This document shows, piece by piece, positions 1 to 64,000 of a stretch of DNA of 64,000 bases. The stretch is taken from NCBI GenBank assembly GCA_963696935.1, contig CAVOMB010000060.1, positions 1,704-65,703 on the forward strand, read 5' to 3'. Position numbers and translations under genes: made by a program. The notes under the pieces were generated by a model. That model did no database searches. It was given only the letters and a program-made list of their open reading frames with translations, and was not told where the DNA came from. This DNA is from an uncultured Thermoleophilia bacterium (GTDB lineage: Bacteria; Actinomycetota; Thermoleophilia; UBA2241). The first letter of the stretch is position 1, and every line of letters begins with the position of its first letter.

Positions 1-416
1 GTGTGCTGCAGCAGTTCCATGTGCTCCTGCTCGACGCTGACGATGAACTTGCTCGGTTTGACCGAGTAGTCGATGTGGCCGACCTCCATCGAGTCGAACG
101 CGAAGGCGCGCTCGAAGAGCCGGACGGCCGTCTCGCGGCCGATCGGCGCGGCGATGCCGCTGGAGAGCCGCGAGCTGATGAGCGTGTTGGTGCCGCCGTC
201 CTTGGTCATCACGGCCTCGTGACCGCGCTCGACTCCCCAGACGCGGCTGGGGCAGCAGAACATGTCGACCAGGTAGTCGACCTCGTTCTCCTCGAGCACG
301 GGGATCTTGGCCTTGACGGCCGCGGCCTCGGACCCCTCGTCGATGTCCCGGCGGATCTCTCCCCGGGTCATCTGGACGGTGCTGCCGTCACCCATGCGCG
401 TGACGATGGAACTCAC
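1..416 (-). CDS. mtbB: Dimethylamine:corrinoid methyltransferase MtbB-like, 5' part (runs off the left edge)
   Basis: Not in the ORF track. Manual translation from GTG at 416 (GGAGG RBS upstream): VSSIVTRMGDGSTVQMTRGEIRRDIDEGSEAAA...LFERAFAFDSMEVGHIDYSVKPSK. The RMGDG and ERAF..D.ME.GHIDYS.KP blocks match the MtbB N-terminus as I recall it. Confidence 0.85.
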   Translation of the reverse strand, partial: MSSIVTRMGDGSTVQMTRGEIRRDIDEGSEAAAVKAKIPVLEENEVDYLVDMFCCPSRVWGVERGHEAVMTKDGGTNTLISSRLSSGIAAPIGRETAVRLFERAFAFDSMEVGHIDYSVKPSKFIVSVEQEHMELLQH

Positions 417-457
417 CGCTCACCCCCTCCACGGTCGCACTGATGTGGGAAAAGTAC

Positions 458-500
458 CCACCTAGGTGGAGAAGAATAGGTGCATATGGGGGGTTGTCAA
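458..500 (-). promoter_or_regulatory. sigma70-type promoter and palindromic operator for the mtbB-like gene
   Basis: TTGACA-N16-TATTCT on the minus strand (500-495, 478-473); perfect palindrome CCACCTAGGTGG at 458-469 just downstream. Confidence 0.55.
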
Positions 501-541
501 GTGCAGGAGGGGTTTTTCGCCCCCCCCGGTGGGGGCGGCCG

Positions 542-1228
542 TCAGGAAGCGGGCGCCGCCGCCTCCTGCGCCCCGGCGCTCGCGGCGATCTCCAGCAACT
601 GGACCATGGAGTTGCGCAGGAGGAACTCGAGGGCGGCCAGCGGCCGGCTCAGCTCGAAGCCGTCGGGGTTGAGCCCCGCCTGCACGGAGAGGCCGTCCGG
701 GATGGCGGCGATGAGCTCGGCGAGCCCCATGAGCATCTCGTTGGCCTCGGCCCCCGGCGCCGCGAGACCCAGCCACGTGAGGTTCTGGCGATACCACCAC
801 TCGTACAGGGCGAACAGGCGCCCGCGCAGCTCCGGGTCACGGAACGCATGAGGCAGGATGTCGAAGAAGCCGCGGAACGAGTCGGCGTCCACGATCATCC
901 GCCGGATGCCCTCCATGGCCGCGTGCAGCCGCTCCTCCTGCGGCACGCTCTCGACGTCGGCCGCCAGGCGCAGGCACTCGTCGTGGATGAGGGCGTCGGC
1001 GACCGCGATGATGAGCCCGGCCTTGTTGCCGAAGTTGTAGCGGATGGACGCCTTGTTGACGCCCGCCGCGGCGGCGACGTTCTCCAGCGTGACCGCCTCG
1101 AAGCCCTTGTCGGCCAAGAGTTGCTGCGCCGCCTTGAGGATCTTCTGCGCCGTCGCCGGCAGACTCTCCACGGGGTCCTCGAACGGGAACTGCAGGCGGC
1201 CCTTGGGCTTTGGCTGGGACGTGGTCAC
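542..1228 (-). CDS. TetR/AcrR family transcriptional regulator
   Basis: N-terminal HTH ILKAAQQLLADKGFEAVTLENVAAAAGVNKASIRYNFGNK. Confidence 0.9.
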   Translation of the reverse strand: MTTSQPKPKGRLQFPFEDPVESLPATAQKILKAAQQLLADKGFEAVTLENVAAAAGVNKASIRYNFGNKAGLIIAVADALIHDECLRLAADVESVPQEERLHAAMEGIRRMIVDADSFRGFFDILPHAFRDPELRGRLFALYEWWYRQNLTWLGLAAPGAEANEMLMGLAELIAAIPDGLSVQAGLNPDGFELSRPLAALEFLLRNSMVQLLEIAASAGAQEAAAPAS

Positions 1229-1345
1229 GGTCTCCCCTCACGGTCGGTACTACACGCTACACCGGACACTCCGGTCATCCACCCGGGTGGCGGGAACGCA
1301 CGTAGAGTACCCCCGCAGGACGCTACAGCCAACACCCGCGTGCTC

Positions 1346-2386
<1,041 letters not shown>

Positions 2387-2509
2387 GGGGCCTCCTTGGC
2401 CGGGCGTGCGGGTGCCGTGCGAGCGTATCGCAGGGAGACGCCTCCGCGGAACCGGCGGTGATGGGAGGCGACAGGCAGACCCGGCGGGCGGCCCGGACGC
2501 GCCGGCGGC

Positions 2510-3250
2510 CTACGCCCGCTGCGGCCGCGGCAGCCCGAAGAGCCGGTGCGCCGGCACCGGCGCGGGCGGCCGGCGGAGCCAGCGCCGGCGGGGCGGCCGC
2601 TGCGCGGGCAGCAGCCCGTCGGCGGCCAGGCGGCCGGCGCCAAGCAGCCTCGCGAGCGCGCTCCACAGCACGATGAGCGCGAGGCCGCCGAAGAGCAGCG
2701 CCTTGCGCAGGGCCGGCGCCGGCGTCCAGTACATGGCCACCTGGTCGGCCCACTCCTGACGCAGGTTGACGACCTGCGGCAGGTGGAAGAACCACTCGCC
2801 GTTCTGGCGTCCCGCAATCTGCACCCCGGGGTTCTCGAGCGCGTTGGCCGTCTTGCCCGGGTAGTCCACCCAGATGTGGTCGAGCGACATGTACAGGTGG
2901 TTGGGAATGCCCTTGGCGGTGAGGATGCTTGCGAGCACCACGGCGCGGCTCTCACAGTCGCCGGCGCCCGTCTTGAGCGCCTCGGCGGTGGTCGGAAAGT
3001 ACCAGGGCACGCCCGCCGACCGCCAGTCGTAGGCGTAGGGCACCTGCTTGTCGAGCACGTAGGCCTCGATGGCCTTGGGGTCGTTGGGGAGCCTCGCCGC
3101 GATGGCCGCGACCGCCTGCGGCTGGATCCGCGGCCGCATGGTGTTGCGCACGCTGCGCACGAGCGCCGTGGGGTCCGGATAGAGCATCACGAGGACCCAG
3201 GCGGCGAAGAGGAAGATGAGGGCACGGCGGGGCAACATCACTGACTGCAT
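2510..3250 (-). CDS. Membrane-anchored transglutaminase-like protein
   Basis: GDCESRA catalytic Cys motif, DHIWVDY, N- and C-terminal hydrophobic segments. Confidence 0.65.
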
Positions 3251-3289
3251 GATACCCGGGGCGGCGCGCGCGGCAGCGCGGTTCGCCGG

Positions 3290-4610
3290 CCCGGATGAAG
3301 CATGTGTGAAGAAGTGAGAAGGAAGCTCGGCGTCAGGCGTGGGACGAGCCGTCAGAGAGACGGGTGTTGCACTACGGACTTGAACTCAGGCAATCGCGTC
3401 AACGCCCGAGGACGATGTCGATGCCGAGCTTCCATCCGCGCTCCACCCTGGGGGCGGGCGCAGCGATGGCCTGTGCGGCAGCGGGGAGGCCGAGTCTTGT
3501 TGACGAGGGTCGCTGGGCGCCCTCAGCGCATCTGAGGCGGCTCTCCTTCGCTAGGCCGCTGCCCTGTACACCTCCCCACGGTCGAGGAGGGTCCAGGACA
3601 GTCCGAGCGGCTCGCGCGCGGCCGCCACCAGGGCGACCTTCTTGCCGCGGCGGTGGGCACGTGCGAGGTAGCGGTCGCGTAGCGGCCCAAGCAGGCGCAC
3701 GGCGACGTGCGCCGCCTCGACCAGGGCGCGGCGTGCGTGCGGCGAGCCGGCGCGCGTGATGCGCCCGTAGTGGGCGACGTCGGCCGAGGCGCGCACGCAG
3801 GGCACGAGCCCGAAGTAGGCGGAGACCTGGGCCGCGCGCGCGAAGCGGTGCGGGTCGCCGAGCTCGGCGACGAGCGTCGCGGAGGTGAGGAAGCCGACCC
3901 CGGGGATGGTCTGCAGCAGAGCCACCTCAGGGGCGCCGCGGAGGCGCTCGCGCAGCAGCGCCGTGAGCTCCGCCACGTGGGCGTCGGCCTCGTCGATGGT
4001 GGCGAACAGCAGCTCGACGAGCGTGCACGTGTGGGCGTCGAGCTCGAAGCTCGGCGAGCCAGACGCGGCCGCCTCTGCCGAAGAGGTCCGTGCCCGCGAA
4101 GCGCAGGCAGTGGCGCGTGAGCAGGTTGCTGATGCGGTTCTTGGCGGTGGTGCGCTGGGCGACGAAGCGCCAGCGGAGGCGCACGAGGCTCGCGCAGCTC
4201 GCGCACCTCGGCCGGCGGCGCCCAGGCCTCGGGCACGAGGTCGCAGCGCAGCAGATGGGCGAGGATGCGCGCGTCGATCTTGTCGGTCTTCACGCGCGCC
4301 GAGGCGATCGCCTTCACGTGCGAGGGGTGCGCCAGCTTGACGGAGGCGGCGCAGCTGCGCAAGGCGTCGTAGGTGCGGTGCCAGCTGCCGGTCGCCTCGA
4401 GGACCACGGCGCAGTCGCCCGGGACGATGCTCGCGACCTCTTCGGTCGGCAGGCTGCCCTCGCGGAGGATCTCTCCGACCGGGTCCATCAGGCAGTACTG
4501 GGTGCGCACCTTGTGCACGTCGAGTCCCAGGTAGTACGTTGGCATCGGCGCTCTCCTTCCCTGTCGGCGGTGGCTACGACGACAGTACGGGGAGCGTCCT
4601 GTTCATGCCA
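3290..4610 (-). mobile_element. IS110/IS1111-family insertion sequence (ends approximate)
   Basis: Frameshifted transposase flanked by a ~60 bp 5' and a ~260 bp 3' non-coding region; no terminal IRs or target duplication seen. Confidence 0.8.
3551..4545 (-). pseudogene. IS110 transposase, split over several frames
   Basis: RuvC-like YLGLDVHK / VLEATG / KTDKID in ORF 3523-4545; C-terminal LQTIPGVG..SAYFGLVP..S..GRITRAG in ORF 3551-3976; middle part in ORF 3927-4184. Confidence 0.9.
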
Positions 4611-4621
4611 TCTTGTTAGTC
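4601..4621 (-). other. Probable left half of an attC site (R'' plus L''-like box), interrupted at the IS110 end
   Basis: GACTAAC overlaps the parE TAA stop and is near-complementary to the cassette's 5' core GTTGGTC; followed by GCATGAAC. No matching right half found. Confidence 0.45.
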
Positions 4622-4924
4622 ACGCCCAACGTCGTCCGGCTCTGCGGGGAGCTGAGCCGAGTGCCAGGCCGCGACCACCCAGACCGCGTCCTCCTTGACG
4701 CGGTAGAAGAAGCGGTAGGGCGGAACGATGACCTCGCGGAACGCAAGGTCAGGGAACTCGGGTAGCACGCGCCCCGACTCCGGGTACTCGCCGAGGCGCG
4801 AGAGCGAGGCGGCAGCTCGGTCGCGCAAGTTGCGCGCTGCGACTGGGTCGTCAGCCGCAACGTAGGCGAGCGCCGCGAGGAACTGTTCGCGGGCGGCGGG
4901 CGTGAAGAGGACCCTGCGGCTCAA
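4616..4924 (-). CDS. RelE/ParE family toxin
   Basis: TTG start overlapping the antitoxin stop; VLFTPAAREQ..YVAADDPVAA..YPESGR..FREVIVPPYRFFYRV. Confidence 0.85.
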   Translation of the reverse strand: MSRRVLFTPAAREQFLAALAYVAADDPVAARNLRDRAAASLSRLGEYPESGRVLPEFPDLAFREVIVPPYRFFYRVKEDAVWVVAAWHSAQLPAEPDDVGRD

Positions 4925-5197
4925 GGCCTGCCGAGCAGGTGGTCGGCCTCGGCGAGTACCTCCGCGAGCGCGTGGCCGGAACCGGCCTCGATCTCGGCCT
5001 CGCCGCGGGCGAGCAGGCGCAGGATCTCGAAGCTCGTGCTGCGTGCGCTCGTAGGCCCGTGCGCTGACCACGACTGCCGCTGCGCGGCCGCGCTGGGTGA
5101 TGAACACCGGCTGCTGCGTGTCGGCGGCGCGCTTGATCACGCCAGAGGCGTCCTGACGCAGGTCGGTGATGGGGACGATGTCGGGTACTGATGCCAT
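4921..5197 (-). pseudogene. Phd/YefM antitoxin with a +1 frameshift near 5030 (possibly sequencing error)
   Basis: IVPITDLRQDASGVIKRAADTQQPVFITQRGRAAAVVVS; removing one T restores ..HELEILRLLARGEAEIEAG..ADHLLGRP*. Confidence 0.85.
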
Positions 5198-5212
5198 TGA
5201 AGCTACCTCCTA

Positions 5213-5232
5213 TGATACCGACAACGGTATCA
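5213..5232. promoter_or_regulatory. Palindromic operator upstream of phd-parE
   Basis: TGATACCG-acaa-CGGTATCA, perfect 8-bp inverted repeat just upstream of the RBS; typical of toxin-antitoxin autoregulation. Confidence 0.6.
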
Positions 5233-5266
5233 CTAACGTACTCTCGCGACCAGAGGAGAGGGCTGT

Positions 5267-5353
5267 GACCAACGCCCGGCGCATAAGCTGTGCGCCGCGC
5301 CGTCCCGGTCAATCTGGGCGCTCCGGCGCATCAGGTTGATGCACTTGTTGGGT
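5267..5353 (-). other. Integron attC site (hicBA cassette), 87 bp
   Basis: R'' ACCCAAC, L'' CATCAACCTGATGCGCC, L' GGCGCACAGCTTATG, R' GTTGGTC; arms pair with unpaired C and A (G and T on the bottom strand). Confidence 0.8.
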
Positions 5354-5360
5354 GGCGCGA

Positions 5361-5585
5361 TCACCGCGCCTCAAGAAGTTCGTCGATGGTCAGGTGGATG
5401 TCTGCGGCGATCTTGCGCAGCAGCGCGGGCGAGATGTCGCGACCGGCGTGGAAGGGCACCGTCGTCGTGCGGCCGTCGGGATGGCGGAACTGCTTGTGCG
5501 AGCCGCGCTGGCGGACTTCCGCGAAGCCGAGGGCCTCGAGTAGGGTGACGACCTGCCGCGGCTTGAGGACCGGCAGGCTGCCCAT
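5361..5585 (-). CDS. hicA: HicA family toxin
   Basis: LEALGFAEVRQRGSHKQFRHPDGRTTTVPFH (GSH motif). Confidence 0.92.
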   Translation of the reverse strand: MGSLPVLKPRQVVTLLEALGFAEVRQRGSHKQFRHPDGRTTTVPFHAGRDISPALLRKIAADIHLTIDELLEAR

Positions 5586-5591
5586 GGAAGG

Positions 5592-5807
5592 TCAGGCGAC
5601 CTGGATGGTGCGCACGTCGATGAACTCGGACTCGAGCGCCGGCTCACCGTCCTCGAGCAGCATCTCGATGACCTCGCGCAGGTTCTGCTGCAGTTCGTCG
5701 ATGTCGGCGCCCTGGCTGTGAGCGCCGGGCCAGCCCGGCACGTAGCCGATCAGCAGGTTGGTGTCGGGGTCACGCTCGACGACGAAGTTGTACGACCGCA
5801 TGGTCAC
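5592..5807 (-). CDS. hicB: HicB family antitoxin (short form)
   Basis: YNFVVERDPD..GYVPGWPGAHSQGADIDELQQNLREVIEMLLE. Confidence 0.9.
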   Translation of the reverse strand: MTMRSYNFVVERDPDTNLLIGYVPGWPGAHSQGADIDELQQNLREVIEMLLEDGEPALESEFIDVRTIQVA

Positions 5808-5875
5808 GCCTCCTTGCGACCCTTCTAAGATAGCCCACGCCCAGGCGAGGACGCCAGACGTACCGGCGAACGTCC

Positions 5876-5959
5876 GCCCAACGTGTTAGGCATGAGCGGC
5901 GGCCCATGCCCTGCTGGTTGATACTACCTGACGCCGTCCGCTCGATGCCTTTGTTGGAC
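5876..5959 (-). other. Integron attC site (GNAT cassette), 84 bp
   Basis: R'' GTCCAAC, L'' CATCGAGCGGACGGC, L' GCCGCCGCTCATG, R' GTTGGGC; canonical extrahelical G and T on the bottom strand; lies 2 bp after the GNAT stop. Confidence 0.88.
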
Positions 5960-5961
5960 GG

Positions 5962-6438
5962 CTAATGGCGAGTGTCGCAGTGTCGAATGAGCGTGACCAT
6001 CGGAATCCCGTCAGGAGTCGTCCAGCGGCTCTGCTGGGAGAAGCCGTGCGCAGCATACAGCTCTAGCGCCGGGATATTCTGGACCCCCGTCGAGACCGTG
6101 AGGTCTACGCAGGGATGAGTCTCGACGATGTCGCGCAGAAGCGCCGTCGCCAGTCCCTCGCGAAAGTGGGATGGGCTCACAACCAACGCGCTGATCTGTT
6201 GAAGCCCCGGCTCAACTTGCTCGAGTTCAGCAACGGCGGTGAGACCACCGTCCAGCCAGATGCCAAGGAAGCAGGCCTGAGCGCCCGCGATTTGCGCGGT
6301 TGTGCGACGCAGAGGCATGAAGTCCACAACGCCGAGAATGGCAGCCTCGACACGATAGGCAGCGAACATGACGGCCCGAATCGCGTCTGCCACATCCAAG
6401 GACGCATGGTCGAGCTGGACAATCTGGCTGGTGGTCAA
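5962..6438 (-). CDS. GNAT family N-acetyltransferase (gene cassette)
   Basis: ISALVVSPSHFREGLATALL acetyl-CoA motif A, NIPALELYAAHGF; lower GC and atypical codons. Confidence 0.88.
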   Translation of the reverse strand: MTTSQIVQLDHASLDVADAIRAVMFAAYRVEAAILGVVDFMPLRRTTAQIAGAQACFLGIWLDGGLTAVAELEQVEPGLQQISALVVSPSHFREGLATALLRDIVETHPCVDLTVSTGVQNIPALELYAAHGFSQQSRWTTPDGIPMVTLIRHCDTRH

Positions 6439-6449
6439 AGGTGGAGTCC

Positions 6450-6510
6450 GTCCAACTACTATTCTGCAGTCTGCGTAAGCGTGTTACGCAGCTGCCGACT
6501 TCTGCATAAC
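6450..6510 (-). other. attI-like recombination site heading the cassette array
   Basis: Core GTTGGAC (6456-6450) is the exact complement of the cassette's R''; upstream inverted repeat CTGCGTAA/TTACGCAG and direct repeat TGCAGAA; no attC-type hairpin. Confidence 0.45.
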
Positions 6511-6731
6511 AGCGTACCACGAGCCTACGAGAAGGTAGAGAGCAACCTGCATAGGACGTGTCGGGAGCCGTGGGAGTCCATCGAAGCGAAACACCGTAGA
6601 CGACCGACGAACGCAGGCGCGCTCCCACTGCACGGGACTGTGCGACGGCTCACCCAGGCGGAATGCCGCTTCGCGGGAACCTTGATGTGCCTACGGTCGG
6701 GTGAGCCTTCGGCGCACCCGACGGTGACCCG

Positions 6732-6767
6732 CCTCCGGCGAGCCGCAGAGCGGCTCGCCTCCGGAGG
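6732..6767 (-). terminator. GC-rich hairpin directly after the guaA stop
   Basis: CCTCCGGcGAGCCGC...CGGCTCgcctCCGGAGG inverted repeat; no U-tract. Confidence 0.4.
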
Positions 6768-8324
6768 TTACTCCCACTCGATGGTGCTGGGCGGCTTGCT
6801 CGAGACGTCGTAGACGACGCGGTTGACCTCTGGCACCTCGTTGATGATGCGCGAGGCCAGGGTCTCCAGCAGGTCGTAGGGGAGCCGCGCCCAGTCGGCC
6901 GTCATGGCGTCGTCGCTGGTGACGGCCCTGATGGCGATGGCGTAGCCGTAGGTGCGCTCGTCGCCCTGCACGCCGACGCTGCGGATGACGGGCAGGATCG
7001 CGAAGCACTGCCAGAGCTCGCGGTAGAGACCCGCCTTGCGGATCTCCTCCTGGACGATCGCGTCCGCGCGTTGCAGCACGTCCACGCGCTCGCGGGTGAT
7101 CTCGCCGATGATGCGGATGGCGAGGCCGGGACCCGGGAACGGCTGCCGCCAGACGATGTGCTCCGGCAGCCCGAGCTCCTCGCCCACGGCGCGGACCTCG
7201 TCCTTGAACAGCCAGCGCAGCGGCTCGACGAGCTCGAAGTCCATCTTCTCGGGAAGGCCGCCGACGTTGTGGTGGCTCTTGATCTTGGCGGCCTGCCGCG
7301 TGCCGCTCTCGATGACGTCGCTGTACAGGGTGCCCTGCACGAGGTACTTGGCGTCGGTGAGCTTGCGCGCCTCCTCCTCGAAGCAGCGGATGAACTCCTC
7401 GCCGATGATCTTGCGCTTGCGCTCCGGCTCGGTGACGCCGGCCAGCTTGTCCAGGAACCGGTCGCTGGCGTCGACCGACACCAGCGGGATGCCGAAGGTG
7501 CCGGAGAAGGTCTCGACGACGCGGTCGGCCTCGCGCATGCGCATCATGCCCTGGTCGACGAACACGCAGGTGAGCCGGTCGCCGATGGCCCGGTGCATGA
7601 GCAGCGCGGCCACGGACGAGTCGACGCCGCCGGAGAGGCCGAGGATCGCCTTGGACTCTCCGACCTGCTCGCGGATCTTGCGGATGGACTCCTCGACGAC
7701 CGCCTCGGGCGTGAAGGTGGGCGCGCAGCCGCAGGCCTTGTAGAGGAAGCTGCGCAGGACGTCCATACCCTTGGGCGTATGCACGACCTCGGGGTGGAAC
7801 TGCACGGCGTAGAAGCCGCGCTCCCGGTCCTCCATGGCGGCCACGGGAGCGCCGGGGGTGGACGCGAGCACCTCAAAGCCGGGCGGCGCCGCGGTGATGC
7901 TGTCGCGGTGGCTCATCCAGCACTGCTCTTCGGGGCGCATGCTCTCGAGCACGAGGCCCTTCTTGTGCACGCTCAGCGTGGTCTTGCCGAACTCGCTGAG
8001 GTCGGTGCGCGAGACGGTGCCGCCGAGCTCGAGGGCGACTCCCTGGGCGCCGTAGCAGATGCCCAGCACGGGGATGCCGAGCTCGAACAGCTCGGGATTG
8101 ACCCTGGGGGCGTCCTCGACGTACACGCTGGCAGGGCCGCCGGACAGGATGATGCCCTTGGGGTCATAGCTCTTGATGCGCTCGACGGACGCGTCGTGCG
8201 GGATCAGCTCGGAGTAGACCCTGCACTCGCGCACGCGACGCGCGATGAGCTGTCCGTACTGGGCCCCGTAGTCGAGGACCAGGACGGTGTCGAACCCCTT
8301 GACCTGCGGCGCACCCTGAACCAC
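6768..8324 (-). CDS. guaA: GMP synthase (glutamine-hydrolysing)
   Basis: [55 protein letters not shown]. Confidence 0.98.
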
Positions 8325-8333
8325 TGCGCCTCC

Positions 8334-9491
8334 TTATCCCATGCCTACGTCTTGTTCCTTCTGCAGCTTCTTGCCCTCGGTCATGAGCGCCGGCGCGACC
8401 ATGACCTCGGCCTTCTGGAACGAGGTCAGCGTCTCGTAGCCGCACGTCGCCATGCTGGTGCGCAGGGCGCCGAACAGGTTGCGCGTGCCGTCGTTCTCGT
8501 GCGCCGGGCCGAGCAGGATCTCCTCGAGCGTGCCCTTGGTGCCGGCCTTGACGCGCGTGCCGCGCGGCAGCTCGGGATGGAACGTCGCCATGCCCCAGTG
8601 GTAGCCACGGCCGGGCGCCTCGCTGGCGGTCGCCAGCGGCGAGCCGATCATGACCGCGTCGGCGCCGAGGGCGATGGCCTTGCTCACGTCGCCGCCGGTG
8701 CGCATGCCGCCGTCGGCGATGACGTTGCAGTACTGACCGGTCTCGAGCACGTGCTGGACGCGCGCCGCGGCGGCGTCGGCGATGGCCGTGGCCTGCGGGA
8801 CGCCGATGCCGAGCACGCCGCGCGTGGTGCAGGCGTGGCCCGGGCCGACGCCGACGAGCACGCCTACGGCGCCGGTGCGCATGAGGTGCAGCGTGGTGGC
8901 GTAGCTGGCCACGCCGCCCACGATCACCGGCACCTCGCACTCGCTGATGAACTTCCTGAGGTCGAGCGGCTCGACCCTGGTGCTGACGTGCTCGGCCGAG
9001 ACCACGGTGCCCTGGATGATGAGCACGTCGAGGCCGGCCTCGAGGGCGATCTTGTAATAGTCCTCCACCCGCTGCGGCGTGAGCGACGCGGCGGCGAGCA
9101 CGCCGCCGTCCTTGATCTCCTTGATGCGCTTGGCGACCAGCTCGGCCTTGATGGGCTCCTTGTAGATCTCCTGCATGGTGCGGGTCGCCGTGTCGTTGGG
9201 CAGCGACGCGATGCGGTCGAGCTGCTCGGCGGCGTTCTCGTAGCGGGTCTGGACGCCCTCGAGGTTGAGCACGGCGAGCCCGCCGAGCTTGCCCATGGTG
9301 ACGGCGAAGCCGGGGTCGACCACGCCGTCCATCGCCGAGGCGAGGCAGGGAATCGGCAGGGTGTGCTCGGCGAGCTTCCACGTTATGTCGACGTCTTCGG
9401 CGTCGCGGGTACGCCGGCTGGGCACGATGGCGATGTCGTCGAAGCCGTAGGCCCTGCGGCCCTTCTTGCCGCGGCCGATCTCTACTTCCAT
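8334..9491 (-). CDS. guaB: IMP dehydrogenase family protein (GuaB3-like, lacks CBS domains)
   Basis: MEVEIGRGKKGRRAYGFDDIAIVPSRRT, GVGPGHACTT, IADGG; ATG at 9491 with AGGAGG RBS. Confidence 0.9.
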   Translation of the reverse strand: MEVEIGRGKKGRRAYGFDDIAIVPSRRTRDAEDVDITWKLAEHTLPIPCLASAMDGVVDPGFAVTMGKLGGLAVLNLEGVQTRYENAAEQLDRIASLPNDTATRTMQEIYKEPIKAELVAKRIKEIKDGGVLAAASLTPQRVEDYYKIALEAGLDVLIIQGTVVSAEHVSTRVEPLDLRKFISECEVPVIVGGVASYATTLHLMRTGAVGVLVGVGPGHACTTRGVLGIGVPQATAIADAAAARVQHVLETGQYCNVIADGGMRTGGDVSKAIALGADAVMIGSPLATASEAPGRGYHWGMATFHPELPRGTRVKAGTKGTLEEILLGPAHENDGTRNLFGALRTSMATCGYETLTSFQKAEVMVAPALMTEGKKLQKEQDVGMG

Positions 9492-9635
9492 GCCGTCCTC
9501 CTGACAGGGGCGCGATGCGAGATAAACAAAAGACCCGGGCACGGACGTCCCTGGGTCTCTAGGCTCTGGGTGATGTCTTTTGCGCTTTGCGGTGGCAACG
9601 TGCTCCGACTCTACCAGCGCCCCAGCCGAGGGTCA
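9492..9635 (-). promoter_or_regulatory. guaB promoter and ~110-nt leader with intrinsic terminator (putative attenuator or riboswitch)
   Basis: TTGACC-N16-TAGAGT with extended TG (9635-9608); hairpin AGACCCAGGG..CCCGGGTCT (9558-9531) followed by TTTGTTT before the RBS. Confidence 0.6.
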
Positions 9636-9726
9636 ACGCGCGCGGGGTGGGCGCGCGGGGTGGCACAACGCGCGCGAAGAGCGGCGCCCGCGAGGCGCCG
9701 CGGACGCGACGGCGGCCGCGACCGCG

Positions 9727-10230
9727 TCAGGCCGCCTGCTCCCGGTCGGCCGGAAGGCGCAGGCGGATGCCGGCGGTCTCCTCGTAGAGGCGCACCGGCG
9801 TCATCTCCCCCGCGTCGTCGCCGAAGGCGGCGCGGGTGCGAGCGAACAACTGCTCGACGACTGCGCTGAGCTCGGCCGGCACGCCTGCGGCCCGGGCGAG
9901 GTCCATCGCCAGGCGCAGATCCTTGGCGGCGAGCGCCATCGTGAAGCCTTCCTCGTAGTCGCCGCGCGTAAGCAACGGGAGCATGTCGTGCGCGAGGAGA
10001 CGGCTGGTGGTCGGTCCCTCCGCCAGCGCGGTGTGCAGCACGCCGAGGTCCACTCCGGCGCGCGCGCCGATGGTGAGCACCTCGGCGATCGCGACCAGTT
10101 GGTCGAACCACAGCAGGTTGCGCATGAGTTTGACGACGTAGCCGGCCCCGTGGCCGCCGACGTGGAAGATCCGCTCGGGGTCGCCGAGGTGCTCGAGGAT
10201 GGGGCGGGCGACCGCGACGTCGGCGGCGTG
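9727..10230 (-). pseudogene. C-terminal half of an NAD(P)-dependent 3-hydroxyisobutyrate/6-phosphogluconate-dehydrogenase-like oxidoreductase
   Basis: ARPILEHLG..IFHVGGHGAGYVVKLMRN..GFTMALAAKDLRLA; the N-terminal Rossmann fold is missing. Confidence 0.8.
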
Positions 10231-10640
10231 GTCAGTGTGGCCTCACGGTCGTTCTCGTACACCGCCTGCTCGTCGCTGGCAGCCGGGTTCACCCAGACGG
10301 CGGCGATCAGCGCCAGTTCGGCGACCCTGCCGCCGTCGACGACCCCTTCCGCAACCGCATCGGCGACGCCGGCTGCGACGCCGGCCTGAGCGGCGCCCCA
10401 CGTGAGGTCCGCGTGGCGCCCGGGCTCGATCGCCGCCTTGTCGACGAACAGCGTCGGCGGCTGGACCGCGAGCCCCGGCTCCAGCACGGCGACAAAGGGC
10501 ACGTGGCCGGCGCGAGGCGTCGCCAGCGCCGTCGCCCACGCCGTCCCGGCCGGGCCGTCCCTCGGCCCGAGCACGACGTTGACGTGAGCAGCGTCGACCC
10601 CGTCACCGATGAAGGACTCGCCGGTCAGCATCTCGCTCAT
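10231..10640 (-). pseudogene. fae: Formaldehyde-activating enzyme (Fae) family, C-terminally truncated
   Basis: GESFIGDGVDAAHVNVVLG..PPTLFVDK..TWGAAQAGVAAGVADAV..LIAAVWVNP..VYEN; homology ends at ENDREAT. Confidence 0.8.
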
Positions 10641-11094
10641 ACACACCCTCCGCGCACCGGTGCCGGCTCTCGCCGGGGGCCGCGTCGCAGGCCTGCCTCT
10701 CCGTTGCCCGTCGGAGGGCCCGAAACGAATCACCGCTGACGATGCGACCGGCGCGAGCGGAGCGCCGGGAGCGCGACGGCAGGAAGCCCGTACGTGGCCG
10801 GGGCGAGCGAAGGTCCTAGGCAGACGACCGTCGCTCGCCCCTTGGAGGCCAGGCAAGGCAAATGAGCATCTGGGACGTGACCGGGCGCGCCTCCTTGTGG
10901 GTGATTGGGGAGGTCCCGCCGGACCAATCGGGAGCTCGACGCGCTCCCCGAGGAATCTTCGCGCGACCCGGCGGAATCTCTGCCGTCCCTAGAAGCATCG
11001 TCGTACGCCTTCCCCACCGCGATAGGGATACGCCCCCGAATCGCGAGGGACAGGCGGGCGCGGCGCCTCTGCCGGCACGCCGCGCCCGCCGCTG

Positions 11095-12129
11095 CTACCT
11101 GCCTTCCGGCCGACGCCGGCGCAGGAGGGCGAAACCCATGACGAGCACGATGGCCACGAGGCCGCCCATGAGCCCGTACATCAGCCAGGACGTCTTGGAC
11201 CCTCCGCCACTCTCGGCCGGCCCGACCAAACGCTCTCCAAGCTTCTTCGCTTCGGCACTGCCAACGGTGACGTTGCCCGACCAGGTCGCCACCTTGGTGT
11301 CGTCCGCGTAGCGGATCTCGACCGTCGCGGGATACGTGCCCTCCGAGGGATTCCTCTTCCACTTGACCGGATAGTCGGTCTTCGCCGTCGGTATCATGGT
11401 GTCGAGAGAGAACTTGTCGCTGAACGCGGCGTCCGACAGCGAGAGTGAGCCGTTGCCCGTCGTCGCCGCCGTGCCGGTATTCGCGATGGCAATGCTCAAG
11501 TACATGCCGTCGGGACGCGGCGTGGCCATGACCCCCGAGATGACGATCTCAGGAACGGCCGGACCCGGCGTGACGACCTCAACGGCAAGCACGCGGCGCT
11601 CGACGTAGAGGATGCGAGTCCCAGCTTGGTTGGCGGCGGCGGCCGTCGTGAACTTGGTCGTCGCGGAAGGTTCCCACACTGACAGGCCCCCGACATGCTC
11701 GCCCGAGGAGGCGTCAGATGGCACGCTGACGACGAAGGGCACCTTCGCCGATGCTCCCGGAGCGAGCTTCACCGCAGAGCGGGACACCGCGATCCACGTG
11801 CCGACCGCAGCAGAAGTGGCGCCGACATCCGCATAGTCCACGCCGCCATACACCGACGCCCCGCCGTCATTCGAGACGATCCGTAGTGATTGAGCCTTCT
11901 TCGACGTGTTGGTGATGAGAAGGACCCGGGACACCGAAGCGCCGGGCGCCGCGTTGAACTTGAAGTAGCCGAACTCGGCACCGAGAGAGCCGGGAAGCGG
12001 CTGCGCCGTGAAGCCGATGCCTGCCGCCCGGGCGGCGACCGGAGCCAGGAACACGCCCGCGAACGCGGCGAGCACGAGCACTGCCCGGAGAAGTCGCCGG
12101 CCTGACAGGAGTCTGAATCTACGAGTCAT
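11095..12129 (-). CDS. DUF916/DUF3324 WxL-interacting cell-surface protein (CscA-like)
   Basis: Signal peptide, GYFKFNAAPGAS, VKLAPGAS.KVPFVVSVP..GEHVGG, C-terminal TM followed by RRRR. Confidence 0.75.
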   Translation of the reverse strand: MTRRFRLLSGRRLLRAVLVLAAFAGVFLAPVAARAAGIGFTAQPLPGSLGAEFGYFKFNAAPGASVSRVLLITNTSKKAQSLRIVSNDGGASVYGGVDYADVGATSAAVGTWIAVSRSAVKLAPGASAKVPFVVSVPSDASSGEHVGGLSVWEPSATTKFTTAAAANQAGTRILYVERRVLAVEVVTPGPAVPEIVISGVMATPRPDGMYLSIAIANTGTAATTGNGSLSLSDAAFSDKFSLDTMIPTAKTDYPVKWKRNPSEGTYPATVEIRYADDTKVATWSGNVTVGSAEAKKLGERLVGPAESGGGSKTSWLMYGLMGGLVAIVLVMGFALLRRRRPEGR

Positions 12130-12286
12130 GAACCCTCCGTCCCGCCGGCGACCTGCGCCGAGCACTGGAGCGATGCTGGAAGGGAGCCGCCGAGAGCGGA
12201 TGGATCCTCTCGGCGACTCCCGTCGCGGTTCTAGATTCGACGGAGCGAGCACTTCTCAAACCGTCGGCCAGATTGGGCGACTTGGA

Positions 12287-12886
12287 TCACGGACCAGTGG
12301 TCAGCGACATCGTGATGGTGCTCGTGTACACGCCCGCGTAGGCGTTCGTCGGAACTGAGAGAGTCCAGTCGCCGCCCTGCGAGAAGTCGTACCAACCCAT
12401 GCCCGCGCTGCCGTCGTCCGGCGCGCTGGCGAACTGCACGGAGCCGCTGGCCGCGTCGATGGCGACGGGGTCGGTCCGCGAGAGCGTCGGAACGGGCCCA
12501 GAGTCGTTAGAGAGTGCGTTCTTGTCCACCGTCATCACCGGAACGCTGAGCGAGCCGGCCGCCAGATCCTTGCCCGCAGTCGTCCCGTTGGCGAAGATGG
12601 TGGCGTGCAGCGTGACGTTCCAGCCGGCGCCCATGCCGCGCGGATCGTTGATCGAGAACCCGCTGAACTCACCGGTCGCCGTCTGCGCCACGCCCGTCAG
12701 GGTGATCGGCGAAAGGTGCGCCGGCACGGTCATCGCGGACTGGATCGCCAAGTCGCCGCCGGCGACCGTCGTGTCTGTGGTGGGGTCGGTGGCGAGCGCC
12801 ACACCCGCGGCCATGGCGAAGATCACCACAGCCAGGGCGCTCAGCAGAGCCACCTTCCACATGTGTTGTCCGATCCTGTGCTTCAT
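12287..12886 (-). CDS. WxL-domain secreted protein (CscB-like)
   Basis: Signal peptide; INDPRGMGAGWNVTL; WTLSVP..YAGVYTSTITMSLTTGP. Confidence 0.75.
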   Translation of the reverse strand: MKHRIGQHMWKVALLSALAVVIFAMAAGVALATDPTTDTTVAGGDLAIQSAMTVPAHLSPITLTGVAQTATGEFSGFSINDPRGMGAGWNVTLHATIFANGTTAGKDLAAGSLSVPVMTVDKNALSNDSGPVPTLSRTDPVAIDAASGSVQFASAPDDGSAGMGWYDFSQGGDWTLSVPTNAYAGVYTSTITMSLTTGP

Positions 12887-13241
12887 CTGGACCGCCTCCT
12901 CCTTGTGCGACAACTGCGTCGCAAGCCGTGGGTTGAACCTGTCTCAGGCAGTATCGCCATCCGGGGATGCGCTCAACAGAGCCCTGGCACCCCAGCATGA
13001 GGGCCCCTGTTGCCCGCAAGGTAGACACGGACCTCAATGACCTTCCGTAGGGAGGCAGACGGATGTTCGAGCCCCAGGGAATCTGCAATCCAGAGAAGGT
13101 GGCATCGGGGCGCCGTCAGGCTCGCAAGAGGGTGGCGCCGGCGCGGACGCCCTGCCTCTCGGACATGGGTACGCTGCCTGCCGCGCCAGGCAGGGACCTA
13201 TGACGCCTGGCAAGGGCACTAGACGGACGTTCCACGGCGAG

Positions 13242-13330
13242 CGGACACCCGGAAGGCACCACGCGGACGCACGGAAGGTACTGTGAAATCGCGTGCGCGG
13301 AAATGGAGACCGGGACCCGCGTGCGCGGAA
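13242..13330. repeat. Two pairs of short direct repeats upstream of the WxL operon
   Basis: CGGACnCnCGGAAGG at 13242 and 13264; CGCGTGCGCGGAA at 13290 and 13318. Confidence 0.6.
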
Positions 13331-13417
13331 CTGGAGGAAGGTGTGAGCAGATGGCGCCCGGGGGAGCCCCGGCCACGGCGCGGCGGGCCCCCGGAGCGGG
13401 GCCCGCGCGTCCGATAT

Positions 13418-14086
13418 CTAGCCTCTGTTGTCGATGAGGTGCAGCTCCATGCCCTTGACGATGGCCTCGGAGCGGCTGCGCACGTCGAGCTTGCGGTAGA
13501 TGGCCGAGATGTGGTTCTGCACCGTCTTCTTGCTCAGGAAGAGCTGGGAGGCCATCTGCGCCGGCGACTTGGGCGTGGCGAGCAGCCGCAGGATCTCGAG
13601 CTCCCTGTCGGTGAGCGCGAGGCGGCGCTGCTCGTAGGCGCCGGGGGCGTAGTCGAGCTGGCGGATGCCCTCGCCGAGGTTCTGGGCGACGCCGGTGCTG
13701 AGCACCGTGCCGCCGCGCATCACGAGGTCGATGGCGGCGAACAGCTGGTCGGGCTCGGCGTCCTTGGCCACGTAGCCGCGCGCGCCCGCCGAGATGGCGC
13801 TGAACAGCGCGTCGCGGTCCTCGCGCGCGCTCAGCATGACGACCTTGACGTCGTCGCGGCGCTCGTTGAGCCACCGCGCCACCTCCAGGCCGTTCAGGCC
13901 CGGCATGGCGATGTCGAGCAGCAGGACACAGCCCTGGTGCTCGGCGACGGCCGTCAGCGCCTCGTCGCCGCTGGTCGCCTCCGCGGCCACCACGTAGCCC
14001 TCGGCCTCGAGCAGTTGACGCAGTCCCTGACGGAACAGCGCGTGGTCGTCGGCGATGATCACTCTTCCCTTGTCGCTCACAGTCAT
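13418..14086 (-). CDS. NarL/LuxR family response regulator
   Basis: IIADDHALFRQGL, LLDIAMPGLNG, LTDRELEIL..LFLSKKTVQNHISAIYRKL. Confidence 0.95.
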   Translation of the reverse strand: MTVSDKGRVIIADDHALFRQGLRQLLEAEGYVVAAEATSGDEALTAVAEHQGCVLLLDIAMPGLNGLEVARWLNERRDDVKVVMLSAREDRDALFSAISAGARGYVAKDAEPDQLFAAIDLVMRGGTVLSTGVAQNLGEGIRQLDYAPGAYEQRRLALTDRELEILRLLATPKSPAQMASQLFLSKKTVQNHISAIYRKLDVRSRSEAIVKGMELHLIDNRG

Positions 14087-15483
14087 GTCGCCCCCAACAG
14101 GAGTGAGACGAGATCGAGGTAGAGCTCGATCTCTACGGGTTTGGGCCGGTACCATGCGCGCCTGTCGCGCACCTCGGCCAAGGCCGCCCCTGCGGCCGGG
14201 TCGCTGCTCACGAGGAGCACCGGGGTCCCGGGCGACAGGCGCGTCGCGATGTCTATACCGGTCATGGTACCCGGCAGGTGGTAGTCAAGCGCCGCGCAGT
14301 CCCACCGCTCCGAATCCAGTGGGACATCCTTCCCTGCGGCGGCCGCGGTGACGCTGGCGCCGCACTCCTCGAGCGCGATGACCGCGGCCTCGCGGAGCGG
14401 AGCGTCGTCCTCCACGACGAGGATACGCGCTCCGCGCAGCCGTGCGTGCCGCGGCAGCGGAAGGCGCACGGTGAACACGGCGCCGCCGCCCCTGCGGTTG
14501 CCGGAGGAGATGCTGCCGCCGGCGTCGTCGATGAGGCGGCGGGTCAGCCACAGGCCGAGACCCGTGCCGCTCGACTTGGTCGTGTAGAAGGCCTCGAACA
14601 CGTTGCCGTCGGGCAAGCCCGGGCCGCGGTCGGCGATGGTGATGGTGAGCGCGTCTTCGTCGCTGCTCAGCGTCACCGTCACCGCGGCCTTGCTGCCACT
14701 GGCCTGCACGGCGTTGACGATGAGATTGCTGACCACCGAGCGGAGGTCGTTCTCGGCCAGCGCCACCCGGGGCTCGCCGGAGGCTCCGCGCAGCTGGATG
14801 CGTGCGTCCTCGTGGCGCCGGTGCAGGTCGTCCACCACGTCGCGCAGGAGCGGCACGACGGGAGTGAGCGCCATACCGCCGGCCTTGGCGAGGTCGGGGT
14901 TGATGGAGTGCATTATCGCGCCGATGCGGTCGAGGCAGAGCCTCGTCTGGTCCTTGATGATGTCCAGCCGCTCCAGGGAGGTGGCGTCGTCGCCCAGCGC
15001 GCGCCGCATGAGGTTGGCGTAGAGCTCCACGGTGGCGAGCGGCGACTTGAGCTCGTGCGCCATGGCGCTGGCGATACGGCCGACCTCGGCGAAGCGCTGG
15101 GCCTCGGCCGCTCGCTGCTCCTCGGCGAGGGCGTCGGTGAGGTCGGCGAAGAACACCGCGGTGGCGCCGTCGCCGAGCAGTGAGGCGCTGTAGCCGAGCA
15201 CCTGCTGACCGCCCGTCCCTGCGACGGTGAGCTGACGCCGGGCCACGGTCAGGCCCGTACGCCGCGTCTCGCGAAGGACCCCGGCGAGCGCGGCGACCGC
15301 CGCGTCCCCCTCGGCGAGCTCGTCGAGGTCGCGCCCGAGGACGTCCCCGACGTCCACGCCGAGGACACGAGCCGCCGCGGGGTTGAACACGCCGACGCGA
15401 CCGTCACCATCTGCGGCGATGGCGGCGGTCTGGACGTGCTGCAGTACTGTGCCCGCGAGCTGGTCTATCGCCCGGTCCTCCAC
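14083..15483 (-). CDS. Cytoplasmic hybrid sensor histidine kinase (PAS-HisKA-HATPase-REC)
   Basis: AHELKSPL, NLIVNAVQA, DRGPG, FYTTKSSGTGLGL, C-terminal ILVVEDD..LDYHLPG. Confidence 0.9.
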   Translation of the reverse strand: MEDRAIDQLAGTVLQHVQTAAIAADGDGRVGVFNPAAARVLGVDVGDVLGRDLDELAEGDAAVAALAGVLRETRRTGLTVARRQLTVAGTGGQQVLGYSASLLGDGATAVFFADLTDALAEEQRAAEAQRFAEVGRIASAMAHELKSPLATVELYANLMRRALGDDATSLERLDIIKDQTRLCLDRIGAIMHSINPDLAKAGGMALTPVVPLLRDVVDDLHRRHEDARIQLRGASGEPRVALAENDLRSVVSNLIVNAVQASGSKAAVTVTLSSDEDALTITIADRGPGLPDGNVFEAFYTTKSSGTGLGLWLTRRLIDDAGGSISSGNRRGGGAVFTVRLPLPRHARLRGARILVVEDDAPLREAAVIALEECGASVTAAAAGKDVPLDSERWDCAALDYHLPGTMTGIDIATRLSPGTPVLLVSSDPAAGAALAEVRDRRAWYRPKPVEIELYLDLVSLLLGAT

Positions 15484-15615
15484 TCCCTCGGCTCACCCCC
15501 CGAAAAGCAGTATGTCCCGAGAAAACGGGTTACGAACGCGGTCGGACGCAGATGTGCACTCGGAGCAGGCGACGCCGGACCTCTCAGACGGCGACGGGCG
15601 GCGCCGGAGCCGGGC

Positions 15616-16570
15616 TCAGGAGCTCGCGGGGAGCTCCTCGACGTCGGTGTCGTCAAGGAGCTTGGCCGCGAGCGCGGCGTCGAGGACGCCGGCGCCGAAG
15701 CGCTGGGTGTTGGCGGCGCCGGCGGCCAGGCCGTGCCGCAGGCACTCCGGGAGCTTCGAGCTTCTGGAAGCGCGCGCTGATGAAGCCGGCGAGGAACGAG
15801 TCGCCGGAGCCGACCGTGCTGACCACGGTCTCGAGCGGCGCGACGGTGCCGCGGAACACGCGCTGCTTGCGCCCCACCTGGAAGCGGGCCACGCAACCGT
15901 ACTGCGTCTTGATGATGACGTTGCGCGCGCCCATCTCGCAGACGATGCCGGTGGCGTCGACGAGGTCCTGGTCGTCGTGGAACTCGTGGCCGACAAGGTC
16001 CTCGGCCTCGCGCAGGTTGGGCAGCACCAGGCTGGGCTGCGCGCGGACGCCGCGACGCAGAGGCTCGGCGGCGCTGTCGAGGATCACGAAGCAACGGTGC
16101 TTGCGGATGCGCTGCAGCGCGGCCGCGTAGAAGTCCTCCGACATCTTGCGCGGCAGCGAGCCGGCGAGCACGACGAACCGCGCGCCCCTGGCGAGGTACT
16201 CGATCTTCTCGAGCAGGGACTCCGTCTCCGCCTCGGTGACAATGGGGCCGTACTCGACGACCTCGGTCTGCGTCATGGTGGTGGGGTCGACCACGGCCGT
16301 GGAGGTACGCGACTCCCCGCCGATGTGCACGAAGTCATTCAGGATGTTCTCGCGCTGCAGGCCTTCGACGATGAGCTGGCCCGCGCGCCCGCCCACGAGC
16401 CCGGTGATGACCACGGGCTCGCCCAGCGTCTTGAGCGCCCGGGCGATGTTGACACCCTTGCCCCCCGGAAGCGTGAGGCTCTCGGGAGCGCGGTGCCGGA
16501 ACCCGGTCTGGAAGTTGGGAACGGTGAGTGTCTTGTCAACCGCAGCGTTGGGCGTGACGGTGATGATCAC
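15616..16570 (-). pseudogene. 1-phosphofructokinase/PfkB-family sugar kinase with a frameshift near 15750
   Basis: MIITVTPNAAVD, GGKGVNIA, VGSGDSFLAG; C-terminus ECLRHGLAAGAAN is in another frame. Confidence 0.85.
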
Positions 16571-16720
16571 GCGAGGCCTCCTGTGACCTTCGCACAGAAG
16601 CCGGCGCCTGTGCGGCGCCGGCCCTCGGCGGCGCTCAGTATACCACCGCACCGGGACAGGCCCCACCTTGACACTGCCGGAGCGCGGCGATACGTTCAGC
16701 AAGCGTCAACCAAGCGCATT

Positions 16721-16875
16721 CCTCGTTAGGTGAGGCTCCGGCACACATAGAAGCCGTTGCCCGGAAACGTCCAGAGACGCCAACGGGTAGGACAGGCACT
16801 ACCGGCACAAGGTTTTGCCCGAAACGGCTGAGGCTCTGACCTCTACGGTGTGTTGTGCCAAAGCTGGGACGAGTG
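16721..16875 (+). ncRNA. M-box (ykoK) Mg2+ riboswitch
   Basis: CTCGTTAGGTGAGGCTCC..GTTGCCCGGAAACGTCCAGAGACGCCAACGGGT..ACAGG..CACAAGG..GTGCCAAAGCT..ACGAG follows the M-box consensus; lies upstream of Mg transport genes. Confidence 0.95.
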
Positions 16876-16904
16876 AGGATCGCCCCTTCGCTCTGCGCGC
16901 CCGG

Positions 16905-16930
16905 AGCCTCCCCGACAGGGAGGCTTTTGT
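16905..16930 (+). terminator. Riboswitch expression-platform terminator
   Basis: AGCCTCCC-cgaca-GGGAGGCT followed by TTTGT. Confidence 0.85.
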
Positions 16931-16973
16931 ATGTCTGGTGGCTGTACGCCGTCACGCGAGGGAGGTGAGGCCT

Positions 16974-18224
16974 GTGTTCTACCTGAGCAAGCTGCTCGGC
17001 AGTCCCGTCAAGGACGTCGAGAACAAATCCGCCGGGACGCTCCACGACCTGGTGGTCAGTACGAGACAGGCCTACCCGCGCGTGACCGCCGTGAGCGTCA
17101 AGTGGCGCGGCAAGGTGGTCTACGCGCCGTGGGACGCCGTGAGCAGCTTCGAGGAGTCGGGCCTCATGCTGCGCATCCCCGGCTCCGAGCTCGCCGAGCG
17201 TGAGCTCGAGACCGACGAGCTCCTCCTCTCGGCGAGGTTCCTCGACAAGCAGCTGGTCGACACCGAGGGCCGCAAGGTCATCCGTGTCAACGACATCCAG
17301 CTGCTGCGCAACGGGCCCTTCGTGCACGTCGCTGCGGTGGACGTGTCCAGCAACGCCATCCTGCGCCGCGTCGGCCTCGCCATGGTGGGCGAGCGCCTGG
17401 CCAAGGGCCGCCAGAACCCCAAGCCGCACCTGATCGACTGGAAGGACGTCGACATCGAGCAGACCGACGACGCCGCGGTGCGGCTCGCCGTGCCTCAGAC
17501 CAAGCTCGAACTGCTGCACCCCGCAGACATCGCCGAGCTCGTGCACGAGCTCTCTCCGGAGGAGCGGGCGGCGATCTTCGACGCCCTCGAGGACGACCTC
17601 GCCGCCGACACCTTCGAGGAGCTGCACCCGTCGTACCAGGCGTCGCTGCTGCTCGACCTGCCGGACGACAAGGCCAGCGAGATCCTCAACGAGATGTCGC
17701 CGGACGACGCCGCCGACCTGCTGGCGGACCTGCCGGACGACCGCCGCCAGCACTTCATCGCCATGATGGAGAAGGACGACGCCGAGGACATGCGCGAGCT
17801 GTTGAGCTACCCGGAACACTCCGCCGGCGGCATCATGACGACCAACTACGCCTGGGCGCGCCTCGACGACACGGCCTACAAGGCGATCGAGAGGCTGCGC
17901 GAACAGGAAGAAGAGGCGGAGACCGTCTACTACATCTACGTGGTCGACCGCTCCGAGCACCTGCGCGGCGTGTTCTCGCTGCGCGAGCTGGTCATGTCGA
18001 CGCCGGACCGCAAGGTGCGCGAGTTCATGACCGAGAACCCCATCTCCGTGCGCCCCGAGGCCAGCGAAGAAGAGATCACCGAGGTGATCGCCAAGTACAA
18101 CCTGCTCGCCCTCCCCGTCGTGGACCAGGAGGGTGAGCTGCACGGCATCATCACCATCGACGACGCCATCGACCTGGTGCTTCCGCTCGCGTGGAAGAAG
18201 CGCCTGCCGAGGATCTTCCATTGA
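16974..18224 (+). CDS. Soluble MgtE-N/CBS-domain protein with an N-terminal PRC-barrel and no transmembrane pore
   Basis: LHPADIAEL, MSPDDAADLL, YPEHSAGGIMTT, CBS pair (YYIYVVD, LPVVD..GIITIDD). Confidence 0.9.
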   Translation: MFYLSKLLGSPVKDVENKSAGTLHDLVVSTRQAYPRVTAVSVKWRGKVVYAPWDAVSSFEESGLMLRIPGSELAERELETDELLLSARFLDKQLVDTEGRKVIRVNDIQLLRNGPFVHVAAVDVSSNAILRRVGLAMVGERLAKGRQNPKPHLIDWKDVDIEQTDDAAVRLAVPQTKLELLHPADIAELVHELSPEERAAIFDALEDDLAADTFEELHPSYQASLLLDLPDDKASEILNEMSPDDAADLLADLPDDRRQHFIAMMEKDDAEDMRELLSYPEHSAGGIMTTNYAWARLDDTAYKAIERLREQEEEAETVYYIYVVDRSEHLRGVFSLRELVMSTPDRKVREFMTENPISVRPEASEEEITEVIAKYNLLALPVVDQEGELHGIITIDDAIDLVLPLAWKKRLPRIFH

Positions 18225-18234
18225 GGAGGCCTCG

Positions 18235-19509
18235 ATGGCGCAGGCTCAGCGCAGGGTAGGCAGCTTGCGGCACGCCGGGCGCATCGGCCGCACCCGGCTC
18301 CTCGTCATCCTCGCGATGGTGGGGCCCGGCTTCATCGCGGCCAACGCCGGCAACGACGCCGGCGGCATCACGACGTGGTCGGTGATCGGCTCCCGCTACG
18401 GCTACAGCCTGATCTGGCTGCTGGTCCTGATCACGCCGGTCCTCGCCATCGTGCAGGAGATGAACGCCCGCGTCGGAGTGGTCACCGGACGCGGGCTCGC
18501 CGGGCTCATCCGCGAGAACTTCAGCCTCAAGATCACCGCGCTGGCGATCCTCGCCACGGTGATCGCCAACTTCGGCACCACCGTGGCGGAGTTCAGCGGC
18601 GTGGCCGCCGCGAGCAGCCTGTTCCACGTGCCCTCCTTCGTGGCCGTGCCCGTCGTCGCCGTGGGCGTCTGGCTGCTCGTCACGCGCGGGTCGTACCGCA
18701 AGGTGGAGCGCGTGCTGCTCGTCCTCGGCTTCGTGGTCCTGACCTACGTCGTCTCCGGCATCCTGGCCGGCCCCGACTGGGGCGAGGCGCTCCACGGCGC
18801 CACACACCCCTACGTCTCGTGGAACAGCTTATGGATCTTCACCGTCATCGCCGCCATCGGGACCACGCTCACGCCCTGGGGCCAGTTCTTCATCCAGGCG
18901 GCGGTGGTGGACAAGAAGGTCTCGTGGAAGCAGTTCGTGTACACCAAGTACGAGATCTACGCCGGCTCCGTCTTCATGACGACGATCGACTTCTTCATCG
19001 TCATCGCCTGCGCCGCCACGCTCTACAAGGAGGGCGTCGTCGTCCAGTCCGCGGAGGAGGCGGCCCAGGCCCTGGTGCCGTTCCTCGGCGCGGCGGCGCA
19101 GTACCTCTTCGCCGTCGGCCTGCTGAGCGTGTCCGTCCTCGCCGCCGGCGTGCTGCCGCTGGCCACCGCCTATGTGGTCTGCGAGGCGTTCGGCTTCGAG
19201 AGCGGCCTCGACAACTCGTTCCGCGACGCGCCGGTGTTCAACGGCCTCATCACCTTCCTGATGTTCGTGCCGGCGGCCGTGGCCATCATCCCCGGGCTGC
19301 CGCTGGTGAAGGTCATCCTCGTAGCCCAGTCCCTCAACGGCATCTTGCTGCCGGTGATCCTCATCTTCACGCTGCTGCTCATCAACGACCGCCGTGTGAT
19401 GGGGACGCACACCAACGGCAGGATACGCAATGTGATCGCCTGGACCTTCACCATCACGCTCATCGGCATGAGCGCCGTCCTGCTGCTCTCCCCGCTGTTC
19501 ACCTCGTGA
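18235..19509 (+). CDS. Nramp-related Mg2+ transporter (NRMT type), paralogue 1
   Basis: GPGFIAANAGNDAGGI (TM1) and GTTLTPWGQFF (TM6) in place of the Nramp DPGN/MPH motifs. Confidence 0.88.
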   Translation: MAQAQRRVGSLRHAGRIGRTRLLVILAMVGPGFIAANAGNDAGGITTWSVIGSRYGYSLIWLLVLITPVLAIVQEMNARVGVVTGRGLAGLIRENFSLKITALAILATVIANFGTTVAEFSGVAAASSLFHVPSFVAVPVVAVGVWLLVTRGSYRKVERVLLVLGFVVLTYVVSGILAGPDWGEALHGATHPYVSWNSLWIFTVIAAIGTTLTPWGQFFIQAAVVDKKVSWKQFVYTKYEIYAGSVFMTTIDFFIVIACAATLYKEGVVVQSAEEAAQALVPFLGAAAQYLFAVGLLSVSVLAAGVLPLATAYVVCEAFGFESGLDNSFRDAPVFNGLITFLMFVPAAVAIIPGLPLVKVILVAQSLNGILLPVILIFTLLLINDRRVMGTHTNGRIRNVIAWTFTITLIGMSAVLLLSPLFTS

Positions 19510-19525
19510 CCCCGGAGAGCGACAG

Positions 19526-20797
19526 ATGGCGTGGGGCGCCAGGCACCTCGTAGGTCGCCGGCTGGCCGGCCGCATCGGCCGCTCGCGGCTCATGATGCTG
19601 CTCGCGGTGATGGGGCCCGGGCTGATCGCCGCCGCATCCGACAACGACGCCGGCGGCATCACCACGTGGTCGGTCATCGGCTCGCGCTGGGGCTACAGCC
19701 TGCTGTGGCTGCTGGTGATCATCACGCCCATCCTGGCGGTGACGCAGGAGATGGGCGCGCGGATGGGCGCCGTGACCGGCAAGGGCCTGGCGGCGCTCAT
19801 CCGCGAGAAGTTCAGCCTGAAGGTGACGGCGTTCGCCATACTCGCGCTTCTGGTCGCCAACTTCGGCACCACAGTGGCGGAGTTCAGCGGCATCGCCGCC
19901 GCGTTCAGCCTCGCGCACGTGCCGGCTTGGGCGTGCGTGCCGCCGGTGGCCGCCGGCGTGTGGCTGCTGGTCACGCGCGCGAGCTTCCGCAAGGTCGAGC
20001 GCGTGTTCCTGGCCCTCACCGCGGTCTACGCCGCGTACATCGTCGCCGGATTCCTGGCGAAGCCCGACTGGAGCGCGGCGCTGCACGGCGCGGTGCGGCC
20101 GCAGGCGACCATGAGCAGCGTGTGGCTGCTCACCGTGGTCGCCGCCATCGGCACCACCATCACGCCCTGGGGCCAGTTCTTCATCCAAGCCTACATCGTC
20201 GACAAGCGCGTCTCGATCCGCGACTACGTGTACACCCGCATCGAGGTGGTGGTCGGCGCGATCTTCACCGACGCGATCGACTTCTTCATCGTCGTGGCCT
20301 GCGCCGCGACCCTGTACAAGTCGGGGATCGTCGTCGAGACCGCGCAAGAGGCCGCCCGCGCCCTCGAGCCCGTCGCCGGGCGGGCGGCCGAGCTCCTCTT
20401 CGGCTTCGGCCTGCTCAACGTCTCGATCCTCGGCGCGGCGATCCTGCCGCTGACCACCGCCTACGCGATCTGCGAGGCGTTCGGCTTCGAGAGCGGCCTG
20501 GACAAGAAGTTCGACGAGGCGCCCGCGTTCAACGGCATCCTGACGGTGTTCATCGTCGTCCCGGCGCTCGTCGCCATCATCCCGAACCTGCCCTTGGTCA
20601 AGGTGATGCTGCTCAGCCAGGACGTCAACGGGATCCTCCTGCCGATCATCCTCTTCTACGTGCTCAAGATCATCAACGACCCGCACGTGATGGGCGACCA
20701 CGTCAACGGCAGGGTGTACAACACGGTCGCCTGGGCGTTCTCGGCGGTGCTGGTCGGCCTCTCGGTGACGCTGGTCGCGTCGCCGTTCATCTTCTGA
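19526..20797 (+). CDS. Nramp-related Mg2+ transporter (NRMT type), paralogue 2
   Basis: GPGLIAAASDNDAGGI and GTTITPWGQFF. Confidence 0.88.
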   Translation: MAWGARHLVGRRLAGRIGRSRLMMLLAVMGPGLIAAASDNDAGGITTWSVIGSRWGYSLLWLLVIITPILAVTQEMGARMGAVTGKGLAALIREKFSLKVTAFAILALLVANFGTTVAEFSGIAAAFSLAHVPAWACVPPVAAGVWLLVTRASFRKVERVFLALTAVYAAYIVAGFLAKPDWSAALHGAVRPQATMSSVWLLTVVAAIGTTITPWGQFFIQAYIVDKRVSIRDYVYTRIEVVVGAIFTDAIDFFIVVACAATLYKSGIVVETAQEAARALEPVAGRAAELLFGFGLLNVSILGAAILPLTTAYAICEAFGFESGLDKKFDEAPAFNGILTVFIVVPALVAIIPNLPLVKVMLLSQDVNGILLPIILFYVLKIINDPHVMGDHVNGRVYNTVAWAFSAVLVGLSVTLVASPFIF

Positions 20798-20827
20798 CGC
20801 GTCGGCGGCCCGGCGCGGCGGCCGCGC

Positions 20828-21826
20828 TCAGTCCCCGCCGCCGGGCGGCGCGGCCTCACTCTCGTCGCGCCGCGGCGTGGCGGCCTCGCCGTCCTCCGCC
20901 TTGTGCGTGCGCGGCTCGACGTGGACGAGCACGTCGGTGTTGGGGATGCAGGCGCGGATGTCGGCCTCGATGTGCTCGGCGATGTCGTGCGCCTGCGTGA
21001 TCGTGAGGTTGTCGTCCACGAGCACGTGCAGGTCGACGTGCCGCCGGCTGCCGGCCCGGCGGGCGCGCAGCTTGTGGTAGCCGCTGATGATGTCTCCCCG
21101 GTGCTCGCGCACGCAGCGGCGGATCACCTCGAGCTCGTCGTCGGGCAGCGTCTCGTCGAGCAGCACGCGCGTGGACTGCATGACCAGCTCGTAGCCCGTG
21201 TGGATGATGAGCACCGCCACGGCGATGGCCGCGATGGGGTCGAAGTAGGACCAGCCGGTGATCTTGACCAGCAGCAGACCGCCGGCCACGCCGAACGAGG
21301 TGTACACGTCGGTCGTCAGGTGGGCGGCGTCGGCCTCGAGCGCCGCCGAGTCGGTGCGCCGGGCCGCCGGGTAGAGGACCTTTCTCGAGACGTACAGGTT
21401 GACGAGTCCCGAGACGACCATGACGCCGATGCCGAGCCACACGTGGTCCAGCGTGGGGCCGTCGATGATCTTGGTGACGCCCTCGAAGATGATGACGCCG
21501 GCGGCGGCGATGATGAGCAGCGCCTCGATGACGCCACTCAGGTTCTCGACCTTCTCGTGGCCGTACTGGTGGCTCTCGTCCGGGGGCTGCGCCGCCTGGC
21601 GCACCGACCAGAAGGCGATGATCGCCGCCACGAGGTCCGAGCCGGAGTGCAATGCCTCCGAGATGATGGCGATGGACCCGGAGAGGATGCCTACGGTGAG
21701 CTTGAAGACGATGAGGACCGCGTTGGACGCGATCGAGGTCGCGGCGGCGCGCGACTTGAGCTTGTGGTTGAGGCGGTCGTCGGCCGGAGCGGCCGGATCA
21801 GTCGACTTGTGCGCCTTCGTCGGCAT
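20828..21826 (-). CDS. Cation diffusion facilitator (FieF-like)
   Basis: SEALHSGSD, HQYGHEKVE, ADAAHLTTD, HDIAEHIE, VLVHVEP. Confidence 0.92.
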   Translation of the reverse strand: MPTKAHKSTDPAAPADDRLNHKLKSRAAATSIASNAVLIVFKLTVGILSGSIAIISEALHSGSDLVAAIIAFWSVRQAAQPPDESHQYGHEKVENLSGVIEALLIIAAAGVIIFEGVTKIIDGPTLDHVWLGIGVMVVSGLVNLYVSRKVLYPAARRTDSAALEADAAHLTTDVYTSFGVAGGLLLVKITGWSYFDPIAAIAVAVLIIHTGYELVMQSTRVLLDETLPDDELEVIRRCVREHRGDIISGYHKLRARRAGSRRHVDLHVLVDDNLTITQAHDIAEHIEADIRACIPNTDVLVHVEPRTHKAEDGEAATPRRDESEAAPPGGGD

Positions 21827-22520
21827 GCAGCAGGCCCTCCCGTCGCAAGATATCGACGAGGGCCCTCCCGGCCAGTGCGCGGTGGCTGGCCTGGTCCTTG
21901 GCATCCTGCGGCCACTCGGCCACGGAGAGGTCCGACCCTTCGGGGATGAAGACGGGGTCGTAGCCGAACCCGCCCTCGCCGCGCGGCGCCTCAGCGATGG
22001 CGCCCCACCAGTGTCCCGTTGCGGTGTAGTGTGTCATGTCCGGCGCGACGGCGACAACCGAGCAGACGAAGCGGGCGCGGCGCGCGACGGGGCCGGCGAA
22101 GCCGGCCAGCTCGCGCAGCAGGCGCTCGTAGTTGGCGGCATCGGCGCCGGGCCCGTCCACGCCCGCGTAGCGGGCGCTGGTGACGCCCGGCGCCCATTCC
22201 AGGGCCTCGACCTCCAGGCCGGAGTCGTCGGCGAGGTAGAGCACCTGCTCGTCCGGCCGCAGGCCCAGCTGCTCGAGCAGCGCGGGGTCGGCCGTGACCG
22301 CCCGCGCCAGCCCCTCCGCCTTGCCGAGGGCGTTCTCCACAAACGACTCGACGCCCTCGGGCGGCAGCTCCACGCCGGCCGGCATGACGTCCACGCGGCA
22401 CGGCGCCAGGATCGCGCCGAACTCCTTGGCCTTGTGGCGGTTGCCGGTGGCGAGGACGAAGCGCGTAAGCGATGCTCCTTCGGCGCTCCGCTCAGAGCTC
22501 GGGCTACGTGGAGCTTTCAC
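21798..22520 (-). CDS. rdgB: Non-canonical purine NTP pyrophosphatase (RdgB/Ham1)
   Basis: [38 protein letters not shown]; GTGA overlap with the rph stop. Confidence 0.93.
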
Positions 22521-23242
22521 GCCTGCTCGAGCTCCGCGCAGGCGCCCGCCTGGACGCCGGCGAGCGTGTGGGCGCCGGCCGTGACGAGGTCGAGCATGCC
22601 TTCGAGCGCCGCGCGCGAGTACGGCTCGCCCTCGGCCGTGGCCTGGACCTCGACGAGGCGGCCGTCGCCGGTGATGACCGCGTTGAGGTCCACCTCGGCG
22701 GATGAGTCCTCCTCGTAGTCCAAGTCGAGGCGTAGCTCGCCGTCCACGACCCCCGCCGAGATGGCGGCGACCGAGTCGAACAGCGGCAGCTCGTGCAGCC
22801 CCAGCAGGTCTTTGATCTTGAGCGCGACCTGGTACACGGCCACATAGGCGCCGGTGATGCTCGCCGTGCGCGTGCCGCCGTCGGCCTGCAGCACGTCGCA
22901 GTCGACGGCGATGGTGCGCTCGCCGATGATGCCCATGTCCATGACGCCGCGCAGGCTGCGGCCGATGAGGCGCTGGATCTCCATGGTGCGCCCGGACTGC
23001 TTGCCGCGGACGGCCTCGCGGGCCGTGCGCGTGGGCGTGGCGCCCGGCAGCATGCTGTACTCGGCGGTGAGCCAGCCGCGGCCGGAGCCGCGCAGCCAGC
23101 CCGGCACCCCGTCGCTGAGCGACGCCGTGCAGAAGACGTGCGTGTCGCCGAACTCGATGCGGGCCGAGCCGGCGGCGAACTTGGCCACCGCCGGCGTGAT
23201 GGTCACCGGACGGAGCTCGTCGGGCTTGCGTCCTTGTCTCAC
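22517..23242 (-). CDS. rph: Ribonuclease PH
   Basis: [52 protein letters not shown]. Confidence 0.97.
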
Positions 23243-23276
23243 GTCTTCCTCCTCGCCGCCGGGGCGGCAACGGCCG

Positions 23277-23759
23277 TCAGGCGGCCGGTCGTGTCAGTCC
23301 GAACAGGTCGCGGTGCCTGCGCACCGAGAGCAGCAGCGCGAGGCCGAGCGTGAACAGCACCGCGGCCTCGCCGACGCCCACCCAGAGCGCGCTCGCCCAG
23401 TATGGCAGGTCGAGGACGAGCGCGAGCATCGCCGCCACGCCGAACGCGTTGACGACCACCGGCGCGGCGAGCGCGACGACGTGCGGCCCGACCCGGTACA
23501 TGATCGCGCCCGCCGCCAGCGTGAGCAAGGCGCCGAAGACGGTGTCCACCGGCATCATCGGGCTGCCGAGGTTGGCGATCGCGCACCCCACCGTCAGGCC
23601 CGCGACGGCCGCCGGGTCGAAGCAGGCGAACACCATGAGCACCTCCGAGACGCGGAACTGGACCGGCCCGTAGGCGAGTGAGTTGAGTCCCGGGGCGAGG
23701 GTGAGCGCAGCGTAAAGGGCGGCGTAGACCGCCGCCCTCACGAGGAACCGGCTGGTCAT
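23277..23759 (-). CDS. queT: QueT-family membrane transporter
   Basis: [29 protein letters not shown]. Confidence 0.8.
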
Positions 23760-24613
23760 GGCGCGACGAGCTCGCCGAGCCGCTCGAGCGGCAGGGCGCG
23801 GACGCGCGTGAGCGGCATCTGGAGGAACCGGGCGCCGGTGTCGCGGAAGCGGTCGACGTCGCCGGTGGTGTAGAAGCGGTAGGAGCCCATCTCGTCGCCC
23901 GGGCGCTCGAGGCCCTGACGCAGCAGCATGGCCTCGACCTCCCGGGCGATCTCGGCCGCCGGGTTGATGAGCGTGACGTCGCGCCCCAGGAAGCGCTGCA
24001 GCATGGGCGCGATGAGCGGGTAATGCGTGCAGCCCAGGATGACCACGTCCGGCCGGCGCGCCTTGAGCGGCTCGGTGAAGCCGCGCACGGCGTCGGCCAG
24101 CTCTTGGCTGGCCACGTCCCCGGCCTCGATGAAGTCGACCAGGCCGGGGCACGCCTGCTGGATGACCTCCGCGCCGGAGTCCAGGCTGGCGATGGCGCGC
24201 GGGTACGCGCCGCTCGCCACCGTGGCCTCCGTGGCGAGCACGCCGATCTTGCGGTAGCGCGAGCTCTCCACAGCCGCGCGCGCACCCGGCATGACCACGC
24301 CGATGATGGGCGTCTCGAACTGCTCCTGCAGCACCGGCAGCGCCGCCGACGTGGCCGAGTAGCAGGCCACGACGATGAGCTTGCACGGCACGGTCTCCAG
24401 GAAGGCGGTGATCTGCCGCGAGAACAGCTCCAGCTGCTCGCGGCTCTTCTCGCCGTAGGGGAACCGCGCGGTGTCGCCGACGTAGGCGAAGTGCTCCGCC
24501 GGCAGTTGCACCAGGCACTCGTGGAGCACGGTGAGGCCACCCATGCCGCTGTCGAACATGCCGATGGGCAGGGTGGAGAGCTGCTGCGCGTTGTCTGAAG
24601 GAGAAGCGGTCAT
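23756..24613 (-). CDS. murI: Glutamate racemase
   Basis: GMFDSGMGGLTV, DTARFPYG, VVACYSA (usual CNT reads CYS), ILGCTHYP. Confidence 0.95.
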   Translation of the reverse strand: MTASPSDNAQQLSTLPIGMFDSGMGGLTVLHECLVQLPAEHFAYVGDTARFPYGEKSREQLELFSRQITAFLETVPCKLIVVACYSATSAALPVLQEQFETPIIGVVMPGARAAVESSRYRKIGVLATEATVASGAYPRAIASLDSGAEVIQQACPGLVDFIEAGDVASQELADAVRGFTEPLKARRPDVVILGCTHYPLIAPMLQRFLGRDVTLINPAAEIAREVEAMLLRQGLERPGDEMGSYRFYTTGDVDRFRDTGARFLQMPLTRVRALPLERLGELVAP

Positions 24614-24787
24614 GTCGGAGCGCGGTGAGGCGCCCCGGTAGTATTCCCCACCGCGCTCGGGCCTGTCCAGATGAGGGCCTCGCGGTGGGCCGTGCGCCGC
24701 CAACGAATGTACCCCTCAAGCGCCCGCGGCGGGCGGCCGATACGTGCAGTGAGAGAGGGACACGGACCACGGGCCTGGAGGCGGGTC

Positions 24788-25258
24788 GTGAGCGCTGAGG
24801 AGTTCAAGATCGAGTTGTTCGTCTTCCCCGACGGGACGTCGGTGGAGCTGATGGTCTTCGACCAGGTGCGCCGGCGCCAGGCCGCGCGAGGCCCGAAGTC
24901 CGCTCCCGCCACGACCGCTCCGCTGCCGTGCTGCGCGCCTCCGCCGCCTCCGCGCGTGAGCGAGGACTTCGAGGCGCACAAGTGCCCCCTCTGCGGCGGC
25001 ACTCTCGTCTATCCCATCGACTGGGACCGCACGGGCCCGTCTGTCTGGACGCTCGACCTCCGCTGCCCCGACTGCGAGACGCGGCGCGAAGTGACGCTGG
25101 ACCGCGCCTCCGTGGAGCAGCTCAACCGCGAGCTGTACTTCGGCGCCCAGGCGCTCGCGCGCGAGGCCGACCAGATGGCGCGGTGCAACTTCGGGGACGA
25201 GGCGGACCGGATCGTGATCGCGCTGGAGCGCGACCTCATCCTGCCGATGGACTTCTGA
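24788..25258 (+). CDS. Hypothetical protein with a CxxC..CxxC zinc ribbon
   Basis: CPLC..W..W..RCPDC; genome-like codon usage; start site uncertain. Confidence 0.65.
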   Translation: MSAEEFKIELFVFPDGTSVELMVFDQVRRRQAARGPKSAPATTAPLPCCAPPPPPRVSEDFEAHKCPLCGGTLVYPIDWDRTGPSVWTLDLRCPDCETRREVTLDRASVEQLNRELYFGAQALAREADQMARCNFGDEADRIVIALERDLILPMDF

Positions 25259-26177
25259 GCTCCGGCTCGCCCGCTCCGCCCGCCTCGGCACCACTCCTCC
25301 TCCGCCCGCTGTTCGTCAGCCACACGCCCGCCACGACCACGACCGCGGCTGCGCCCTGCGCGAGCGTCAGCCTCTCCCCCAGCAGCACGTAGGCGCTCGC
25401 CACGGCCACCACCGGGGTGAGGTTGATGAACACGCTCACCCGGCTCGCCGGCAGAAAGCGGAACGCGTAGTTGAGCAGCAGGTAGGCGAGGATCGAGCAC
25501 ACGATCGTGAGGAAGAGGACGCCGCCGGCCGCCTGTGCCGTGGGCCGGCGGACCCCCACCACAAGCGCCTCCACCAGCGCCAGCGGCGCCATGAAGAGCG
25601 CGCCGAACAGGTTCTGGTACGCAGTGACGAACAGCGCGGAGCGGCTCACGAGCAGCCTCCGCGCCAGGATGCTGTACACGGCCCCCGACACGGAGGCGGC
25701 CAGCACCAGCAGGTTGCCGGTGAGAGAGCCGCCCCCGGCACCGCCGGCGGCGACCACGAGCGCGACGATGCCGGCGAACGAGAGCAGGATGCCGGCCCAC
25801 TGGCGGCCCGAGGGCCGCTCGGCCGGCACGAACGCCCCGATCACGGCGACGAAGATCGGGATCGTGGCGATGAGGATCGCGGCCTGCGAGGCGCTCGTGC
25901 GCGCGATCCCGGTGTTCTCGAAGCTGAAGTACACGGTGAGGCTGACCAAGCCGATCAGCGCGAGCCGGCCGAGTTCCCTGCGCGTCACCGGCTCGCGCAC
26001 CGGCCGCAGGCGCCACGCCACCCACAGGATGGCGCCGGCCAGCGTGAACCGCAGCAGCGCGATCAGCAGCGGCTCGAACCCCTTGAGCGCCGTCTTGGTG
26101 GCGACGAACGAGAGCGCGAACGCCACCGTCATGCCGACGGCGGCGACGTAGGCGGAGGCGGGCGGGCGGTCGTGCAC
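25236..26177 (-). CDS. DMT/EamA family transporter
   Basis: Ten hydrophobic segments in two EamA repeats; ALLRF, FINLTPVVA. Confidence 0.9.
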   Translation of the reverse strand: MHDRPPASAYVAAVGMTVAFALSFVATKTALKGFEPLLIALLRFTLAGAILWVAWRLRPVREPVTRRELGRLALIGLVSLTVYFSFENTGIARTSASQAAILIATIPIFVAVIGAFVPAERPSGRQWAGILLSFAGIVALVVAAGGAGGGSLTGNLLVLAASVSGAVYSILARRLLVSRSALFVTAYQNLFGALFMAPLALVEALVVGVRRPTAQAAGGVLFLTIVCSILAYLLLNYAFRFLPASRVSVFINLTPVVAVASAYVLLGERLTLAQGAAAVVVVAGVWLTNSGRRRSGAEAGGAGEPELRSPSAG

Positions 26178-26253
26178 CGGACAAGCCTACCTCAGGCTCG
26201 CTCCGCGTTGCGGCCACGCGGTTGATGAACGAAGAGGGAGGAAGCCGGAAGGT

Positions 26254-26330
26254 TGGTGCCCCCGGAAGGATTCGAACCTTCGACCTCGCGCTCCGGAGGC
26301 GCGCGCTCTAATCCCCTGAGCTACGAGGGC
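26254..26330 (-). tRNA. tRNA-Arg(CCG)
   Basis: GCCCTCG/CGGGGGC acceptor, GCTC/GAGC D-stem, CGCGC-ctCCGga-GCGCG anticodon arm, GAAGG-TTCGAAT-CCTTC T-arm, encoded CCA. Confidence 0.97.
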
Positions 26331-26409
26331 ACGGTCAGGCATTCTAGCACGGCTGCCCCGCACGCCGCGCTCGCGGACCGGGCGGGCCGTCCCCCTGCCC
26401 CTCCCCGGC

Positions 26410-26688
26410 TCAGGCGAACTGCTGAAGCGCCTCGGCGAGCTTCACGTCGCGGTCGGTCAGGCCGCCGGCGTCGTGGCTGCTCAGCCGCAACGTCACCTTG
26501 TTGTAGCGGATGTCGATGTCGGGGTGGTGCCGCTGCGCCTCGGCGACCTCGGCGAGTTGCTCCACGAAGTCCACGGCGTGCACGAAGTCGGCGAAGCGGA
26601 AGGTGCGGACCAGCGCTCCGTCCTCGAGCTCCCAGCCGTCGAGATCGGCCAGCGCAGCGGCGACCTGCTCCCGGCTCAGCGTGTCCAT
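26410..26688 (-). CDS. phhB: Pterin-4-alpha-carbinolamine dehydratase
   Basis: AEAQRHHPDIDIRYNKVTLRLSSHDAGGLTDRD. Confidence 0.93.
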   Translation of the reverse strand: MDTLSREQVAAALADLDGWELEDGALVRTFRFADFVHAVDFVEQLAEVAEAQRHHPDIDIRYNKVTLRLSSHDAGGLTDRDVKLAEALQQFA

Positions 26689-26736
26689 GAGCGCCTCCCC
26701 AGTCGTCCGGCCGGCGCCGCGAAGTGACGCCGGCTC

Positions 26737-27225
26737 CTACCGCCTGTCTTCCCCGCGTCCGCGCAAGGCACGCTGCATGTCGCGCTTGGCGTCCTTGTCG
26801 GCCATGTCGTGGCGCTTGTCGTAGAGCTTCTTGCCGCGCCCGAGACCGATCTCGACCTTGGCGCGCCCGTCCTTGAGGTAGACCTTGGTCGGCACGATCG
26901 TGTAGCCCTTCTCGCGCACCTTGCCGGCGAGGCGCTCGATCTCGTGCCGGTGCATGAGCAGCTTGCGCGCCCGCAGCGGGTCGTGATTCCAGATGTTGCC
27001 CTGGTCGTAGGGGCTGATGTGGGCGCCGACGAGGAACAGTTCCGGCGCGTGCGCGCTGCCGCGCACCTCAACGTAGCTGTCGCGCAGGTTGATGCGGCCC
27101 TCGCGCAGCGACTTCACCTCGGTGCCGACGAGCACGATGCCCGCCTCGAAGGTGTCGTCGATGAAGTAGTCGTGGCGCGCCTTGCGGTTCTCGGCGACGC
27201 GTTTGATCCCGGTCTCTCGCGGCAT
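26737..27225 (-). CDS. smpB: SsrA-binding protein
   Basis: [41 protein letters not shown]. Confidence 0.97.
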
Positions 27226-27363
27226 GCCGCCTAGGGTACCGCATCGGGGGCGGCGGGATGTCCTCGGCGCGACACTGTCCGTTGATAGCTTCAAAGCCAT
27301 CAAGTCACAGTGGCCCGGGACCCACACTCCCGCCCCGGCGGATGAGTGCGTGCAAGGGGGCGG

Positions 27364-29478
27364 TCAGCGGTGCTTGCGCTGGGTCTCGCGGCCGGAGGCG
27401 CGGCGGCGGGGCGGGCGCGAGCCCGTAGTCCGCCGCGCCGGACGGCGGTTGGGCCCGGTGACGGGGTGGTCGCCGGGCGGGCCCGCCGGCGCGAGGTCGA
27501 CCTTGCCGGTGAGCTTGTCCACGCGATCCACCGTGACGTCGATCGCGTCACCGAGCCGGTGGCGTGTGCCCGTCGACTCGCCGACGAGGGCCGTCTCGTG
27601 GTCGCTGACCTCCATGCGCTCGCCGCCGAGACGGCGCGACGAGAGGAATCCCTCGAAGACGTCGCCGAAACGGATGAAGAGCCCGCCGCCCACGAGGCCG
27701 ACGATCTCCCCGGTGAACGTCTGCTCCCAGCCCTCCGCCTGCAGGCGGCGCTCGAGCAGGAAGCACAGGGCCACGTCGTCGCCCTTGAGCTCGACGCGGC
27801 TGAAGTCCCGCTCGCGCGTGGAGCAGTCCTCGGCGGCCGTGGCGAGCTCGGCGTCGCCGAGCTCGGAGCCGCCCTCCCCGAGGTGGAAGAGCAGGCTGCG
27901 GTGGGTCACGAGGTCCGGGTAGCGGCGGATGGGCGAGGTGAAGTGCAGGTAGGCGGGGCTGGCGAGGCCGAAGTGGCCCAGGTTCCCCGGCGCGTAGCGC
28001 GCCTGCTTGAGCGAGCGCAGGATGAGCGTGGACCAGGAGAGCCGGCCGCGGCGCTCGCGGACGCTCGTCTCGAGGACGAGGCGGCTGAGGCGGCCGTAGA
28101 ACTCCGCCAGCTGGGCCGCCGGCACCGCCTCCCCGGCCGGGAACGGCGGCGTGGGCACGCCCAGCTCCTCGAGCTGGTCGAGCAGTTCGCGCGTGCTCGC
28201 CGCCTGCGGCGGTTCGTGCACGCGGTACAGGGTGTGCGCCCTCTTGCGCAGCAGGTACTCGGCCACGGCCTCGTTGGCGGCGAGCATGAACTCCTCGACC
28301 AGCGCGTGCGAGGGCGTCTCCGGACGCGCGGCCGCTCCGCTGAGCGCGCCCGCGTGGTCGAATGCGTACTCGGGCTCGAACGAGCCGATGGTGAGCGCGC
28401 CGCGGGCCAGGCGCCGGCGGCGCAGCACCCCGGCGAGCTCGGCGGCCAGCAGCAACTGCTCGCGCAGCGCGTCGTCGGCCTCCATGGTGGCGTCGGGCAC
28501 GTCGCGCGGCGGCTCCGCCCTGCCGGCCACCAGGTGGGCACCGGGCAGGGCGGCGACGGCCGCCTTGGGGTCTGCGAGCGGCGCCGCGGCGGCGAGCGCG
28601 CCGGACGGGTCCTCCGTGCCCGCGGCGGCCTCCACACCGGCCGGGCCGATCACCGTGTCGGCGAAGCCGTAGGTGAGGCGGTGGTCGCTGCTGATGAGCG
28701 ACCGGTAATACTGCGTGGCGGTGCGGCGGCCCGCGGCGTCGAACGTGAACTCCACGGTGACGCATTTGCGCGGCTGTCGCGGCACCAGGCTGCAGAGGTC
28801 GCTGCTGAGCGCCGCGGGCAGCATGGGCTCGGCGAAGAGCGGCAGGTACAGGCTGGAGGTCCGGCGGCGCGCCTCACGCTCGATCTCGCCGTCGCCGTCG
28901 ACGAAGTAGCTGACGTCGGCGATGTGCACATGCGCCCGGTACCCGGAGCCCTCGCGCGCGACCGAGATGGCATCGTCGAAGTCGCGCGCGGTGTCCGGGT
29001 CGATCGTGAAGGTGGGCAACTCCGTGAGGTCGTGGCGGCCGGCGTCGGGGCGCGTCGCACGCGCCTTCACGGCGGCCGCCTCGTCCGTCACGGCGCTCGG
29101 GAAGCCCTGGCGCACGCCTTTGGCGTGGAGCAGGGCGCGCAGGACGGCCCTGACATCGTCGCTGCCGCCGAGGACCTCGACGATCCTGCGCCTGTCGCCG
29201 TGCGACGGCACGGCGAGCACCAGGTCGTCGAGCTTCGGCGGCATCCCTGCCTTGGCCACCAGATACGAGCGCTGGTCGGCGAAGAGAGGCTCGAGCGACC
29301 AGAACTTGCCCCAGCGGGCGACGCGGTACGGGAGCGGACGGCTACGGTCCTGGGGCTCTTCCGGCCGACCCTGACGCTGCTGCGGGCCTCGGGGCTGCGA
29401 GCCTCGGCCCTGGTCGGGGCCTCGCCCTCTTCCTCTCGCTCTGTCGCCCGGGCCGCCGGGACGCCGCGAGGGGCTCAC
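27364..29478 (-). CDS. rnr: Ribonuclease R / RNB-domain exoribonuclease
   Basis: FTIDPDTARDFDDA, HIADVS, EEFMLAAN, HFTSPIRRYPD, C-terminal S1 domain. Confidence 0.92.
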   Translation of the reverse strand: MSPSRRPGGPGDRARGRGRGPDQGRGSQPRGPQQRQGRPEEPQDRSRPLPYRVARWGKFWSLEPLFADQRSYLVAKAGMPPKLDDLVLAVPSHGDRRRIVEVLGGSDDVRAVLRALLHAKGVRQGFPSAVTDEAAAVKARATRPDAGRHDLTELPTFTIDPDTARDFDDAISVAREGSGYRAHVHIADVSYFVDGDGEIEREARRRTSSLYLPLFAEPMLPAALSSDLCSLVPRQPRKCVTVEFTFDAAGRRTATQYYRSLISSDHRLTYGFADTVIGPAGVEAAAGTEDPSGALAAAAPLADPKAAVAALPGAHLVAGRAEPPRDVPDATMEADDALREQLLLAAELAGVLRRRRLARGALTIGSFEPEYAFDHAGALSGAAARPETPSHALVEEFMLAANEAVAEYLLRKRAHTLYRVHEPPQAASTRELLDQLEELGVPTPPFPAGEAVPAAQLAEFYGRLSRLVLETSVRERRGRLSWSTLILRSLKQARYAPGNLGHFGLASPAYLHFTSPIRRYPDLVTHRSLLFHLGEGGSELGDAELATAAEDCSTRERDFSRVELKGDDVALCFLLERRLQAEGWEQTFTGEIVGLVGGGLFIRFGDVFEGFLSSRRLGGERMEVSDHETALVGESTGTRHRLGDAIDVTVDRVDKLTGKVDLAPAGPPGDHPVTGPNRRPARRTTGSRPPRRRASGRETQRKHR

Positions 29479-29482
29479 AGGG

Positions 29483-30670
29483 CTACTTCGTCTTCTGCCG
29501 ACGGTCGATGTAGCGCAGCGCCGCCTGCAGCTGCTCGTCGGCCTTGGATTTGGGGTTGTCCTTGACCACGATGTCCGGGGTGATGCCCTTCTTGTTGATG
29601 TTGGTGCCGTTGGGCGTGAGGTACACGGCGGTGGTGAGCTTGAGGGCGGCCCCGTTGCCGAGGTTGATGATGGTCTGGACGAGGCCCTTGCCGAACGTGG
29701 TGGTACCGATGATCTCGGCGCGCTTGTGGTCCTTGAGCGCGCCGGTGGTGATCTCGGAGGCGCTGGCGGAGAAGCCGTTGACCAGCACGACCATGGGCTT
29801 CTTGGTGGCCACGGGGCCCGTGGCGTCGAGTACTTCCTTGGGCGAGTGCAGGCCGGCGGTGGAGGTGACGAGCCCCTGCTGGAAGACGTTGGTGACGTCC
29901 ACGGCCTGGGTGAGCAGCCCGCCGCCGTTGTAGCGCAGGTCGAAGACGAACCACTGCGCGCCCTTCTTGGTCAGCTCGTCGACGGCCTTGCGCACATCGC
30001 GGCCGGCGAGGCCGCCGAACTCGAAAAGCTGCACATAGCCGACCTTGACGCCCTTGTCGTTGATGATCTTGCTGCTGGTCTCGGGGATCTCGATGCTCTT
30101 GCGCACGATCTTGTAGGTCTTGGCCGGCTGCTTCTTGTCCTTGGGCTGCACGGTGAGCGTGACGGTGCTGCCCTCCGCGCCCTTGATGCGGGTGATGCTG
30201 GTCTCGATGGACGTGCCCTTGGTGTCCTTGCCGTCCACCGTGAGGATGGCATCGCCGGGAGCGAGGCCTGCGGCCTTGGCCGGCGACCCCTTGAACACGC
30301 CGGTGATGACGAGGCCGTCCTTGGTCTTCTGCAGCGAGGCGCCGATGCCCGAGTACGAGCCCTTCTCCTTCTCCGCGAAGTCCTGGACTTCTCGGGGCGT
30401 GAGATAGACCGTGTACGGGTCCTTGAGGGACTTGAGCATGCCGTTGACGCCGGCGGTGGAGAGCCTGTCGACGCTCACCGGCTTGTAGTAGCGGGTCTGC
30501 AGCTCCTCGATGATCTTCTGCTGGAGCTTGCCGGCGTCCTTGGCCGACGAGGCCTCGGTCGGCGTGAGGCGCACCGTGTTCTCGCCGTGCAGGTACCAGC
30601 CGACGAAGTAGCCGCCGAGGAACCCCAAGGAGACGAGAAGGACGACGATGACGGTGCGGAGGATGCGCAT
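29483..30670 (-). CDS. ctpA: S41 C-terminal processing peptidase with PDZ domain
   Basis: DLRYNGGGLL, SASASEI, TTFGKGLVQ. Confidence 0.93.
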   Translation of the reverse strand: MRILRTVIVVLLVSLGFLGGYFVGWYLHGENTVRLTPTEASSAKDAGKLQQKIIEELQTRYYKPVSVDRLSTAGVNGMLKSLKDPYTVYLTPREVQDFAEKEKGSYSGIGASLQKTKDGLVITGVFKGSPAKAAGLAPGDAILTVDGKDTKGTSIETSITRIKGAEGSTVTLTVQPKDKKQPAKTYKIVRKSIEIPETSSKIINDKGVKVGYVQLFEFGGLAGRDVRKAVDELTKKGAQWFVFDLRYNGGGLLTQAVDVTNVFQQGLVTSTAGLHSPKEVLDATGPVATKKPMVVLVNGFSASASEITTGALKDHKRAEIIGTTTFGKGLVQTIINLGNGAALKLTTAVYLTPNGTNINKKGITPDIVVKDNPKSKADEQLQAALRYIDRRQKTK

Positions 30671-30743
30671 CAGGTGTAAATGGTAGTCGGTCGCGGGTGG
30701 GGCGGCAAACGGCGCCCGCCGGCCGCGGCGGGCGGGCGCCGGC

Positions 30744-31937
30744 TCAGAGGTAGCCCATGGGGTCGACGGGGTTGCCGTTGACGCGCACCTCGAAGTGCAG
30801 GTGCGGGCCGGTGCTGAACCCCGTCGAGCCCACGTAGCCGACGGTCTGGCCGCGCGCGACGTGGGCGCCGCTGCCCACCGCCAGGCTCGACTGGTGCGCG
30901 CACAGCGTCGACAGGCCATTGCCGTGGTCGACGATGACCACGTTGCCGTAGCCGCCCATCCAGGTGGCGTAGATCACGGTGCCGGCCGCCGCGGAGTGGA
31001 TGGGCGCCCCGTACCCGACGCCGATGTCGATGCCGGTGTGGAACTTCTTGTAGCCGAGGATCGGGTGGATGCGCCAGCCGAACGGCGACGTGACCGGGCC
31101 GCTCACCGGCCAGCTCAGGCTGCCCGAGCCGCTGCCGGTGCTGCCGCCCCCACCGACGACGCCGGTGATCGCCCGGCTCTCGGCGAGCAGCTCGTTCTCC
31201 TGCTTCTCGAGCTCGGCGAGGTCCTGGTTGACGCCCTTGAGCGCGTCCTGCTTCTGCTGGCGCACGGCCAGGGCGGCCGCCTGGCTCGCCGCCTGCGCGG
31301 CGTTGAGGGCGGCGAGCTCATCGCTCTTCTCCTGGAGGACGCGGGCCGCGTCGGCCACCGCGTCCTCCCGCTTGGCGATGGCGTCCTTCTCGGCGTCCAC
31401 CTCGTCGCGCGTCGCCTGCAGGTCGCCGACCAGCGCGTTGTCGCCGCCGAGCAGCTCGTGGATCGTGCCGGCGCGGCTGATGAGGTCCTCGAAGTCCGAG
31501 GACGCCAGCAGCACGTCGAGGTAGTCGAGGTCGTCGCTCTTGTAGCTCAGCACGGCGTGCTTCGCGAAGTTCTCCTGCTCGAGCTTGAGCCTGGCCTGCG
31601 CCTTCTGCAGCTCGAGCTGCTTGAGCCGCAGCTCTTTGTGCAGCAATGCCAGCTTCTCCTGCATCACGGAGAGCCTCTCCTCGACGGCGGCGACCTCGGG
31701 GGCCAGACCGTCGAGCTTCTTCTGGATCGCCGCCAGCCGGCCGTCGAGGTCGCTGATCGCCTCGTTCAGCGACTGCTTCTGCTTCGTGGCGGCATCGATC
31801 TTGGAGCGCGCGTCCTGGAGCTTCTTCTGCAGCTCGGCGGCCGTCTCACCGCGCGCGGCGCCCGCCGCCGCCCCGCCGAACGCAAGCACGGCGGCGGCCA
31901 GAAGGATCAAGACCGTGAGTTTGCGCGGAGAGACCAT
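30744..31937 (-). CDS. EnvC-like coiled-coil + M23 peptidase
   Basis: Signal peptide, long coiled coil, FHTGIDIG, HQSS, GFSTGPHLHFEVR. Confidence 0.92.
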   Translation of the reverse strand: MVSPRKLTVLILLAAAVLAFGGAAAGAARGETAAELQKKLQDARSKIDAATKQKQSLNEAISDLDGRLAAIQKKLDGLAPEVAAVEERLSVMQEKLALLHKELRLKQLELQKAQARLKLEQENFAKHAVLSYKSDDLDYLDVLLASSDFEDLISRAGTIHELLGGDNALVGDLQATRDEVDAEKDAIAKREDAVADAARVLQEKSDELAALNAAQAASQAAALAVRQQKQDALKGVNQDLAELEKQENELLAESRAITGVVGGGGSTGSGSGSLSWPVSGPVTSPFGWRIHPILGYKKFHTGIDIGVGYGAPIHSAAAGTVIYATWMGGYGNVVIVDHGNGLSTLCAHQSSLAVGSGAHVARGQTVGYVGSTGFSTGPHLHFEVRVNGNPVDPMGYL

Positions 31938-32031
31938 GGCAATCAAAAGAGTTCGGCGGCCGGAAGGGGCGTTCCTTGTCCGCCCCTTCCGGCCGCCGAG
32001 TACTCAGGCGCGGGAGCGCCTCAGGTCTTCG

Positions 32032-32952
32032 TCAGGTCTTGAGGTAGCGCCGCAGCGCCACCATGCTGCCCAGGGCGCCGAGGACTGCGCCGAGGACGGC
32101 GAGCGTGGGCATGAGGCCGGCGGGCCAGGACCCGTTCTGCCACCACATGCTGAACACGCGGATGTCCAGGAAGTTGATGTCGCTGGTCTGGAGCCAGTTG
32201 GCGAGCGCCCAGTTGGCGAGCCAGACGAACCCGGCGGCGATGACGGCGCCGATGAGCCCGGTGATGAACCCCTCGAGCACGAACGGCCAGCGGATGAACC
32301 AGTTGGTCGCGCCGACCAGGCGCATGATCTCGACCTCGCGCCGCCGGGCGAAGATGCTGAGGCGCACCGTGGTGCTGATGAGCAGCACGGCGGCGAGCGC
32401 GAAGATACCTGTGGCGACCCACATGGCCATGCCGATCAGGTTGATCGTGCCGAGCATCTTGCGCACGGTCTCGCGTGCGTACTTGACCCCGTTGTGCGTG
32501 CCCGGGTCGTTGTCCACGGCAGGGTTGTCGAAGAACTTGGACGCGACCGCGTCGACCTGGTCGGTGTTCTTGACCTGGACCTCGTAGCTGGCCGGCAGCG
32601 GGTTGATGGGCAGGTTCTGCACGATGCGCGAGCCGAACCGGTCCTCGAAGCGCTTGAGCGCCTCTTCCTTGCTGATGTACTTGTAGCTCTTGACCTGACC
32701 TTGGGACTGCAACTGCTGGATCCTCTGCTCCAGGCCGGCCTTCTGCTCCTCGGTGGCGTCGTCCTTGATGAAGACCTCGATGAGGACCCGGTTCTTGAGG
32801 CTCGTCGCGCCCTGGTTGAGGTTGTCGCGCGTGACGAGCACGGCGCCGAGGATGGCCGTGCTGATGAACACGGTGATGACGGCCGCCATGGCCATCACCC
32901 AGTTGCGGCGCATCGAACCGAGAGCCTCGCCGAGGAAGAAGCCGAGTCTCAC
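32032..32952 (-). CDS. ftsX: Cell division permease FtsX
   Basis: RRNWVMA, NPLPASYEV, RREVEIMRLVGATNWFIRWPF. Confidence 0.95.
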   Translation of the reverse strand: MRLGFFLGEALGSMRRNWVMAMAAVITVFISTAILGAVLVTRDNLNQGATSLKNRVLIEVFIKDDATEEQKAGLEQRIQQLQSQGQVKSYKYISKEEALKRFEDRFGSRIVQNLPINPLPASYEVQVKNTDQVDAVASKFFDNPAVDNDPGTHNGVKYARETVRKMLGTINLIGMAMWVATGIFALAAVLLISTTVRLSIFARRREVEIMRLVGATNWFIRWPFVLEGFITGLIGAVIAAGFVWLANWALANWLQTSDINFLDIRVFSMWWQNGSWPAGLMPTLAVLGAVLGALGSMVALRRYLKT

Positions 32953-33662
32953 GTGAGCACCTCCTGCCCCTCCACGTCGGTCACCTGATCGTAGCCGCCG
33001 CGACGCTCGTCGCGCACGAGCCTGCCGGCGTCGAGCTGAAGGACGCGGCGGCGCATGCGGTTCACCATGTCGCGGTCGTGTGTGGCGATCACGACGGTGG
33101 TGCCGGTGCGGTTGATGCGCACGAGCAACTGCATGATGCCGACCGCCGTCTCGGGGTCGATGTTGCCCGTGGGCTCGTCGGCCAGGAGCAGCGGCGGATG
33201 GTTGACGAACGCGCGCGCCACGCTGACGCGCTGCTGCTCGCCGCCGCTGATCTCGTGCGGGTAGCTGTTGGTCTTGTCGCTGAGACCCACAAGGCTGAGG
33301 ATCTCCGGCACCTTGCGGCGGATGCTGCGCCGCGGCTCGCCCACTACCTCGAGAGCGTAGGCCACGTTGTCGTACACCGTCTTGTTGGGCAGGAGCTTGA
33401 AGTCCTGGAACACACAGCCGATGTTGCGCCGCAGCAGCGGCACCTTGCTGTGCCGCAGGGTGCCGAGGTTGCGACCGGCCACGAGGATGCGCCCCGTCTC
33501 CGGGACGAGCTCCTTGAGAACCAGCTTGATGAGCGTGGATTTACCCGAGCCGGAAGCGCCGACCAGGAACACGAACTCGCCCTTGCCTATGTGACAGGTG
33601 AAGTTCTGGAGGCCGACCACGCCCGGGTCGTAGGTCTTGGTGACGTCTTCGAAGACGATCAT
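32949..33662 (-). CDS. ftsE: Cell division ATP-binding protein FtsE
   Basis: [36 protein letters not shown]. Confidence 0.96.
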
Positions 33663-33929
33663 GGGACAGGCTCTCCCTTGTCAGCCGTCAAGGCCAAGCC
33701 ACGAGTATGAGGGTTCGCTTTGGTCTGCTCAACCCGATCCCCCCTGTCGTCACCCGCGCCTTCCGCCGTGCCCGCCCAACGAACTGGGGTCGCCGTTTGA
33801 GCTGAGAAGGACCAGCGGAGCGAGCCAAGGAGCACTGGGATGGCCGGCGACCCCAGCCAAGGGTTCGCCGCGCGGCGAGGCGTTCCTGCCGGGTGTCCGG
33901 CACGCGCGAGTCCGGAGGGATCGGGGCAA

Positions 33930-34088
33930 AGAAAAGGGGGCCAACCGGGGGGTAAGCAAAGCCTGGCGAGTCAATGCTAAGAGGGGAGGTTGGCCCCGTG
34001 GGAGACTGTACGCCGCTCAACGCCGTCTGTCACCCGGGTTGTTCGTCCAGATGAAGGGTTGGCCCGCAGCGTACCAGGCGACCCCCCC
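33930..34088 (-). ncRNA. Putative 6S (SsrS)-like RNA
   Basis: Rod-like fold: GGGGGG/CCCCCC and GCCTGG/CCAGGC closing stems, large central bubble, apical GTG/CAC and AGAC/GTCT stems, then a U-tract. Confidence 0.45.
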
Positions 34089-34098
34089 GGGGGGGCCT

Positions 34099-34512
34099 TC
34101 ACCCGAGTGACTCGGCGAGCTCCTTGAAGGCCAGCAGATCGTCGTGCACACGCGCCTGCAGGCAGGCCCGCAGGCCCTCCTCCTCCACGCCCCACGGGCC
34201 CGGCTCGTACTCGAGCTGGTAGTGCACCTGCGTGGAGCCGGCCTCCCACTTCTCGAACGTCACCTCGCCGGTCTCGCGCCCGTCGCGAGCCCGCCAGCGC
34301 ACGCGCGTGTCTTGCACGTGTTCCACGACGTCGGCCTCCCACGCCTCGGTGCGCCCGCATACGCGCCCGGTCCAGCGGAGGCGGCAGTAGCCGGTCACGG
34401 CCACGTCGTCGATGCTCTGCATGAACCGCGGGTACCGCTCGTAGTCGAGCCAGAGCGAGTAGGTGGCCTCGATGTCGGCAGCCACCTCGATGGACTCGTC
34501 AACGAACCCCAT
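34099..34512 (-). CDS. SRPBCC/polyketide cyclase-like protein
   Basis: ESIEVAADIEATYSLWLDYERYPRFMQ, RVRWRA, GEVTF, DDLLAFKELAE. Confidence 0.85.
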   Translation of the reverse strand: MGFVDESIEVAADIEATYSLWLDYERYPRFMQSIDDVAVTGYCRLRWTGRVCGRTEAWEADVVEHVQDTRVRWRARDGRETGEVTFEKWEAGSTQVHYQLEYEPGPWGVEEEGLRACLQARVHDDLLAFKELAESLG

Positions 34513-34828
34513 GTCCGCCCCCCCTGTGTGCGGCCGGCCAACACCGCCGGCACTCCGTGGTGTACCCGGGGCCCCGGCGCGGCAGTCGCCGTGGAAGGCG
34601 CCGGCGGGCGGAACTCATTCGCCGACCCCCTGTTCCCTGCGCGACTCTCGCGCGCTCCCTGCTGGGAGGGTCGACAGTCAGGCCGTACGCTCGATGGAGT
34701 ACGTTGCCCGGAACGTCCCGGGCAGATGCACCAACCAACCCAGGACTCAGGCTCGAAACGGGCTCGAGAGGTCGCCCGGGGCGGCTACACAAGGGGCCGC
34801 GGAGCGCTGCTCCGGGCCCCGGCGGGGC

Positions 34829-35338
34829 TCACCAGCGCTCGTACCTGACGAGCTCCTCGAGCGGCCGGCGCGACGTCACCGCCGAGCCCTTGTCGGGGTA
34901 GCCGAGGGGCGTCAGCGCCACGAGCTCGACGTCGCCGGGCAGGCCGAAGACCTCGCGCGCGGCGTCGGGGTCGAAGGCGGCGATCCAGCAGGTGCCGAGG
35001 CCCAGCGCCGTCGCCGCGAGGACAAGGTGGTCCATGGCGATGGTGGCGTCGACCTCGTCGTAGGGCTTGTCGTCCATGCGCCTCCAGGCCTCGCCGGGCA
35101 CGGCGACGAAGGCGACCACGAGCGGGGCCTGCAAGAGCCACCGGCGGCCGTACACGCGCGCCAGCTCCTCCTCGCGCCCGGCCGTGTGCACCACCAGCAT
35201 GCGGAACGCCTGGCGGTTCGCGGCTGTGGGAGCCTGCCGTGCGGCCTCGAGGACCTGCTGCAGCTTCTCGTCCTCGACGGCGTCCTGCGTGTACCCGCGC
35301 ACGCTGTAGCGCTTGTCGATGGCCTCGAACACGTCCAT
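34829..35338 (-). CDS. Nitroreductase family protein
   Basis: AIDKRYSVRGY, APTAANRQ, AATALGLGTCWI, PLGYP. Confidence 0.93.
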   Translation of the reverse strand: MDVFEAIDKRYSVRGYTQDAVEDEKLQQVLEAARQAPTAANRQAFRMLVVHTAGREEELARVYGRRWLLQAPLVVAFVAVPGEAWRRMDDKPYDEVDATIAMDHLVLAATALGLGTCWIAAFDPDAAREVFGLPGDVELVALTPLGYPDKGSAVTSRRPLEELVRYERW

Positions 35339-35432
35339 GCCGCTCTCCTCCCGCCGTTTCCCGGCCGCAAGCCTACCACGAGGTCGAGCGGCGGTAGGAT
35401 GGCACGGCAGGACCGGCGGAAGGACCCACCCC

Positions 35433-36190
35433 GTGTCGCGCAAAGGCCGGCTGCCGTTCATCTCGCTGTGCGTGATCTGGGGCATCCCGTACCTGTTCAT
35501 CCGCGTCGCGGTGCGCGAGCTGCCCCCGCCGGCGCTGGTCTTTTTGCGCACGGCACCGGCGGCGCTCCTGCTCCTGCCCTTCGCGTCTACACGGCCGTCG
35601 AGGTGTGCATCCCCTGGCTTCTGCTGGCCCACGCGGAGCTGCGCATCTCCAGCTCGCTCGCCGGCCTGCTCATTGCGACGGTTCCGCTCATCGGCGCAGC
35701 CGCCTATCGCTTCCTGGGCGTCGCCGATCACTTCGACGCACGCCGGCTCACCGGTCTCTTCATCGGGTTCGCCGGCGTCGCCGCGCTGGGCGGGCTCGAT
35801 CTCTCGCGCAGCGACGCGCTCGGCATCGTCGAGACTGTCGACGTCGCCTTCTGCTACGCGATGGGCCCCGCGGTCCATCAGCCGCCGCCTCTCACACCTG
35901 CCGGCGATCGGCGTGTTCTGGGCGTCGCTGGTGGCGACCACGGCGCTGTATGCGACGCCCGGCCTCCTGACCATGCCGGCGTCGCTTTCGGCCGAGACCA
36001 TCGGGTCGGTGGCCGTGCTCTCGGTGGTCTGCAGCACCGTGGTCGCGTTTCTGCTGTCTTCGCACTGATCCGCGAGGTCGGGCCGTCGCGGACCACCGTC
36101 ATCACCTACGTCAATCCGCTGGTCGCGGTGCTGCTGGGCATCGTCCTGCTGAGCAAGCCCACCCCTACGCGCCCTGAGGCACCTCAGTCG
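35433..36190 (+). pseudogene. EamA/DMT transporter with frameshifts and deletions
   Basis: LCVIWGIPYLFIRVAV, SSSLAGLLIATVPL and TTVITYVNPLVAVLLG fall in different frames. Confidence 0.8.
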
Positions 36191-37029
36191 TGCGCGGCGA
36201 CCCAGTCCCGCGTCTGCTCCACCTGGTTGAAGGTGAAGAGGTGGACGCCGCGGAGGCCGAGGGCCGGGTCCGCGGCGTACTCCGCCACTTCCTCGGCCAG
36301 CGGCGTCGGGTCGTAGCGGCGCGCGCGCGCCAGCGTCACGATCTGACGGCCGTGCTTGCGCAGGTAGCGGAGCGACGCACCGACGCCCGACTTGAGCGAG
36401 ATCTCTGCCAGCTTGCGACGCTCGACCACGCCGGGCAGGCCGACGGAGACGGGCAGGTGCACACCGGCGGCCCGCATGCCGGCCGTCCACTCGGCCAGGG
36501 CGCGGGCGTCGAAGCAGAGCTGCGTGACCACCTGGCTGGCGAAGGGCTGCTTGCGCAGCAGCGCCTCGAGCAACTGCGCGTCGGTCGCCAGAGGGTGGCC
36601 CTCCGGGTACCCGCCGACGCCGATGCGCGCGAACGGGTGCGAGATCCCGGCCAACTCCTCCAGCAGGTCGCCGGCGTCGGCGTAGCCGCCCGCCGGGGGG
36701 TCGGCGTCGCCGCCGATCACAAAGACCTCGCGGATGCTCGTGCCCTCCACCTGCTGCACGAGCCGCTCGAGGTGCCCGCGGCTGGTGACCATGCGCGCGG
36801 CGAGATGAGGGACGACCTTGAAGCCGCGCGCTGCGAGAGCCGTGCTGACGTCGAACGTCCGGTCGATGCCCAGTTTGGGCGACGCGGTCACGGTGACCGT
36901 GGCGCCGTAGGGCAGCGCGGCCACCTTCCGCTCGATCCCCTGCACGGGGATGACTTCGTAGCGCGGGTCCTGCAGCAGCAGCGACAGGGCCGACTGGTCG
37001 GCGAAGGCGGGCGCACCACCACGGCTCAT
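36184..37029 (-). CDS. metF: Methylenetetrahydrofolate reductase-like protein
   Basis: VPHLAAR, FVIGGD, GVGGYPEGHP, LLRK, VVTQLCFD, HLFTFN. Confidence 0.8.
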   Translation of the reverse strand: MSRGGAPAFADQSALSLLLQDPRYEVIPVQGIERKVAALPYGATVTVTASPKLGIDRTFDVSTALAARGFKVVPHLAARMVTSRGHLERLVQQVEGTSIREVFVIGGDADPPAGGYADAGDLLEELAGISHPFARIGVGGYPEGHPLATDAQLLEALLRKQPFASQVVTQLCFDARALAEWTAGMRAAGVHLPVSVGLPGVVERRKLAEISLKSGVGASLRYLRKHGRQIVTLARARRYDPTPLAEEVAEYAADPALGLRGVHLFTFNQVEQTRDWVAAHD

Positions 37030-37319
37030 GGATCACCTCTCACGGAGAAAGTGGACGCAACCAGTCCTCTTATACCCGTGCACCCTTCCGACACACCGGC
37101 GGGAGCGGCTGAAAAGTGATCCCGCAGTGCGGCATCGCCGGCGTCACAGTGTCGCTCGAGGTCAGCGACAGATGTGGCGCCATCTTCGGTGCCATCTCTG
37201 GCGCTGACCCCCCAGAGGACATACCTCCCCGCCCTCCGGCGGAGCCGCGCGGGAAGCGGACGGCCGAGCACGGCCCCGGCGCCGCCCGGCAGCCCGGCCG
37301 CCCGCGTGGTGCTCAGGCG

Positions 37320-37652
37320 CTAGTGACGACAGATCACCTCATCGCAGCGGCGCGACACGAAGTCGCGGAACTTGCTCATGTCCTGATCCAGCTCGCGCTG
37401 GGCCCTGTCGATGGCGCCACGGTCGCCGGTCGTATTGAACTCCAGCTCGACGTGCACGCGGGACCGGTTGGTCCCCAGGTCCGCGAAGTAGACCTTGCCG
37501 TCGTCGGCGTCCAGGTCGGCCAGCGACGAACGCAGGTCGTCGTACCCCTCGGGAAAACGGTCGTACACGGAACGGCCGACGAACTCGCGCCACTCCTCGT
37601 CGGCGAACGAGACCGGGACGTCGGCCTCGATGGATGCGGTCAGCACTGCCAT
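37320..37652 (-). CDS. Hypothetical protein (SRPBCC-like fold possible)
   Basis: GGAGG RBS; SIEADVPVSFADEEW..RVHVELEF..ELDQDMSKFRDF. Confidence 0.6.
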   Translation of the reverse strand: MAVLTASIEADVPVSFADEEWREFVGRSVYDRFPEGYDDLRSSLADLDADDGKVYFADLGTNRSRVHVELEFNTTGDRGAIDRAQRELDQDMSKFRDFVSRRCDEVICRH

Positions 37653-37808
37653 GTTCGGAATCTCTCCTCCGTCGTGTCCGGAACCTCTGCGGCGGGTCCG
37701 GCTACCGGGGGTGTTCCCACAATACCGGGGCACATCACTCCGATTTACGTCGCGGCATGACGGCGTGCGCTAGGATGGCGAGCGCCCCGGCCCCGAGAAG
37801 GACGACGC

Positions 37809-38561
37809 ATGGACGACGAACTGCTGCAGCCGCTGCCCGGCATCACGGTGAGCATCGGACCGCGCGCGGTCCGGGTCTCGAGCCGTGAGCCGCTGGCAGT
37901 GCTCAGCTCGGCCGTCGCCGGCGGCGGCTACGGGCACGCGCGCGAGATCCTCAACGTGCACGTGGACGACAAGTACGACGGCGAGCGCCCGGAGGAGGAC
38001 CTCGCCGCGGTGGCCGCGGAGCTCGGCGCGGAGGCGCCGTTCGTGGGGCTCATGACGGCGGCGTACACGCAGTTCGCACGCTGCGCCGTGGAGACGCTCG
38101 GCGACCTCAAGGTCGCGGCGGTGGTCTCCATCGGGCTCAGCAACACCACCTCGGCGGGCGTGACGCCGCCCATCGGTGCAGATGCGGCCGGCGAGGCCGG
38201 CTCGGAAGCCGGAGCCGCGGACCCCCGGCCCGTCGCGACGCCCGGACCCGGCACCATCAACGTCATCCTGCTGGTGGACGGCTCCCTGACGCCGGCGGCC
38301 ATGGTGAACGCCGTGATCACGGCGACAGAGGCGAAGACGATGACGCTCGGCGCCTGGGATGTGACGACGCCGGAGGGAGACGCGGCGAGCGGCACGTCCA
38401 CGGACACCGTGGTCGTGGCCTGCACCGGCCGCGGCGAGGAGCTGTGGTACGCGGGCCCGGCCACTCCGGTGGGGTGGCTGGCGGCCCGCGCCGTGCGCGC
38501 TGCGATGAGCCGTATCTGCGAGGAGAAGATCGCCCGCGACGGCGGCCGCGACGGGTGGTGA
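37809..38561 (+). CDS. cbiZ: Adenosylcobinamide amidohydrolase
   Basis: LSSAVAGGG, GLMTAA, GTINVIL, AMVNAVITATEAK, ASGTSTDT, YAGPAT. Confidence 0.85.
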   Translation: MDDELLQPLPGITVSIGPRAVRVSSREPLAVLSSAVAGGGYGHAREILNVHVDDKYDGERPEEDLAAVAAELGAEAPFVGLMTAAYTQFARCAVETLGDLKVAAVVSIGLSNTTSAGVTPPIGADAAGEAGSEAGAADPRPVATPGPGTINVILLVDGSLTPAAMVNAVITATEAKTMTLGAWDVTTPEGDAASGTSTDTVVVACTGRGEELWYAGPATPVGWLAARAVRAAMSRICEEKIARDGGRDGW

Positions 38562-38591
38562 GGCCGCGGCCGCCGCGTCGGACGACGCGGC

Positions 38592-38909
38592 TCACGCGTT
38601 CAGGACCTCGTCGATCCAGCCCATGCCGGCGATGGCCGCCGGGAAGCCGCAGGTCGTGATGGCGAGCACTCCGACCTGCCGGACAGTCTCCGGCGTCGCC
38701 CCGGCCGCCAGCGCCTTGCGGGCGTTGGACTTGACCGAACCCTCGGCGCCGGCGCCGATGGCGAGCCCGAGCTTGACCAGCCGGGCGCACTTCTCGTCCA
38801 GCGGGCCGACACCGTCCACGGCCTCGCCGAGGCCGTCGAGCGCCGACGCCACAGCCGGGTAGTTCTCGCGAAAGCCCAGATACACGTCGGGAAGATGGTC
38901 GTCCGTCAT
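38592..38909 (-). CDS. Carboxymuconolactone decarboxylase/AhpD family protein
   Basis: PLDEKCARLVKLGLAIG, ALAAGAT, TTCGFPAA. Confidence 0.88.
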   Translation of the reverse strand: MTDDHLPDVYLGFRENYPAVASALDGLGEAVDGVGPLDEKCARLVKLGLAIGAGAEGSVKSNARKALAAGATPETVRQVGVLAITTCGFPAAIAGMGWIDEVLNA

Positions 38910-39008
38910 GCGGTGTCCTCCTTGCGTAGTCGCGGCGCGGCCGAGCGCCGCTCAGGTTACCGGCCCATAGTACGGGAGTAACGGCGGCGGGACGGCGTTT
39001 CGCCGCCG

Positions 39009-39296
39009 TCAGCGCGGCGATTGGAGCGCCAGGTCGAGCACCGTGACGCGCGGCGTGGTGACGCCGCCGTCGGCCCAGTCCAAGGCCTCCTCGAGCTCGA
39101 GCGACCCGGCGAAGTCGCGCGCGTCCTCCACGGTGTCCCACTCGAGCACGACGATGACGTTGCCGGGGTCGTCGGCGACGCGGTACACGACCCCGCCTCT
39201 GGAGCCGAGCTCCTCGCGGCGCACGGCGTCGTCCAGGAAGACCTGCTTGAACTTCTCGAAGTCACCGACGCGGTGCTCGATGAGGACGAAGGCCAT
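39009..39296 (-). CDS. Small ABM/cyclase-like dimeric barrel protein
   Basis: VLIEHRVGDFEKFKQVF..VYRVADDPGNVIVVLEWDT..ARDF. Confidence 0.75.
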   Translation of the reverse strand: MAFVLIEHRVGDFEKFKQVFLDDAVRREELGSRGGVVYRVADDPGNVIVVLEWDTVEDARDFAGSLELEEALDWADGGVTTPRVTVLDLALQSPR

Positions 39297-39386
39297 ACGA
39301 GCCCCTTTCATCGTGTGCGCGAGAGTGTACGCCCGAAGCGGTGCTTTTCAAGGTGCCCATCGTGGCGCGGGCCGCGCACACCGCCG

Positions 39387-41417
39387 TCAGCCGAGGTCGC
39401 GCCGCCAGTCCCACTCCGGCGCGATGACGTCGGTGCCGTCCTGGTCCTCGATGCTGCGGCGCCACGCCACGCGCCTGCCCACGCGGGCGCGCAGGCGCCA
39501 GCCCACCGGCTTCTCCTCCGCCTCGATGGCCTCGCCGATCGCCCTGAGGCGGCGACGCACGCGCGCGCGCTCCTCCTCGTCCAGCTCGAAGTCGTCCAGG
39601 AGCGCGAGGACCTTGCCGATGTTGGCCAGCACGTCCTCGTGCAGCCCCCAGTCGGCGGCACAGGTGGCGGCGATGCCGCGGACGTACAGGGAGTGCTCGT
39701 CGTCCGTCTCGCGCAAAGGAACATCCTTGACCAGGGCGATCACGTCGTGGGCGTCCTTGACGTTGAGGCGGCCGATCTGCAGCTTGCCGATGAACGCGTC
39801 AGCCGGAGAGATGGCGTAGTCGTCGATGAGCAGACGCTCGCGCACATCGAGGTCGTGGTCCATGCGCATGACGTCCAGGAAGACGTCGACGTGGTCGACG
39901 AGGACGTCCGCGCCGGCGCCCTCCAGCACCTGGGTCTTGACCCACTGGAGCTGGCCGGCCCCCGTGGCCTCCGTCACCAGACGGTTCTCGGCGTAGCCCA
40001 GGCGCTGGAACACGTCGTTGAGGCCGCGGTTCTGCACGGAGAGGCCGACGAGGTCGATGTCCGAGTACTCGCGGTCCATGAAGACGAGGTCCGTGCAGTA
40101 CCGGCGCACGGCCAGACCGCCCATGAGCCGCACTTGCACCCCGAAGCGGCGAGCCTCGTCGATGAGCGCCAGGGCCTCGGTCATGTGTCGTTCGGCGGGC
40201 TTCTCCGGCGGCTCCTCGACGTCGGTGGCCGACTTGAGCGGCGCTCCCATGGCCGCTGCCGCCGAGGTCACCCGCAGGTCCTCGAGAGGCGCCTGCATGG
40301 CGTCGAGGATCGGCCGCGCGATGTAGGCGCGCGGCCAGCGGCGCGCCGCCAGCTCCTCGAGCATGCCCCACTCCTGCAGCTCACGGACCGCCTTGCGCGC
40401 CGTGGCGTTGCTCACGCCGAGCGTGAGCTGCGCCTCGGGCACGGTGACGAACGGCGTGCGGAACAGGTCGTCCACCAGCTCGCGGGCGTGGCCGGAGACC
40501 TTCCACCGGTACTGCTCGCGCAGGGCCATGAGCGCGCGCGCCTGAGCCGACGCGCGCTCGGCGCTCTCACGGACCGCGTCGCAGAAGAACGCCAGCCACG
40601 GCTCCCAGGCGCCGTCGGTGCGCACCGCCTGAAGGCGCGCGTAGTACTCGTCGCGGTGCGCCTCGATGTAGGCGGACGGGTAGAGCAGCGGGTGTGACAG
40701 GCGACCGCGTTCGATGAGGAACAGCGCGATGAGCAGGCGGCCGAGGCGGCCGTTGCCCTCGAGGAACGGGTGGATGGCCTCGAAGCGCTCGTGCATCAGC
40801 GCGCACTGCACGAGCGGCGGCAGGCCGGTGCGCTCGCCGAGGAAGGCGTCCCACTCGGCGAGCGCCGCGTGCATCTCGGGCACCGGTGGGGGCACGTAGA
40901 CCGCCGTCTCCAAGGTCGAGCCCGGCGGTCCCACCCAGTTCTGGCCGGTGCGCAGCTCGCCCGGGGTCCAGGCGGCGTCGCGCACGCCGCGCAGCAGCCG
41001 CTCGTGCAGTTCCAGCACGAGCTTGGTGCCCAGCGGGACCTCCGCCAGCCGCTCGACGCCGTACTGCAGCGCGGCGACGTAGTTGCGCACCTCGCGCAGG
41101 TCCTCCCGGAGCTCGAGGTCGGGCGAAGCGGCGACCTCGTCGAACAGCAGGTCCACGAGTGTGGCCGGTGTGCCCTCGATGCGCGAGCTGAGCACGGCCT
41201 CCTGGCGCAGGAAGGGCGCGACGAGGATCTGCGGGTCGCGCCGCGCCCCGGCCAGACCGCTCAGCTCGCCGAGCGCCGCGTCCGCGGCGGAGAGGCGCTC
41301 CACGAGGTCCGTCGAGAACGAGAGCTCGGGCGGCAGCGGCGCCGGCACGAACGCCAGGCCGCCCTCGGCAGGCATCAGGCGCCCGCTCGCCCGCTCGGTG
41401 AATGTGGCCGGGTCCAC
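39387..41417 (-). CDS. Fic-family protein fused to a C-terminal nucleotidyltransferase-like domain (copy 2)
   Basis: SSRIEG inhibitory helix, HPFLEGNGRLGR, HTH, then RLMGGLAV..SDIDL..HVDVF. Confidence 0.9.
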   Translation of the reverse strand: MDPATFTERASGRLMPAEGGLAFVPAPLPPELSFSTDLVERLSAADAALGELSGLAGARRDPQILVAPFLRQEAVLSSRIEGTPATLVDLLFDEVAASPDLELREDLREVRNYVAALQYGVERLAEVPLGTKLVLELHERLLRGVRDAAWTPGELRTGQNWVGPPGSTLETAVYVPPPVPEMHAALAEWDAFLGERTGLPPLVQCALMHERFEAIHPFLEGNGRLGRLLIALFLIERGRLSHPLLYPSAYIEAHRDEYYARLQAVRTDGAWEPWLAFFCDAVRESAERASAQARALMALREQYRWKVSGHARELVDDLFRTPFVTVPEAQLTLGVSNATARKAVRELQEWGMLEELAARRWPRAYIARPILDAMQAPLEDLRVTSAAAAMGAPLKSATDVEEPPEKPAERHMTEALALIDEARRFGVQVRLMGGLAVRRYCTDLVFMDREYSDIDLVGLSVQNRGLNDVFQRLGYAENRLVTEATGAGQLQWVKTQVLEGAGADVLVDHVDVFLDVMRMDHDLDVRERLLIDDYAISPADAFIGKLQIGRLNVKDAHDVIALVKDVPLRETDDEHSLYVRGIAATCAADWGLHEDVLANIGKVLALLDDFELDEEERARVRRRLRAIGEAIEAEEKPVGWRLRARVGRRVAWRRSIEDQDGTDVIAPEWDWRRDLG

Positions 41418-41429
41418 GTCCGGCGTGCC

Positions 41430-42440
41430 CTACTGCGCCGGCCGGCGCCCGCCGGCGAACTCGCTGCGGTAGGGCTCCGTGGACAGCGACACGGTGCTCA
41501 CGGAGCTCCCGGTGCTGGGCGCGTGCATCATCTTGCCGGCGCCGACGGAGAGCCCGACGTGGTGGATCGCGCCGGCGGCGTTGCGGAAGAAGACGAGGTC
41601 GCCGGCGCGCAGCGCGCCGCGCGTGGCGACCCGCGTGCCCACCTTCGCCTGGTCGGACGCGTCCCGCGGGATGGTGACGCCGCAGGCCCTGTAGACGAGC
41701 TCGGTGAACCCGGAGCAATCGACGCCGAAGCCGGAGGTGCCGGCCCACAGGTACCCGAGGCCGGCGAAGGCGCGCGCCTGCTTCACGAGCTGCGCGCCGG
41801 TCGGCCGCGGCCAGGCCGTGCCGGTGTCGTGCAGGAGGACGCCGGCGCGCCGCACGTAGGCGTGCGCGCCGTCGAGCAGCAGCACCTCGACGGCCTGGTC
41901 GGAGGAGGACACCACCGGGAGGCGCGTGCCGCACGAGACCTCGAGCACGCGCCCGGTCAGCTCCTGAGTCTCGTAGAGCCACATCGTGGGCCACCTGACG
42001 AGCGCCACCGACTCTGCCGCCTGAGGCTTCACCGCGGTGAGCTGCCGCGTGGGCACCCAGCCGGGGTAGCCCCACCTGTTCCTCGGTGTGGGCTGGCCGG
42101 CCGCGGCGATGTGCGACCAGCCTCCAGACGTGCCCAGCAGGGAGACCTTGGCGCCGTACAGCGCTTGCGTCTCGAGCCTGCCGACCAGCCCGCGCTTCTG
42201 GGTGACGCTCATGCCGCGGACCCAGGCGCGCGGGTCGGCCGGATAGGCGACGGCGGGCGCGTCCACGGCGCGCGTCTCACCCGGCCGCACCCACAGGGTG
42301 GCCACCGAGACGCGCACCCAGCGCGCCGGCGGGCGGGCGGCCTCGTGGGCGGAGGTCGCGCCGGCGGCGTGCGCCTGCGGCGCCCCCGCGAGCGCGGCCA
42401 CGGCGGCGAGCAGACCGAGGGCCGCCAGGGCGGCCCGCAT
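41430..42440 (-). CDS. Secreted NlpC/P60 peptidase (YkfC-like, SH3-type N-terminus)
   Basis: Signal peptide, ETQALYG, YLWAGTSGFGVDCSG, IPRDASDQ, HHVGL. Confidence 0.9.
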   Translation of the reverse strand: MRAALAALGLLAAVAALAGAPQAHAAGATSAHEAARPPARWVRVSVATLWVRPGETRAVDAPAVAYPADPRAWVRGMSVTQKRGLVGRLETQALYGAKVSLLGTSGGWSHIAAAGQPTPRNRWGYPGWVPTRQLTAVKPQAAESVALVRWPTMWLYETQELTGRVLEVSCGTRLPVVSSSDQAVEVLLLDGAHAYVRRAGVLLHDTGTAWPRPTGAQLVKQARAFAGLGYLWAGTSGFGVDCSGFTELVYRACGVTIPRDASDQAKVGTRVATRGALRAGDLVFFRNAAGAIHHVGLSVGAGKMMHAPSTGSSVSTVSLSTEPYRSEFAGGRRPAQ

Positions 42441-44413
42441 CAGCCCTTGAGGTGCCGGTCGAACCACTCGACCACCAGCTCGAAGCGCCAGACGCGGTGC
42501 AGCGGGCTGCCGGACCGTGTCAGCTCGTGGGACTCGGCCGGGAACCGCACGATCTCCACCGGCCGCTTCAGCAGCCGCAGCGTGGTGAAGAGGTGCTCGC
42601 CCTGCTCCACGGGGCAACGCAGGTCCTCCTCGGAGTGCAGGATGAGCAGCGGCGTGTGGATGTCCTCGGCGTAGGTCACCGGCGAGACCTTGCGGTACAG
42701 GTCCACGTCCTCGAAGAGGAACTTGTCGGTGTAGCCCTTGAAGTCCCAGCCGAAGTCGCTGGAGCCCCACTGCGAGTCGAAGTTGTTGACGGCGCGCTCG
42801 GAGACGGCGGCCTTGAAACGGTCGGTGTGGCCGACGATCCAGGAGGTCATGTAGCCGCCGTAGGAGCCGCCGATGACGCCGAGGCGGTCCGCGTCGACGA
42901 AGTCGAAGCGGCGGACCGCCTCGTCCACCACGGCCATGCAGTCCTCGTAGTCGACGGAGCCCCAGCCCGGGCCGCTCTCGCCGGGGCCGCGGATGGCGCG
43001 CGCCCAGTCCTCGGTGGAGCCGGACGAGCCGCGCGGGTTGCTGAAGACGACGGCGTAGCCGGCGCCGCAGTACACCTGGAACTCGTCGAAGAACACCTCG
43101 CCGTACTGGCCGTAGGGCCCGCCGTGGATGTTGAGGAGGGTGGGGTACTTCTTGCCCTCCTCGTAGCCGGCGGGCCGCATGATCCAGGCGTCGACGCCGC
43201 TGCCGTCGGGCGAGACGGCCGTGAACATCTCGGGCCTGACGAGCTCGCGGCCGGCGCTGAAGACGTCGCCGGCGTCCGTGAGACGCACGCCCGCGGAGGC
43301 CGGGTGCTCGACGGCCGCCGCCGGCCCGGCGTCGTAGAGCTCGCTCAGGTGGGTCGGGTCGCTCGCCGTGAACACCAGACGGCCGGCGGCGAGGTCGAGA
43401 CCGGTGACCTCGCGCTCGCCGCCCACCACCACGTGCGGCTCGCCGGAGCCGTCGGCCGCGACCGCGTAGATGTGCACGCGGCCGTGGTCCTCCACGACGA
43501 ACAGCAACTCACCGTCGTTCCACAGCGGCTCGCGCATGCCGGGGTACGTGGTGCAGTTGCGGTCGAGCGTGGCGGTGAGCAGCGTCAACTCCCCACTCTG
43601 CGCGTCGACGAGAGCGATCTTGGTGTGCCGCGGGTCGTCCCAGACGCCGGAGACCCGCTCGACCGCCAGGCGGCCGTCCGGCAGCCAGGCGACGCCGCCC
43701 ACGGCGCCGCCGCCCTGGGTGAGGCGCCGTGGCTCCGCGCCGGCGGCGTCCACCAGGTACACGTCGTTGACCAACTCGAGGTCCCAGTCGGGGTGACGGG
43801 CGGAGACGAACGCGATGGTGCGCCCGTCCGGAGACCAGCACGGCGAGTGGTCCTCGTAGTCGCCGTCGGTAAGCTGCAGGGGCTCCGCCGAGCCGTCGGC
43901 CGGCACGACGAAGACGTGCCGCGGCCTGCCGGCCGTCCAGCCCACGCTGTCGAGCTTGTACTGCAGGCGGGTCAGGCGCCGGGGACGGCGCTTCTTGTCG
44001 TCGTCTTCTTCGTAGGCCTCGTCGCGCACGCGCGCCACGAAGGCGATGCGCGTGCCGTCGGGCGACCACGCCGCCTGCGTCACGTCCTCCTTGAGCGAGG
44101 TGAGCTTGCGCGGCTCGCCACCGCCCACCGGCAGGACGTAGAGCTGCGACGCCTTATCGGCGCGGTTGGACGTGAACGCGAGCCGCGAGTCGTCCGGCGA
44201 CCAGCGCGGGTCGGCGTCGGACTTCTCCCCGCTCGTGAACTGGAGCGGCGGCTCCGACCCGCCGGCCGCCGCCAGCCAGATCGCCGAGCGGTACTCGTTG
44301 GCTTCCTCATCCACGCGGCCGACCACACAGGCCACCGTCTCGCCGTCGGGAGAGAGCCGCGGATCCGCGACCCCCGCGAGCTCGAACACGTCGTGCGGGA
44401 CCATGCCCGTCAT
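42440..44413 (-). CDS. S9 prolyl oligopeptidase / acylaminoacyl peptidase
   Basis: WD40/PD40-like WSPD repeats, IHGGP, GGSYGG nucleophile, DLRCP, ESHEL. Confidence 0.95.
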   Translation of the reverse strand: MTGMVPHDVFELAGVADPRLSPDGETVACVVGRVDEEANEYRSAIWLAAAGGSEPPLQFTSGEKSDADPRWSPDDSRLAFTSNRADKASQLYVLPVGGGEPRKLTSLKEDVTQAAWSPDGTRIAFVARVRDEAYEEDDDKKRRPRRLTRLQYKLDSVGWTAGRPRHVFVVPADGSAEPLQLTDGDYEDHSPCWSPDGRTIAFVSARHPDWDLELVNDVYLVDAAGAEPRRLTQGGGAVGGVAWLPDGRLAVERVSGVWDDPRHTKIALVDAQSGELTLLTATLDRNCTTYPGMREPLWNDGELLFVVEDHGRVHIYAVAADGSGEPHVVVGGEREVTGLDLAAGRLVFTASDPTHLSELYDAGPAAAVEHPASAGVRLTDAGDVFSAGRELVRPEMFTAVSPDGSGVDAWIMRPAGYEEGKKYPTLLNIHGGPYGQYGEVFFDEFQVYCGAGYAVVFSNPRGSSGSTEDWARAIRGPGESGPGWGSVDYEDCMAVVDEAVRRFDFVDADRLGVIGGSYGGYMTSWIVGHTDRFKAAVSERAVNNFDSQWGSSDFGWDFKGYTDKFLFEDVDLYRKVSPVTYAEDIHTPLLILHSEEDLRCPVEQGEHLFTTLRLLKRPVEIVRFPAESHELTRSGSPLHRVWRFELVVEWFDRHLKG

Positions 44414-44439
44414 GCCGCCCCCTTCCTCCCGGTCCTCTC

Positions 44440-46515
44440 TCAGCCCAGGTCGCGCCTGTAGTCCCACTCCGGCGCGATGATCTGCGTGCCCTCCGTATCT
44501 TCTATCTCACGCCGCCAGGCGACGCGCTCGCCCACTGTAGCGCGAAGGCGCCAGCGCAGGCTCTTGCCGGCGCTCTCCACCGACTCCTTGATGGCACCCA
44601 GACGAGCGTACACCCGGTCCTGCTGCCCTTCGGTCAGGCCGTAGTCGCCCACCATCGCGAGAGCGTTGTCGAGATTGGTCGTGATATCGCGGTACAGGCC
44701 CCAGTCGTGCGAGCAGACCTCGGCGATGTAGAGCAGGTCGATGGAGGTGTCGTCGTCGACGTCGCGCAGCGGCACGTCCTTGACCAGGGCGATGACGTCG
44801 TGGACGTCCTTCTGGTTGATCTTGCCGATCTGCATCTTGGCGATGAACGCGTCGGCCGGGGAGATCGCGTAGTCGTCGATCTCGAGCCGCCCGTGGACGT
44901 CGAGGTCGTGGTCCATACGCATGATGTCGAGGAAGATGTCGACGTGGTCGACGAGCGGCGGCTCGTAGGCGTGATGCACGCCCTGGGCCGCCGCCTCCGC
45001 CTCGGCCTTCATGCCCTCCAGCGCCTCGTTCTTGATGTACTGGAGCTGGCTGGAGCCGGTGGACTGGGTGACGTACCGGTTCTCGGTGTAGTCCAGGCTC
45101 TCGAAGACCGCGTGGATGTCCTTCTTCTGGTCGCCGAGGCCGACGTAGTCGATGTCGGAGTACTCGCGCTCCATGAAGTCCAGGTCGGTGCAGTAGCGGC
45201 GCACGGCGAGCCCGCCGGTGAGGCGCAGCTGCACGCCCATGGCGCGGGCCGCGTCGATGGTGTCCATGGCCTCCGCCATGAGGCGGTCGGCGCGGCGCGG
45301 GGCCCGCTGCACCTGCGCGGTCTCGCTCTTGACGGTGGTGTGGAGCGCGGCCGTGCCGGGGCCGCTGCGCAGGTCCTCCAGCGGGTGCAGAACGGCGTCC
45401 AGCACGTGCTTCGCGAGGTACACGCGCGGCCAGCGTTTCTCGGACCACTCCACGAGCAGGCCGCGGGCCTCGAGCTGGCGCACGGCGCTGCGCGCCGTGG
45501 GGTTGGCGACGTCGAGGATGCGCTGGGCCTCGGGCACCGTCATCGCCGGCGTGCGGAAGAGCTCGTCGGCGAGCCGCAGCGCGTGGCCCTTGACCCTCTC
45601 GCGGTCGCGCTCGTAGTGGCGGATGAGCGCGCGCGCCTGGCGGGTCGCGCGCTCGGCCGTGCCGTGCACGCCCTCACAGAAGAACGTCAGCCAGGGCGTC
45701 CACTCGTTGTGCGTGCGCACCCGCTGCAGCAGCGTGTAGTACTCGTCGCGGTGCCCCTCGAGGTAGGCCGAGATGTACAGCAGCGGCCGAGTGAGGCGCT
45801 GTCGCTCGATGAGGAACAGCGTGATGAGCAGCCGGCCCAGCCGGCCGTTGCCGCCGACGAACGGGTGGATGCTCTCGAACTGCGCGTGCAGCATCGCGCA
45901 CTGGATGAGGTCGGGCAGCTTGTCGCGCTCCTGCAGGAACTGCTCGAACGCAGCCAGCAGCTCCGGCAGCTGCTCCACCGGCGGCGGCACGTAGGTCGCC
46001 GTCGCCTGGGTGGCGCCGGGCGGGCCCAGCCAGTTCTGCGAGGCGCGGAACTCGCCCGGGGTGCGCGCGCCGCTGACGTCGTCGCGCAGCAGCTGCTCGT
46101 GCAGCTCCCTGATGAACTCCAGCGACAGCGGCTCCTGGCGCAGCTGCTCGACGCCGAAGCGAAGCGTCTGGATGCAGGAGCGCACCTCGCGCAGGTGGTC
46201 GCGCGGCACGCTGGGGCGCGCGGCGCCGACCTGGTCGAGGTACAGGTCGGAGAGGCTCACCTGGGCGCCCTCGATGCGCGACGAGCAGAGCGCCTCCTGG
46301 CGCTTGAACGACGCGTCGAGGATGGCCGGGTCCGGGAGCTCGCCACCGACGCCGGAGAGCTCTCCGAGCGCGGCGTCGGCCCGCGACAGCGCGAGCACCA
46401 GGTCCTTGGTGTACGAGATCTTCGGGGGGAGCGGCGCCGGCACGAACGCGGCGTAGCCCTCCGGGGAGCTCACGACCTTGCCGGCTCCGGGGGCGTGGAA
46501 CTCGCTTGGGTCCAT
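44440..46515 (-). CDS. Fic-family protein fused to a C-terminal nucleotidyltransferase-like domain (copy 1)
   Basis: SSRIEG, HPFVGGNGRLGR, HTH, RLTGGLAV..SDIDY..HVDIF. Confidence 0.9.
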   Translation of the reverse strand: MDPSEFHAPGAGKVVSSPEGYAAFVPAPLPPKISYTKDLVLALSRADAALGELSGVGGELPDPAILDASFKRQEALCSSRIEGAQVSLSDLYLDQVGAARPSVPRDHLREVRSCIQTLRFGVEQLRQEPLSLEFIRELHEQLLRDDVSGARTPGEFRASQNWLGPPGATQATATYVPPPVEQLPELLAAFEQFLQERDKLPDLIQCAMLHAQFESIHPFVGGNGRLGRLLITLFLIERQRLTRPLLYISAYLEGHRDEYYTLLQRVRTHNEWTPWLTFFCEGVHGTAERATRQARALIRHYERDRERVKGHALRLADELFRTPAMTVPEAQRILDVANPTARSAVRQLEARGLLVEWSEKRWPRVYLAKHVLDAVLHPLEDLRSGPGTAALHTTVKSETAQVQRAPRRADRLMAEAMDTIDAARAMGVQLRLTGGLAVRRYCTDLDFMEREYSDIDYVGLGDQKKDIHAVFESLDYTENRYVTQSTGSSQLQYIKNEALEGMKAEAEAAAQGVHHAYEPPLVDHVDIFLDIMRMDHDLDVHGRLEIDDYAISPADAFIAKMQIGKINQKDVHDVIALVKDVPLRDVDDDTSIDLLYIAEVCSHDWGLYRDITTNLDNALAMVGDYGLTEGQQDRVYARLGAIKESVESAGKSLRWRLRATVGERVAWRREIEDTEGTQIIAPEWDYRRDLG

Positions 46516-46611
46516 TCCGCCTGCCTCGTTTCGACGGGTGCTTGATCAGCGCTGTTGCGTTTTGAAAGCATACCCCATAAATGTTAGGAAATGGCGTAAC
46601 TCGTGCAAGGT

Positions 46612-46752
46612 TCAGGCGTCGTCGTCGTCCACCTCGTGCCGGTCGACGCTGCCCCCGCGCAACTCCACGATCTGCCGCCGCAGAGCCTGCTCGTCCGGGA
46701 ACTCGTCGTCCGCCGCCCGGTCTCGGTGCACCGGTTCGTCGAAGCCGCGCAT
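46612..46752 (-). CDS. Possible 46-aa acidic peptide
   Basis: Manual translation MRGFDEPVHRDRAADDEFPDEQALRRQIVELRGGSVDRHEVDDDDA; GC3-rich codons. Confidence 0.35.
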   Translation of the reverse strand: MRGFDEPVHRDRAADDEFPDEQALRRQIVELRGGSVDRHEVDDDDA

Positions 46753-46773
46753 GAGCTTGGGCGCGGCCGACCC

Positions 46774-47340
46774 TCAGTCGTGCTCGGCGGCGAGGATCTC
46801 GTCGAGGCGCGAGCCGAAGCTCGCCATGGACTCGCCGCCGTAGGCGTAGATACGCCCTAGGGAGAAGAGGTCGCGCGGTATGGCCGCCCCATAGCGGGTG
46901 CCCGTCGCCGCGAGGTAACCGGCGCGGCGCACCGCGAGCTTGACCCGCTTGTCGTAGATGCCGCCGCGGATGCAAAAGAAGTCGATCTTGACGTCGAACA
47001 GCTCCTCGAGGCTGGTGCGTGAGTCGACCAGCTCGTGGTGCAGCTTCTTGCCCCACAGCCTGGTCAGGTCGAGGTGCGACACCGAGCGGGACTCCAGGCC
47101 CCAGCCGTCGTCGATCAGGCCCTGGACCACCTCCGGCGTGAGCCTGGTGGCCGGCGGGCTGTCGCCCGTGTACAGGGCGCTCGAGACCAGGTCGAGCTCG
47201 GCCGGCCACTGGTACTGCCCCAGAGGACGGGCACCGCGTTGCGCACCAGGTCGGCGTACCCGTCGTCGAACGTCAGGACGATCGGCTGGCGGGCTCCCGC
47301 CCGCGGACATGCCACACGGCCACCAGCGCGAGCACGGCGG
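46774..47340 (-). pseudogene. Polysaccharide deacetylase (NodB homology), fragmented
   Basis: PIVLTFDDGYAD in one frame; GWGLES..SHLDL..EL.DSR..AVRRAGY.AA in another. Confidence 0.75.
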
Positions 47341-47510
47341 CGGCAAGAACGACGACCGCGACGGGTAGAGCCGCCCGCCCCGGCGGCGACGTGTCGCGTG
47401 CTGGCGCACCACGCGCGGACGCCGCGCAAAGCTGCCGCCGGGCGGAGGGATGCCGCCTGGACGCTGCGCGAGGCTGCGGCCGGGCGGAGGTATGTCGTTT
47501 GGGGGTCGGA

Positions 47511-47690
47511 GCCTTGGATGGTGCCCTGGATGGCGTCATCGAAGGTGCCGTCCAAGGCGCCATCGAAGGCGCTATCGAAGGCGCCTTGCAAGGGGCCATC
47601 GAAAGTGCCATTCAAGGCGCCATCGAAGGCGCTATCGAAGGTGCCTTGCAAGGGGCCATCGAAAGTGCCATTCAAGGCGCCATCGAAGGC
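47511..47690. repeat. 15 x 12-bp tandem repeat with a 60-bp higher-order duplication
   Basis: Consensus GCCATCGAAGGC; on the plus strand reads (A-[ILV]-[EQD]-G)n with mostly third-position changes. Confidence 0.92.
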
Positions 47691-47859
47691 ACCGGGCTCC
47701 AGACGACATATGCGCTGGCCCGCGCCCGGCACGTGCGGGCGGGTGCGGCGGCGGCACGCGCGCCGATCGGGCCGCTGGAGGCGACCGGCCGACCGCTTTC
47801 AGCCGCCGTCAGGATGCGAGCATGCGCTCCGCGTCGAGCGCGCCGCCGCCGGTCGGCCG

Positions 47860-47923
47860 GATAGAACACCGGCTTCCAGGCCGGGTAGGCGTACCCCGAC
47901 GTGCCTGCGTACAGCCTCGCCAT
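47860..47923 (-). pseudogene. DUF72 (YecE-like) N-terminal remnant
   Basis: MARLYAGTSGYAYPAWKPVFYP, then loss of homology. Confidence 0.65.
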
Positions 47924-48173
47924 CTCGTCCATCCCTTCCGCGTCGTTCAAGACGGGCGGCGTGCAGTGGAGGGCCCCGCGCCGCCGCCCGTCTGCTTGTG
48001 ACCTGCCCGGACGGCGGCGCGGCTAACGCGGGGCCGTCACTGCCGGCGCCGTCGGCGACCGCCCGCCAACGCAGCAGGGTCGCCGGCGTCCGGCCCACAG
48101 GGAAAGCAAAGAGCAGCAAGCATGCGCGGCGCACGCGCCTGCGCGTGACGCGAACGGAACGAGGAGACCGATC

Positions 48174-50072
48174 ATGAGCACGCTACCCGAAAGAGCCTCG
48201 CGGCCCGCCCTCGAGGGCGCCGCCGCCCTGGCCCGGCAGCTGCGCGTGGACAGCATCCGCTGCACCGCGCGGGCCGGCTCCGGCCACCCCACCTCCAGCC
48301 TCTCCGCGGCCGACCTGATGGCCGTGCTGTTCTCCCGCCACCTCCACTACGACTGGAGCCGGCCGGGCCGCCCCGACAACGACCACCTCATCTTCTCCAA
48401 GGGGCACGCCTCCCCGCTGCTCTACTCCCTGTTCAAGGCGGCGGGGGTCATCGACGACCGAGAGCTCGTGGAGACGTACCGCACCATCGGCTCCCCGCTC
48501 CAGGGCCACCCGACGCCGAAGCTGCCCTGGGTGGACGTCGCCACCGGCTCGCTGGGCCAGGGCCTGCCCGACGGCGTAGGCGTCGCCTTGGCCGGGAAGC
48601 GGCTCGACCGTCTGGACTACCGCGTCTGGGTGCTCTGCGGCGACAGCGAGCTCGCCGAGGGATCGATGTGGGAGGCGCTGGACAAGGCCGCCCTGTACGG
48701 GCTGGACAACCTGACGGCCATCGTCGACGTGAACCGGCTCGGGCAGTCGGGACCGACCGAGCTCGGCTGGGACGTGGAGGCGTACCGGCGCCGCGTGGAG
48801 GCGTTCGGCTGGCGCGCCGTCGTCATCGACGGCCACGACCTGCGGCGGATCGACGACGCTCTGTCCGTCGCCGAGCGGTCAGACCGTCCCACGGCGATCC
48901 TCGCCAAGACGGTCAAGGGTAAGGGTGTGCCCGAAGTCGAGGACCAGGAGGGCTGGCACGGAAAGCCCATCCCGCGTGAGGCCGGCGACGCCGCGATCGA
49001 GGCGCTCGGCGGCGTGACGGACCTTCACGTGGCGACGCCGCCGCGCCCGTCGCGGCCGGCGGCGGCGCCGGAGTCGCGACCCTCGACCGTCACCTTGCTC
49101 AAGTACGAGATGGGCATGAAGGTGGCGACGAGGACCGCCTTCGGCGACGCGCTCGCCGCCCTCGGCGCCCGTCCCGAGGTGGTGGTCGTCGACGGCGAGG
49201 TCGGCAACTCCACCTTCACCGACAGCTTCAAGAAGGCCTGGCCCGACCGCTTCTTCCAGATGTACATCGCCGAGCAGCAGATGGTCGGCGCGGCGGTCGG
49301 CCTGAGCGTGCGCGGCTACGTCCCCTTCGCCGCCACCTTCGCCGCGTTCTGGACACGGGCCTACGACTTCATCCGCATGGCCGCCGTCTCCCAGGCGGAC
49401 ATCCGCCTCTGCGGGTCGCACGCGGGCGTCGAGATCGGGCAGGACGGTCCATCCCAGATGGGCCTGGAAGACCTCGCCGCCCTGCGCGCCGTGCACGGGT
49501 CGACGGTGCTCTACCCCAGCGACGCGACCTCGGCGGCGGCGCTCACCGCGGCCATGGCCGACCTCCCCGGGGTGAGCTACCTGCGCACCACCCGCGGCGC
49601 TTACCCGGTGCTCTACGGCCCCGACGAGGAGTTCCCCGTCGGAGGGTCCAAGATCCTGCGCGAGTCGTCGCAGGACCAGGTCCTGCTGGCCGGCGCGGGA
49701 GTCACCTTGCACGCCTGCCTGGAGGCCGCGCAGCGGCTCGGCGACCGCGGCCTGCCGGCGCGCGTCATCGACCTGTACTCGGTCAAGCCGATCGACGCAG
49801 CGGGCCTCGCGAGCGCGGTGCACGCGTCCGGCAGGCGGCTGGTCGTGGCGGAGGACCACTATCCGGAGGGCGGCCTGGGCGAAGCCGTTCTGGCCGCCCT
49901 CGCCTCCCTCTACGAGCCGCTGCGCTTCGAGCACCTCGCCGTGCGCGACCTCCCCGGCTCGGGGACGCCCAAAGAGCTGATGGAGGCCGCCGGCATCGCC
50001 GCCGGCGACATCGAGGCGGCCGCCCTGCGGCTGCTGGGCGACCACGGCGAGCCGCGGCTGCAGCAGCCGTGA
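48174..50072 (+). CDS. tkt: Transketolase
   Basis: SGHPTS, SKGHA, ATGSLGQG, GDSELAEGS..N, IAEQQMVG, GQDGPSQM. Confidence 0.96.
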   Translation: MSTLPERASRPALEGAAALARQLRVDSIRCTARAGSGHPTSSLSAADLMAVLFSRHLHYDWSRPGRPDNDHLIFSKGHASPLLYSLFKAAGVIDDRELVETYRTIGSPLQGHPTPKLPWVDVATGSLGQGLPDGVGVALAGKRLDRLDYRVWVLCGDSELAEGSMWEALDKAALYGLDNLTAIVDVNRLGQSGPTELGWDVEAYRRRVEAFGWRAVVIDGHDLRRIDDALSVAERSDRPTAILAKTVKGKGVPEVEDQEGWHGKPIPREAGDAAIEALGGVTDLHVATPPRPSRPAAAPESRPSTVTLLKYEMGMKVATRTAFGDALAALGARPEVVVVDGEVGNSTFTDSFKKAWPDRFFQMYIAEQQMVGAAVGLSVRGYVPFAATFAAFWTRAYDFIRMAAVSQADIRLCGSHAGVEIGQDGPSQMGLEDLAALRAVHGSTVLYPSDATSAAALTAAMADLPGVSYLRTTRGAYPVLYGPDEEFPVGGSKILRESSQDQVLLAGAGVTLHACLEAAQRLGDRGLPARVIDLYSVKPIDAAGLASAVHASGRRLVVAEDHYPEGGLGEAVLAALASLYEPLRFEHLAVRDLPGSGTPKELMEAAGIAAGDIEAAALRLLGDHGEPRLQQP

Positions 50073-50217
50073 GCGCCGTGCGCAGCGGGAGGCGCCGGCC
50101 CCACCAGAGGGCGAGGGCGCCGGCATGATCGGCCCGGCGCTCCGGCGCTGACGAGGGAGGTGGCACGGACGAGACGGGGATCGGGGCGCCCGCGCAGCCG
50201 CCCCGCCTCGGTCACCC

Positions 50218-50433
50218 TCAGACTCTCGCCCGCCCCAGTCTGCAGGCGGCCACGTCGCCCAGCCGGCACAGCAGCTCGTCCCGGCTACCGAAGGTGCGGC
50301 TGGGCGACGACTGCAGCTGCGAGACCACGCTCCGCGGGCAGCCGTTCCGCTCCGCCTGTTCGGTGACGCTGGTGATGTCCGCCGGGAAACCGACCCCGCT
50401 CAGGCAGTCGTCCATGAGTTCCATATCGATCAT
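50218..50433 (-). CDS. Small DUF2795-like protein
   Basis: DCLSGVGFPA..TEQAERNGCP..QL..RTFGSRDELL. Confidence 0.65.
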   Translation of the reverse strand: MIDMELMDDCLSGVGFPADITSVTEQAERNGCPRSVVSQLQSSPSRTFGSRDELLCRLGDVAACRLGRARV

Positions 50434-50572
50434 CGTGAAGCCCCTTCTCGGATCGGGGGTGATTGCGTACACCTGCGTTGTTCCCCCAAGCGGCCGAAGG
50501 GCGGCTCCATCGCGGTGGGCCGCCCTCCGGCACCGTTCCTCTCTCGAGCCCTTGCAGGGCCCCCGGAACGTC

Positions 50573-51050
50573 TTACTTCACGGTCAGGACGGCCGTCCTG
50601 GCCCTCGCCTGCCGGTTGCCGGCCCAGTCCCTGGAGGTCGCGACCACGCGGTAGCTCCCGCGGTGGAGCGCGGCTCCCAGCTTCACGGCGACCGTCACGG
50701 TGGTGTTGACCTCGACGCCGGCCACCGTGCGGTTGGCGACGGTGCTGCCGGCTGAGTTCTTGATCTTGAGCGTCACGCCGGCGGTGAGGGAGCCGGGCAT
50801 GGCGTCGCCGACCTTGAGGCGCAGCTTGAGCCGGTCGCCCTTCTGCGCGTCGCGGGCGGAGACGACCGCGGCGCCGGTCTTGCACGACGGCTTCGGCAGG
50901 AGGTCGGCGCAGACGCCGTCGAGCACCACGCGCGCCAGGTAGACGGCCTCGCCCGTGCTGAGGTCCAACGTACCGAACAAGGCGACCTCGTCGCCCTCGG
51001 CGATGTCGGCGAGGGTGATCGCCGTCCTCCCGTGGTCGGCGACCTTGAAG
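50573..51050 (-). pseudogene. C-terminal Ig-like fragment of a surface protein
   Basis: LKLRLKVGD..VTLKIKNSAG..GSYRVVATSRDWAGNRQ; no plausible start or signal peptide. Confidence 0.55.
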
Positions 51051-51178
51051 ACGCCTTGGAGCGGCCTGAGCCGGGCCTGTGTAGATGGCCTGAGAACGCC
51101 TCATGCGGGAAAAGAGACGGCACCCGGGGAGACGCGAGGCAGGCGGACGCGGTACCCTGACGAACTCAAGGGAGAGGG

Positions 51179-52504
51179 ATGAGGACCAGACGACGCAGCG
51201 ACCTGACGAGCGGCCCGCGGCCATACTGGATGGCCGTCGTTTCCAGCTGGCGCTGCGTGACCGTCACGCTGGCCGCCCTCGTCGTCCTCGCGCTCGTCGC
51301 CAACGGCTGCTCCACCTCGTCCATCTCGGGTACGGACGGCCCGGCCGCCAGCCCGAGCCCCACGCTCTCGGCGGCCAAGGTCAAGATCACGCCGAACAAC
51401 GGCTCGCACGCGGCCAAGCCGTCCAAGGGCATCATCGTGACCGTCAAGGACGGTACCATCGTCAAGGTGACCGCGCGCGGCAACGGCGGCGCGGTCGGCG
51501 GCACGATGGACGACACGTCCACCGGGTGGCAGAGCAAGTGGACGCTCGCGACCGGTAAGCAGTACGTGGTCCGGGTCACCGCGGTCGACGCCGAGGGGCG
51601 CGAGATCACCAAGATGAGCCGCTTCCGCACGCTCGTGCCGAACACGACCGCCGACTGCCAGATCTACGAGGGGAAGGGCCAGACCTACGGCGTCGGCATG
51701 CCGGTCATGCTCTCCTTCAGCAAGCCCGTCGAGAACAAGAAGGCCGTGGAGGAGGCGCTGGTGCTGACGAGCTCCAGGCCGGTCGTCGGCGCCTGGTACT
51801 GGAACGGCGACCAGGCGCTCCTCTTCCGCCCCCGCAACTACTGGCCGCAGAACATCAAGCTGAGCTTCACCGGTCACCTCGACGGCGTGCAGATCTCGTC
51901 CGGCGTGTACACCACGCACACGCTCCGCCAGAGCTGGAGGATCGGCCGCTCGCTCATCCTTGTCGCAAGCGCCAGCGACCACCACATGGACGTCTACAAG
52001 GACGGCAAGCACTACGCCACGTGGCCCATCAGCACCGGCAGGCCGGGCCACGACACGCCCAACGGCACCTACCTCTCCATCGAGAAAGCCAACCCGCAGC
52101 ACATGGTCGGCCCGGACTACGACCTCATGGTGCCGTACTCGGTGCGGTTCACCTGGAGCGGCGACTTCGTCCACGCAGCTTCCTGGTCGGTCGGGTCGCA
52201 GGGATACACCAATGTCAGCCACGGCTGCGTCAACGTCAGCCCCAGCAACGCGGCCCTGTACTACTCCTGGTCCATCCCCGGCGACCCGGTCACGGTCACC
52301 GGCAGCCCCAAGCCCGGCTCCTGGGACGACGGCTACACGGTCTGGTTCCTCAGCTGGAAGCAACTCTGGAAGGGCAGCGCGCTGAACATGGCGGTGCGCG
52401 TGAACCAGGACGGCAGCACCTACGTCAAGGCGTCCGAGATCAAGACGTCACACGCCAAGGCGCCGGTCGCCAAGCCCAAGCCGGACAACTCCGCGGCGTC
52501 CTGA
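51179..52504 (+). CDS. L,D-transpeptidase (actinobacterial LdtB type, Ig + YkuD)
   Basis: Lipoprotein-like C after a hydrophobic stretch, YGVGMPV, WPISTG, DFVHAASW, VSHGCVN. Confidence 0.93.
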   Translation: MRTRRRSDLTSGPRPYWMAVVSSWRCVTVTLAALVVLALVANGCSTSSISGTDGPAASPSPTLSAAKVKITPNNGSHAAKPSKGIIVTVKDGTIVKVTARGNGGAVGGTMDDTSTGWQSKWTLATGKQYVVRVTAVDAEGREITKMSRFRTLVPNTTADCQIYEGKGQTYGVGMPVMLSFSKPVENKKAVEEALVLTSSRPVVGAWYWNGDQALLFRPRNYWPQNIKLSFTGHLDGVQISSGVYTTHTLRQSWRIGRSLILVASASDHHMDVYKDGKHYATWPISTGRPGHDTPNGTYLSIEKANPQHMVGPDYDLMVPYSVRFTWSGDFVHAASWSVGSQGYTNVSHGCVNVSPSNAALYYSWSIPGDPVTVTGSPKPGSWDDGYTVWFLSWKQLWKGSALNMAVRVNQDGSTYVKASEIKTSHAKAPVAKPKPDNSAAS

Positions 52505-52527
52505 CCTCGGCCGCGGCTTCCTGACGC

Positions 52528-52830
52528 TCAGACCAGCCGGTTCGCCACCGCGATCACGGCCGCCGTGGTGCTATTGGGCGCGTGCAGCTTCATCAGCACG
52601 TTGCTCACGTGCAGGCGCACGATCGCGGTGCTCAGGATGAGCTTCTCGGCGATCTCGTCGTTGGTCAGGCCCTTGACCAGCAGCGGGATCGCCTCCGGGC
52701 GCGTGTCCTTGAGCAGGTAGCTGATGGCCCCCGCGTCGAGCGCCCGTTACACCAGGTCGTCGGCGGCGAAGCTGGTCAGCGCGATCACCTTCACATTGGG
52801 GTTGGCAGCCTTGATCTTCGCCGTGGCCGC
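52528..52830 (-). pseudogene. LuxR-family response regulator remnant with internal deletion
   Basis: Manual translation KVIALTSF..ALDAGAISYLLKD joined directly to LLVKGLTNDEIAEKLILS..HVSNVLMKL. Confidence 0.75.
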
Positions 52831-52869
52831 GGCGACGGTCCTCGGCCAGGGGAGCCTGCGGCGGAGCGG

Positions 52870-53421
52870 CTACTCATTCCGGGGCTGGAACACCGCCGCC
52901 GACGGCACCTCGAGGTGTACGACGAGCGCCCCGAGTGTGTCCAGGCCGCGAAAGCAGCGCCGGCGGGCGACCGTCGGCCAGAAGAGGGGATCCTCGGCCA
53001 GCCGCGAGAGCTGCTCGTCGAGGGCCGCCTCGCGGGCGCGCGAGAGGTCGCGCGCCGCCGCGAAGGCCGGCAAGGGCACACTGATCGGCGTGAGCGCGCC
53101 CGCGGCCAGCAGGCGCACGAGCAGCTCGGCGTCCTTGCGGTCGGTCTTGACGCGGTCGCCGGGGCCGCGCGGCGTCTTGCTGGGGGCCACCACCTGCATG
53201 CCGACGCCGGCCGCGGTAGCGGCCCGGTAGAGTCCGTAGTCGGTGGGACCCGCCTCGTAGCAGGCGCTGACCGGAGCCGCGAGGCCGGTCAGCCAAGCGA
53301 CCACCGGCTCACTCTCGCCGCCGAAGCGCCGGTGCAGGAGCTCGCCGCTCCTCACATCGACGGCCGCCGCCTCGATCGAGCGGGCATGGACGTCCAGGCC
53401 GACCCATGTCATGGTAGCCAT
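52870..53421 (-). pseudogene. IS110 transposase remnant (internally deleted)
   Basis: WVGLDVHARS, CYEAGPT, RVKTDRKDAELL; the C-terminal Tnp domain is truncated. Confidence 0.88.
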
Positions 53422-53613
53422 TGCCGGACCCTCCCTTCGTCTGGGGCCAGCCGGAGCCTCGTCTCCGGCCAGGTAAACCCCCGTACATACGAACAGGGTC
53501 CGGCGCTGGGATGCCAAGGTCCGGCGGTTAGGGACCGCCATAGGGTCTATGCGCGACGGCGCCTGGTTTGCGCCGCGCCTCTGGCGCGCACGTAACCAGT
53601 AGGAGAGTGCGCG

Positions 53614-54282
53614 ATGGCGACGACGCGGCGACGGGCAGAACACGGGTCGGGGCGGCCGGGAGAGGCCGCCTATGCCGCCGTGCTGGGGCCGGCCGACGTC
53701 CTGCCGGGCCGGCCCTTCACCGATCCCGTAGAGACGGAAGCGGACGTGCTCGTCATGACCCGCATGCTCGCCCTCGAGCGCGAGATCGCGCTCACCTGGG
53801 GACCCGACATCGTCGGGCCGGACATCAGCGAGCAGGTGCGCGGCGAGACCCGGCAGCTGCTCGCCGTCCCCGACGGCCGCGCCCTGCTGGGCTCGCGCGA
53901 CGTCACCGTCGTCGGGTTCTTCGGGCTGCTGCGCCGGGGCGTCGACCACGCGGTCCTGTTCGAGCACGAGCGCGCCATCACGCAGACGTTCCCGGAGTTC
54001 GCCCCGCTCGGCTTTCTCAGCTACCTCGACTTCGGACCGGAGCACGGCCGGTACGGCAACCTGATCCTGTTCTGGACCCCGGATGTACCGGACGAGTGGC
54101 ACCGCGGCGAGACGCACCGGGCGGCGGTGGCCGTCGCCCCGGAGCACTACGAGTTCATCCGCCTGCACCGGGGGAGGATCCCGGGACCGTTCATGGGCGC
54201 CAGTCAGGTCGAGGTGATGCGGACGCAGTACCTGGACTTCGCCGGCCCACGGGTGTGGCGGGCAGTCCGGTCGTACGGCTGA
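53614..54282 (+). CDS. Hypothetical protein
   Basis: Full ORF with RBS and genome-like codon use; YGNLILF..W....HR.AV..APEHY..IRLH. Confidence 0.65.
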   Translation: MATTRRRAEHGSGRPGEAAYAAVLGPADVLPGRPFTDPVETEADVLVMTRMLALEREIALTWGPDIVGPDISEQVRGETRQLLAVPDGRALLGSRDVTVVGFFGLLRRGVDHAVLFEHERAITQTFPEFAPLGFLSYLDFGPEHGRYGNLILFWTPDVPDEWHRGETHRAAVAVAPEHYEFIRLHRGRIPGPFMGASQVEVMRTQYLDFAGPRVWRAVRSYG

Positions 54283-54422
54283 CGAGCGCCGTGTGCAAGA
54301 CCCCGAGTGCGAGCGGCCTGAGTCCGGCACGCCGCGCTCGAGAGGGCGTGTGGAGCGGCCGATGCCGCTGAGGGCCATCGTGATGCAGAACAGCGACACG
54401 GCGGAGAGCCGTCGCGCCCTGG

Positions 54423-54790
54423 ATGCGCGACGGACCGGTGGTGGCGACCGCTCCGGACGGCCCCCCGGCCTTGCGGCGCGACGTCGCAGCCGGCGAACTC
54501 GCGGCCCAGCCTTGGGTGGCGCGCGAGCTCGGGCCCACGACCGCCGTCAAGGGCGCCGTGGCCTCCGGGATGGGCGTGAGCCGCCTGTCGCGGGCGGCCG
54601 TCGTCCGGGAGCTCCGCGCGGGCACACTGGTCGAGGTACGCACGCCGCTCCGCACCCAGCGCTGGTTCCGCACAATCACACGAAGAGACGAGCGGGCCGG
54701 CGGCCTCCTGGACACACTGTTCGACTGGCTGCGCGAGCACGCGGCGCAGGACCCGCTGCCCGACCCCGCGAACGCGGCCGCGGCATCCCC
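54423..54790 (+). pseudogene. LysR substrate-binding domain fragment
   Basis: QPWVARE.G..TTAVKGAVASGMGVSRLSRAAVVRELRAGTLVEV; no HTH. Confidence 0.65.
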
Positions 54791-54960
54791 CCATCTCTCC
54801 GCGAGACCCGGGCAAGGGCGAGTAGCGCGCGGGCCCCGGACGACCTTCGGGCGCGCGAGCGGTATCATGCGTGGAGACAATCCCGGCGGCGTGCGGCACC
54901 ATGACCGCTTGGACCACCTGCGGGTCCTCCGCCAGACCACACAAGACCGAGAGGGGCGAC

Positions 54961-57042
54961 GTGCATCCCACACCCATCACCCGAGGAGTCCTCCGGACGG
55001 CCATCGTCGGCGCCACGGTCGCCGTCGTCCTGATGCTGGCGGTGCCGGCGTTCGCCGCGAGCGGCTGGAAGCCCGCGGCGAGCGGCGCCACCACGAACCT
55101 GAAGGGAGTGGCGGCCCCGACCGCCGGCCTGCGCTGGGCGGTCGGCGGCGGCGGCGTGATCCTCGCCTCGGCCGACGGCGGCACCACGTGGACGGCGCAG
55201 GACTCGCACACCACCGCCGACCTCAACGGCGTCGCCTTCGTCGACGCGCACAACGGCTGGGCGGTCGGCGGCGAAGGCGTCATCGTGGCGACCACCGACG
55301 GCGGCGCCACGTGGACGCCGCAGGCCTCGCACACCGCCGCCGACCTCAAGGCCGTCGCATTCGCGGACGCGAACACCGGCTGGGCGGTCGGCGGCGGCGG
55401 CGTGATCGTCGCCACGACCGACGGCGGAAGCACGTGGAGCGCGCAGACGTCGGGTGTGGGCGACTACCTCCTCGGGGTGGCGTTCGCGGACGCTACTCAC
55501 GGCTGGGCCGTCGGCCTCGGCGGAGTGATCGTCGCGACCATCGACGGTTCCACCTGGACGGGGCAGACGTCGGGCACCACCCAGGATCTCCGCGCGGTCG
55601 CCGCCGCCGACGCCACGCATGCGGTCGCCGTCGGCGCCCGCGGTACGATCGTGACCACTACCGACGGCCCCGGCTGGGCGGCGCGTGCCTCAGGCACGAC
55701 GAGCGACCTGATCGGCGCCGCCTACGGCGACGCCGCCCACGTCTGGGCGTCCGGCTCCGGCGGCATCGTCCTCCGCTCGGTGGACCGCGGCGTCACGTGG
55801 GCGACCCAGAGGACGGGCTCGATGGTGCTCACTTGCGTGGCCTTCGCCGACCCGGGCCGCGGCATCGTGGCCGGCGACGCCGGCACGATCAGCACCACCA
55901 CCAGCGGCGGCGTCGTCGACACCACCGCGCCCAAGACGAAGGCCACAGGCCTGCAGGTCACCGCCGCCAAGGGCTGGCGGAACTCGAAGCAGCCCGTCAC
56001 GCTCAAGGCCACCGACGCCGGCTCGGGCGTGGCCGCCACCTACTACACGCTCGACGGCGGCGCCAGGCAGACGTACGCCGGGCCGTTCGACATCACCACC
56101 GCCGGGTCGCACCGCGTCCAGTACTGGTCCATGGACTGGGCCCGCAAGGTGGAGACCAAGCACACGGGCTACGTCAACATCGACCTCAGCAAGCCCGTCT
56201 GCAAGGCGATCGGCAACCCCACCGCCTACACCGGGACCGCCGTCAAGTTCACCTTCAAGGTCACCGACGCCAAGCCCACGTGCGGCGCCGGCTCGGTGAG
56301 CATCGCGGTCCAGAAGGGCGATCAGACCAAGCGACGCATCACCATCGCCCGGACCACGTTCAACGTCGCGCACTCGACATCGCCGGTCATCTCACTCCCC
56401 GCCGGCAAGTACACGTGGGTGGTCACCGCCAAGGACCTCGCCGGCAACGTCCAGTCGGTCAAGGGCCACGCGCGGCTGACGCTCAAGAAGATGCCGCTGC
56501 CGACCATCGCCGACGTCCAGCGACGCCTGATCCAGCTCAAGTACCTGCCCTCCGGCGCGGTCACCGGCAAGGCGGACTACCGCACCTCGCAGGCGCTGAT
56601 GGCCTTCCAGGCGTGGAACGGCCTCTCGCGCGACGGCGTCGCCGGCGTGGCGACGCGCAAGAAGTTGGTGACGGCCTCGGTGCCCACACCGCGTCCCGCA
56701 AGCGCCAGCGGCCACTACGTCGAGGTGTTCCGCAGCTTGGGCGTGTGCCTCTGCATCGACAACGGCGCGGTCGTGCGCGCCGTCCACTGCTCCACGGGCC
56801 GTCCCGGCCTGGCTACCACGCCGGGCACCTGGAGCGTGTACCTCAAGTCGGTCCGCTTCTGGTCCAAGGACTACCAGTCGTGGATGCCGTACGCGAGCTT
56901 CTTCCACAACGGCGAGGGCCTGCACGGCTATGAGGATGTGCCCGCGTATCCGGCGTCGCACGGATGCGTGCGCCTGCCGATGCCCGAGGCGCCCTGGGTG
57001 TACCAGTTCGCCTACATGGGCGCCACGGTCTACGTCTACTGA
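54961..57042 (+). CDS. Secreted YCF48-like beta-propeller + Ig-like + PG-binding + L,D-transpeptidase protein
   Basis: Signal peptide; repeats of L.GVAF.DA..GWAVG.GG.I.ATTDGG.TW..Q; ALMAFQAWNGL..DG.AG; GLHG..SHGCVR. Confidence 0.88.
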   Translation: MHPTPITRGVLRTAIVGATVAVVLMLAVPAFAASGWKPAASGATTNLKGVAAPTAGLRWAVGGGGVILASADGGTTWTAQDSHTTADLNGVAFVDAHNGWAVGGEGVIVATTDGGATWTPQASHTAADLKAVAFADANTGWAVGGGGVIVATTDGGSTWSAQTSGVGDYLLGVAFADATHGWAVGLGGVIVATIDGSTWTGQTSGTTQDLRAVAAADATHAVAVGARGTIVTTTDGPGWAARASGTTSDLIGAAYGDAAHVWASGSGGIVLRSVDRGVTWATQRTGSMVLTCVAFADPGRGIVAGDAGTISTTTSGGVVDTTAPKTKATGLQVTAAKGWRNSKQPVTLKATDAGSGVAATYYTLDGGARQTYAGPFDITTAGSHRVQYWSMDWARKVETKHTGYVNIDLSKPVCKAIGNPTAYTGTAVKFTFKVTDAKPTCGAGSVSIAVQKGDQTKRRITIARTTFNVAHSTSPVISLPAGKYTWVVTAKDLAGNVQSVKGHARLTLKKMPLPTIADVQRRLIQLKYLPSGAVTGKADYRTSQALMAFQAWNGLSRDGVAGVATRKKLVTASVPTPRPASASGHYVEVFRSLGVCLCIDNGAVVRAVHCSTGRPGLATTPGTWSVYLKSVRFWSKDYQSWMPYASFFHNGEGLHGYEDVPAYPASHGCVRLPMPEAPWVYQFAYMGATVYVY

Positions 57043-57113
57043 CAGTGACGAAGAGGGGGCGCGGCGCGCCCCCTCTCGAGTCTCTGGACCCGAGCCGCGG
57101 CAGCCGTAGGGCT

Positions 57114-57767
57114 TCAGCCGCGCCAGTCGCCGCGAAAGCCCGCGACGCAGGCGCGGAACACGTCGCGGTGCCGGCCGCGCAGCAGCTCACGTTCGGGTTC
57201 CTCGTACAGAGCGTCGTACTCGGCCATGCCGTGCGCGAGCGCCCAGAGGGCGTGCAGGATCACGAAGATGTCGCCCTCGTCGCGGATGTCCAAGGCGCCG
57301 CTCTGGCGCGCCGTCTCGCCGAGCCGGAACATGCGGCGCACGAACTCGTCCGGCAGGGCGGCCGCGCGGAAGTCCGGCGCTTTGCTCCCGGCCGCGGTGA
57401 GCAGCAGCCGCCGCTCCCCGGGGTTCTCCCGCGCGTACTCGAGGTACGTCATGCAGATCTCGATGATCTGCTCCTCGGGCGGCAGATCCTCGGACACGCG
57501 GCGCATGTAGTCACCGAGGCGCTCGAGCCCGCGGGAGGCGAGCGCCCCCACGATCTCCTGCTTGCTCTCGAAGTACCGGTAGAGCGACGCAGCGTTGCCG
57601 AACCCGGCCCGCGTCGCCACCTCCTGCAGGTTCAGGGCGTCGACGCCGCGTTCGTCGACGAGCTCGGATGCGGCGTCGAGGATCTCGTCCCGGGTGCGCG
57701 CGTGGCGGACGGCGCGCCGTCCGGACGGCGCCTCCCGGCCCGCGCCGGTGGACTGCGGGCCGCTCAT
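57114..57767 (-). CDS. TetR/AcrR family regulator
   Basis: EILDAASELVDERGVDALNLQEVATRAG..ASLYRYFESK. Confidence 0.9.
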   Translation of the reverse strand: MSGPQSTGAGREAPSGRRAVRHARTRDEILDAASELVDERGVDALNLQEVATRAGFGNAASLYRYFESKQEIVGALASRGLERLGDYMRRVSEDLPPEEQIIEICMTYLEYARENPGERRLLLTAAGSKAPDFRAAALPDEFVRRMFRLGETARQSGALDIRDEGDIFVILHALWALAHGMAEYDALYEEPERELLRGRHRDVFRACVAGFRGDWRG

Positions 57768-60700
57768 ATGCCGCCGCCCAGCTCGTACCCGGGGATCCGG
57801 CCGTGCGCGGCCGCCGCGCCTCCATCCGCGGCCGCTTCAGCTGCTGCGCCCGCGGTGCCCTCATCCGCGGCGCCGGCGTCCTGCGTCTTCCCCTCGATGT
57901 CTATGCGCGGCAGCCACCCCAGCCAGTGCGGCATCCACCAGTAGCGGTCGCCGATCAGCGAGATCATCGCCGGCGCCACGATCACCCGCACCACGAACGC
58001 GTCCAGCAGCACGGCGATCGCCAGGCCGAACCCGAGCTCCTGCAGCACCACCATCTGCCCGCTCCCCATGCCCATGAACACGGCCACCATGATCAGCGCG
58101 GCGCCGGTGATGATGCCGGCCGTGGACTGTACCCCGAACACCACCGACTCGCGGCTCTCGCGCGTCTCGTACCAGCGCTCGCGGATGCGGCTGAGCAGGA
58201 ACACCTGGTAGTCCATGCTCAGCCCGAACAGCACGCAGAACATCAGCAGCGGCACCCACGACTCGATCGACTCGACCTTGGTCAGCCCCACCACGTCGGC
58301 GCCCCAGCCGTGCTGGAACACCAGAGTCAGGGCGCCGTAGGCCGCGCCGACGGAGAGCAGGTTCATCACGATCGCCGTGGCCGAGACGATCACCGAGCGG
58401 AAGGCGAGCAGCAACAGGAGGAAGCTGAGCGCGAGGACGACGCCGATGACGATGGGCATGTAGTGGTCGGTCAGGTCGGTGGAGTCGATCTGCGCGGCCG
58501 TGTTGCCGCCCACGTACACCTGGGCGCCTGTGCCGGCGAACGCCTCGGGCACGAGCGTCGAGCGCAGGTCACGCACGGCGGTCTTGGCCTTCTCGGACAT
58601 CGCGTCCGAGTCCTGCACCATCTGGAGCATGGCCAGGGAGCCGTCGGCGCTGGTGGAGAGGCCGGTGACGGTAAACCGCCCGTCCTCCTTGACCTTGGCG
58701 ACAAAGTCCTTGAGCCCCTCCTGGACCCTGGCGTCGCCGATGTCGCCGTCGATCACCACGCTGGTCGGCTCGCTCATGCCGGCGGCGAAGTCGCGCTGCA
58801 GCATGTCGAGCCCCTGCTTGGAGGTGTAGGAGTCGGGGAAGGTGGCGGCGCTCAGCCCGCCGCTGCGCATGGTGAGCGCCGGGGCCGCGATGGCGAGCAG
58901 CAGGATGATGCCGAGGGTGAGGCTCACGGCGGGCCGCCGCATGACGCGCCGCGCCATCCTGCCCCACCAGCCGTGCTCGCCGTGGCTGCGCCCGTAGCGG
59001 TCCAGCCACGGCACCTTGAGCGCGTCGACCTTGTCGCCGAGCAGCGAGAGCATGGCCGGCAGCAGCGTCAGCGCGGCGGCCACGGCGGCGAAGACCGCGC
59101 TCATCGCCCCGACGCCGAGACTGACGAAGATCGAGAGCGGGACGATCAGCATGCCGACCAGCGCCAGCACCACGGTCATGCCGCTGAAGAACACGGCGTT
59201 GGACGCTGTCGCCGACGCCGCCGCGATGGCCGCCATCTTGTCGAGGCCCCCGCGGCGCTCCTCGCGGTACCGCGAGACGATGAACAGGGAGTAGTCGATG
59301 CCGACGGCGAGCCCGGTCGCGGTCAGGATGTTCAGCGCGAACACCGAGAAGCTCGAAAACCTGTCCGATGAGAATGGTGATGGCCAAGCCGGTGACGATG
59401 GAGACGAGGCTGAGTACCAGCGGCAGGCCGGCGGCAACGAGCGCGCCGAACACCAGCACCAGGATGACGAGCGCCGCGGGGATGCCGATGGCCTCGCCGC
59501 GGCGCAGGTCCTTGCCGCTCAAGTCCTGCGCGTCCTTGTAGAGCGCCGCCGCGCCGGTCACGGCCACCTGGAACTGCGGCTGCGCATTCGCCTGCTCCAC
59601 AATCGCGTAGACTCCGTCTATATGGTCCATGGCCTGGTCGGTCGGGGTGGAGAGCTCCAGCTTGAGCAGCGTGGTGTGCAGGTCCTTCGCGGTCAGGCCG
59701 TCGCGCACCGCGGGGTCGACGCCGCTGTCGTAGCGGCTGAGCACGCTGACCACGTCGGTCTCGGGCAGCGCGTCGAGCTGGTCGCGGATGTGCAGCACCT
59801 CGGCCTTGAAGGCCGGCTCGCTCACGGTGAGCGTGGGGCTGTGGACGATGACGACCTCGCTGTCGTGGCTGCTGAGGGTGCCGACCGACTGGAGCGCACT
59901 GTCGAGCTTGCCGGCGCCACTCGAGGCCGAGGCGAGACTCTGGGTCAGCTTGGCGGCCCCCGAGGTGACGGTGCCGCTGCTCTTCGCGAGCTTGCCGGAG
60001 CCGGCGGCCGCGCCGCTGACGCCGGAGGCGAGCTTGCCGGTCCCGGAGGCGAGCTGCTGCTGGCCGGCGGCGATCTGCTGCGAGCCGGCGGCGGCGGAGC
60101 CGACCCCGCCGGCGAGGGCCGCGCCGCCCGAGGCCAGCTTGCCCATGCTCTGGCCCAGGGTGCGCGCGCCGGAGGCGCTCCGGCTGATGCCGGAGCTGAG
60201 CCGGCGCGCGGCCGACGCCACGCCTGCGGCGCCGGAGGCCACCTGATCGGCGCCGGAGGCCACCGACGAGGCTCCGGCGCTCGCCTGCTGCAGACCTGAG
60301 GCCAGCCCCGACGTGCCGCTCTTGAGCTGTCCGGCCAGGCCCATGATCTGCTGGTACGCGGAGTCGGAGGCCCAGTCGGGGTGCGCCTGCGCGTAGGCGT
60401 TGACGAGCTGGTCGAGCGTCGACGCCCCGCCGGCGAGCTGGTCCGCCGTCGAGGCGGCCGTCTTCACCCCCTGCGCGGTGGAGCCGGCGCCGGAGGCGAG
60501 GCTCTTGGCCCCGCTCGCAACCTCGCCGGCGGCGGAGGAGAGCTGGGAGCCGCCGCTCGAGAGCTGCGAGAGCCCGCCGCTGAACGTGCCCGTCGCGCCG
60601 CTCACCTTCTGCAGCCCGGAGCTGAGGCTGCTCGCGCCCTGCGATGCGGTGACGAGGCCGCTGCTCAACTGACTGGCGCCGGCGCTGGCCGACTTCGAGC

Positions 60701-61106
60701 CGTTGCTCACCTTGCCCGCGCCTTTGGCTAGCTTGTTCAGGCCGCGGTGTAACTGCTTCGCTCCCGAGGTCACGGACTTCGACCCCTTCGCGAGCTTGCG
60801 CGCGCCGGTGTGCGCGCTGTCCAGGCCGTCGGCGAGGCCCTGCACGGCCGCGCCGGCCTGCGCCAGCGAGCTGCCGGCGTTGCCGCCGTGCTGCTGGATC
60901 AGGTCGGAGGCCTTCTTCGAGGCCGGCTCGTTGAGGAACCGGGACGAGGAGGTGAACACCCCGCCCAGGGTCAGGTACACGGTGCCGGCGGCTACCAGGG
61001 CGACCAGCCAGACGCCGATCGTCCACCACGGGTGCCGCGCGCAGGCCAGGGATACGCGCTGTGTGAACCCGCCCCTGCGGCCATTGGCGCCCCTACCGTT
61101 GCTCAC
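57764..61106 (-). CDS. MMPL-family RND transporter with a long heptad-repeat insertion; frameshift near 59350
   Basis: RHPWWTIGVW, GLAVGIDYSLFIVSRYREE, FGLSMDYQVFLLSRIRE, LLDAFVVR; GASQLSSG-type repeats at ~59.9-60.9 kb. Confidence 0.88.
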
Positions 61107-61404
61107 AGCAGCGCCGGCCCAGCCGCGTCGCGCAAAGCGCAAATCACCATAGTGAACGCAAACATGATTCGCAGTATGCCCGCTACCCCCAGTCGGTGGC
61201 AACCTGCCGTCCCGAGCCGTGCCGGGGGGGCGACCACCACGGAGGGGAACATGTGCTCGGGGGGTCAACGCCACAAATGGCGCCACATCTGACGTCACAG
61301 GTGGCGCTTACCCCGAGGAGGCACTACCCGGACGGCGGAGGTGAGCCGACGGCCATGGAGCCGGAGCAAGGCACCGGCGGCGGGCGCCCTCGCCGGCCGC
61401 GCGG

Positions 61405-62328
61405 CTAGGCCAGGGCGGTGACGAAACGCGAGAGCTCGTCGTCCTCGCCACGCAGCACGGCCAGGTACCGCTCGCGCAGCCGCTCCGTCAGCGGTCCGAC
61501 GGCGGCGTCGTTGACGACCCGGGCGTCCACCTCGATCACCGGAGCGATGTAGGTGGACGTACCGCAGGCGAACACCTCGTCGGCGATGTACAGCTCGGTG
61601 AGATCCACCTCGCGTTCGTGCGCGGGCACGCCCATGCTCTCCGCGAGCGAGAGCACCGTGCTGCGGTTGATGCCCTCGAGCAGGTCCTGTGCCGTGCTCG
61701 GTGTGATGAGCGCGCCGCCGCGGACGATGAAGATGTTGGCGGCGCTCAGCTCGCAGACGTGGCCGGCGGCGTCGAGGAAGATGCAGTCGTCGTAGCCGCT
61801 GTCGATGGCGTCTTGCTTGGCCAGCACCGAGTTGACGTAGGCGCCGTTGACCTTGGCCCGCGACGGGATCGAGTAGTCGGGGATGCGGCGCCAGACGCTC
61901 GTCTTGAGTCTGGCGCCGTCCAGCGGCAGGATCGGCTCGGCCCCGTAGACGAACATGCTGAGCCGCGTGCTGATGCCGCGCGAGCGCGTCCCCGGCAGCT
62001 CCGCGTCCACGTGCACGCTCACGCGCACGAAGATGTCCTCGGTGATCTGGTTGGCGCGCACGACCTCGGCCAGGGCCGCCTCGAAGCGCTCCTCGCTCCA
62101 GGCTGGCTCCCACGTGTCGATGCCGATGATGCGCTCCGAGTTGACCAGCCGGCGGTAGTGGTCCGAGAGGCGGAAGCCCAGGGGGGTGCCGTCGCGGGAC
62201 ACCGTCACCGGCAGGACGGTGTACACGCTGAGGCCGTAGAGCACCGCGGCGCTTGTGATGCTCAGGCCGGCGTCCTCCACGGGGATGAGACCGTCTCCGA
62301 ACCAGGCCTGGGGATAGACGCGTGCCAT
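61405..62328 (-). CDS. ilvE: Branched-chain amino acid aminotransferase (class IV PLP)
   Basis: AKVNGAYVNS, GYDDCIFLD, ELSAANIF, LLEGINR, EVFACGT. Confidence 0.88.
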   Translation of the reverse strand: MARVYPQAWFGDGLIPVEDAGLSITSAAVLYGLSVYTVLPVTVSRDGTPLGFRLSDHYRRLVNSERIIGIDTWEPAWSEERFEAALAEVVRANQITEDIFVRVSVHVDAELPGTRSRGISTRLSMFVYGAEPILPLDGARLKTSVWRRIPDYSIPSRAKVNGAYVNSVLAKQDAIDSGYDDCIFLDAAGHVCELSAANIFIVRGGALITPSTAQDLLEGINRSTVLSLAESMGVPAHEREVDLTELYIADEVFACGTSTYIAPVIEVDARVVNDAAVGPLTERLRERYLAVLRGEDDELSRFVTALA

Positions 62329-62471
62329 GGCGGGAGTCTTCCAGACGCCCACGGCGGGGGCAAGTGCACGTGGGGCGGGGCGGGCATGGACGAGCCGGGG
62401 CGGCGAGCCCAGGCGAGGGCGGCGAGCCCAGGCACGAGCTCGCCGCCCCGCCGCCTCGTGCCGTCCCGGCC

Positions 62472-62666
62472 TCAGCAGTAGGTGCTGTTGCCGAGCGTGC
62501 AGAGCACCTGGTCTTCGGACGTGAACGTACCCGCGGACGACTCCCTGATCTGGCAGAGGATGTCGCTGGGACATGAATTGACCTGGGCACAGTCGGCGAC
62601 CGTGTGCGCCTCCGCAGGGAACGTGATGCCCTCGAGACACCGGTCGAGGGTGCTCTTGTCTCTCAT
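62472..62666 (-). CDS. Small DUF2795-like protein (paralogue of 50218-50433)
   Basis: RCLEGITFPA..DCAQVNSCP..FTSEDQVLCTLG. Confidence 0.65.
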   Translation of the reverse strand: MRDKSTLDRCLEGITFPAEAHTVADCAQVNSCPSDILCQIRESSAGTFTSEDQVLCTLGNSTYC

Positions 62667-62737
62667 GCCGTCCTCCTGATCGAGCTGAGATGACAGGGAG
62701 GTGATTCCCGCGGCGCGCCGCCACGGGCGGGGCGGCG

Positions 62738-64000
62738 TCAGGGCACGTGGAAGCTGGCGGTGCTGCCGTCCGGCCCGCCGGTGACCTCGAGGCGGGCCTT
62801 GATGACCTGCCGCAGCTCGGGGACGTGACTGATCACGCCCACCAGGCGGCCGGTGTGCTGCAACTGGACCAGCGCCTCCATGGCGAGGTCGAGCGCGCTC
62901 TGGTCGAGGGCCCCGAAGCCCTCGTCGACGAAGATCGTCTCCAGGCGCACCCCGCCCGACTGCGCCTCGACCGCCTCGGCCAGGCCGAGCGCGAGTGAGA
63001 GGGCGGCGAGGAAGCTCTCGCCGCCCGACAGCGTGACCGCCGCCCGCGAGCGGTTGGACCAGGCGTCCGCGACCGCGAGCTCCAAGCCGCTGGCGCGCCG
63101 CAGATCGGTGGTCTCGCGCTGCCGGTGCAGCTCGTACCGCTCGCGGCTCATCGCCCGCAGCCGCTCGCTGGCGGAGACGAGCACGACGTCGAGGTACTTG
63201 CCGAGCACCCAGCGCTGGAACGACACCTTGGCGCCGCCGCCCTCGCCGCTGGCCACGTCCGACAGCCTGCCGACGACCCGGTACAGCTCGTCGACCTCCT
63301 GGTGCTTGCGCGCGAGCTCGTCGAGGGCGGCGCGGACGGCGCGCAGGCCCTGCAGCCGGGCGTCGGCCTGGCCCTGCCGGGACTGCGCCTGCCGCGCCGC
63401 CTCGGCCGCGCCACGATGGGCCGCGTCGAGCGCGCCGAGATCGCCGACGCCGGGGTGCTCGGCGACGGAGGCCAGGGCCTGCGTGAGCTGCCCCCTGGCC
63501 CCTTCGACGTCAGTCTGGTGCCGCTGGACCTCGGCCTCGGCCAGCGCCAGCTCCTCCTCGGCCAGCACCGCGGCTGCGAAGGCCGCCTCATCGGCGAACC
63601 CGTGCTCCTCGAGCGCGGCGGCGAAGAGCGTCCGCGCTTCGGCCTCCGCCCGGGCCTCCCGGCCGGCCGTCTCCTTGGCGGCCGTGAGGTCGTGCTCGGC
63701 CGCCACCTGGTCTTCGCGCGCCTTCGCGTGACCCTTCTGGGCTTTCTCGAACTGCTCCGCGAGCGCGGCCGCCGCCGCGGTCGCCTCGGCCAGCGCACCC
63801 TCGAGAGCCTCGGGCTCGCGCAGGTCCTGAGGCACCCCGGCTGCGAGCTGTGCGGCGACCGCTGCCTTCTCCGCGAGCGCGCCATGTGCGTCGCGCTCCG
63901 CCTGCTGCGCCGTGCCGGCGCGCTTGTCCGCCGTTGCGACAGCCCCGCCGGCCGCGGCGAGCGCCTCTTCACGGTCGGCGGCCGCAGCGATCGCAGCGTC
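62738..64000 (-). CDS. sbcC: SbcC SMC-family ATPase, C-terminal part (5' end outside the window)
   Basis: Coiled coil, TLSGGESFLAALSLALGL, IFVDEGFGALD, VGVISHV. Confidence 0.95.
   Translation of the reverse strand, partial: DAAIAAAADREEALAAAGGAVATADKRAGTAQQAERDAHGALAEKAAVAAQLAAGVPQDLREPEALEGALAEATAAAAALAEQFEKAQKGHAKAREDQVAAEHDLTAAKETAGREARAEAEARTLFAAALEEHGFADEAAFAAAVLAEEELALAEAEVQRHQTDVEGARGQLTQALASVAEHPGVGDLGALDAAHRGAAEAARQAQSRQGQADARLQGLRAVRAALDELARKHQEVDELYRVVGRLSDVASGEGGGAKVSFQRWVLGKYLDVVLVSASERLRAMSRERYELHRQRETTDLRRASGLELAVADAWSNRSRAAVTLSGGESFLAALSLALGLAEAVEAQSGGVRLETIFVDEGFGALDQSALDLAMEALVQLQHTGRLVGVISHVPELRQVIKARLEVTGGPDGSTASFHVP

Follow-up and report, generated by a model that had tools for sequence, protein, structure and literature searches.

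An M-box-preceded operon for a pore-less MgtE-type sensor and a duplicated NRMT carrier in an uncultured Thermoleophilia bacterium

The locus described here lies in a 64,000-nt stretch of DNA (the window) from an uncultured Thermoleophilia actinobacterium. It belongs to an operon type already described, is well preserved, and carries a transporter duplicated in its own lineage; it is not a new kind of system. Leader, gene content and the relatives of each gene support reading it as an operon for Mg2+ uptake under M-box control, of the mgtE-fragment/nrmT type. Three genes, G1, N1 and N2, are tightly packed 3' of an M-box and a terminator, and the features are as follows.

16715..16884, + strand, M-box (ykoK-type) Mg2+ riboswitch aptamer (Rfam RF00380)
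16901..16933, + strand, expression platform: intrinsic terminator hairpin and U-tract (sequence, MFE fold)
16974..18224, + strand, G1, soluble protein of 416 aa with two PRC barrels, MgtE_N and a CBS pair (Pfam, AF2, Foldseek)
18235..19509, + strand, N1, NRMT-type Nramp of 424 aa, the derived paralogue (Pfam, tree)
19526..20797, + strand, N2, NRMT-type Nramp of 423 aa, the conservative paralogue (Pfam, EleNRMT match, tree)
20763..20785, + strand, terminator-like hairpin, possible operon end, overlapping the 3' end of N2 (consensus scan only)

Leader and gene arrangement

RF00380 recovered the M-box named by the sequence-only reading over its whole model (all 169 positions) with 144.2 bits, where the gathering score is 44, and E=1.2e-32; the aptamer starts 6 nt 5' of the start given in that reading. 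No other M-box occurs in the 3.04 Mb assembly, and an M-box is kept 5' of the orthologous operon at 50 of the 51 Thermoleophilia loci with upstream DNA. Downstream of the aptamer, GGAGCCUCCC-CGACA-GGGAGGCUUU and a U-tract occupy 16903-16933. The stem is formed by 16903-16912 and 16918-16927 around the loop CGACA, and the MFE fold gives a 10-bp hairpin followed by UUUUGU. A simple terminator scan did not place this hairpin among its listed sites. The left arm CCGGAGCCUC (16901-16910) agrees at every base with the reverse complement of aptamer positions 16732-16741, and this alternative pairing could be an antiterminator. The leader is of a form predicted to place transcription under Mg2+-dependent control.

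G1 starts at a GTG at 16974 with the ribosome-binding site GGGAGGTGAGG 5' of it. Only 10 nt separate G1 from N1 and 16 nt separate N1 from N2, with a ribosome-binding site in each gap. No sigma-70-like promoter was found in a promoter scan. A consensus terminator scan returned two sites against 1.3 expected by chance, which makes it weak evidence for the hairpin at 20763-20785.

Two NRMT-type carriers

Both transporters match Pfam Nramp (PF01566) far above the cut-off of 29.8 (N1 287 bits, N2 293 bits), and they are 63% identical to each other. The tandem Nramp-fold genes are as first read, each carrying the motifs NDAGG and TPWGQFF, and differing in TM1 (ANAGNDAGG in N1, AASDNDAGG in N2). N2 aligns over residues 21-416 with the structure of EleNRMT from Eggerthella lenta (PDB 7QIA, also 7QIC, 7QJI and 7QJJ; Ramanadane et al. 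2022, eLife 11:e74589, PMC8806188) at E=3.7e-103; the identity between N1 and EleNRMT is 42%. MntH structures match at 9e-21 or weaker, which places the pair with NRMTs and not with canonical MntH/DMT carriers. The NRMT signature is present in both, namely NDAGG with the TM1 Gly that replaces Asn, GTT(L/I)TPW in TM6, where Thr stands in place of Ala and Met-Pro-His is missing, and Gln in TM10. Equivalents of EleNRMT D55, G58, E133, T224, W229 and Q379, whose roles are described in PMC8806188, are kept in N1 and N2, and those of D55, G58, E133, T224 and Q379 are invariant in both paralogue clades. No residue with a demonstrated part in Mg2+ transport by EleNRMT is missing from either protein. 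In EleNRMT itself the TM6 Met-equivalent is Ala (APW) whereas it is Thr (TPW) here, as in 27 of 72 other NRMTs.

The TM1 difference does not point to a new binding site: the N2-type Asp (DNDAGG) is the common state, found in 78% of other NRMTs, and the N1-type Gly is also that of EleNRMT. That N1 and N2 are specific for Mg2+ is predicted from the residues and the M-box only. EleNRMT is monomeric, transports alone in proteoliposomes, and moves Mg2+ without proton coupling (PMC8806188).

G1, an MgtE-type sensor without a pore

That G1 is a soluble MgtE-N/CBS protein, as had been proposed, is borne out by both Pfam and hydrophobicity. Pfam identifies PRC (35.6 bits), MgtE_N (PF03448, 102 bits) and two CBS domains (PF00571, 71.8 bits), and finds no match in G1 to the MgtE transmembrane domain PF01769. 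TIGR00400 scores 200.9, below its cut-off of 232.75, and covers profile positions 24-251 only. No 19-residue window exceeds a hydrophobicity of 1.6 (maximum 1.25). On these three grounds G1 is not an MgtE channel but a relative of the sensor half only.

The resemblance to that half is close. Residues 177-402, spanning the N domain and the CBS pair, align to the cytosolic domain of Thermus thermophilus MgtE (PDB 2YVX/2ZY9; cytosolic domain 2YVY, 5X9G) at E=8.8e-39, and the AF2 model of G1 (pLDDT 83) superposes on 5x9g_C with TMt 0.86 and rmsd 1.9 A. With Mg2+ sites assigned as in PMC5882242, the regulatory ligands of Mg4 (D91/D247), Mg6 (D95) and Mg7 (E59) are kept in G1. Across phyla the G1 ligand positions are conserved at D248 in 72/72, D244 and D397 each in 67/72, and D/E212 in 62/72. 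Unlike MgtE, G1 has no transmembrane pore; its C-terminal tail is basic (WKKRLPRIFH), with K408/K409 in place of the plug-helix residues E258/D259 of sites Mg2 and Mg3. The presumed target would also differ: a LeuT-fold carrier, unrelated to MgtE, that has its own gene. No MgtE pore domain for G1 to serve was found in its own genome (assembly 82.6% complete).

A further difference from MgtE is an N-terminal extension of about 175 residues that forms two PRC-like barrels, a region overlooked by the sequence-only reading. PF05239 matches residues 1-61 (35.6 bits against a gathering threshold of 21.2). In the AF2 model beta barrels occupy 1-125, with strands throughout 11-123 and pLDDT above 90 for 1-90. 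The second barrel of a homologue at locus L151 (residues 91-134) also matches PF05239.

Pairing of G1-type proteins with NRMT

In many phyla NRMT is immediately preceded by a G1-type gene, at about 70 of the 80 loci compared, and in Thermoleophilia G1 adjoins NRMT at each of the 54 loci where G1 is complete or partial. Among 401 Actinomycetota genomes both genes occur in 88 and neither in 307, with 2 and 4 genomes holding only one of the two. Failure of the genes to co-occur in other genomes had been named at the outset as grounds for abandoning a functional link; these counts do not refute one.

In other Actinomycetota the partner adjoining NRMT retains a degenerate MgtE transmembrane domain, so there it sits in the membrane beside the carrier. 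Such membrane-anchored "pseudo-channel" forms stand upstream of NRMT at 29 of 93 Actinomycetota NRMT loci. The long PRC-MgtE_N-CBS proteins (for example P0275 in L146 and L151:964-2796) share the N-terminal architecture of G1 and its position directly upstream of NRMT, but their C-terminal part keeps about 190 residues with homology to the MgtE transmembrane domain, of which G1 has none. In these long forms the TM2 motif GGNxGxQ is lost, and PF01769 either stays below threshold (23.6 bits) or is not detected. Small PRC-only genes are found directly downstream of NRMT at 18 of the 93 loci.

Comparison with described operons

The pairing itself has been reported before. Passages of Shin et al. 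2014 (PLoS Genet 10:e1004429, PMC4072509) describe an MgtE-like fragment beside most nrmT genes, often under M-boxes, propose cytoplasmic feedback regulation by the fragment, and also mention a chaperone role. Of the view that the architecture was uncharacterised, what stands is that the role has only been proposed; the gene pairing was already in that paper. Ca_c0685 and Ca_c3329 of Clostridium acetobutylicum, as presented there, likewise have an M-box and terminator, a homologue of the MgtE N-terminal cytoplasmic region, and then an Nramp-related Mg2+ transporter. In contrast to those operons, the present one belongs to an uncultured Thermoleophilia actinobacterium and has a tandem pair of NRMT genes after its one sensor, and the sensor is a single gene of 416 aa where that of the Ca_c0685 operon is split in two. 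In the passages that describe it, the partner is called MgtE-like only, with no mention of a PRC-barrel region. A partner protein is not discussed in the EleNRMT paper, where the terms "CBS", "operon" and "riboswitch" never appear (PMC8806188).

Two experiments in the same 2014 study bear on the role of the fragment. NrmT genes without it complemented a Mg2+-transport-deficient B. subtilis, and rescue was no better when the A. capsulatum fragment was co-expressed (PMC4072509). The lack of improvement fits an inhibitory role but is no demonstration of one.

A model for regulation at two levels

We consider it moderately probable that the locus as a whole works as an M-box-attenuated operon of independent NRMT importers with G1 as a trans-acting sensor that restrains them. 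At high cytosolic Mg2+ the aptamer would fold, the terminator at 16903-16933 would form and transcription would stop. At low Mg2+ positions 16732-16741 would instead pair with the left arm of the terminator, and G1, N1 and N2 would be co-transcribed. N1 and N2 would each most likely act as an independent, monomeric, proton-uncoupled importer of Mg2+ (and Mn2+). G1 is soluble and descends from an MgtE-type channel; the pore was lost, and the Mg2+ sites that lie between its N domain and CBS pair were kept. When Mg2+ is replete it could act in the cytosol to restrain the NRMT carriers, a second, post-translational feedback layer beneath the riboswitch that would resemble the cytosolic gating of MgtE. 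Gene content, homologies, the course of the duplication and the co-occurrence are observed in the data; attenuation and monomeric transport are put forward with caution here, and gating of NRMT by G1 with the most.

A stronger version, of rather low probability, would make the PRC-PRC-MgtE_N-CBS protein a true Mg2+-dependent trans gating subunit of a LeuT-fold SLC11 carrier, the sensor of a channel taken over by an unrelated transporter. Its PRC barrels would dock, and in this Thermoleophilia lineage one sensor would serve N1 and N2, differing in affinity or gate sensitivity. The PRC-only genes and the membrane-anchored forms found at NRMT loci speak for docking by the barrels.

Duplication, loss and alternative readings

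In the tree N1 and N2 form sister clades inside one Thermoleophilia clade (N1, 43 rows, 99% support, long stem; N2, 21 rows, 95% support), and the pair is evidently the product of a tandem duplication within Thermoleophilia. Among 54 related species G1-N1 is found in 32, G1-N2 in 13 and G1-N1-N2 in nine, and the G1 tree requires at least 13 state changes to account for these architectures. Searches of 22 whole genomes with a single copy found no second NRMT elsewhere, the only other family member being a canonical Nramp of roughly 28% identity. At locus L005 N2 is a pseudogene with an internal deletion. All NRMT loci sampled outside Thermoleophilia are single-copy. Since relatives keep either copy or both, N1 and N2 are largely interchangeable.

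Some division of labour between the copies is possible but doubtful. They might differ in affinity, in substrate (Mg2+ against Mn2+ or another divalent) or in sensitivity to G1, the pair widening the range of uptake. The clades are fixed for different residues at 31 sites, N1 being derived and on a long stem branch, and one of the differences, G39 against D39, lies two residues before the binding-site Asp. Both copies are under equal constraint in the nine species that have them, with dN/dS about 0.26 for G1, N1 and N2 alike, indicating equal purifying selection. An A. capsulatum NRMT relative appeared to favour Mn2+ in the 2014 study (PMC4072509). However, all known Mg2+-selectivity residues are identical in N1 and N2, one Mg2+ riboswitch stands in front of both, and the frequent loss of either copy points to substantial redundancy.

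It is unlikely that G1 is no gate for NRMT at all and is a Mg2+/nucleotide-binding buffer or chaperone (the latter a role mentioned by Shin et al.) or a regulator of another target, co-expressed through a shared need for Mg2+. NRMTs do work without a G1-type protein, as seen in B. subtilis and in the EleNRMT proteoliposomes, and no G1-NRMT fusion occurs among the best 150 of 717 NRMT cluster representatives. The same genome holds an orphan G1 paralogue that adjoins no Nramp gene; sensors of this kind may therefore act on something other than NRMT, or on more than NRMT. Yet adjacency is near-universal across distant phyla, lineages without an M-box included, co-occurrence is near-perfect at the genome level, and membrane-anchored forms adjoin NRMT genes; such patterns are typical of physically interacting partners.

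A positive subunit, on which NRMT would depend at low Mg2+ for its stability, membrane insertion or activation, and not an inhibitor at high Mg2+, is quite improbable. The sensor gene comes first with tight translational spacing, and EleNRMT alone was unstable and hard to reconstitute until consensus mutations stabilised the protein (PMC8806188), but complementation worked without the fragment and gained nothing from it. Least probable by far, and contradicted by the distribution of the genes, is the original proposal of an obligate N1-N2 heterodimer gated in trans by a detached MgtE module: the two genes are adjacent, co-transcribed, both under purifying selection where both exist and distinct at the clade-fixed sites, but either copy has been lost repeatedly, 45 of the 54 species have only one beside G1, the 22 such genomes searched hold no second NRMT elsewhere, N2 is decaying at L005, outside Thermoleophilia one copy is the rule at every sampled locus, and EleNRMT functions as a monomer.

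Meaning for the NRMT family

In the preferred reading, with independent importers restrained by G1, the sensor would answer a need of the carrier. An unregulated, uncoupled NRMT could overload the cell, and NRMT itself lacks a cytosolic domain. The conserved MgtE-derived protein is the obvious choice for the regulator that the carrier needs. In that case a sensor that evolved for a channel would, as a polypeptide of its own, control a LeuT-fold carrier unrelated to that channel, a question that dates from 2014. To that question the present analysis adds clean comparative evidence that the carrier is constantly accompanied by the partner and not by another NRMT, together with the conservation of the partner's regulatory Mg2+ ligands across phyla. 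It also adds a series of closely related species whose operons naturally have either one carrier or two, convenient for setting redundancy against specialisation.

Organisation of the operon and its leader

The sequence-only reading had described a magnesium riboswitch of the M-box class, a pore-less MgtE-type protein and two Nramp genes, and these elements are confirmed by Rfam and Pfam. The locus comprises the soluble protein G1 (the proposed Mg2+ sensor), the tandem NRMT-type transporters N1 and N2, and the following features of the window:

15653-16702, minus strand, PfkB-family hexose kinase or 1-phosphofructokinase (TIGR03168, 236.7 bits)
16715-16884, plus strand, M-box aptamer, full-length (Rfam, 144.2 bits against a gathering score of 44)
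16903-16933, terminator hairpin and U-tract, 10-bp stem GGAGCCUCCC / GGGAGGCUUU, loop CGACA
16974-18224, G1, GTG start, 416 aa, PRC barrels, MgtE_N and CBS pair
18235-19509, N1, 424 aa, NRMT-type Nramp
19526-20797, N2, 423 aa, NRMT-type Nramp
20828-21904, minus strand, CDF-family cation efflux transporter (TIGR01297, 236 bits)

The gaps between G1 and N1 (10 nt) and between N1 and N2 (16 nt) each contain a ribosome-binding site. Aptamer bases 16732-16741 could pair along their whole length with bases 16901-16910, their exact reverse complement, so that the leader would switch between antiterminator and terminator as M-boxes usually do. A promoter scan upstream of the operon found no sigma-70-like site. 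The 3.04 Mb assembly (82.6% complete) carries a single M-box, at this operon, and of 51 Thermoleophilia loci with upstream DNA, 50 have an M-box ahead of the operon. Among wider NRMT loci nhmmer detections are confined to Actinomycetota, Bacillota and a single locus of Armatimonadota, and 15 loci negative by nhmmer are negative by cmscan as well; the idea that every such cassette carries an M-box is thus rejected.

The PfkB kinase is divergent from the M-box and keeps its upstream position in 48/54 related loci; its start as listed is probably too far upstream, since the Pfam match begins only at residue 46. The CDF gene, which below threshold is most similar to MntE and FieF, runs towards the 3' end of the operon, 30 nt separating the two stop codons. 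It occupies the equivalent position in 46/54 related loci and is possibly linked functionally to metal balance.

G1 as a soluble counterpart of the MgtE cytosolic domain

Pfam assigns to G1 a PRC domain, MgtE_N and two CBS domains and no MgtE transmembrane domain; no hydrophobic segment is present in the protein, and the NCBIfam mgtE model matches over cytosolic positions 24-251 only, with a score below cut-off. The same architecture was confirmed in close relatives of G1, among the protein matches listed, all of at least 75% identity. Residues 177-402 align with the cytosolic domain of Thermus thermophilus MgtE (E=8.8e-39). An AF2 model built with 72 homologues as input (mean pLDDT 83) displays beta barrels at 11-66 and 82-123, then a helical N domain and a CBS pair, with a short helix at the C-terminus, and its C-terminal half superposes on the MgtE cytosolic domain 5x9g_C with a TMt of 0.86 and an rmsd of 1.9 A.

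Equivalents in G1 of the MgtE Mg2+ ligands. Sites follow Maruyama et al. 2018 (PMC5882242); conservation was counted over 72 G1 homologues from many phyla.
Mg4: MgtE D91 / D247; G1 D244 / D397; 67/72 each
Mg6: MgtE D95; G1 D248; 72/72
Mg7: MgtE E59; G1 D212; D or E in 62/72
Mg5: MgtE D250; G1 D400; D or E in 53/72
Mg5: MgtE D226; G1 N376; N in 56/72, D in 5/72
Mg2 / Mg3, plug helix: MgtE E258 / D259; G1 K408 / K409; K or R in 51/72 and 36/72

From this conservation it follows that G1, compared with MgtE, has kept the sensor sites that lie between N domain and CBS pair, whereas the pore-contacting part is replaced. K408 and K409 sit in a basic tail, WKKRLPR, common to many, not all, lineages.

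Duplication and decay of the transporters

N2 matches EleNRMT, the solved Eggerthella lenta NRAMP-related Mg2+ transporter (7QIA), with E=3.7e-103, MntH structures reaching no better than 9e-21, and is 63% identical to N1. EleNRMT is a monomeric, proton-uncoupled Mg2+/Mn2+ transporter whose transport is shaped by D55, G58, T224 and Q379, with E133 retained (Ramanadane et al. 2022, PMC8806188); the equivalents of these five residues and the TM6 Trp are invariant in both the N1 and N2 clades.

A tree of 135 NRMTs resolves one Thermoleophilia clade (100% support), within which the N1 orthologues (43 rows, 99%) and their N2 counterparts (21 rows, 95%) are each other's sister group; the nearest outgroups of this clade have a single NRMT each. 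The long stem branch is that of N1. Thirty-one differences between N1 and N2 are clade-fixed, and at most of them N2 has the residue common among other NRMTs; the Asp of DNDAGG, remarked upon in the sequence-only reading, is one such N2 residue. No tandem NRMT was found outside Thermoleophilia among 80 NRMT loci sampled.

The two transporters had been proposed to form a heterodimer. This is contradicted by the architectures of 54 species, which are G1-N1 in 32, G1-N2 in 13 and G1-N1-N2 in 9, so that 45/54 have one NRMT beside G1. No second NRMT turned up when 14 N1-only and 8 N2-only genomes were searched in full, the only other relative in these 22 being a canonical Nramp of ~28% identity. 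On the G1 tree the single and double states require at least 13 changes, and in one of the nine G1-N1-N2 loci N2 is frameshifted. At the related locus L005 (8555-9083) an intact N1 is followed by an N2 pseudogene in which residues 11-128 and 374-423 are left and 129-373 deleted. The single-copy loci, the lack of a second NRMT elsewhere in those genomes, the repeated state changes and the decay of N2 therefore exclude an obligate N1-N2 heterodimer. Among other relatives of the operon, N1 is split in L043, and L045 has frameshifts in N1 and N2 alike; L005, L043 and L045 show continuing decay of one paralogue. Where both NRMTs occur, dN/dS is alike (~0.26) for G1, N1 and N2. The N1/N2 pair is a lineage-specific duplicate, redundant or mildly specialised.

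Two loci sharing this synteny carry labels from other phyla: L015 (Deltaproteobacteria bacterium MAG248), with a G1 91% identical to those of Thermoleophilia, and L051 (Gemmatimonadales), with one 65% identical. These bins are probably mislabelled or contaminated, horizontal transfer being less likely.

Association of G1-type proteins with NRMT

An NRMT gene directly follows the G1 orthologue in 54/54 Thermoleophilia loci. A PRC, MgtE_N and CBS gene is the immediate upstream neighbour of NRMT in about 70 of 80 NRMT loci sampled from Bacillota, Chloroflexota, Armatimonadota, Patescibacteria, Bacteroidota, Spirochaetota, Thermodesulfobacteriota, Myxococcota and further groups; in three or four more loci such a gene lies no more than 1 kb away. 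The co-occurrence suggested by the sequence-only reading as a check is borne out by an even sample of 401 Actinomycetota genomes: 88 have both the G1 N-terminal region and NRMT, 2 have only the former, 4 only the latter and 307 have neither, an odds ratio of ~3400 with kinship between genomes ignored. No G1-NRMT fusion is present in the best 150 of 717 clusters from the N2 search (E<=1e-30; maximum length 546 aa).

The form of the partner varies among the 93 NRMT genes of these 401 genomes. A short, soluble-type partner lies upstream of 38/93; a long form, whose open frame spans at least 590 aa and whose extra C-terminal part is an MgtE TM domain homologue without the GGNxGxQ motif, lies upstream of 29/93. 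No partner is found within 4 kb of 13/93. A small PRC-only gene lies directly downstream of 18/93, in some Actinomycetota families. Examples from compared loci are:

L146:2988-4826, minus strand, long PRC-MgtE_N-CBS form, 610-612 aa class, directly upstream of NRMT
L151:964-2796, plus strand, long PRC-MgtE_N-CBS form, 610-612 aa class, directly upstream of NRMT
L150:2067-2642, minus strand, small PRC-barrel-only gene downstream of NRMT
L151:4014-4694, plus strand, small PRC-barrel-only gene downstream of NRMT

In the two long forms RAADEVSS replaces the TM2 GGNxGxQ motif, and because of this loss in an MgtE-like TM domain they look like 'pseudo-channel' anchors. With short and long forms both beside NRMT, G1 thus looks like the end of a series running from PRC-MgtE through a degenerate membrane anchor to a soluble sensor. 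In one Actinomycetota family NRMT is flanked by a PRC protein only, and a long PRC-MgtE-like gene lies on another contig.

The organism's own assembly (82.6% complete) contains no MgtE pore domain, one CorA and, in addition to N1 and N2, a single canonical Nramp gene, making three Nramp genes in all. It also encodes an orphan G1 paralogue, P0276:

Contig C103, L145:3382-4656, minus strand, 424 aa, PRC-like, MgtE_N and CBS

Its tail, WKQRLPR, resembles that of G1, and the protein is also conserved in G382, a genome of the same genus. P0276 has an amidohydrolase on one side and a divergent xanthine/uracil permease and Na/Ca exchanger on the other, with no Nramp gene beside it. An adjacent 212-aa ORF (L145:2659-3297), Ala/Arg/Gly-rich and with no Pfam match, was treated as a spurious high-GC ORF.

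Relation to known NrmT operons

M-box-regulated Nramp-related Mg2+ transporters (NrmT) are described by Shin et al. 2014 (PMC4072509), according to whom most group members have an adjacent homologue of the MgtE N-terminal cytoplasmic domain, speculated to be a cytoplasmic feedback regulator or chaperone. The same study reports that NrmT complements without this fragment and that rescue was no better when the A. capsulatum fragment was co-expressed. No treatment of the MgtE-like partner was found in the later SLC11 papers examined, and a literature search found no paper combining PRC-barrel, MgtE and CBS. The view that the architecture is uncharacterised is thereby tempered: the feedback pairing was already proposed by Shin et al. 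2014, and the view holds insofar as that pairing is still hypothetical. That G1 may regulate NRMT in trans is a plausible hypothesis, to which synteny, co-occurrence and the conserved Mg2+ ligands lend good support. The operon belongs to a type already described, and its transporter has been duplicated in this lineage.

Follow-up and report, generated by a model that had tools for sequence, protein, structure and literature searches.

Paired Fic–nucleotidyltransferase fusion proteins in an uncultured Thermoleophilia lineage

The described systems closest to the proteins studied here fall into two groups, one for each half of the chain. For the N-terminal half the reference is SoFic, represented by Shewanella oneidensis SO_4266 (PDB 3eqx, 3zcn, 3zec and 9tc4), by E. 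coli Sofic and by the PADLOC/DefenseFinder system 'SoFic'. SoFic, whose target is EF-Tu, deAMPylates within 20 min, whereas AMPylation takes more than 240 min; deAMPylation requires the inhibitory glutamate, and a dependence on dimerisation and the role of D202 have also been described. For the C-terminal half the closest relatives in fold are nucleotidyltransferases (NTases) of the MenT/AbiEii type (DUF1814, PF08843), for which four motifs have been defined, with the +DxxD pentad and an arginine four residues before DxD reported as specific to DUF1814 (Dy et al., PMC3985639). In MenT1, T39, two residues ahead of D41, is a regulatory phospho-site. The closest curated sequence family is NTP_transf_5 (PF14907, 'Uncharacterised nucleotidyltransferase'), itself without an established function. 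Pol-beta NTases that control a partner protein by tyrosine nucleotidylation have precedents in HEPN/MNT and GlnE/GlnD, and GlnE carries opposing transferase and removase activities on one chain. One study reports that the MNT antitoxin MntA AMPylates its toxin HepT (PMC7641770). These precedents serve as functional analogy only. The sequence relation to the present proteins is at the superfamily level, and the pairing of Fic with an NTase is absent there.

We analysed a window of 64,000 nucleotides from an uncultured soil actinobacterium, in which genes A and B (Table 1), the two paralogues noted originally, were found as reading frames on the minus strand. The encoded proteins share 56% identity and 71% similarity along their full length (691 aligned columns, E = 0), both frames are intact, and both chains run from a SoFic-type Fic module through a linker to a Pol-beta-fold NTase and a tail. 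In the homologue alignment, every catalytic residue of the two modules is invariant across A and B apart from the Fic acidic residue. An artefact, whether two adjacent genes joined by gene calling or assembly or a pair of pseudogenes in decay, is most improbable: some related genomes do carry split or frameshifted copies (a 293-residue frame in G009, pieces in G002 and G022), but uninterrupted frames of 676–705 residues recur in dozens of independent metagenome-assembled genomes (MAGs) across three clades and under strong purifying selection, and these conservation data refute such an origin. Both genes encode genuine, conserved proteins, with two predicted enzymes on each single chain.

Table 1. 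Coordinates of the fusion genes, their modules and the operon in the window
Feature	Coordinates	Strand	Basis
Gene A, clade A fusion, 676 aa	39387..41417	(-)	ORF, translation, Pfam, PADLOC, PDB, tree
A residues 1-375, SoFic-type module	40293..41417	(-)	alignment, Pfam, AF2, PDB, Foldseek
A residues 376-404, linker	40206..40292	(-)	pLDDT 26-38; alignment
A residues 405-660, NTase domain	39438..40205	(-)	AF2, Foldseek, profiles, PF14907, PMC3985639 motifs
A residues 661-676 + stop, tail G-T-D-V-IAPEWDWRRDLG	39387..39437	(-)	alignment, AF2, DNA versions
NlpC/P60 peptidase, two SH3 domains, signal-peptide-like N-terminus	41430..42440	(-)	Pfam; boundaries
S9 (prolyl-oligopeptidase family) peptidase, PD40 propeller repeats	42440..44413	(-)	Pfam; boundaries
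Gene B, clade B fusion, 691 aa, first gene of the operon	44440..46515	(-)	ORF, translation, Pfam, PADLOC, tree
B residues 1-376, SoFic-type module	45388..46515	(-)	Pfam, NCBIfam, PADLOC, alignment
B residues 406-691, Pol-beta-fold NTase + tail IAPEWDYRRDLG	44443..45300	(-)	identity to A, alignment
AT-rich leader, promoter-like region upstream of B	46516..46625	(-)	composition

At 90% identity the metagenome databases hold at least 253 clusters of the fusion. In the tree the fusion splits into three clades, A, B and C, with 100/100 support, which come almost exclusively from uncultured Thermoleophilia MAGs. Every copy is annotated just as "Fic family protein", with the C-terminal domain unrecognised; the architecture has therefore been sequenced but not described. 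A literature search likewise found no paper describing a Fic–NTase fusion, in line with the original remark that the architecture was not recognised. Of the objection raised there, that this might already be a common annotated family, the first part is true, whereas the annotation extends to the Fic label only.

The Fic module is a complete class II module of the SoFic type, as had been proposed, and Pfam, PADLOC, PDB and Foldseek matches agree on this. It begins with a dimerisation helix at the N-terminus, followed by the inhibitory helix that bears the catalytic/inhibitory glutamate, the Fic core and a winged helix-turn-helix (wHTH), and thus retains the whole 360-residue plan of SoFic, including its (S/T)xxxE(G/N) helix (TM ~0.75). 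Pfam Fic_N and Fic scored above their cut-offs in both proteins, and the PADLOC SoFic model was matched over all of its 361 positions, with 349.5 bits for A and 341 bits for B. In the PDB sequence search, residues 25–358 of A matched SoFic (E 1e-38), and Foldseek with the full-length model returned SoFic and Mycobacterium marinum Fic at TM 0.74–0.76. The latter, likewise actinobacterial, is the best N-terminal structural match (PDB 7cb8, CDP complex; Foldseek E 3e-16, TM 0.75; sequence E 2e-32 over residues 33–375), but it is a 412-residue stand-alone Fic–wHTH protein without an NTase. SoFic, too, ends after its wHTH at ~370 residues, while the fusions continue for 300 residues into the NTase and a conserved tail; identity to SoFic is ~28%, and the score of 163 bits compares with an NCBIfam equivalog cut-off of 550 bits.

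The predicted inhibitory motif SSRIEG is present in both proteins (S77-S-R-I-E81-G82 in A), where it aligns with SSEIEN of SoFic, and its glutamate is invariant in the family. The expected helix-turn-helix corresponds to the wHTH at about residues 309–366 of A, and weak matches in A and B align with the SoFic C-terminal domain. The claim of an intact Fic motif in both proteins, however, held for A only. A carries the canonical HPFxEGNGR (HPFLEGNGRLGR; H216-P-F-L-E220-G-N-G-R224-L-G-R227), whereas in B (HPFVGGNGRLGR) a glycine replaces the Mg-binding Asp/Glu at the position of SoFic D202, a difference from SoFic that characterises the entire B clade and not only gene B.

We then turned to the C-terminal domain, which is 61% identical between A and B and for which a Pol-beta NTase fold had been proposed. 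The AF2 model of the A domain (pLDDT 86.7) supports that fold: the best 30 Foldseek matches in the PDB were all Pol-beta NTases (best E 2e-4, TM 0.4–0.6), with MenT1 first, MenT3/TglT among the top ten, and ANT(2'') and LnuA also represented. The residues of the originally noted GGLAV..SDID..HVD pattern are invariant in 40 homologues, and the positions in A (G433-G434, R449-E-Y451-S452-D453-I-D455, D511, K545 and K554-D555-x-H557-D558) supply counterparts of all four AbiEii/MenT motifs: hGG, R-x3-DxD after a long spacer, the third Asp, the Lys within a hydrophobic helix and the +DxxD pentad. As a Pol-beta-fold nucleotidyltransferase, the domain retains an intact predicted catalytic set of the AbiEii/MenT or NTP_transf_5 type, and its hydroxyl residue two positions ahead of the first Asp parallels T39 of MenT1. 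Neither NTase domain reached a curated family threshold in Pfam or NCBIfam, and the Pfam AbiEii model misses the domain; when it was aligned to local AbiEii proteins by hhalign, R-x3-DxD, the third Asp and K..+DxxD fell into matching positions, at a probability of only 14%. In the wider C-domain family, 41 of 80 members matched PF14907 at E <= 0.01 (best E 2e-8), and some stand-alone sister proteins have a precomputed PF14907 match, but the two window domains gave zero matches even at E <= 10.

It is improbable that the NTase is an ANT(2'')/Lnu-type enzyme acting on an antibiotic or metabolite, with Fic–wHTH serving only as sensor or transcriptional regulator. The only PDB matches of the family profile were ANT(2'')-Ia (E 0.013) and LnuA, Pfam Aminoglyc_resit gave sub-threshold matches, NTase relatives are joined to GntR or MarR regulators, and SoFic is reported to bind its own promoter. 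The ANT/Lnu matches, however, span the universal hGG..DxD core alone (~65 residues), and the arginine four residues before DxD and the +DxxD pentad are the features described as DUF1814-specific. The linker and tail described below also suggest regulation at the protein level.

The linker, originally noted as variable, is ~25 residues long and indeed variable in the alignment except for a conserved K395-S/T396 (A numbering); residues 382–402 are predicted to be disordered in the A model. The near-identical ends that had been noted correspond to a 12-residue tail, IAPEWD[WY]RRDLG, invariant in 69 copies encoded by 51 different DNA versions, and the constraint therefore acts on the protein. The tail is undocked in the A monomer AF2 model, and the full-length model (pTM 0.55) has no confident contact between the modules.

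The two genes flank a pair of peptidase genes in a tight operon (B, S9 peptidase, NlpC/P60 and A). The S9 gene, with GGGAGGAAGGGGG just upstream, starts 26 nt past the B stop, the NlpC/P60 start overlaps the S9 stop (TGATG), and A starts with GTG 12 nt past the NlpC/P60 stop; the B–S9 order recurs at two other loci (L006 and L007). The leader upstream of B might, judging from composition only, be the operon promoter, and no consensus sigma-70 site was scored within it. The neighbours are housekeeping genes, and the place of the fusion, with MTHFR, CbiZ, CMD, transketolase and peptidase genes around it, is kept by synteny in related loci.

This setting bears on an anti-phage abortive-infection system, an unlikely reading in which a SoFic-type defence protein would have acquired a MenT/AbiEii-like domain as its second effector, and infection would set off a double translation block by EF-Tu AMPylation and tRNA 3'-end nucleotidylation. 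The end-to-end PADLOC match, the MenT fold matches and the AbiEii motifs speak for it, as does SoFic itself, which is reported to be a validated defence gene toxic in E. coli. The fusion, however, is near-universal in its genus (the domain is present in 21 of 24 congeneric genomes), whereas the canonical AbiEii genes of these genomes are found at other loci and show the patchy distribution (9/25) that is usual for defence genes. Near the fusion genes we found no genes for defence or mobility, in contrast to a defence island, and beside them no conserved small or antitoxin-like partner gene, be it an AS1-like small downstream antitoxin or a counterpart of AbiEi or MenA; the stand-alone NTase paralogue also had no antitoxin neighbour. 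The NTase domain was absent from all 50,697 phage records and occurred on 1 of 72,556 plasmids. The housekeeping neighbours, the conserved synteny, the missing partner, the absence from phages and the near-absence from plasmids all speak against a mobile module, whether for defence or as a toxin. The fusion genes belong to the chromosome and have been passed on vertically within a single uncultured Thermoleophilia lineage.

A writer/eraser pair, suggested originally alongside a stress/defence switch, would be another explanation, to which we give a low probability: in the manner of GlnE, the NTase would nucleotidylate a hydroxyl of some third-party protein, and the Fic module, with its invariant inhibitory glutamate, would remove the nucleotide. 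The fast deAMPylation by SoFic is in keeping with this, as is the existence of protein-AMPylating Pol-beta NTases, for which MntA is an example (PMC7641770). The NTase family is also joined to peroxiredoxin and PRTase in addition to the two regulators. In contrast, the nearest NTase folds modify tRNA or antibiotics, not proteins, and the loss of the Fic metal ligand in clade B should impair both Fic reactions. A B-type Fic that lacks this ligand may be inactive, and this would weaken every model, the one given below included, in which the commonest clade depends on Fic catalysis.

The lost acidic residue, together with the finding that clade A copies were seen only with B nearby while B is often alone, suggests that B is probably a catalytically altered Fic partner, and A and B possibly form a heterodimer. 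The two modules would act on each other or on one common target. The Fic module may behave as in SoFic, with fast deAMPylation, slow AMPylation, a need for dimerisation and restraint by its inhibitory glutamate; its putative target, EF-Tu, is extrapolated from a gammaproteobacterial enzyme of ~28% identity. The tethered NTase would be the source of the opposing or controlled activity, and it could act on RNA, on protein or on a small molecule. As candidates for reversible modification we name the two active-site hydroxyls Y451 and S452, of which Y451 lies where phosphorylation turns MenT toxins off, as well as Ser396 in the linker and Thr662 in the tail. Taken together, the reading that we tentatively place first, at somewhat less than even chances, is that the fusions may constitute a self-contained chromosomal nucleotidylation switch that would control growth or translation in these bacteria, rather than a mobile toxin.

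An ORF search recovered two long frames on the minus strand of the window, genes A and B, at the positions where the original prediction had placed two paralogous fusions of a Fic domain with a Pol-beta-fold nucleotidyltransferase (NTase). The two proteins align end to end with 56% identity and 71% similarity, and the predicted SSRIEG motif, HTH, variable linker, GGLAV..SDID..HVD domain and terminal IAPEWD[WY]RRDLG tail were all found in both. The Fic motif had also been described as intact in both copies, which held for A and failed for B. The canonical motif of A, HPFLEGNGRLGR, reads H216-PFLEGNGRLGR-R227 (numbering of the gene A protein throughout) and agrees with HxFx(D/E)GNGRxxR. In B, HPFVGGNGRLGR has Gly at motif position 5, where a metal-binding acidic residue (D/E) is expected; the SoFic counterpart of that residue, D202, coordinates the Mg2+ essential to catalysis. 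Since B nevertheless scored 70.6 bits against Pfam Fic (A, 61.9 bits; cut-off 24) despite the absent acidic ligand, it is by sequence a member of the Fic family, with a non-canonical active site.

Coordinates of the features (window positions unless a genome handle or residue number is given; G000, source genome; L003, locus of the stand-alone paralogue)
Feature	Location	Strand	Description
Gene A	39387-41417	-	ORF, 676 aa, GTG start
Gene B	44440-46515	-	ORF, 691 aa
Conserved 100-aa ORF	39009-39311	-	75 nt downstream of A; own promoter-like site 39351-39324
S9 stop / NlpC/P60 start overlap	42438-42442		TGATG
AT-rich stretch	46530-46620		Upstream of B
Stand-alone NTase paralogue	G000:C36:41138-41917 (L003:1426-2343)	+	Neighbourhood GH18 ... 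hemerythrin ... ABC-F ... HhH-GPD
Canonical AbiEii	G000:C27:28195-28896	-	PF08843, 120 bits, source genome
Candidate DUF1814 motif counterparts	G433-G434; 18-residue spacer; R449-E-Y-S-D453-I-D455; third Asp D511; K545-LQI; K554-D-A-H-D558		Last element, +DxxD pentad

Pfam Fic_N was likewise above threshold in both fusion proteins (77 and 59 bits), and the inhibitory motif S77-SRIE81-G82, which lies on a helix N-terminal to the Fic core and agrees with (S/T)xxxE(G/N), is invariant in 40 sequences. SoFic was the best solved relative by sequence (E 1e-38, residues 25-358), and the same sequence alignment placed SSRIEG opposite SSEIEN of SoFic, with the Fic motifs likewise in register. Furthermore, the PADLOC SoFic model (PDLC03963), which has no curated cut-off, was matched over positions 8-358 of 361 with 349.5 bits for A and 340.7 bits for B, and the full-length AF2 model superposed with a TM of ~0.75 on two solved structures, SoFic (3eqx) and the Fic protein of M. 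marinum (7cb8). A winged HTH (wHTH) C-terminal to the Fic core was present in the Pfam results, the AF2 model and the SoFic alignment. The Pfam and PADLOC matches, the SoFic alignment and the AF2 superposition thus establish residues 1-375 as a complete class II Fic protein of the SoFic type, C-terminal winged HTH included. Both proteins scored below the 550 cut-off of the NCBIfam SoFic equivalog NF046030 (163.6 bits for A and 148.1 bits for B), and by these scores A and B are SoFic-like, not SoFic equivalogs. SoFic itself is a stand-alone protein of ~370 aa, whereas A and B continue for ~300 residues after the wHTH, as a second catalytic domain.

When this C-terminal domain was searched alone, nothing significant was found in Pfam, NCBIfam or PDB sequences. 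An exhaustive phmmer search with the domain afforded 1311 representatives at E <= 0.001, mostly stand-alone proteins of 245-280 aa. Among 80 sampled relatives, 41 matched PF14907 (NTP_transf_5) at E <= 0.01, below or near threshold, and a few matched ANT(2'') or AbiEii. Neither NTase domain of the window matched PF14907 itself (gathering score 31.2 bits), to which both would be related by transitivity only. In four relatives (P0167, P0170, P0262 and P0250) the NTase domain is joined to other partners, among them peroxiredoxin, phosphoribosyltransferase, GntR-FCD regulator and MarR-type wHTH; part of these may be gene-call fusions. Another protein, P0148 (1877 aa), is a repeat protein in which 31 separate stretches match NTase-domain residues 179-215.

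The fold of the domain was examined with a confident AF2 model that covers residues 405-676 of A (pLDDT 86.7, pTM 0.86). Bearing out the predicted NTase fold, the best 30 Foldseek matches in the PDB were all Pol-beta NTases, headed by MenT1 (E 2e-4) and including ANT(2'')-Ia, LnuA (TM 0.60 on target), MenT3/TglT, CCA-adding enzymes and Cid1; the scores are modest, yet the matches are mutually consistent. In the family profile, hGG and DxD aligned to ANT(2'')-Ia (E 0.013) and LnuA. An ANT-like enzyme acting on a small molecule would agree with these alignments; we consider such an enzyme very unlikely. The Pol-beta catalytic set hG[GS]..[DE]h[DE]h..h[DE]h, defined on an alpha-beta-alpha-beta-alpha-beta core, was found as invariant G433-G434, D453-I-D455 and D511; the model puts these residues on strand/helix elements that follow the expected order. 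Each of the four DUF1814 motifs defined by Dy et al. (PMC3985639) has a candidate counterpart in the NTase domain, with R449 four residues before the first Asp, D453, as in R63/D67 of AbiEii. For the family-specific elements, the candidates are R449 as the motif II Arg, K545 as the motif III Lys in its hydrophobic setting, and K554 to D558 as the +DxxD of motif IV. The motif residues are invariant in 40 fusions, and the key ones are kept in the wider family too. An hhalign comparison with seven AbiEii proteins from related genomes brought the motifs into register, but with a probability of 14% (E 0.002). Pfam PF08843 (AbiEii/DUF1814) matched neither NTase domain at E <= 10 and just 1 of the 80 sampled relatives at E < 0.01; in the source genome it matched another gene, not the A/B locus. 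We conclude from its predicted active site that the C-terminal module is a Pol-beta NTase with an intact catalytic set. The PF14907 and DUF1814 branches come closest to it, and by threshold it belongs to no curated family.

In the full-length AF2 model, the two modules are each well folded, with an overall pTM of 0.55. Linker residues 382-402 were disordered (pLDDT 26-38) and tail residues 660-676 were undocked (pLDDT < 50); the model was inspected for contacts that would dock either tail or NTase domain onto the active site of the Fic module, and no interface was readable. With this pTM, and with linker and tail below pLDDT 50, no inter-module geometry can therefore be claimed from the model. 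Within the otherwise variable linker, K395-S/T396 is kept in all three clades of fusion homologues described below. The tail IAPEWD[WY]RRDLG is invariant across 69 copies, encoded by 51 different DNA versions, and 10 of its 12 codons carry synonymous changes, which places the constraint on the protein. The stand-alone NTase relatives, in contrast, lack the IAPEWD tail, and clade C proteins end in ..T-P-V-V-x-P-P-E in its place.

We also analyzed the distribution of the fusion. The fused Fic-NTase form is represented by 253 or more clusters (90% identity), which are named 'Fic family protein' where a name is given. When 185,579 species genomes were scanned, nearly all of the best 80 loci came from uncultured Thermoleophilia or Actinomycetota MAGs. 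Of 24 further genomes in the genus, 21 carried the NTase domain, most with full-length fused frames, and no fused copy was found in 16 genomes that represent other families within the class. Three clades, A, B and C, each with 100/100 support, were resolved in a maximum-likelihood tree of 46 full-length fusion proteins, and the window genes belong to the first two. Position 5 of the Fic motif is Glu in clade A and Gly in clade B (29/29 rows), and clade C has GG, DS or GA variants. MAGs labelled Deltaproteobacteria or Gemmatimonadales (loci L013, L043 [JBLMXT01], L050 [CAWJMT01] and L068 [CAVQTC01]) carry copies that nest within the Thermoleophilia clades; their contigs are probably mis-binned or mislabelled. 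In a clade C sub-clade (L075, L076, L078 and L079), the C-terminal tail differs and the Fic motif is HPFVDSNGR, which keeps the acidic residue, has Ser for the first Gly of GNG, and presumably resembles DANGR of AnkX. Seven contigs carry an A gene at a distance of 4-10 kb from a B gene; clade B genes are frequent without a clade A gene.

In the window, B, an S9 peptidase gene, an NlpC/P60 peptidase gene and A are tightly packed. The S9 gene starts 26 nt past the B stop behind a strong Shine-Dalgarno sequence, its stop overlaps the NlpC/P60 start in a TGATG that suggests translational coupling, and A starts 12 nt past the NlpC/P60 stop. The AT-rich stretch upstream of B stands out against the 70% G+C of the genome (~70% in the window). 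It could serve as the promoter of the operon, or as an operator bound by the wHTH; scoring for sigma-70 sites gave no consensus match within it. Further out lie genes for MTHFR, CbiZ, a CMD-family protein, a polysaccharide deacetylase and transketolase, and the gene order of the window was found again in two other MAGs (L006 and L007). A general functional link to S9 and NlpC/P60 was rejected, since distant clade B genes lack these neighbours and stand alone amid unrelated housekeeping genes; other genes between S9 and A in L006 further argue against it.

No conserved small or COG5340-type partner (AbiEi/MenA antitoxin) adjoins the fusions at the compared loci. The conserved 100-aa ORF downstream of A has no Pfam match, and its homologues follow the clade A genes in L006 and L007, not the clade B genes; it was rejected as an AS1-like antitoxin because it is not kept beside genes of clade B and because a promoter-like site of its own was identified. 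On another contig, the source genome encodes a stand-alone NTase paralogue (305 aa, 51% identical, without the tail), whose neighbourhood is syntenic among relatives and contains no adjoining partner or antitoxin gene. The NTase domain was found in 0 of 50,697 phage records and on 1 of 72,556 plasmids. Canonical AbiEii genes are patchy, being present in 9 of 25 related genomes at loci elsewhere. From the synteny, the lack of a partner and the near-absence from phages and plasmids, we conclude that the fusion behaves as a lineage-specific chromosomal gene, not as a mobile defence or toxin-antitoxin cassette. A putative defence system with two effectors, toward which the PADLOC match would point, is improbable beside this behaviour.

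Published work on SoFic describes fast deAMPylation of EF-Tu, for which the inhibitory Glu is the catalyst, and slow AMPylation only as a dimer. MenT NTases are switched off when a hydroxyl residue two positions ahead of their first catalytic Asp is modified (in MenT1, T39); the equivalent residue in A is Y451, followed by S452. According to PMC7641770, MNT antitoxins AMPylate their toxins. On the analogy of the SoFic kinetics, the MenT hydroxyl switch and MNT AMPylation, we tentatively favour a self-contained switch: either each module, Fic or NTase, would control the other, or the two would write and erase a mark on one target. We consider this reading quite possible, if somewhat short of probable; a writer/eraser pair acting on a third protein we regard as unlikely. 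Candidate modification sites would be Y451/S452, S396 and T662, and B would serve as a catalytically altered partner of A.

A more elaborate version of the self-contained switch, which we regard as doubtful, would make A and B a new built-in nucleotidylation switch. The canonical Fic site of A and the metal-ligand-less site of B would be joined in a heterodimer via the SoFic dimerisation helix, and the MenT-like NTase and Fic domains would reversibly modify each other at the same candidate sites or, alternatively, a translation factor common to both. The tail, invariant as it is, might then act as a docking or pseudosubstrate element, and the outcome would be antitoxin-free, single-locus control of growth or dormancy in slow-growing soil Actinobacteria.

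Each module taken singly is of a known kind: one is a SoFic-type Fic enzyme, the other an AbiEii/PF14907-like NTase. The original prediction did not recognise the architecture, and our literature searches (which also covered PF14907 and Fic with AbiEii or MenT) likewise found no description of the Fic-NTase fusion, of its invariant tail, or of a conserved A/B pair with one canonical and one metal-ligand-less Fic site. Automated defence-system finders will label A and B 'SoFic' despite their core-chromosomal genomic behaviour, and ~300 residues of each protein, a whole catalytic domain included, are at present without annotation. Protein AMPylation is known mainly from two enzyme folds, those of the Fic enzymes and of the Pol-beta NTases. 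Since a single conserved chain contains both folds, and a canonical and a metal-ligand-less copy occur as a conserved pair, these proteins offer a natural system for the balance of AMPylation versus deAMPylation, and they bear on how MenT-like NTases are restrained in the absence of an antitoxin.
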